Below, piece by piece: positions 1 to 17,007 of a stretch of DNA of 17,007 bases (positions are counted from its first letter, which is position 1; each line of letters begins with the position of its first letter). Made by a program: the position numbers and the translations under genes. Where the stretch lies: contig NW_021824986.1 in the NCBI RefSeq assembly GCF_006345805.1, positions 1 through 17,007 of the forward strand, in the 5' to 3' direction. This stretch comes from Octopus sinensis. Its lineage: Eukaryota. The notes under the pieces were generated by a model. That model ran no database searches. It was given only the letters and a program-made list of their open reading frames with translations, and was not told the DNA's origin.

Positions 1-54
1 TTATTATAAAAATAACATGAACATTATGAAAATAACAGAAAATTTAATAGTAAT

Positions 55-283
55 TTAGTGAGATTTCTGATCTTGTTTGCTCAAAATAATTTTACTTATA
101 TCAGGCTCTATGTTCGACAAAGCTACTCGCATATCATCTTGTACCCGTAGTCTATTTCTATATTTTGTTTTTAGAAAAGTCAGACACGACATCGCCATTT
201 CACAGTGATAAGTAGTGGGGAATGCAAGTATTGATTCCAATGCAGTTTTACTCAAAATGGGGAATTCTTTCGCCATCTGACAC
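55..283 (-). pseudogene. hAT (Buster-type) transposase, last exon (C-terminal dimerisation domain)
   Basis: (W)CQMAKEFPILSKTALESILAFPTTYHCEMAMS...KTKYRNRL...KQDQKSH* matches the FPTTYLCE..FS / KNKYRNRL / ..SH* ending of Buster-family transposases. It is preceded by a ttgttag acceptor ending at 284. Confidence 0.88.
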
Positions 284-459
284 CTAACAATAAAAAATAA
301 TTGTGACCGGTTTTATTTTGGACCAGGTTTTATTTTGGACCGACATGCTCAGATTATAATAAAATTATATTTGTTTTAAATTTCTCCACTAAAAAAAAGA
401 TAAAAATATAAAATTAATAAAAAACCTTAATATTTATTTAATTAATTAACGCGTGCATA

Positions 460-848
460 ATGGTTCTAGTGGATTTAACCAGAGAAGAATTGAAAATAAT
501 CAGTGATATTAAGAATAGTATATTAATTGATTCCAATATGGACAAAAGAGAAAAGTATCGCCTTAAAAAATCGCAAATTTTTTTAATTTTGTTGACGAAA
601 AGGCATATTTTGTAAAGAATAACAAAAATCTTCGTTTTTTTGTTCGGAAGAGAGAGAACTTAAGCTAAAAACTATCAAAGTAAGCTAATATATTGAATTT
701 AAAGCTATTACATAATGAAAATCATTTTGGGCGTGATCTGATGTTAAGCCTATTAAGAAATAAAATTTACTGCGTCAAACGTTCTGAAATCTTCGATGTA
801 ATTAAATCATGTGTTGAGTGCCTTTTTGTTACTAATAAGAGAACATAA
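460..848 (+). pseudogene. Truncated Ginger-like integrase: N-terminal region plus HHCC zinc-binding motif, no catalytic core
   Basis: MVLVDLTREEL...DKREKYRLKK...LRFFCSEERELKLKTIK | 25-nt GT-AG intron 680-704 | LLHNENHFGRDLM...KSCVEC...KRT*. It needs two single-base corrections in homopolymer runs (~570, ~640) and is clearly homologous to the ORF at 15954-16241. Confidence 0.8.
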
Positions 849-891
849 CTTTAACTTAAATTAGGATTTTAGTGTTAGGGTTAAAATTTTG

Positions 892-1458
892 TTTAGGGTT
901 AAGGTTAAAATGTTTAGCGTTAAGGAGAAAATGTTTAGGGTTAGGGTTAAAAATTTGTTTAGGGTTAAGGTTAAAATTTTTAGGGTTAGGGTTAAAATGT
1001 TTAGGGTTAAGGAGAAAATGTTTAGCGTTAAGGAGAAAATGTTTAGGGTTAAGGAGAAAATGTTTAGCGTTAAGGAGAAAATGTTTAGGGTTAGGGTTAA
1101 AATGTTTAGGGTTAAGGAGAAAATGTTTAGGGTTAGGGTTAAAAATTTGTTTAGGGTTAAGGTTAAAATTTTTAGGGTTAGGGTTAAAATGTTTAGGGTT
1201 AGGGTTAAAAAATTGTTTAGGGTTAAGGTTAAAATGTTTAGGGTTAGGGTTAAAATGTTTAGGGTTAGGGTTAAAAAATTGTTTAGGGTTAAGGTTAAAA
1301 TGTTTAAGGTTAGGGTTAAAAATTTGTTTAGGGTTAAGGTTAAAATTTTTAGGGTTAGGGTTAAAATGTTTAGGGTTAGGGTTAAAAAATTGTTTAGGGT
1401 TAAGGTTAAAATGTTTAGGGTTAAGGAGAAAATGTTTAGGGTTAGGGTTGAAATTTTG
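892..1458 (+). repeat. Telomere-derived minisatellite: 26 units of 21 or 24 nt, consensus TTTAGGGTTAGGGTTAAAATG
   Basis: Manual parsing gives 19 x 21-nt and 7 x 24-nt units (567 bp). Degenerate TTAGGG-like flanks extend roughly 860-1620. Confidence 0.95.
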
Positions 1459-1927
1459 TTAGTTGAGATTAAGATTTTTATAATTAAAATTAAATTAAGT
1501 TTTTTATCGTTTGGACAACTATTAAAAATAGGGGTTTTAAATTAAATTGAAAATTAGGGTGTTTTAGAATTAGGATTTTGGGTGTTAGGGCTATTATAGA
1601 ATGTATATGTGTTAGGGTTATATTTTTAAAATTTTTAATTAATAGAATTATATTTAGTTTTTAATTTTTTTAGAATGGAAGACCAATTTTTAAATAATAT
1701 CGTAACGGCAACGCTGTAATTATCAAATTTGTTGATTGGTTGGGTTGTGCATACTTCCATTTTTTAAAAAACTAAATGAAATCAAGAAAAAACTATACAA
1801 AAGTATAATTAACATTAACTAATATATTTTTAGTGGAATAAAATTTTTATTATTGATTTTTTTTCTCGGTCCAAAATAAAACCTGGTCCAAAAAAAAACC
1901 TGTGACAATAATTATTAATGAGAATAC

Positions 1928-2070
1928 CAAAAATCTAATAATGAAGTACATTTGAAAATAATCTGAGCAGACTGATTACATTGAAGTTCAATCAAGCTCT
2001 GCTGAAAATTGAGTTCCTGATATTTTTTAAATGAGGTCACGAAAGGTTGAACGATCCAGTTTGGAATTGT
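1928..2070 (-). pseudogene. hAT (Buster-type) transposase, penultimate exon fragment
   Basis: TIPNWIVQPF...QSLIELQCNQSAQIIFKCTSLLDFW matches the WI.NPF...LIEL..D...F....L..FW segment. It ends at a GT donor (1927) in phase with 55-283. Confidence 0.82.
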
Positions 2071-2260
2071 TATTTTTCGAAAATTCCTGGGGACCACTAA
2101 AAATTTTCTGGGGACCACGATTGAGAACCGCTTGATTAATTTCAATGTTTTTGATTTATACTTAATTGTACAATTAGTTTTAACTTTAATATATTTTTAT
2201 TTTTCGAAAATTCCTAGGGACCACTAAAAATTTTCTGGGGACCACGGTTGAGAACCGCTG
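2071..2260. repeat. Tandemly duplicated 63-64 bp hAT terminal sequence
   Basis: 2071-2134 and 2198-2260 are near-identical (tatttttcgaaaattcct...ggggaccac..ttgagaaccgct). Confidence 0.85.
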
Positions 2261-2564
2261 ACTTAGATTCTAATAAGAAAACAGAGACAAGACATATAGA
2301 GAAATTAACACGCAAAAATGTTCAAAAAATACTAGATCCTCCACCTTGCTTCATTCAAGACCCTGCATTACTTGATTCCGTCAACAAGCTGATTTATCTG
2401 AACAATGAAGCAATAGCTAAATCAAAGCTAAATACGAGGCAATCTTTATTGACAGATTTCTATTAATTTTACTGTTTCACTTTTTCGTTATAAGTAAGTT
2501 TAATGACTTTTTCAATATAACGGTCTCCCCTCTGTCTGTTCCCTGGCTTAAAGGGGTTTGACTG
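2261..2564 (+). mobile_element. 3' remnant of a pogo/Tigger-like transposon
   Basis: The reading frame ends in QSLLTDFY* (2440-2466), a PIP-box consensus typical of pogo/Tigger transposase C-termini. It is followed by a terminus reading CAGTCAAACCCC on the minus strand from 2564. The flank is TT rather than TA. Confidence 0.55.
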
Positions 2565-2789
2565 TTTATGTATTTAAAAATATAGACTCTTGTTTTTTAC
2601 TGTCTACCCACAGTTATTCCCTCACAATTAAATGTTTTTGAATAAAGCTGCATTCAAAAAGAAAATAGCAATCAATATTTTAATACATCTCAAAATAATA
2701 AACATTTTTACATTTTTCACTTGTCAAATCAATCAATAATTTATCAATCAATACAACTAACATAATAAAACCTAAAAAAAATTTTCGGT

Positions 2790-3556
2790 TAGGACACCTT
2801 AGATGTGGCGAGCCATCCGCGCTACCCATTCTATTGTGTTACACACTTGTCAAAATTGGCCTAGATTTAAAACCTGTTGTTTAAATTACTTTTCATTCTT
2901 ATTTTTAAATTCTTTACTGTTTTCAAAAAATATAAAATAAAACTTAGGTCCAAAATTATAAAATAAAGCTTTTCAAATAGAAGAAATTAGATATGCTTTC
3001 TTCGAATTAGTAGCTCAGGCAAAGCAAAATTTGAAATAAATATCGATTACGTCAAAAATATACTTGATACCACGATTCAGACAAGGGACTCAAATCTATC
3101 ATATTTATCTGGTAACCTTCTCTTGGAGCTTTTGCTTTAATCTGTATCAAAGAAATATGAGCTTTTAATGGCTGACATTGAGCACAGTCTCTAGATTCAG
3201 CACATACTTTTTGGATAATTGATTTCTTTATACTAAAAAAATAATTATATCAGACTATTCTTTCATTTTGTTTACTTCATAATGCGTTTTCAAAAGTGAA
3301 TTTTAACACATAGATTTCATAGTTTCCAATTTATTTTTAGCAATTACAATTTTTTGTTCCATAATTGGTTTTAACTCAGAACCTTTTAGTAAAAAACATT
3401 TTTTGTTATTTAGAAATCTTGTCTTTTTCATTTCAGTTAAACTTCCATCAATCGTGTCGCTTTCAAATAAGAAACTATGTTTTTGTACTATATAATAATT
3501 AATACTAAAATTTTAAGCAGCATCTTTGACAAAACAAAAACATCTGAATATCATAA
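2790..3556 (-). pseudogene. Decayed Ginger/TDD-like integrase related to element B (14355-15948)
   Basis: With frameshifts it reads YKNIVSYLK..TIDGSLTEMKKTRFL...CAQCQPLKAHISLIQIKAKAPREGYQINMIDLS...KYIFDVIDIY...LFYNFGP...ENSKEFKN, colinear with element B (QPLKTK...AKEPRER YQVDLVDL...VIDIY...GPP...DNGTEF). No TIRs were found. Confidence 0.7.
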
Positions 3557-3659
3557 TCTAAATATGGGTTAAAATACACTGCGAATTCGAATTGGAAAAA
3601 ATAGAGTAGGTGGAAACCCTCTTTTTGGGAAAAACCTTGCTTTTGGGAAAATATTTTTA

Positions 3660-3860
3660 ACAAAAATATCAGGAAACAGTCACTGCAGCTTCGCCCCGAA
3701 CTGAAACCACATTGCTGCGTGAGCAGAACGTTCTTCTCTTCGGTCAGGAAATCGAGGCGCTTTGCCATGATTTTTTCCATTAACCTTGAGATGGTTGGGA
3801 TAAGGCTTATTGGAGGGTAGCTACTAGCTCGATTCGTCGGCTTTCCAGGTTTCTTGATCA
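3660..3860 (-). mobile_element. Non-LTR retrotransposon reverse transcriptase fragment (Jockey/I-like, RT domains 0-1)
   Basis: IKKPGKPTNRASSYPPISLIPTISRLMEKIMAKRL...QQCGFSSGRSCSD matches the PKPGK..P.SYRPISL...K..E...Q.GFR..RS motif. Confidence 0.82.
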
Positions 3861-3861
3861 A

Positions 3862-4009
3862 GAAATATTTTCCCAGAGGTGAGGCACTATATTTCCTACT
3901 GTATGATAATCATTTTTTACTATAGAGCACTATGTAACCATTGTATGGGAAGCAGAAAAACTGTTTGTCATTTGTCAACCTAGGGCAGTAAAATTCTCAA
4001 TGTCAGAAG
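3862..4009 (+). mobile_element. R4/Dong-like non-LTR fragment (zinc-knuckle region)
   Basis: About 125 bp is nearly identical to 6210-6341. It translates with frameshifts as EALYFLL.D...ALCNHCM...KTVCH.ST. Confidence 0.65.
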
Positions 4010-4690
4010 ACAGTCAAATGATTTGCAAACATGTAGAGTTAGTCAAATATATTTAAACATAGGCCTTGTCAATTTGTGACAATAAAGTGTGAATTTGTTC
4101 TATTTATTCCAGTTATATACCTGTAGAGCTTCTTTATTTCAATTTTTTGTTAAACTAGAAAGTGGCCCCATTTAAATTAAAATAGGTTAGTTAGACATGT
4201 TTTTCATACAAGAACTGAATGTTGTCTGAAGCATTCTATGACAATGACCAATCTTAAACTCACCGGGGTCTTTTTCTAACAAATTAACAAAACCAATCTT
4301 AAACTCCCTGATACAAGTTTGGAACGAGTTTTAACGTATTTCATTGAATTAAGCCTTCAATTTTAGGTTGGAATACTGTACAGTTGTCACGAAATACAAA
4401 AATCAAAAAATTTTCATAATAATTGATTTATCTAAAACGAATTCCGTTTCAAAGCGCTAAAGTTGAATGCAACTCTACTAATATTTCCAATACTAATTGG
4501 ACTACAAAAAGACTAACTAAATCACCATGAAATAATCCCAAACTCTTAGCAAAGAATTAACTGTTCAGAAAAGTCTTGGTTTTTCGAGATTTTTTGGACT
4601 GAGTATTAGACAGGAATAAATTTTACATTGATTCATTTGAATAATTTCATAAAATGATAATTAGTATTATCTGAAAAATGATAATTAGTA

Positions 4691-5542
4691 TTATTCATAA
4701 CGTCTAAATCCAAAATGTAGGTGATCGTCTTTGTATGCATCATAAAAATCGTATTTCATTTGGGTCGACAAGTTCTTAAAATATTTAAAAACTAGATCAG
4801 TTGCGTTTGTTTGATGGGAAATTTCCTGGAGCCATGATCTCCCATTTTCTGAAATTCCATAAACCTTGATCAAATCATTGATAAATTCATCAAGTTTGTC
4901 AAGCAATATGATTTTGTAGTCGATATATTGTGGGGAACATAAATCAGTCATTGAGGTCCAGTGTTCGTTCAATTTGGCTTTTTTTCGAGATTGAATTATT
5001 AAATAACCGACAAATTGTTCGAACGTTACAAATTTTTCAGGATTACCAGTTATGGCTTTTCGAACATCCTGAACAAAGTAAGGTGACTTCAAAGTAATCT
5101 TTTTGAATCGGATGAATTTGTCTAAGTATGCGGAAACTATACGTTCGACTGGATGTCTCACTATTAAAATTTTTTGAACGCCTTCCATCTCGTTTATTGA
5201 ATGTATTTTAGGTTTTATTTGATAATTCGCATTTATAAATGGGAGATCGTGAATTTCACTTTTTCTGAATTTATAACAATTTGTGATGTTGTTCTCAGCA
5301 CAGTAAGTTATTACGAACCATTTATACATTGTTGTTGACCCAACTTTAGGGATTTTACAATAGAATAATTTTTGTTTATCGATAAAGTAAAAATGAGTGT
5401 TTTCTTTGAAAGATTCATTATTTGTGGGATTTCTAAATGTTTTTACATTCACGTCGCATTCGAATTTTGAAAACAAAATGAAGAAAAACAACAACAGGAG
5501 TAAAATACATGTTTTGTATAAACAATGCTTTCGTGTCAGCAT
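4691..5542 (-). CDS. Golgi-type carbohydrate sulfotransferase (Sulfotransfer_2 / HNK-1ST, CHST8-14 family), 283 aa, intronless
   Basis: Intact ORF with an N-terminal type II membrane anchor (CILLLLLFFFILF), 5'-PAPS motif YCKIPKVGSTT, 3'-PAPS motif IVRHPVERIVSAY, the HW..M..LC segment and C-terminal Y..D...FGF. Confidence 0.92.
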   Translation of the reverse strand: MLTRKHCLYKTCILLLLLFFFILFSKFECDVNVKTFRNPTNNESFKENTHFYFIDKQKLFYCKIPKVGSTTMYKWFVITYCAENNITNCYKFRKSEIHDLPFINANYQIKPKIHSINEMEGVQKILIVRHPVERIVSAYLDKFIRFKKITLKSPYFVQDVRKAITGNPEKFVTFEQFVGYLIIQSRKKAKLNEHWTSMTDLCSPQYIDYKIILLDKLDEFINDLIKVYGISENGRSWLQEISHQTNATDLVFKYFKNLSTQMKYDFYDAYKDDHLHFGFRRYE

Positions 5543-6094
5543 TTAATTAGAATGAATTTTATTTAATAGTTTATTAGCAGCTTCATTAAACTTTAAAGTA
5601 TTATATAGTTTAAAAATAATCTTTTTTATTATTTAACAGTTCAAAACTCGATTTTTATTAAAAACAAAAATATGGAATTTTGTGAGGACTGGGGACCACA
5701 AATACGCCTTATTTTCGGCGGCTTAGGTTTAGAAGATATGAAATTTTATTGTGAAATGCATTTATTGTTTTTTTGAGGGTCCCCATGTTCCAGAATTATG
5801 AAGAAATATTGGCTTCACAAAAGTATCATATAAGAAGTAGGACGAGAGGATGTGTAGTTGGAAGTTCAAATTCTCACATTGGGAGGTTGTGGGAGAGGGG
5901 TGTGGAGATGATCGACTGGGAGATAAGCTTGTTAAGGAAGTTCGGCTGAGGAAGGGATTAGTTATTCAGGAACAGATTTTTGGGGATCCTAGTAAGCATA
6001 GGACGTTGGCTTGGAAAAATTAATTCAATATTTTTATTCTTCACTATAATAATGTTGTCAATCTATTTGAAATTCATGTTTTTTAAAAAGCATG

Positions 6095-6570
6095 TTGAAG
6101 AAATCACGAATTTCAATTTCTGATTCAGCCAAATGTCTAAACGATCAGAATGTTGATGTAAAAACTTCAAAGGGGTGGATTTGGAAAAGGAATGTTTCCT
6201 CAGAAGTAAGCACTATATTGCCTACTGTAAGATAAGTATTTTTACTTTTAACCAATAGAGCACTATGTAACCATTGTATGTGAAGCAGAAAAACTGTTTG
6301 TCATTTTTCAACCCAGGGCAGTAAAATCCTCAAGTCAGAAGGCATAACGAAGTCTTGAGATGTATTTATTTGCACCTATGTAGGAATTATGGAATCAGCA
6401 AAGTAACAAAATTGAAAGGGTACTCAGTCTATCAATCCTATCAACACAAAATGTTGAATTACGAGAATTCAGTGTAACAAGCCTGATATATTTGTGTATG
6501 ACAAAATAAGAAACGAAATTATCATCATAAAAGTGGGAGTCACTTCCCAGGACCACCTGAAGCAGCAGCA
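6095..6570 (+). mobile_element. R4/Dong-like non-LTR retrotransposon fragment: CCHC knuckle plus restriction-like endonuclease, decayed
   Basis: ...ALYCLL*DK...LCNHCM..KTVCH.ST...RRHNEVLRCIYLHLCRNYGISK...NKPDIFVYDKIRNEIIIIKVGVTSQD matches the CxxC..H / RHN / PD..(D/E)xG motifs of REL-clade elements. Confidence 0.8.
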
Positions 6571-6956
6571 ATAACTTCATCTCTGCCAGATCTATAGACT
6601 AGATTTCTTTAAAGAGAAAAAAGTCTATAAGACCAACCTGTCTATTTTAGAGATGAACATTTTTAATAAATATCCTCTTCTTTTCATCTTCTCCACGACA
6701 AACACATGCAATAAAATTCCACCTTTTGTATATATTTGATCCGGCAATAAGTCTACTAGTCTAAATAATGATGTAGTTTTTATAAAATTTTATTTCTCCT
6801 TCTGCAAAATAAATGGTACAGTTTAATGTCTCAGATAGATCATAATTTCTTGCTTATGTAAACTTATGTCGTGACAATTACTACAACGACTAATATTCGA
6901 AAATTTTATTAATTAGAAGGGAATGAATTAGAATCAGAACAAACTTATCGCCAAAT

Positions 6957-9900
6957 CTATTTATCAGGCAGTTCAAATGGCTCAGGTGGCTGTGGCTCAC
7001 CGTCTTCCTCAGTAGTCGAAATCTTGGTCGCGGGGACTACACAATCAATCCAATCAAAATACTCGGCATAAACTCAACATAACACTCATCTCCATCAGGA
7101 TCAGTGTCCTTGGCAATAAATATATATCCTCCAGCAGTCACATTCTTCACGAGGTTATATCGAGTATCACTCGCAGATATATACTCTCTCTGCCAATACA
7201 CTCCCCAACTCACCTGCTGTGGTAAAACTCGTGCTGGGTTCTTTAAAAGACTAAACCCCTCACTAGACTCGTCCATCTTTGTTTCCTCCTCAACTGTAGT
7301 ACCCACTTCGGTCTCTGACATTACATTAAAGAGAAACCACCTTTCTGGACTTGATCCACATTCTCCTTTGACAGCCCCTTCGCCTGTTTGTTAGAATAAC
7401 ACATTACTTGGAGTCTCTCAATCTTACGACGTTGGAAACGAGAACCCACTGACCTGGAAGCACTAGACTTGCCTCGAGTCTTCTTTTCCACTACGAGAGG
7501 AATGTAGGCAAATTTGGAAGGTGGTATGTTGGACAGAATATTGACTGCCGGCATCTACCAATATATCCCTCTCTAATGAACCTTCAAGTCCTCGTTGAGT
7601 ATGACTACTCCTGTTGGGGAGAAGGCCAATGACAGAGTGAGAGAGAGTGGAAACCAGTACCAGAACTGCTGGAACACCAACAACCCCACAATAGCCTTCA
7701 TATTCTCAAGTCCACTTTCATTTTCTAGTGCAATTGTGACATTCCCACTCCCTGTGACTCTTTATTCACAATTATAACCCGCATAGGCTATTCCTAGCCC
7801 AATTATTGCTCCAAACTTATTAACCACTCCTTCATGCTTGTCTGATATAATCTGAGTAACCATTTTTGTATATTTTTTCTATATTTATACATATAAACAG
7901 TACATGTGGAGAACTTTCCCCAGTTTCTTCAATTAATACCATTCCCCCCGCAATGAAGGCAGCCTGTCTTACATAACTGGCCTTATCATGCCACAACGAC
8001 TCCAATATTTTACATACAAACTAAAAATAAACATATTAGTAGACAAACCTGGTCGCCCGTGCCAGCATAGGCAATTCCCAAGGCCATAGCTGATCCATAC
8101 CGAACATGAGGATTATAACTATCCACCAATGACTTAACTATGCTCAAACAGACTTTAGGAACTCTACATTGAATCAACACATATACCTATAAAGGACAAA
8201 TCCGAGGGATATTGCTGCTGCTCGTCTCACATCATCACTCACATCAGTGACAATCATTTTGAGTAGTTTGCGGACTGCTGTGTCATCCCCAGTGCCACAA
8301 TAGGCCATTGCCAGTGCATAAATCCCCATCCATCGATGAATAGGGTCTTGGTGGGCAACCAATACTTTAATGTGCTCATCTGCCTCACTCCCTCTTCCAT
8401 ATAATATCAGTGCCACTCCAACAGCAATCCCTCGTAGTGTCTTTTCGTGCTTATTTACTGCTGCAATCTAAAAAAGTGAGACTATTACAATACAGAGAGC
8501 AGTGTGGTTATTATATACTCATTCTGAGTCCCAACTAGTATCATTCCTACTGAAATAGCAGCTGCTTCCCCCACGACTGAATCAGAGTGGATTGGTCCAA
8601 GCAGTGACTCCACAACTTCCTCATTCCCACTACCCAATCCAGCCAAACCAATAGCCAATGCTGCTCCATGTCGCACAGTCTATTTATATCAACACATTCT
8701 CACAGTTGACTGATTTTCATTAGAATATTTACACAGATAATCCATAATATCACCACCCCGTGCACAATATATGAATCCTGTCAATCATTGTTATAAACTA
8801 CCCAACCCAGTGAGTAAAGTCCTCCCCCAATCGCATACTGAGAGGTACTGACACTATCCTTGGGCAAATAGGCGTCAAGGACAGTCATTGCATTGCCTTC
8901 ATTGCTCTAAATGATGTCAACCCTCCTAATAAACCTTATGAATAACCCCAAGAGAACCAATAGCAATAAAACGAGACCAATTACTAAATCGAGACACCCA
9001 ATCACTCAAATGTCTAATAATCAGTACATAATAACCCCACCTGAACATATAATCACATGTCGAGCCATAATTAATAAATGAATTTGCTATTATAATGGCA
9101 GTGTTACACACCGAGTCAATTGAACGGACCTATGCTATACAAAATAATATACCTGTGCGAATTGAAGTAGTGTTTGTGATTCATCACGACTGTTGTGTGC
9201 AAGAAACTGCAACTGAAACTTGGCTGGGAGAGAACCATCAAGTATTTTACATATTCTATCAATTGGGCTATTTTCTACCAATTCTTGCACTAATTTGAAC
9301 TCAATACCATCAACAGTGTTCTTCAACTTGTCAACCACAGCAGCAGAGGTCTTGTAGGTTACACAATCGTAGAGATCAAAGGCCAACTGATAAGCCAAGG
9401 CAATATTATTCTATTAATTTACTCACAAAGTCACAAACATGTTCAGAAGTCAAAGAAGCCAACAGATTAGCAAGAAATTCAATATCGTTCAATTTAACTG
9501 CACACTTGAATTAATTTGAATAAAAATTCAAAACTTTAAACACCAGAAAATAATTCTTTCTAGAAGATGCTAGAAGGATCTCAATGAATATTCTCAACGA
9601 GCGTTTAAAAAACTCTGCATCATCACATGTAGTTAATAAAATATGATAAACATAATCAAATGGCATTTCCTACATTACAAAATAATTAAAAAATAAATAC
9701 TACACTGTCATCGTAGTATTTAATAGCCATTTCCAGCATAGACAGATCCCGACACTCCACAGAAATGCCCAAAGCCTTCAAATATATTAAAAAATAAACA
9801 ACCTGATGCAATTTACAGTCAACAAGACACCGTTCAAACATAATATCAACCACCAACTTTAATTTAGACATTATTGGTGCAGTAGAGGCATCATTTCCAT

Positions 9901-10415
9901 CTTTTTTGAGGGCAGAATACATGTCAATACATTTTCCTAAGGAAGGGATATTCAGTTCTGGCCTACCTGCTATGGTCTCGGAGTACAAAGAACATTCCCC
10001 CACATTAAACAAGTCCCCAGCCATGAAAGCATAGGAGACGGCATCATCAAAGGACTGGAGATGGTAGTGAATCTAAAGATCAAAGCAAATTGGTTACTTT
10101 TGAGCATATTAAAGCTGACAATTGTCGGTATGGAAAGTCTTGTAGGTCAGCTAGTTTTTCACTTTTATTAACTTTATTTAAAGATACATTTCTGTGATAG
10201 ATACTGCCATTTCGTACCAGAATGTGCTAGAAAGTGAGTCTAATTTTTGTAGGGCGATTTTCTGTGGATTATTAAGTGTTAACTAAGGTTGAATTGATAC
10301 CTTCAGTTCGTAGTCATCTTCTTCTAATAATGATAATATTCCTTCTATAAAAGAATTAGTAAATGATAATTATTTAAATATTAAATATCTAATCACAACC
10401 AGAAGTGGATAACAT
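6957..10415 (-). CDS. PSMD1: 26S proteasome regulatory subunit RPN2 (PSMD1), about 925 aa, 25 exons
   Basis: Manual splicing of 24 GT-AG introns (55,39,26,25,30,27,34,30,28,23,27,28,29,24,26,23,28,25,27,27,24,26,24,26 nt) gives a 2778-nt frame. It runs from [16 protein letters not shown] through the PC repeats ([23 protein letters not shown]) and FWYWFPL, NPARVLP to [13 protein letters not shown]. Confidence 0.95.
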
Positions 10416-10714
10416 AATGTGATCCGGTCTACAATAAATTTAAAAATATAATTTAATTTATATTAAATAATATTATAATAATTATATGAACTAATAAAAC
10501 TTATATTTCGATTTTTGACTTTATTTCTTCTTTTCAACAATCTGTTCAATCAGGTTTACCACAAAATATTCCTTAAATTCAAAAAGTAAAATAAATTATA
10601 TTAGTTTAATAAATTGATATTAATATGATTTGTTAATTTTAATAATAATTCAATTAATAGAATAACGTGTAGTTCTGGTTGGTTGTTTGGTTTAAATAGT
10701 TAGATTTCAAATTC
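10416..10714. promoter_or_regulatory. Putative bidirectional promoter shared by RPN2 and RPL17
   Basis: 299-bp, extremely AT-rich spacer between two divergent ATGs (10415 minus, 10715 plus). No specific motif was recognised. Confidence 0.6.
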
Positions 10715-11330
10715 ATGGCTGATTTTTGTGTAAAGCCTTTAAATCCATTAAAAAGTAATTTTTATAGACATTTAAATTTTAGGTGCCAAAGCTCGTTCGA
10801 ATTACTGCCGAGTTCATTTCAAAGTACCTTTTTTTCCTCATCCCAGAATACCTACGAAGTAGCCAGATCTCTCAAACGAATGGACCTCAAAAGAGCAGAG
10901 TCCTTCCTCAATAATGTCATTGAACATAAGGAAATTGTCCCCTTCTATCGATACAAGTACGGGGTTGGAAGAAAGGCCCAAGTAATGGAAATGTGACTAA
11001 GCAAACAGTGCAAAGGAAAGGGGACATCTCAGGGACGGTGGCCTGAAAAGAGTGTCAAATTTATCCAAAATGTGTTGGAAAATGCCAAACAAAATGCAAA
11101 TTCGAATGTTTTTATGTTTATAAGAGTAGATTAGTCCCTCGATATGAATCGGCTGTACATTGAACATATCGCAATCAATAAGGCACCAAAGAATAGGCGA
11201 AGAGTGTATAGGGCACATGGGAGAATTAATCGTATCTTTATTATTACTTAATTTAGCCTTCAATTCTCATCCTTGCCATATTCAAATTATTCTCTCAGAG
11301 AGGCCTATTAATGTCCCCGATAAACTTTAA
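10715..11330 (+). CDS. RPL17: 60S ribosomal protein L17 (uL22), 161 aa, 6 exons
   Basis: Introns 10755-10782 (28 nt), 10824-10846 (23), 10982-11008 (27), 11108-11134 (27) and 11232-11256 (25) give a 486-nt frame containing [22 protein letters not shown] and [21 protein letters not shown]. Confidence 0.97.
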
Positions 11331-13762
11331 ATTCTTTAGTTCTTTGTCGTTATTTTTATCCTGTTCCTAATTTTTTGTCTTATTTAAATTTGTGTGGATT
11401 CTAAAATATGCATTTTTTATTAGATTTTAAATTTGGGAGGTTCTGGCTTGTTTAAGTAACTTAACTTTCACCACATCAGGGGAAAAGATACTGATTAAAA
11501 ACCAAAGGAAGAATCCTTTAGTGAATAACTTATTTCCAGTTTATTTTATACATCCATTCGGGATGGCTTTCTGAAATTACGAATCAGAATCATGAACAAA
11601 TATATCTATGTTATTTTTATTACAAATAGTACAACTGCTGAAGTTATTATTTGCTTTGTGGGCATTTATGTGTTGACTTCTATGCTTGACTTATATAAAT
11701 AAAAGTATTTATTGGCTTTGGAAATTAAACTGTGAATCTGTTCTGCAGAAAGAAATATATAGAATTAATAAACACAGTCTATATAAATTGACAGTCAAAC
11801 ATATTTTCCTAAAACTGGTAAAGGCAACCAGACCAAACGTGGCTAAATCAAGATTACATAAAAACGTACAGTGTCCGACAAAATAAATTGGATTTGCTTT
11901 GATTTGACTTTATTCTTAAATACTAACTGTAGATTATAATGTTGATTGACTGCTACTTCGAGATAAATAATAATTGCATTGTATTGACAATTCATGTATA
12001 TTCCAGACTAACGAAATGTAGTTGCTTTATTTTCGATTGTTTCAAAAATATAAAAACTTACTTTCAACAATAAATCTCTCAAAAACAATTCCATAACTCA
12101 GAGAACACCCACAAAGTGAAGCCAAATAAAACAAGTCTCATTTAGTTTTTGCTACTTAATCGGCGAAATGAAATCAAAAATCGTAACGATAAAAATATTA
12201 TCCAAAGAGAAAATTTTATGTTGTAAATTCAGAAAATTTTATGTTGTAAATTCTAAGGACAACCTGTAAATCGAAAAAAGCCCAGTTTGCCAATATTAAG
12301 AGAACACATTTTTGTGGAAATATATAGTTAATAAAATTTTTTTAATATTATTGATTATTGAGAAAACAAATAAAGTTACGAATAGGCATGTTAATAAAAT
12401 TTATTTTAATACTCGTTTTTAAAATTTATTAGACTGATCAATTAAAGTGTTCAATTTAGGAATTGTATACTTTACTATAAAATGTGATTTTTTTTAGCAT
12501 ATTTAATTTTTTTTTCAATTTAGAATAATACGTACAAAATGTCAATTTCAGAAAAATGTTAAATGTGATTTAAGAACTCGACTCTCTTTCCATCTGTTAT
12601 AAACTTTCAACCAGCACTGTGGTCTATCTATTTAATATATTCTAAATCTATAATGCATTATTGGGAAATTTCAAACTGCGCTGATCTGGATGTGATTAAA
12701 CTTTCAGTGGGCAGCTTAAGAGATCTAAAAACAGGCATAAAAGTATAACGCTATATTATTTTTATTCCAGCAGATAACAAACTGCATCTATTTAATGAGT
12801 TGTCATGTACATGTTCTTCTAAATCAGGGGTCGGTAGGATTTTTGTCTTCGCGCGCCAAAATTTTATTTTTGTATGCCAAACGAGAAAAAATCCTTATCG
12901 GTCGCAAAAATAACGATATATAAGAATCCTCTTGGCTGAGACAGAGAATCTCATTTCGTTTGCAATCGTGAACGGTAACGCACAAATTATCTGTTTTGCT
13001 TAAAACGAACCTTTCCAGGGCAACGTTTGCAGATTTATTAGTTAGAAATGATTACATAGAAGTGAATTTATTTTAGTCATTATCTGACTAGTTGCTAAAT
13101 GTAATATATTTTTAAGATTTGAATTGGTCATCCTCGTTCTTAGACAATTTTTACATTATTCATTTGGAGAATAACTGATGACATAAAAATGTGATTCCAA
13201 ATATACAAGCCATTTTCTTTGCATTGTCGATTTTTGACACATACAAAATTTTCGTAGAAGCTCAAAATATCTAATTTGATTTAAGTATAGTGTCGCATTA
13301 AATTTCAAGTAATTCCATTTAATAAAAACCTGGTACTGTCTCAATTTAAACATCAAATGGAATTGAAAAAATGTTGAAAAGATTTTGAAAAACCTACAAA
13401 ATTATATGTCACCGGTTTTTGCTGGGACCCGGCATCTCCTTGGACCGCCCTAAAAATCGACTAAATCGCTTTATTTATATCTAAAATTATTAAATAGTTA
13501 AAGTTTAACCCTAAAATGCTGATAGATTCCAATTTACTGAAATTTCTTTCTTGTACAAAACCAGCATACTCCAACATTCGTTATTAACGCCGTTGAACTT
13601 TAAATATTTAATTGATATCTGGATTACCAGTCGAAAAAAATGAAAACTATTTATATTTTTTTTAAATAAAAATTAAATAAAAAAACACAAAAAGTATTAT
13701 TCCGTGATAAAAATACATTTTTATTTTTGTCGCGTGATAAAATCTCAACTTTATCCCAAAAG

Positions 13763-13991
13763 CTAACCTAACTTCGACCTTATCGCTAACCCTATCCCTC
13801 ACCTTATCCCTATCCCTAACCCCAACTTTATCCCTAACCTTATCCCTAACCCTAATCCCAACCTTATCCCTAACCCTAATCCCAACCTTATCCCTAACCT
13901 TATCCCTAACCTTATCATTATCCCTAACCCCAACCTTATCCCTAACTCTAACCTTATCCCTATCCCTAACCCCAACCTATCCTTAACCCTT
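13763..13991 (-). repeat. Telomere-like array: TTAGGG variants, mainly the 12-mer AGGGATAAGGTT interspersed with GGGTTA
   Basis: The plus strand is a run of CCCTAA/CCCTAT/CCTTAT hexamers. Confidence 0.92.
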
Positions 13992-14099
13992 ATTTTAGCA
14001 CAAGCCTTATTTTTTATAACAAAAACATTAATCAATTTTATAAAGTCTCGCAATATTTGTTCCTTTTACGACAATTCAAATCAAAATCAATTCATATTT

Positions 14100-14349
14100 C
14101 TCTGGCAATAACTTTATATTTTTTCGTATCAATTTGATCATATACTGGATATCATTTTTTCTCCTGCTTTCGTTAGAGTCTCGTATGTTGATAACAAATT
14201 TTTTGCAATATTTTTATCATCAGTTACTTCATTTTCAACAAATTGAATTTCAGCATCAGCATCTTCTCCAGAATTTGAATCATTCACTTCCGCATATCGG
14301 CTTGCAATATTTCAGAACGACTAACACCATAGATCCTTGTCTTCAGATG
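14100..14349 (-). pseudogene. 3' piece of the element A2 integrase gene (end of the HH region fused to an acidic C-terminal segment; DDE core absent)
   Basis: After removing element B and one ACTAA copy, the frame continues NHFERDRMIS|HLKTRIYGVSRSEILQ. It then shifts into RYAEVNDSNSGEDADAEIQFVENE...TLTKAGEKMI with no DxD/E core. Confidence 0.6.
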
Positions 14350-14354
14350 ACTAA

Positions 14355-15948
14355 TGTCACGCGCCATAAATGAAACGCGTGCCTAAAGTGAAACGCTGTG
14401 ACCTTGAATTTAACCTTCAATTAAGCTCTTGACAATTATCAAGTCAATATTAAAGATATTAAAGATGATTGCGCACTTTGAGATAATATTATCGAAATGA
14501 GATTTGCCAACATTGTAAAGGATGATCAGGAGTATAAGAATATTCTTGATTTTTAAAAATAATACAATACCAGAAGATTTTTCAAGACTAAAAAGATTTC
14601 GTTTTCTCAAAAAAAGTAGAATTTCGTAATCTGGAGGTACTATTAAATCTAATGATAGGTGTGCTATATTATAAACAATCTGATGAAACAAAATATTGGT
14701 AATTGCCTCAAATGATTTCGAATCCATGAAACTGCATTGTGAAAGGATTCATTCAATTTATCACTATGGATTTAATAAATGGGAGTATTGCAAAATAATT
14801 TTTGCATAATCAATCGAAACATAATTAGGGATGTAATATCATCATGCCACAAATGTCAGCGAAGTCAGCCCTTAAAGACAAAATATCCACTAGTCAACAT
14901 AGTAGCCAAAGAACCTCGAGAACGGTTCATTCAATAGCTTATTTTTTAGCTATCAGTTGATTTAGTCGATCTTTCGTTTTATGCAGATATAAATGATTCC
15001 TATAAATATCTTATGAATGTCATAGATATTTATTCAAATTTTGCTTTGCTAAAAAATAGAAATATAAAGAAGCAGTTACAGTTTCGGAATCATTGAAAAC
15101 TATATTTCTTTCCTATGGTCCACCAAAAATTCTGCAGTCTGACAACGGAACAGAATTTGTTAATTCAGAAATAACGTCATTATGTGAAGAATTTAAAATA
15201 ATTCATAAAAGGGGACGTCCAAGACATCCAGAATCACAGGGACAAGTGGAGCGTTGCAATCAAACCATTTGCAGATGGATTCAAAAAGAACTCACAGACA
15301 AACAGAAAAAATGGGTGGATGTGTTAGAAAAAATTGTATATCAGTACAATATTTCAATTCATTCTTCTATAAATATGTCACCATTTATGGCTTTTTTCCG
15401 AATAGAGGATATAACATTTCTTATTATATGATGATGAATTAATTGAAGAACATGAAAATCAACTATCATAAATGACAAATATCTTGAAAGAATGGAACGA
15501 AATTTTTCAAAAACATTGAAAGAAATTGCAATTGGAAATAATGTTTTGCTGAAAAAAGATTTTGATACAAATCAAAGGACGAAGAAGCGAAAATTAGAAT
15601 CTTTTTATCATCAACAAATCTTTACTGTTGAGATTTAATTTCAAATAATAGAGTTAAAATAAAAGATCAAGATGGAAATGAAAAAATAGTATTTAAATCA
15701 CAAGTTAAAAAATTTAGACAGGTAAATTTTCAGGTTAAAATATTTTTAATTTTTTGGTAATTTTAAAATGGCTAACCATTATTTAAATAAATTGTTAATC
15801 TTTCAAACGATAATAATAAAATTGGTTTCTCGGTTTTATTCCTGTTTTCATCAAAGGATTGTTAATTTTATTTTCGAGGTTTTTTGTGGTTTTCTCAAGG
15901 TTCACAGCGTTTCACTTTAGGCACGCGTTTCATCCATTGCGCGCGACA
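14355..15948 (+). mobile_element. Second Ginger/TDD-like family (element B), near full length, nested in A2
   Basis: 53/54-bp TIRs at 14355-14407 and 15895-15948, TGT...ACA ends, 5-bp TSD ACTAA at 14350-14354 and 15949-15953. Confidence 0.92.
14497..15760 (+). pseudogene. Gypsy-like (rve, KRBA2/SCAND3-type) integrase/transposase with HHCC and DDE core, frameshifted
   Basis: RIH..YHYG...CHKC, (R)YQVDLVDL, KILQSDNGTEF, GRPRHPESQGQVERCNQT, YN...H.S..MSPF. There are several frameshifts and two putative micro-introns (14637-14658, 22 nt; 14925-14949, 25 nt). Confidence 0.88.
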
Positions 15949-15953
15949 ACTAA

Positions 15954-16241
15954 TCATTCGATCTCTTTCAAAATGATTAGAATTATGCTCGGACTATTTT
16001 TAGAAAATACAACCAATACTTCAATCATTAGTAATTTTAGTTCTGCATCTTCAATACAAAAAAATCGTAGTTTTAGGCCATTTCTTCGTATATAAGCTTT
16101 TCCATCAGCAAAATAAAAGGTTTCTGCATGTTGTTTGACTTTATATCTCTCCTTCTTATCCAAAACTTCATCCAAATTCTGGAATTCTTTGTATTTTTTG
16201 ATTTTTGACAAGGTATCTCTAGTCAAAACCAGTAGACCCAT
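15954..16241 (-). pseudogene. 5' piece of the element A2 integrase gene
   Basis: MGLLVLTRDTL...LDKKERYKVKQHAETFYFADGKAY...LRFFCIEDAELKLLMIE | 26-nt intron 16019-15994 | SEHNSNHFERDRM. It aligns along its length with 460-848. Confidence 0.82.
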
Positions 16242-16537
16242 TTTTCACGTGGCAATTTAATTTTATAAAAGTAATATTCTTTTTTAAAAATAATTAATAA
16301 ATATGTGTTTATGACTGTTAATAAACTATTTTCAATATTTTTTATTTGAAAATACGCTTGCGGTCCCAGCAGATGCCGGGTCCCAGCAAAAACCGGTGAC
16401 ATTATATATAAGCATTTTACTCTTAAATCTATAAAACGTGATGAAAATTTCGATCTCAATTCCATAACTATGTTTGCATATTCCGGAACATCAGTCGGAT
16501 TCGTAGAAAGAAAAATTACACAACTTCAATTTAAAAA

Positions 16538-17007
16538 TTTTTTTTTTTTTTTTTTTAAAAAATTAAACTACTAAGTAAAGTCAACAAACTAATAAATTCT
16601 CCCAGCGAGACGGAGGGAACAGCTGTTGCCACGCATGACAGCCAGCAGGATCCTCTGAATGAGGAAAGTAAATTCCCTAGGGTCCTTGGACCGCGAAGAA
16701 CAAAGATGTCCCAATTTCTTTAGGGAAGTGAGGGTCCCGGAGCCAAAGACGCCGGAAGTCTCGACAACGATTGGCCAAAACCAAAAGTCATCCAACAAAG
16801 ACTGATATTTCCGGCACTTCGAAAGCTCAGCCTTATTAGCACGAGACCCAGCAAGAGAGGCCGATTCGTTGATGAAAGACTTTGAGAAGGTATCCACGCA
16901 AGTGGAATCCCAGACCAAAGGTCTCCCAGAATAAAACGAGAACAACGTAGAGCCGTCCGGCCTTTTCCCGTCACCACGGTCGAGACCCTTAGGCTCAAGG
17001 ACAGAAG
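16538..17007 (-). mobile_element. 3' end of a CRE/SLACS-like non-LTR retrotransposon (REL endonuclease, short 3' UTR, poly(A) tail)
   Basis: Open frame from the window edge: EPKGLDRGDGKRPDGSTL...LVWDSTCVDT...KCRKY...PIVVETSGVFG...QRILLAVMRGN, stop at 16589. A 19-nt T run at 16538-16556 is the poly(A) tail. The region is noticeably GC-richer than its flanks. Confidence 0.85.

Follow-up and report, generated by a model that had tools for sequence, protein, structure and literature searches.

Telomere-like arrays in two old, defective copies of a Ginger2/TDD-like DNA transposon lineage

RESULTS

Two defective DNA transposons, A1 and A2, were identified in the window, which is the whole 17,007-nucleotide stretch of DNA analyzed here. 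Both carry a minisatellite of TTAGGG-like units near the 3' end. The makeup of the two arrays indicates that they are almost certainly telomere derived. Judged from the relatives collected outside the window, a telomere-like array is a lineage-specific gain that occupies differing positions and is no hallmark of the family. Taking the evidence as a whole, we lean, if only slightly, toward a history in which one ancestral telomere-like tract was remodeled in each sublineage and was spread by transposition as a passive passenger.

The window encodes a gene with ultra-short introns

The window is AT-rich eukaryotic DNA with an overall GC content of 32%. Its minus strand carries, at roughly 7000 to 10000, a multi-exon gene for the proteasome subunit PSMD1/Rpn2 (E value of 7.5e-46 against the human protein), the introns of which are only 23 to 28 nt long. 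Animal introns this short have been reported only from myxobolid myxozoans and from the dicyemid Dicyema (PMC13644364). The GC contents of Henneguya salminicola and Dicyema japonicum are 29.1% and 36.7%, respectively. On the length of its introns, the host genome is probably that of a myxozoan or a dicyemid; with the GC content also considered, a myxobolid myxozoan is the better guess. A sulfotransferase protein is also encoded in the window, and no matches came from scanning the window against Rfam or for tRNA genes.

Anatomy of A1, A2, and a nested element

A1 (302-1907, plus strand) is 1606 bp long and is recognized by its inverted ends, by its target duplication, and by its colinearity with A2. 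The 42-nt ends (302-343 and 1866-1907), TGTGACCGGTTTT... and TGTCACAGGTTTT..., match at 39 of 42 positions and are flanked by a 5-bp target duplication, ATAAT (297-301 and 1908-1912). The preliminary description of this DNA had the 3' end start with ACCGG; its actual start is TGTCACAGG. GGACC boxes are located at 320-324 and 337-341 in the 5' end repeat, and GGTCC boxes are located at 1868 and 1885 in the 3' end repeat. A remnant of transposase exon 1 (460-679), seen in three-frame translation and in alignment with A2, contains two frameshifts and is followed by a 25-nt GT...AG mini-intron (680-704) of the same size as the host introns. This mini-intron was called because its removal restores gapless colinearity with the intronless relatives P0049 and P0090. 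The next exon (705-848) encodes an HHCC zinc finger (28.1 bits against Pfam Integrase_H2C2, with a cut-off of 25.5) and then a stop, downstream of which the DDE core has been lost by deletion. The exon 1 remnant and the zinc-finger exon match positions 30 to 120 of the family profile. The array of A1 (868-1454, plus strand), identified with TRF, consists of about 27 units of 21 to 24 nt, such as TTTAGGGTTAGGGTTAAAATG. It starts about 20 bp past the retained zinc-finger exon, at the deletion junction. Scattered sense-strand TTAGGG motifs at 1554, 1585, and 1612 mark the 3' subterminal region (1554-1620).

A2 (13407-16401, minus strand) measures 2995 bp with a nested element, C, and 1396 bp without it. 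The preliminary description had overlooked C. The inverted ends of A2 are 43 nt long and 95% complementary (5' end repeat in sense orientation, 16360-16402; 3' end repeat, 13406-13448), and the target duplication is TTATA on the plus strand (13402-13406 and 16402-16406). The exon 1 remnant (16020-16241), part of an open reading frame at 15954-16241 that aligns with A1, matches positions 3 to 76 of the family profile at 27.2 bits. It is followed by a 26-nt GT...AG mini-intron (15994-16019) at the same codon position as that of A1. Between the zinc-finger remnant and the array lies a segment of about 360 bp (13994-14354) that may represent a decayed acidic linker and C-terminal coding sequence. 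This segment gave a weak colinear profile match (3.3 bits, versus at most 1.5 bits in 200 shuffles), and a BLAST search for the C-terminal coding region was not significant (E value of 0.055). That A2 retains this region is a suggestion only. Manual alignment to P0049 put the putative old stop codon within 14028-14057. If the C-terminal profile match is real, the array of A2 (13777-13993, minus strand; 12-, 18-, and 36-nt units by TRF, such as TTAGGGATAAGG) would start roughly 35 to 45 nt past the old stop, that is, in the 3' untranslated region. It lies away from the deletion junction, 360 bp further downstream.

Element C (14355-15948, plus strand) is inserted in the zinc-finger exon of A2. 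It is a Ginger2-like element distinct from A2, and its integrase, with HHCC and DDE regions, is decayed. Its ends are 47 nt long, are of the TGT...ACA type, and are 91% complementary, and its target duplication is ACTAA. The integrase matched Pfam rve and Integrase_H2C2, and its best reference group was Ginger2. The best protein match to this integrase, P0001, comes from a bacterial or phage context and is uninformative with regard to the array.

A1 and A2 are diverged copies of one lineage

For the comparison of the two elements, C and one copy of its duplication were taken out of A2. A1 and A2 were then colinear from end to end, each running in turn through an end repeat, leader, N-terminal exon, GT...AG intron of 25 to 26 nt, HHCC exon, array, 330 to 410 bp of 3' sequence, and end repeat. 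The end architecture of 42 bp with TGT starts and GGACC boxes that had been proposed for the pair was recovered in all four ends, with the boxes at end positions 19-23 and 36-40 in each, and the 5-bp duplications (ATAAT for A1 and TTATA for A2) were likewise verified. The pattern TGTSACNG-N11-GACC occurs in the window at exactly these four ends, compared with 0.01 occurrences expected by chance. The conceptual integrase N-termini are 44% identical over 110 amino acids. Against the family profile, A1 scored 57.5 bits and A2 scored 27 plus 27 bits, far above shuffled sequences (best of 200 shuffles, 1.5 bits). The claim that the N-termini are homologous and diverged is upheld. The flanking noncoding DNA of the two elements has diverged almost to saturation. 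Since both lack the DDE core, both are nonautonomous. The best reading of these data is that A1 and A2 are old, defective, anciently diverged copies of one Ginger2/TDD-type lineage.

The elements are Ginger2/TDD-like

An exhaustive profile search performed with the N-termini of A1 and A2 returned 40 proteins. The best family matches, P0049, P0050, and P0054, are stand-alone transposases of about 430 to 450 amino acids; these three and P0090 (413 to 452 amino acids) comprise an N-terminal region, an HHCC zinc finger, a DDE core, and a C-terminal domain. With the A2 N-terminus as the query, a word-indexed search of proteins gave no matches, and a scan of viral contigs found no relatives. Family members and the C integrase were compared by BLASTP with reference sequences of the zinc-finger and DDE regions, as given by Bao et al. 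2010 in their Additional file 1. They always scored best against Ginger2/TDD (102 to 129 bits), ahead of Gypsy (72 to 100 bits) and Ginger1 (66 to 99 bits), and the control P0095 went to Gypsy in the same comparison. In a neighbor-joining tree, the new sequences were located beside metazoan Ginger2 and inside the Ginger2 and TDD group with a bootstrap of only 6 to 26%, while a core clade of P0049, P0050, P0076, P0079, and P0090 had 100% support.

The hallmarks of Ginger2/TDD elements are TGT...ACA ends and target duplications of 4 to 5 bp (5 bp in TDD-4/5 and 4 bp in metazoan Ginger2). TGT...ACA termini with inverted repeats are present in A1, A2, C, and two complete relatives, L002 and L128, and each of the three window elements is flanked by a 5-bp duplication. 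The complete elements contain a single open reading frame of the Gypsy integrase type and nothing else, with neither a reverse transcriptase nor long terminal repeats; A1 and A2 retain the N-terminus and the HHCC region only. Ginger1 elements are marked by a 4-bp CCGG or CCGT duplication, by YPYY and GPY/F motifs, and by extra Ulp1, OTU, or PHD domains. The duplications found here are 5 bp long and AT rich, and the Ginger1 references score below Ginger2. On their ends, their duplications, the single integrase-type protein of their relatives, and the reference scores, the elements are filed as Ginger2/TDD-like, with weak tree support; the assignment in the preliminary description thus stands. 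They resemble Ginger2/TDD elements in being of a cut-and-paste type, in having only a Gypsy-type integrase and TGT...ACA inverted repeats of tens of base pairs, and in having 5-bp duplications like those of TDD-4/5. They differ from the described metazoan Ginger2 elements, which have 4-bp duplications, and the present clade forms a separate sister group to these with low bootstrap. Members of the clade occur in microsporidia, marine plankton, soil eukaryotes, and a probable cephalopod assembly. Their conserved end architecture combines TGTSRCCGG tips with a pair of GGACC boxes spaced 17 bp apart, and the boxes are probably transposase binding sites.

The arrays of A1 and A2 are telomere-like

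As the preliminary description had reported, both arrays have the G strand on the integrase sense strand and lie inside the 3' end, 411 bp from the 3' end repeat in A1 and 328 bp in A2. The higher-order units differ, also as described: TRF gave periods of 21, 45, and 66 nt for A1 and of 12, 18, and 36 nt for A2. On the sense strand, the ratio of G to C is 174:3 in the A1 array, which holds 35 perfect TTAGGG motifs, and 95:1 in the A2 array, which holds 11. The TTAGGG hexamer ranks joint first among array hexamers in A1 and third in A2, and the variant dimer TTAGGG-[T/A]TAAGG is common to both arrays. The units of each array match one another at 84 to 88% in A1 and 73 to 79% in A2, which fits turnover going on inside each array. 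Across the window, 38 of 41 TTAGGG motifs and 13 of 13 CCCTAA motifs fall inside A1 and A2. Sense-strand TTAGGG is also scattered over the 3' subterminal regions of both elements. TTAGGG is the usual telomere repeat of metazoans. The telomere-repeat nature proposed for the arrays was supported by the 15-mer (TTAGGG)2TTA, which occurs 11 times in A1. A suggested role for G-quadruplexes was not supported, since neither array contains a canonical motif (G3+N1-7 x4); relaxed motifs with 12-nt loops numbered 3 in A1 and 12 in A2.

Arrays are gained in particular lineages

The preliminary description had proposed that the array is conserved throughout the family. Seven autonomous relatives, including two complete elements, were inspected, and none carried one, although for L004 the absence is probable. 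The complete element L002 (Logan SRR26596599) is 2272 bp long, with an intronless open reading frame and ends beginning TGTCACCGTCC...; the boxes at end positions 19-23 and 36-40 are GGACC, except that box 1 in the right end reads CGACC. No telomere-like array was found in its 384-bp 3' region. A TTAAG-rich stretch in this region resembles, by eye alone, a decayed array. The second complete element, L128 (P0054), is 2590 bp long, and its tips, TGTCGCCGGTTTTT, nearly equal those of A2, TGTCACCGGTTTTT; no array was found in its 828 bp of 3' sequence. Matching duplications were not present around L002 or L128, both on short-read Logan contigs that are possibly chimeric at repeats. Instead of a telomere-like array, L126 (P0050) has a GT-rich minisatellite of 28/87 nt in its 3' region. 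The sequence downstream of L127 (P0079), L129 (P0080), and L005 (P0093) contained no telomere-like array. L127 is from NCBI assembly GCA_006345805.1, which we take to be an octopus (cephalopod) assembly, and the TTAGGG-containing repeats near P0079 are part of the ends of a different transposon. The sequence of L004 (P0049) stops about 55 nt past the stop codon, in an apparent end box. By the refuting condition set in the preliminary description, the claim of a family-wide array fails for these relatives from outside this genome.

A scan of about 118 integrase-related loci on metagenome and genome contigs turned up telomere-like arrays only in L048 and L054, which are paralogues with 84% identity from a metagenome of soil or rhizosphere origin. 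In L048, the unit, TAGGGTTAGGGTTAGAACGAG, is 21 nt long, comprises two telomeric repeats and a 7-nt spacer, and has the G strand in sense; in L054, a run of TAGGGTTAGAA units gives way to the inverted complement of these units. In each paralogue, the array lies in an intron that separates the DDE core from the C-terminal domain. Five relatives with about 70% nucleotide identity to this pair (L047, L049, L050, L056, and L063) are uninterrupted there and have neither the intron nor an array, indicating that such arrays come and go within lineages. Relatives without an array, together with arrays at differing positions in two lineages, are the basis on which the array is regarded as no family hallmark.

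DISCUSSION

The colinearity of A1 and A2 and the shared position, orientation, and variant dimer of their arrays make it plausible that one array was inherited and then remodeled independently. Of the earlier proposal of a conserved array that expanded in each lineage, separate remodeling in A1 and A2 is thus plausible, while conservation across the family is not upheld. Under our preferred reading, the transposon lineage would have resided for a long time in a host with ultra-short introns, and a short interstitial telomeric tract would have joined the 3' untranslated region in the common ancestor of A1 and A2, just past the transposase stop. The most likely route of entry would be telomerase or filler-DNA repair at a break; telomerase-mediated insertion of TTAGGG at breaks is documented, including for vertebrate interstitial telomeric sequences (PMC7215372, PMC8537989). 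A unit spanning two repeats and a spacer would have been amplified as a minisatellite. Replication slippage and unequal exchange would then have enlarged and reshaped the tract separately, giving units of 21 to 24 nt in A1 and 12 to 18 nt in A2. Transposition would be driven by the TGT...ACA ends and the two GGACC boxes and not by the array, which would ride passively, and every transposition would plant a new interstitial telomere-like site.

A single origin is not the only way to account for two similar arrays. They could have been captured separately in A1 and in A2, as filler DNA in gap repair that made the deletions or by subtelomeric recombination, so that their likeness would be that of the host telomere sequence. 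The start of the A1 array at a deletion junction fits such a capture, and L048 and L054 exemplify an independent gain. The A2 array, however, is not at a deletion junction, with the 360-bp possible C-terminal remnant lying between, and the two elements share the TTAGGG-[T/A]TAAGG dimer as well as the orientation of the array and its position relative to the 3' end; we regard separate capture as distinctly unlikely. It is very improbable that the arrays are G-rich minisatellites of an ordinary kind, with a mere chance resemblance to TTAGGG, or that the host telomere is not TTAGGG. The GT-rich, nontelomeric minisatellite of L126 shows that the 3' region of a relative can bear such a repeat, but the 11 copies of (TTAGGG)2TTA and the high rank of the hexamer in both arrays speak against coincidence, as does the window outside A1 and A2, with just 3 TTAGGG and 0 CCCTAA motifs. 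It is also general knowledge that TTAGGG is usual in metazoans.

The more substantial challenge to a passive passenger concerns function. The arrays are still TTAGGG-like despite nearly saturated flanks and N-termini of 44% identity, which could reflect selection. Two further observations count against the passenger reading, namely, the independent gain of a similar 21-nt sense array in a second Ginger2-like lineage and the scattered sense-strand TTAGGG in both 3' subterminal regions. The array might accordingly be a selected cis-module, in which (TTAGGG)2 sites about two helical turns apart recruit a host Myb/TRF-type protein or in which a UUAGGG-rich 3' untranslated region acts as RNA; either could aid expression, antisilencing, nuclear positioning, or protection of excised DNA. 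Retention of the array in two deeply diverged copies, the parallel gain in L048 and L054 of a 21-nt unit with two telomeric repeats and a spacer, and a G strand in sense in every case are all in keeping with such a role, and the binding of shelterin proteins to interstitial telomeric tracts, with effects on transcription, is known (PMC6410037). Nevertheless, the array is missing from all seven autonomous relatives, its position differs (3' untranslated region in one lineage and intron in the other), and, with just two independent gains, the shared orientation is not significant. The two copies in the window are dead and thus show no benefit. On this balance a cis-module is unlikely. A broader proposal would be that Ginger2/TDD-like transposons repeatedly gain and keep arrays of paired telomeric repeats for a function, through recruitment of telomere-repeat-binding proteins or TERRA-like transcripts that favor expression, protection, or targeting, and that they rank among the main sources of interstitial telomeric sites in compact parasite genomes; we hold this to be rather doubtful. 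Our preferred reading remains that of a single inherited tract carried as a passenger.

Telomeric repeats are known from other mobile elements. The ciliate elements TBE1 and Tec are DNA transposons whose inverted ends are tipped with telomeric repeats. A1 and A2 are also DNA transposons with telomeric repeats, but their tips are TGT...ACA and their arrays are internal and one-sided, so the ciliate parallel drawn in the preliminary description does not extend to structure. The telomere-associated Penelope-like elements (Athena, Coprina, and a Mycosphaerella family; PMC4522978) resemble A1 and A2 in being mobile and in bearing the host telomeric repeat on their own sequence. They are, however, retroelements whose repeats lie at the very 3' terminus and prime on chromosome ends (PMC4522978), whereas A1 and A2 are DNA transposons with the array 330 to 410 bp inside an inverted end. 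Since the arrays of A1 and A2 are internal, the comparison with TBE/Tec and with telomeric Penelope-like elements is thematic and not mechanistic. Nonautonomous DNA transposons often bear minisatellites between their ends, as here (PMC6947457); what is unusual about A1 and A2 is the telomeric makeup of the unit.

The closest likeness in the tract itself is to interstitial telomeric sequences at double-strand breaks, which are likewise internal, degenerate hexamer tracts prone to slippage (PMC7215372, PMC8537989, PMC6410037). In contrast to these, the A1 and A2 tracts lie inside a mobile element, have a higher-order unit of 12 to 24 nt, and are copied by transposition. Short tracts inserted by telomerase are near-perfect hexamer runs recognized by comparison with an empty orthologous site, whereas the arrays of A1 and A2 are degenerate higher-order repeats. 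Transposition as a means of spreading interstitial telomeric repeats is mentioned in a review only as a possibility (PMC6410037). No account of a telomere-like array in a Ginger element was found in full-text searches of the literature, in agreement with the preliminary description, and Bao 2010 does not mention telomere, TTAGGG, tandem, or minisatellite.

If our preferred reading is correct, A1 and A2 are a clear sequence-level case of a DNA transposon moving telomere-like repeats through a genome. Such movement would help to account for interstitial telomeric sites in compact parasite genomes and would flag these sites as fragile or protein-binding sequences that a mobile element disperses. 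In addition, the present analysis delineates a Ginger2/TDD-related clade that has been poorly described. Finally, the 25- to 26-nt intron of the transposase is matched to the ultra-short introns of the host and bears on the origin of introns in such genomes.

Mini-introns in the transposase gene

The transposase genes of A1 and A2, the two defective Ginger2/TDD-like copies with a TTAGGG-derived array near the 3' end, are each interrupted by a GT...AG mini-intron of the 25- to 26-nt class (window 680-704 in A1 and 15994-16019 in A2). The two introns occupy the identical codon position and match the introns of the host (23 to 28 nt) in size. An intron at this position is absent from the related transposases P0049, P0050, and P0090, which come from other samples. 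The mini-intron of A1 and A2 looks like a gain by a DNA transposon within a host with ultra-short introns.

The host introns are seen in a PSMD1/Rpn2 proteasome gene on the minus strand (window ~7000-10000), where they measure 23, 25, 26, and 28 nt. Considered alongside a GC content of ~30%, these lengths point to a myxobolid myxozoan or dicyemid origin. The core-clade transposase P0079 (locus L127) is encoded on the 1.29-Mb contig VCDQ01000492.1 of NCBI GCA_006345805.1, an Octopus sinensis assembly; dicyemids live in cephalopod hosts. Putative ends of this element, TGTCACCGTCTTGAAGGGACC, lie 172 nt upstream of the P0079 start codon.

A2 also houses a nested insertion, C (window 14355-15948), which is a second and distinct Ginger2-like element. 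Its ends are 47 nt long, start with TGTCACGCGCC, and are accompanied by the target duplication ACTAA, and its integrase is decayed and yet almost full-length. The top match overall is P0001, an unnamed protein from a bacterial context. The closest named database proteins (41 to 53% identity) belong to Nosema granulosis, Dictyocoela, and Cucumispora, which are amphipod-infecting microsporidia.

Repeats in related elements

TTAGGG-type arrays are also present in two Ginger2-like paralogues from a soil metagenome, L048 (998-1103) and L054 (913-1091), where they lie within an intron of the transposase gene. The L054 array is a palindrome of G strand and C strand. In L048, a 70-nt hairpin (1126-1198) lies downstream of the array. 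The array-bearing intron may have originated from an inserted foldback-like element. The 3' region of L126, the locus of core-clade P0050, carries a GT-rich minisatellite with a 28/87-nt period on the sense strand (2140-2341), which hints that the 3' regions of these elements are prone to tandem repeats of a G-rich strand. In the complete autonomous relative L002, the terminal 12 nt of the 5' end recur in inverted orientation directly after that end, and the resulting 59-nt palindrome (63-121) surrounds both GGACC boxes. This palindrome may be a genuine structure or an assembly artifact.

Other features of the window

A reverse-transcriptase fragment on the minus strand (3505-3861; Pfam RVT_1, E 9.5e-06) scores under the curated cut-off. 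A 118-amino-acid open reading frame, also on the minus strand (16589-16945), has no Pfam match and is similar to the C-terminal portion of proteins from retroelements. A carbohydrate sulfotransferase gene without introns (4691-5542, minus strand; Pfam Sulfotransfer_2, E 2e-28) is bracketed by two 88-nt direct repeats that are 91% identical (3913-4000 and 6246-6333). Two further direct repeats, of 78 nt and 90% identical (2066-2143 and 2193-2270), have the appearance of subterminal repeats from a further transposon. Both hold GGGGACCAC boxes in pairs, and an additional box is found at 5691.

Follow-up and report, generated by a model that had tools for sequence, protein, structure and literature searches.

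A Ginger2-like transposon nested in a putative 33-nt intron of a relic hAT transposase sequence

The analysis presented here identifies a 1606-bp transposable element, A1, that is inserted between two coding pieces of the C-terminal region of a hAT transposase, within an A+T-rich segment of 33 nt for which the best reading is a true ultrashort intron passed down from an active parent element. When sequence comparison, homology, and the gene structure of the surrounding DNA are considered together, the intron status of the 33 nt, taken by itself, appears very likely, and the whole account, in which an ultrashort intron, a relic hAT copy, and a Ginger2-like insertion come together, is considered probable. 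The window referred to throughout is the entire stretch of 17,007 nt of DNA that was analyzed.

A1 extends from position 302 to 1907 of the plus strand and has TGT...ACA ends, as recognized both in the sequence and by a repeat finder. Its left end reads TGTGACCGGTTTTATTTTGGACCAGG... and its right end, as the reverse complement, reads TGTCACAGGTTTTTTTTTGGACCAGG.... On the plus strand, the left border (297-302) shows ...AAAAAATAAT followed directly by TGTGACCGGTTTTATTTTGGACCAGG..., and the right border (1907-1912) shows ...CCTGGTCCAAAAAAAAACCTGTGACA followed by ATAAT TATTAATG. A perfect 5-bp duplication, ATAAT, thereby flanks the element at 297-301 and 1908-1912, and according to the repeat finder, 290-343 and 1866-1919 form a pair that is 89% complementary. 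The bounds of A1 are placed at 302 and 1907 because the flank sequences and the paired inverted ends coincide there, and A1 is a true insertion with target duplication. A direct repeat of 7 nt, AATAATT, at 296-302 and 1907-1913 offers an alternative reading of the duplication that leaves the empty site unchanged; a 7-bp duplication was rejected, as the related elements A2 and I2 described below permit only 5 bp with TGT...ACA ends.

Scripted joining of the flanks, with A1 and one ATAAT removed, yields on the minus strand TTAGATTTTTG, GTATTCTCATTAATAATTATTTTTTATTGTTAG, and GTGTCAGATGGCG in direct succession. The middle segment, GTATTCTCATTAATAATTATTTTTTATTGTTAG, is 33 nt long and is bounded by GT (1927-1926) and AG (285-284). 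In the occupied site, the 5' part of this putative intron, gtattctcattaata, lies at 1913-1927 and the 3' part, tttttattgttag, at 284-296, both on the minus strand, and the copy of ATAAT at 297-301 is also part of it. An earlier note on this DNA had given A1 the same coordinates and letters, and the joined string matches it exactly; its further statements, that a GT-AG segment of 33 nt remains on the minus strand once A1 and one ATAAT are deleted, and that removal of this segment joins two stop-free pieces into LDFW/CQMAKEFP, were likewise reproduced, with residues 57 and 58 of the homolog P0001 abutting at the joint.

The two coding pieces are assigned to a single hAT C-terminal region because they are collinear on one strand and their counterparts in homologs adjoin exactly. 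The upstream piece, WIVQPF...TSLLDFW (1928-2058, minus strand), has a stop-free frame and lies in a minus-strand ORF at 1915-2145; the downstream piece, CQMAKEFPIL...QDQKSH (55-283, minus strand, TAA stop at 57-55), is recognized by its stop-free ORF (55-276, from MAKEFPIL to the stop), its alignment to P0001, and Pfam Dimer_Tnp_hAT. With P0001 as tblastn query, residues 14-57 align to 2058..1927 and residues 58-132 to 282..58 with no residue gained or lost, the latter stretch at 59% identity (E=6e-26). The Trp codon at the joint is split after TG, with its final G supplied by position 283. The spliced product of 125 aa matches the C-terminal hAT dimerization domain, Dimer_Tnp_hAT (PF05699), at 22.1 bits against a cut-off of 21.4 bits, in a match that crosses the joint, whereas without splicing, and with the stops written as X, the score is 13.6 bits and the downstream piece alone is matched.

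The earlier note would have been refuted had the two pieces come from different elements; their physical separation, though nothing else, speaks for two hAT elements that chanced to flank A1. Against it, the pieces lie on the same strand and in the same order, they correspond to consecutive residues (57, then 58) of the one homolog P0001, the distance between them is accounted for exactly by A1, the duplication, and the 33 nt, and their nucleotide identity to the related locus L001 is alike (0.57 and 0.60). On this comparison, descent from two elements is effectively refuted, and its probability would be negligible.

The same continuity is seen across the wider family. A word-indexed protein search returned three relatives in total, on contigs from another organism with a G+C content of ~37-39%, and two of these, P0001 and P0002 (51% and 48% identity), run gapless over the joint, with IEFWCCMLQEYPELAK aligned to LDFW/CQMAKEFPILSK. 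When 1.84 billion representatives were searched exhaustively, 2471 hAT-domain homologs were recovered, 654 of them at E<=1e-10; the motifs FW-x6-[YF]P..L..K and RNRL are common to the 2471. Among 151 joint-spanning homologs, drawn from the best 150 of the 2471 together with P0001 and P0002, the net indel between query positions 44 and 62 is zero in 135, and an additional 11 residues occur in none. In the ancestry of the domain, the 33 nt were therefore non-coding.

Removal of the 33 nt is the sole GT..AG solution, among lengths of 15-79 nt scanned, that opens the frame without loss of conserved residues. The segment is 85% A+T (GC 0.15), begins with GTA, and finishes with TAG, and its two in-frame TAA codons are the sole lesions across 119 aligned, otherwise open codons. 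As 33 is a multiple of 3, the hAT pieces are in frame even when unspliced.

It could be argued instead that a hAT fragment already dead acquired the 33 nt at random, as a small insertion or as filler DNA, with the GT and AG ends arising by coincidence. The hAT fragment is non-functional, with its catalytic domain missing, the closest relatives lack an intron there, the segment is of low complexity and A+T rich, and an in-frame length is expected by chance in one case of three, all of which would suit such an origin. Against this, the chance of finding both GT and AG at borders fixed by homology is only ~0.007 (three registers; dinucleotide frequencies of the window), the segment falls exactly on a residue boundary of the alignment with residues neither lost nor gained, the 119 codons hold no disabling lesion besides it, and its size, GTA start, and TAG end agree with the 19 introns of the neighboring PSMD1 gene. 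A filler origin is accordingly regarded as unlikely, though it keeps a modest share of the probability, and a genuine ultrashort intron remains the preferred reading of the segment.

The PSMD1 gene sets the local standard for intron size. This host gene (PSMD1/Rpn2; 6957..10024, minus strand) stands in the window without its first ~83 codons; removal of its 19 GT-AG introns, which measure 23-39 nt (median, 27 nt), yields an open frame of 848 aa. The spliced product matches rat and human PSMD1 in the PDB nearly end to end (E=1.6e-190), and the junctions are gapless. When close relatives of this PSMD1 were sought, the best identities were only ~50-60%. Mean GC is 0.30 in the introns versus 0.42 in the exons, and outside this gene the G+C content of the window is mostly 24-34% per 500 nt. 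At 33 nt, the hAT segment lies inside the PSMD1 range and slightly above its median, and many PSMD1 introns share its GTA start and TAG end. A 33-nt intron with these ends would thus be ordinary here, since the PSMD1 introns are alike. The "micro-intron" of the earlier note is consequently no peculiarity of the hAT gene, as every one of the PSMD1 introns next to it measures 23-39 nt.

Introns this short point to a particular group of organisms. A ciliate origin, with Paramecium-type introns of 25 nt, was rejected: the frames of PSMD1, the sulfotransferase, and the hAT all use TAA and TAG as stops. Among animals, introns this short are reported only from myxobolid myxozoans and Dicyema japonicum (Hadjez et al., Mol Biol Evol 2026, PMC13644364), and the introns of the window share with theirs the GT-AG ends, the 5' signal reduced to GTA, and the length of 20-40 nt. 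The median of 27 nt for the PSMD1 introns equals that of Henneguya salminicola, and the G+C content of the window is near the 29.13% of that genome (PMC13644364); the genome of D. japonicum has 36.7% GC (PMC6736024). A myxobolid source is our best guess because the median intron length of 27 nt is combined with a low G+C content, that of D. japonicum being higher, and the genome sampled in the window is most likely that of a myxobolid myxozoan. Unlike the host-gene introns described for myxobolids and Dicyema (PMC13644364), the putative intron of 33 nt lies in coding sequence derived from a transposon.

The question of when such an intron could have arisen is informed by the nearest relatives. 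At the corresponding site, they read an uninterrupted TTTTGG/TGC within continuous ORFs of 399 and 495 nt, with the intron absent. Because these relatives (~50% identity, from another organism) read straight through, the intron would not be ancestral to the wider group; their continuity speaks to that wider group and, as judged from these sequences, not to absence of the intron from the hAT family of the window itself. The putative 33-nt intron is known from one copy. No second copy of the same family was found by word-indexed protein search, exact look-up in public assemblies, or a metagenome scan: exact-sequence look-up of the 73-aa hAT ORF in public assemblies returned no record, and metagenomes scanned for CQMAKEFP by means of a degenerate coding pattern yielded three matches, all due to chance and none of them hAT. 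It is conceivable, although we would put it no higher than a tentative suggestion that is more probably wrong than right, that the intron was gained in the transposase gene after the hAT lineage had entered an ultrashort-intron genome.

The hAT copy itself is a relic, probably an internally deleted and non-autonomous one in which a 5' terminus-like end has been joined to the last ~120 codons. These C-terminal codons, and nothing more, are present of the transposase, and no catalytic hAT parts were detected elsewhere in the window by tblastn, for which a Buster-like transposase of 566 residues and the other ORFs beside the relatives served as queries. Transposase homology begins at ~2058-2066, exactly at the start of the first of two direct, hAT-terminus-like repeats identified by the repeat finder (2066-2143 and 2193-2270, minus strand; 78 nt each, 90% alike). 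Read on the minus strand, these begin with CAGCGGTTCTCAACC and AAGCGGTTCTCAATC and contain GTGGTCCCC motifs, and by this resemblance the stretch 2066-2270 may represent the 5' terminus of the hAT element. The terminus-like motif was searched for in the loci of the relatives, L001 and L002, and was not found there. The 3' end of the hAT element, where the partner inverted repeat and the 8-bp target duplication of hAT elements would be sought, lies beyond position 1, outside the window. According to the earlier note, the hAT reading frame came through the insertion untouched. Both exons and the splice sites are indeed intact; as only the C-terminal ~120 codons exist and the catalytic part is absent, there was no working transposase gene to spare.

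The same note had labeled the transposase "Buster," and this label is supported only indirectly. The full-length hAT homologs give weak DUF4371 or hAT-dimer matches only, and no relative of known structure came up when a full-length homolog was searched against the PDB. The ORFs directly upstream of P0001 and P0002 match Pfam families of FAM200-ZBED5 and GTF2IRD2-like type (PF27073, FAM200-ZBED5_RNase-like, and PF27046), and ZBED5 derives from Buster. The hAT remnant may thus be Buster-like, with the clade taken from the Pfam matches of ORFs that stand beside its relatives. L001 and L002 (ENA ERZ22157276), the nearest hAT relatives, come from a eukaryote-like assembly of ~37-39% GC and lie next to degenerate FAM200/ZBED5-like ORFs.

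These matches also invite a different interpretation, in which the coding pieces are exons of a domesticated ZBED5/FAM200-like host gene and A1 entered an intron of that gene. Domesticated genes derived from Buster elements exist; the ORFs adjoining the relatives match FAM200-ZBED5 families; and host genes are expected to have introns. Yet tblastn finds no upstream exons of such a gene in the window, homology stops abruptly at a repeated sequence that resembles a hAT terminus, and the relatives L001 and L002 are multi-copy, degenerate ORFs of transposon-like character. A domesticated host gene is consequently considered improbable, and a deletion derivative of a hAT transposon is the reading retained here. 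Buster-clade hAT transposons have internal-deletion derivatives in an Ac/Ds-type relationship, and the window copy resembles these in its C-terminal dimerization domain and in a coding remnant that adjoins terminus-like sequence, while differing from a complete Buster hAT element in the missing catalytic domain.

A1 can be placed within the integrase-type DNA transposons from its ends, its target, and its coding remnants. Its terminal inverted repeats of ~42 nt occupy 302-343 (plus strand), with two GGACC motifs 17 nt apart, and 1866-1907 (minus strand). Between them lie 5' remnants of an integrase gene with stops and frameshifts, detected by Pfam and tblastx (460-848, plus strand), and an internal minisatellite of TTAGGG-like units with periods of 21, 45, and 66 nt (868-1454, plus strand). 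The integrase remnants include the remnant of an H2C2 zinc finger at 693-848 (Pfam Integrase_H2C2, 28.1 bits), which matches I2 by tblastx.

Two relatives of A1 are found in the window. A2 (13407-16401, minus strand) is in reverse orientation, with TGTCACCGGTTTTTGCTGGGACCCGG... at both ends and a duplication of TTATA at 13402-13406 and 16402-16406. With I2 removed from it, A2 is colinear with A1: tblastx places a remnant of the N-terminal ORF 159-161 nt from the end in both, and the two also share a zinc-finger remnant (HFGRD/HFERD), a TTAGGG-like minisatellite, and related ends. I2 (14355-15948, plus strand), with ends TGTCACGCGCC... and TGTCGCGCGCA... of the TGT...ACA type, is flanked by ACTAA at 14350-14354 and 15949-15953; it interrupts A2 inside the zinc-finger remnant and represents a second nested insertion involving the same superfamily. 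The minisatellite of A2 (13743-13995) has periods of 12, 36, and 60 nt and TTAGGG-like units, and the telomere-like minisatellites of A1 and A2 occupy the expected place of the integrase core. I2 retains an H2C2 finger and an rve core (49.5 bits) and is degenerate, with a frameshift and in-frame stops. Micro-introns were sought in its integrase and none were found, the breaks being a 1-nt frameshift and in-frame TAGs; as these have no GT-AG borders, I2 appears simply degenerate.

All three elements carry perfect 5-bp duplications (ATAAT, TTATA, and ACTAA), inverted-repeat arms of ~42-47 nt, and TGTNR termini (TGTGA/TGTCA in A1, TGTCA at both ends of A2, and TGTCA/TGTCG in I2). Ginger2 elements are known for TGTNR termini, duplications of 4 or 5 bp, A+T-rich targets, and a transposase with H2C2 and DDE domains (Bao, Kapitonov and Jurka 2010, PMC2836005; Kojima 2023, PMC10045372). 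A1 shares with the Ginger2/TDD group the termini, the terminal inverted repeats, and the A+T-rich target, its 5-bp duplication is that of TDD-4 and TDD-5, and the H2C2 finger and DDE core of the group have degenerate counterparts in the related I2. Some differences from the published group (PMC2836005; PMC10045372) are seen: the terminal inverted repeats of ~42 nt fall slightly short of the published 50-180 bp, the duplications reported for metazoan Ginger2 elements are of 4 bp rather than 5 bp, and A1 has no DDE domain. GingerRoot fits less well, with its 6-bp duplication, mostly TA..TA termini, and GC-rich target (PMC10045372), as do Ginger1, with its CCGG target (PMC2836005), and Polinton, with its 6-bp duplication and AG..TC ends. 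As the DDE domain is absent and an H2C2 remnant and a minisatellite are all that is left, A1 is classified from its sequence as a non-autonomous Ginger2-like element, which would have to be mobilized in trans.

The remainder of the window contains further genes and repeats. An intronless ORF of 283 aa at 4691-5542 (minus strand) carries a Sulfotransfer_2 domain (Pfam E=2e-28) and resembles a carbohydrate sulfotransferase host gene; exact-sequence look-up of this ORF in public assemblies gave no record. An exon of ribosomal protein uL22/RPL17 is found at ~10840-10990 on the plus strand, with PDB matches down to E=1e-14. A reverse-transcriptase fragment at 3505-3861 on the minus strand (RVT_1, 25.9 bits, below cut-off) and an 88-nt repeat present in two copies of 91% identity (3913-4000 and 6246-6333) are probably further transposon debris. 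The G+C content rises to ~45% at 16500-17007, where a minus-strand ORF of 118 aa (16589-16945) has no Pfam match, and the window yielded no matches when scanned for Rfam families and tRNAs.

When these observations are placed in order, a simple history can be proposed. In a genome whose normal spliceosomal introns measure 23-39 nt, the hAT parent element would have carried an intron of 33 nt. An internal deletion would then have produced a non-autonomous hAT copy in which terminus-like sequence abuts the last ~120 codons. Later, an integrase-type transposase acting in trans may have cut ATAAT, in the A+T-rich middle of the intron, with a stagger of 5 bp; the TGT...ACA ends of A1 would have been joined there, and repair of the gaps would have duplicated ATAAT. 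The putative intron would thereby have been lengthened by A1 from 33 to 1644 nt; neither exon was altered, nor were the intron stretches that border the splice sites (20 nt at the 5' site and 13 nt at the 3' site). The proposal of the earlier note that a micro-intron was turned into a 1.6-kb intron therefore stands as regards this lengthening, and is best qualified as regards the intron itself, to which the sequence gives the status of a strong candidate. Introns of more than 100 bp are present in ultrashort-intron genomes and carry no extra signals (PMC13644364). Given that the hAT copy has no catalytic part, nothing would now maintain the putative intron.

The kinds of event brought together here are all known ones, namely, an ultrashort intron type described recently (2026), a nested insertion, and a new Ginger2-like member. 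Transposons nested in introns are common in eukaryotic genomes, and the insertion of one transposon into a non-coding part of another is routine and matters little alone. The present case is like other nested intron insertions in its A+T-rich, non-coding target and in the sparing of exons and splice sites, and differs from the usual ones in the unusually small size of the target (33 nt) and in the ~50-fold lengthening.

What the window may add lies in the combination. It adds the record of a Ginger2-like family whose duplications are of 5 bp, in what is most likely an ultrashort-intron animal, and it contains a transposon gene that appears to bear the ultrashort intron type of its host. For the annotation of transposases in such genomes, this would mean that ORF-based callers split genes. 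Should the intron be confirmed and be absent from related elements, it would become a candidate for recent intron gain, and such a gain, if true, would provide a dated case in which a mobile element had recently acquired an ultrashort intron. The insertion of A1 would, on the same footing, represent a natural 50-fold lengthening that tests the tolerance of the spliceosome of these organisms for long introns.

Follow-up and report, generated by a model that had tools for sequence, protein, structure and literature searches.

Ginger2/Tdd-like transposons nested in putative intron remnants of dead Buster-type hAT elements, probably through target composition and chance

Background

The Ginger2/Tdd group of DNA transposons is defined by TGTNR ends, target-site duplications (TSDs) of 4-5 bp, an integrase uniting an H2C2 zinc finger with a DDE core, and AT-rich RTATAY targets (PMC2836005). 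Three elements of this type, here termed A1, A2 and B, lie in a window of 17,007 nucleotides (contig NW_021824986.1, filed under Octopus sinensis), where A1 and A2 are inserted in remnants of two different hAT transposons, hAT-1 and hAT-2, of the Buster clade (TcBuster, SPIN, ZBED5/8, FAM200, GTF2IRD2). Nested transposon clusters, or "graveyards", are classic in maize intergenic regions and Drosophila heterochromatin. The window resembles them in its layers (a repeat R, then hAT-2, then A2, then B, plus a LINE), with younger elements inside older ones and each with its own intact TSDs, but on a miniature scale in a compact genome of ~67 Mb.

Retroviral-type integrases can show tethered or biased integration, as in Ty1, Ty3, Ty5, Tf1 and HIV-LEDGF, and introner-type DNA transposons create or occupy introns. 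The present elements share with these systems an integrase-class DDE enzyme and the idea that insertions are distributed non-randomly relative to gene structure. However, nothing points to a tethering domain or host factor for A or B, and unlike introners the A elements are not spliced out, are kilobases long against genome introns of ~26 nt, and reside in dead hosts. The telomere-bearing elements (TBE) of Oxytricha are Tc1/mariner-type transposons with terminal C4A4 repeats; the likeness, a DNA transposon with telomere-like repeats, holds in phrase only, because TTAGGG in the A elements is internal and occurs singly or paired in minisatellite units of 12-66 nt, never as more than two units.

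Results and Discussion

The A and B elements

A2 (13407..16401, minus strand) spans 2995 bp, or 1396 bp once the nested B is subtracted. It is bounded by 43-nt inverted ends that are 95% complementary (41/43 identical) and begin TGTCACCGG (TGTCA), and by a perfect 5-bp TSD (5/5), TTATA, at 13402..13406 and 16402..16406. Its excision leaves, on the minus strand, the empty site GAT TTA AGA/GTAAAATGCTTATATATAATTTTGTAG/GTT TTT CAA, in which the central 27 nt comprise 16420-16407, one TSD copy and 13401-13394; ATATAT is present in this target. The coordinates, TSD and empty site given in the initial annotation are thus upheld by reconstruction at the sequence level. A2 appears non-autonomous: it keeps an N-terminal ORF remnant (15954-16241, minus), and after removal of B a frameshifted H-x4-H ... 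CxxC stretch that is recognised by eye alone, a Pfam search of the construct having returned 0 matches. The minisatellite lies 3' of the ORF remnant (13743..13995; 12-nt unit TTAGGGATAAGG, G-rich strand on minus). An A2-like copy in contig L009, 92-95% identical, retains part of the integrase core.

A1, of the same family, occupies 302..1907 with its ORF remnant on the plus strand; it has inverted ends of 54 nt (89% complementary), the TSD ATAAT (297-301 and 1908-1912) and a TTAGGG-containing minisatellite at 868-1454. Its Pfam Integrase_H2C2 match (E 1.7e-5, 25.3 bits) falls just under the cut-off of 25.5. Both A1 and A2 are deletion derivatives in which only the N-terminal and zinc-finger part is kept.

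B (14355..15948, plus) is nested in the stretch of A2 that codes for the zinc finger, between copies of a 5-bp TSD, ACTAA (14350-14354 and 15949-15953), and has 47-nt inverted ends, 91% complementary, beginning TGTCACGCG. Its integrase is decayed; it matches Pfam rve at 4e-12 and, more weakly and below cut-off, Integrase_H2C2 (E 0.006, 17.2 bits vs 25.5). The closest relatives of B are stand-alone integrases of ~420 aa, 48-51% identical, and a KRBA2-like protein is among its matches.

The three elements have in common TGTCA or TGTGA starts, TIRs of 43-54 nt and the 5-bp TSDs TTATA, ATAAT and ACTAA. Judged by TGTNR ends, 5-bp TSDs and an H2C2+rve integrase, A and B are Ginger2/Tdd-like. They match that group in their termini, TIRs of tens of bp and AT-rich targets, as well as in a single integrase ORF with H2C2 zinc finger and DDE (rve) core and no nearby RT/RNase H. 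The 5-bp TSD is that of TDD-4/5, whereas metazoan Ginger2 elements are reported with 4-bp TSDs. The TTAGGG-containing minisatellite downstream in A1 and A2 is a further difference, being unmentioned in the 2010 description.

The hAT hosts and their introns

The names given to relatives of the hosts are ZBED5-like or ZBED8-like, and these proteins contain the Pfam families FAM200-GTF2IRD2-like and FAM200-ZBED5, which bears out the earlier assignment of the hosts to the Buster group. The hosts share with Buster-clade proteins the C-terminal dimerisation motifs ...ELQ.D...FW...YP.L...PF.TTY.CE..FS...KTKYRNRL, and the TIRs of the window hATs begin CAGNG. In both flanking 8-mers, TTCTAAAT and ACTTAGAT, positions 4-5 read TA, which we take to be the Buster-type target pattern. 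In contrast to described members of the clade, both are remnants, hAT-1 internally deleted and hAT-2 heavily decayed.

In hAT-1, read on the minus strand, the last exon (CQMAKEFPILSK...QKSH; 58..283) encodes the hAT dimerisation domain with an intact ORF, and the preceding exon (...IPNWIVQPFVTSF...ELQCNQSAQIIFKCTSLLDFW; 1928..2067) is supported by Buster profile alignments. The 5' TIR (CAGCGGTTCTCAACCGTGGTCCCCAG; 2235..2260, minus), of which a second, degenerate copy lies at 2108-2133, almost abuts the last 125 codons, which makes hAT-1 an internally deleted, non-autonomous copy. Its affinity is evident from 1550 homologues at E<=1e-3, a Pfam Dimer_Tnp_hAT score of 22.2 bits (cut-off 21.4), 138 bits with a profile built on 55 Buster-type C-termini and, for the last exon, 90.8 bits with a full-length Buster profile. 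Reconstruction of the A1 empty site restores a 33-nt GT-AG stretch, formed by a 5' part (1927-1913), the TSD and a 3' part (296-284, annotated as 284..296, minus). In the profile alignment these 33 nt form an insert of 11 residues that contains two stops and falls precisely where ...DFW meets CQMAKEFP. We consider hAT-1 a solid case of a Buster-type hAT with a well-supported predicted 33-nt intron.

hAT-2 lies in repeat R (11863..12817), a non-coding sequence with at least three known copies, in which neither a hAT profile match nor an ORF of 67 aa or longer was found. The hAT-2 TIR (CAGGGGTCGGTAGG...; 12825..12844, plus) directly follows its 8-bp target TTCTAAAT (12817-12824); in contig L008 repeat R runs unbroken beyond this point (...GTTCTAAAT/GCTGAG), providing a natural empty site for hAT-2. 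Two coding remnants on the minus strand flank A2: an upstream one (...TDVPEYANIVMELRSKFSSRFIDLR; 16421..16537), and a downstream one from the decayed hAT C-terminal region (VFQNLFNIFSIPFDV(stop)IE...ELLEI(stop)CD...ITFLCHQLFS; 13100..13393). The former is limited by the poly(A) of a non-LTR retrotransposon, directly readable as 19 A on minus (16538..16556), which breaks hAT-2 upstream of the A2 site; the end of the LINE ORF is at 16589-17007 (minus). Searches of hAT-2 against Pfam and PDB, and by BLASTP against hAT-1, gave no match. On the other hand, it scores 12.6 bits against the profile of Buster-type C-termini, a value reached by 0/2000 shuffles; its best phmmer E-value among 150 Buster proteins is 2e-5 (3e-5 for the downstream remnant alone); and it aligns, ungapped over the junction, with hAT-3, a third hAT of the same genome in L008 (BLASTP E 9e-5). 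The Buster-type identity indicated for hAT-2 is weak but real.

The initial annotation described the 27 nt at the A2 site as a GT-AG intron. The stretch itself stands, divided by A2 into a 5' part (GTAAAATGCTTATA; 16407..16420, minus) and a 3' part (...TTTTGTAG; 13394..13401, minus), as delimited by empty-site reconstruction and the hAT-3 alignment; its intron status is moderate. Since some GT(20-35 nt)AG span encloses 58-73% of all positions, the intron calls rest solely on protein colinearity, which gives strong support in hAT-1 and moderate support in hAT-2. Removal of the 27 nt lifts the hAT-2 score by ~5 bits (9.9 vs 4.7 against the Buster profile; 26.6 vs 21.6 against hAT-3), and the host-gene introns of the window, 23-34 nt long, bracket this length. 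Being a multiple of 3, 27 offers no reading-frame test. hAT-1 and hAT-2 would then each have a family-specific micro-intron, putative in hAT-2, unlike hAT-3, which has none.

It is conceivable, though unlikely, that only hAT-1 presents a real case, and that in the decayed hAT-2 pseudogene the 27 nt represent a lineage-specific insertion or filler. The lack of a Pfam match, the gain of merely ~5 bits, the uninformative GT-AG and the intronless state of hAT-3 at that point agree with such a history; the in-frame TAG proves nothing in a frame-preserving stretch beside 8 other stops, and the spacer from YFP to W..PF varies in length across Buster proteins. Against this, excising the 27 nt gives hAT-2 the same RF...PF spacing as hAT-3, 19 residues, with an ungapped junction, only 8/2000 shuffles confined to the 31-residue upstream exon reach the real score, and both length and AT content match host introns. 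If the 27 nt were not an intron, the coincidence would shrink to both elements lying in hAT C-terminal remnants.

Dead hosts and the order of insertion

The hosts had been presented as transposase genes, a description that neither remnant sustains: hAT-2 has 8 stops and the LINE poly(A), and hAT-1 is an internal-deletion copy. All 8 in-frame stops of the hAT-2 construct (132 codons) are in the downstream piece. In a decay simulation the probability of at least 8 stops was <=1.3% at divergence <=0.15, and ~0.2 or more substitutions per site were needed. Given this decay against A2 ends of 41/43 and a TSD of 5/5, A2 probably entered an already dead hAT-2.

These ages bear on a proposal of the initial annotation, that selection spared only intronic inserts, which leave the hAT transposase functional so that it carries the hAT+A composite. 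No stop interrupts the last 125 codons of hAT-1, and a composite could in principle be mobilised if both hAT ends were intact, the far ends lying beyond the window. Yet hAT-2 would have been dead before A2 arrived (its ~0.2 or more substitutions per site contrast with A2 ends 95% identical), hAT-1 is without the catalytic part and most of its transposase, and a micro-intron of 27-33 nt would probably no longer be spliced once it held an insert of 1.6-3 kb. Moreover, an A1 copy 97% identical in L008 lies outside hAT-1, which argues that A1 moves on its own, and neither L008 nor L009 shows a second hAT-1+A1 or hAT-2+A2 composite. The evidence contradicts such hitch-hiking, which we regard as very improbable.

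We consider it probable instead that these are ordinary nested insertions, their position in hAT introns reflecting target composition and chance without recognition of introns or hAT genes. A Buster-type hAT (hAT-2) would first have inserted into repeat R and decayed, also receiving a LINE. Much later A2 would have integrated at TTATA by DDE-integrase cut-and-paste with a 5-bp staggered cut, and would itself have received B, another Ginger2-like element. A different Buster hAT, present as a deleted copy, would have received A1 independently and in like manner. The micro-intron, of 27-33 nt, would be the most AT-rich stretch within otherwise coding-derived hAT sequence; A elements would end up in the intron remnants through a preference of their integrases for AT-rich, weakly palindromic DNA, and insertions into old transposons would persist because they are neutral.

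Target composition and the question of targeting

Of the explanations put forward in the initial annotation, an AT-rich target preference combined with AT-rich micro-introns is the one we favour, in keeping with the AT preference of Ginger2/Tdd and with an AT content of 81-85% in the two hAT introns against 69% in the remaining hAT-derived DNA. The preference of the A family itself is deduced from what is published on Ginger2 and from four sites, one of which, TGCAT, includes letters other than A and T. With an eligible site defined as at least 14/15 AT, the two introns hold 22% of eligible sites within hAT-derived DNA, compared with 4% under a uniform model. Across the window they hold 16 of 622 eligible sites, so that the chance per insertion of landing in either hAT intron is ~2.6% under the AT model and 0.4% under the uniform one. 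AT-rich sites being abundant outside hATs, composition alone does not make the coincidence likely. By arithmetic, the AT model gives ~7e-4 for 2/2 insertions and ~2e-3 for 2/3, but the coincidence was noticed post hoc in a tiny sample and these odds are not real p-values in either direction. The caveat, made at the outset, that n=2 leaves chance possible was correct.

The further claim that the association was "two out of two" fails beyond the window. The 97%-identical A1-like copy, at L008:215 (this contig, too, is filed under Octopus sinensis), is inserted in non-coding repeat R, at a point equivalent to window 12655-12659 (...CTATAA[TGCAT]TATTGG). Insertions in hAT introns thus number 2/3 for the A family and 2/4 for the superfamily with B included.

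Real targeting, in which a trans-supplied A-family integrase prefers micro-intron features or the chromatin or DNA of Buster hATs, is weakened by these counts. The micro-intron feature might, for example, be a short AT-rich stretch with a T-tract beside YAG, and in either version hAT introns would be strongly over-hit relative to composition; taken together, the two versions seem decidedly unlikely. They can draw on the position of 2/3 resolved A-family sites in the sole intron of a ~440-nt hAT C-terminal fragment, on the low chances given above (per insertion, and given insertion within hAT DNA) and on the central placement of both TSDs, at a distance of 14-15 nt from the 5' splice site and of 8-13 nt from the 3' one. 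The L008 site, too, is inside a 29-nt GT...AG on one strand, but such enclosure is expected at the frequency noted above, and this site is in a repeat devoid of hAT similarity or ORF. B, of the same superfamily, is in coding sequence; A1 is antisense to hAT-1 and A2 sense to hAT-2; AT richness aside, the sites share no motif; and as hAT-2 was probably long dead when A2 inserted, its splicing or transposase expression could not have been sensed. The hAT-intron coincidence is suggestive, and intron targeting unproven.

The genome is AT-rich and repeat-rich with micro-introns, and its source is most likely a dicyemid parasite; the Dicyema japonicum genome consists of 49% repeats (PMC6736024). In the 47 kb examined there are at least four Buster-type hAT fragments (hAT-1, hAT-2, hAT-3 and L009:167-457) and one further marginal Buster profile match.

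Structure of the elements and their empty sites

Element A2 (13407-16401) has inverted ends of 43 nt that are 95% complementary and start TGTCACCGGTTTTTGCTGGGACC, and it is bracketed by a perfect 5-bp target-site duplication (TSD), TTATA, at 13402-13406 and 16402-16406. Removal of the element with one TTATA kept restores, on the minus strand, ...CGT TTT ATA GAT TTA AGA | GTAAAATGCTTATATATAATTTTGTAG | GTT TTT CAA AAT..., where the 27-nt stretch consists of 16420-16407, the TSD and 13401-13394. Direct reading, a repeat finder and a script all returned the same coordinates, TSD and 27-nt empty site as the initial annotation. The second family-A element, A1 (302-1907), carries 54-nt ends with 89% complementarity, starting TGTGACCGG and TGTCACAGG, within a perfect 5-bp TSD, ATAAT (297-301 and 1908-1912); its empty site is a 33-nt GT...AG stretch made up of 1927-1913, the TSD and 296-284. 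Element B (14355-15948), nested in A2, has 47-nt ends starting TGTCACGCG and a perfect 5-bp TSD, ACTAA. Complementarity of the terminal inverted repeats (TIRs) spans 89-95% over A2, A1 and B, and their termini read TGTCA at both ends of A2, TGTGA and TGTCA in A1, and TGTCA and TGTCG in B.

B is 1.6 kb long with a single ORF encoding a frameshifted integrase, which matches Pfam rve at 4e-12 and Integrase_H2C2 at E 0.006 (17.2 bits, under the 25.5 cut-off). What A1 and A2 retain of the B-type protein is limited to its N-terminal part and H2C2 zinc finger: the finger of A1 scores E 1.7e-5 and 25.3 bits, just below the same cut-off, and that of A2 is split by B, frameshifted and recognised by eye alone, the A2 construct yielding no Pfam match. 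Because B interrupts this zinc-finger coding part, its insertion site is an exon and not an intron. An A2-like copy on contig L009, filed under Octopus sinensis, keeps part of the catalytic core, which indicates that A2 is a deletion derivative. This copy is joined to a Tc1/mariner fragment and its ends cannot be recognised, so it is uninformative on target choice. The gene model LOC115231247 is a chimera of a Tc1/mariner HTH and an A2-like integrase piece.

When metagenome contigs were scanned for TGTSACCGGTTTTNNNTKGGACC, the end of family A, seven single matches emerged, all treated as chance: six of the contigs are 49-67% GC, and the seventh (L006, 35% GC) shows neither a TIR-like extension past the match nor a paired inverted copy. 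An exact-protein look-up with five ORFs of the window (the sulfotransferase, A2, hAT-1, B and A1) found no match.

A TTAGGG-based minisatellite lies 3' of the ORF remnant in the same relative orientation in A1 (868-1454) and A2 (13743-13995), and is also present in an A1 copy on contig L008 (782-976); in all three its G-rich strand has the orientation of the ORF. A1 has units of 21, 45 and 66 nt and A2 a 12-nt unit (TTAGGGATAAGG), so that the two differ in unit structure but retain the TTAGGG core. The motif is counted 54 times where 7.5 would be expected, always within minisatellite units of 12-66 nt. The elements had been called telomere-bearing, a label that we reject in its literal sense because TTAGGG never exceeds two units in tandem.

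Affinities of families A and B

Transposons of the Ginger2/Tdd group have TGTNR ... YNACA termini, TIRs of tens of bp (about 50-180 bp), TSDs of 4 bp in metazoans and 5 bp in TDD-4/5, a transposase combining H2C2 with a DDE integrase, and a preferred AT-rich target, RTATAY (PMC2836005). A1, A2 and B all conform to the TGTNR end rule, and their TIRs (54, 43 and 47 nt, respectively) stand at the low end of the range. Their 5-bp TSDs resemble those of the Dictyostelium members TDD-4/5 and differ from the 4-bp TSDs of metazoan Ginger2. B has an integrase with rve and H2C2 modules and without reverse transcriptase or RNase H, and A1 keeps the H2C2 module, both H2C2 scores lying below cut-off. The four insertion sites, AAAA[TTATA]TATAA (which contains ATATAT), AAAAA[ATAAT]TATTA, GATG[ACTAA]TCAT and TATAA[TGCAT]TATTG, are AT-rich overall, four being too few for a target logo.

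Among intact proteins, those nearest to B are stand-alone integrases of about 400-440 residues with 48-51% identity, drawn from Logan and other assemblies and from microsporidia, rotifers and Rhizophagus; relatives, about 420 residues long, contain rve only or rve with H2C2. Also among the hits is a KRBA2-like protein of Littorina saxatilis (E 7e-18), KRBA2 being derived from Ginger2 (PMC3575427). Logan contigs L011 and L012, which hold the nearest intact integrases, showed no clear TIRs. Since termini, TIRs, TSDs and integrase modules agree, we file A and B as Ginger2/Tdd-like on the strength of these features and the hit list, with family A non-autonomous. Named proteins closest to the B integrase belong to microsporidia (Nosema granulosis, Enteropsectra breve), bdelloid and monogonont rotifers, and Rhizophagus; this scattered occurrence in small or parasitic eukaryotes might be due to horizontal transfer.

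The hAT remnants surrounding A1 and A2

The remnant around A1, hAT-1, is clearly derived from a hAT transposase. It matches Pfam Dimer_Tnp_hAT (PF05699; 22.2 bits against a cut-off of 21.4), has 1550 homologues at E<=1e-3 in an exhaustive representative search, and scores 138 bits on a Buster profile built from 55 of them; a word-indexed protein search with its C-terminus found no match. Its relatives are named ZBED5-like or ZBED8-like and belong to the Pfam families FAM200-GTF2IRD2-like and FAM200-ZBED5, which places hAT-1 in the Buster clade. The case for hAT-2, the remnant around A2, is much weaker, and its identity as a hAT is suggested by low but significant profile and pairwise matches. 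It has no match in Pfam, in PDB or in BLASTP against hAT-1. However, its stop-masked conceptual translation scores 12.6 bits on the Buster profile, a value reached by none of 2000 shuffles; phmmer gives E values down to 2e-5 among 150 Buster proteins; and BLASTP against a third hAT, hAT-3 (L008:2212-3727), gives 9e-5. Motifs that can still be made out are S/IPF-DV-IE, ELLEI[stop]CD (cf. ELQCN in hAT-1) and ITFLCHQLFS (cf. TTYLCE..FS). The Buster-type flanks of the initial annotation thus hold up, more firmly for hAT-1 than for hAT-2. hAT-3, from the same genome, is itself of Buster type, with the ends of its ORF intact and the middle (profile positions about 205-315) deleted.

The TIRs of hAT elements begin with YARNG, and the corresponding starts here are CAGCG for hAT-1 at 2260(-) and CAGGG for hAT-2 at 12825(+). 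The flanking 8-mer is visible on one side only, TTCTAAAT for hAT-2 and ACTTAGAT for hAT-1, the far ends lying outside the window. The outer end of hAT-2, CAGGGGTCGGTAGG, starts at 12825, where a non-coding repeat, R, stops in the window; L008 preserves the empty site of hAT-2, with R running on as ...GTTCTAAAT|GCTGAG. The TIR of hAT-1, CAGCGGTTCTCAACCGTGGTCCCCAG, lies at 2235-2260, recurs in degenerate form at 2108-2133, and adjoins the last 125 codons almost directly. Against the full-length Buster profile only positions 413-535 are matched in hAT-1 and nothing upstream; hAT-1 is an internally deleted, non-autonomous copy. The raw frames of hAT-2 were not detected with the same full-length profile. 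The 5' terminal 78 nt of hAT-1, comprising its TIR and GGGGACCAC subterminal repeats, are doubled as direct copies (2066-2143 and 2193-2270, 127 nt apart, 90% identical); the end may have been duplicated in tandem, or a second copy may be present in truncated form.

Neither hAT-1 nor hAT-2 is a working gene. The 132 codons of hAT-2 include 8 in-frame stops, and its sequence is broken 117 nt upstream of the A2 site by a LINE poly(A) tail (16538-16556). When neutral, AT-biased decay was simulated in simple form, starting from an intact hAT sequence of this genome, 8 or more stops arose in at most 1.3% of runs at up to 0.15 substitutions per site, and about 0.2-0.5 were needed. The ends of A2, in contrast, are identical at 41 of 43 positions with a 5/5 TSD; by our own arithmetic the probability of two or fewer mismatches in 43 is about 7e-3 at a drift of 0.1 per arm and about 1e-6 at 0.2. 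As the decay of hAT-2 far exceeds the divergence of the A2 ends, A2 entered a hAT that was already long dead. The initial annotation had offered selection for intronic insertions that spare the host transposase as one cause of the arrangement; this proposal falls for A2 and is implausible for A1.

The 33-nt and 27-nt stretches as probable micro-introns

Profile alignment places the 33 nt of hAT-1 as an 11-residue insert with two stops between ...LLDFW and CQMAKEFP, which is good evidence that the stretch is an intron. The 27-nt stretch of hAT-2 (GT...AG, 81% AT) falls within the lengths of the introns of a proteasome-subunit gene in the same window. Its boundaries are worthless as intron evidence, because some GT(20-35 nt)AG encloses 58-73% of all window positions; the frame is equally uninformative, as 27 is 9x3 and the in-frame TAG is only one of nine stops. 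What speaks for an intron is colinearity: with the 27 nt removed, RFIDLR|VFQNLFNIFSIPF of hAT-2 aligns with RFSDFKKITILCSFFVSPF of hAT-3 ungapped over the junction, and the distance from RF to PF is 19 residues in both. Removal gains about 5 bits, 9.9 against 4.7 on the profile and 26.6 against 21.6 in the hAT-3 alignment, in a region where the spacer varies in length among relatives; shuffled versions of the 31-residue upstream exon equal the real score in 8 of 2000 trials. The intron proposed earlier therefore stands on its agreement with hAT-3 and not on its GT-AG boundaries or frame, and we consider it the probable reading, with a fair margin left for the alternative. hAT-3 has no intron at the position of either the hAT-1 or the hAT-2 intron, which makes these micro-introns family-specific.

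Further insertion sites

A search with the ORFs of family A recovered two gene models annotated in Octopus sinensis. One of them, 'ZBED8-like' on contig L008, is chimeric and joins the initial 32 residues of the A1 ORF to hAT-3. The A1 copy on L008 is 97% identical to A1 of the window and starts at L008:215; its far end has been lost to a LINE. It lies in R at ...CTATAA[TGCAT]TATTGG, equivalent to 12655-12659 of the window, and both R in the window and a second R copy in L008 supply its empty site. R is present in at least three copies (window 11863-12817; L008:1-215 and 9012-10522), hosting hAT-2 in the window and the A1 copy in L008. As R has neither an ORF of at least 67 residues nor any similarity to the Buster profile, the third insertion of family A falls outside any recognisable hAT intron, and it further implies that A1 moves independently of hAT-1. 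We considered R as a non-autonomous hAT itself, given a CAGTG near its left edge, and rejected this: the homology in L008 begins a few bases earlier, no inverted partner was found, and the profile gave no match.

The initial count of two out of two insertions in hAT introns consequently becomes two of three once the L008 copy is included, and two of four for the superfamily with B. All four (A1, A2, the L008 A1 copy and B) are inside other transposons. Orientation relative to the hAT host is inconsistent, A1 being antisense and A2 sense.

Chance, AT preference or targeting

We counted eligible sites in the window minus A1 and A2, and modelled AT preference as at least 14 of 15 bases around the TSD being A or T, as at both the A1 and A2 sites. 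The probability of an insertion in either hAT intron is 0.4% under uniform insertion and 2.6% under the AT model, and rises to 22% given insertion in hAT-derived DNA, which makes up 11% of the window. Two hits out of two then have a probability of roughly 7e-4 with the AT model, or about 5% given that both fall in hAT-derived DNA, both rough values since the introns are recognised only through the elements present and the coincidence was picked post hoc among many. Insertions in host genes were presumably purged, with survivors concentrating in old transposons. AT-rich target preference and nesting together explain much of the pattern, a residual excess being possible; the arrangement is a classic nested-transposon cluster that requires no new mechanism.

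That the family-A integrase truly prefers micro-intron-like DNA inside Buster hATs seems to us improbable. The feature sensed would then be a short AT-rich run that contains a T-tract and has coding DNA of higher GC content on either side, a suggestion to which we give little credence. Were such targeting real, one superfamily would systematically colonise the introns of another and could ride inside non-autonomous hATs; it would provide a rare example of an integrase transposon of the cut-and-paste type that recognises intron-like DNA or a different transposon family, and would bear on the interplay of transposons and introns in genomes whose introns are the shortest among animals. On present evidence, these observations are of descriptive value.

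Genomic setting and other features of the window

The proteasome gene, encoding a PC-repeat subunit (about 7000-10100, minus strand; PC_rep 1e-13), has GT-AG introns of 23, 23, 24, 26, 26, 29 and 34 nt in a greedy reconstruction that is imperfect elsewhere. Among animals introns this short are known only in dicyemids and myxobolid myxozoans (PMC13644364). Copies of A1 (97%) and R (86-99%) occur in two contigs of GCA_006345805.1 filed as Octopus sinensis, and Dicyema japonicum, with a genome of 36.7% GC and 49% repeats, was collected from O. sinensis as host (PMC6736024). Taken together, the micro-introns, the contig copies and this host relationship make it most likely that the window is dicyemid DNA. 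Host coding DNA is 41-45% GC against 33% GC (67% AT) for the window.

L008 (VCDQ01008110.1) and L009 (VCDQ01009780.1) carry the A1, R and A2-like copies at 86-99% identity. These contigs are themselves probably dicyemid DNA from the octopus renal sac; transposon transfer between host and parasite is the less likely explanation. Probable dicyemid DNA and chimeric gene models are thereby flagged in the Octopus sinensis assembly. In this dicyemid-like genome the analysis documents Ginger2/Tdd-like elements with 5-bp TSDs and their non-autonomous derivatives bearing TTAGGG minisatellites, together with Buster hATs that have family-specific micro-introns.

The window also contains an intron-less sulfotransferase (4691-5542, minus strand; Sulfotransfer_2, 2e-28) and a ribosomal protein L17/uL22-like gene recognised by eye only (10715-11330, plus strand). 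Non-LTR retrotransposon fragments lie at 3505-3861(-), with an RVT_1 match, at 16589-17007(-), with the poly(A) at 16538-16556, and at L008:1001-2008 and 4360-6186; of these, one splits hAT-2 and a second cuts short the A1 copy in L008. Finally, an 88-nt direct repeat (3913-4000 and 6246-6333, 91% identical, 2.3 kb apart) flanks the sulfotransferase region, and its copies could be two short interspersed elements or the ends of a larger unit.
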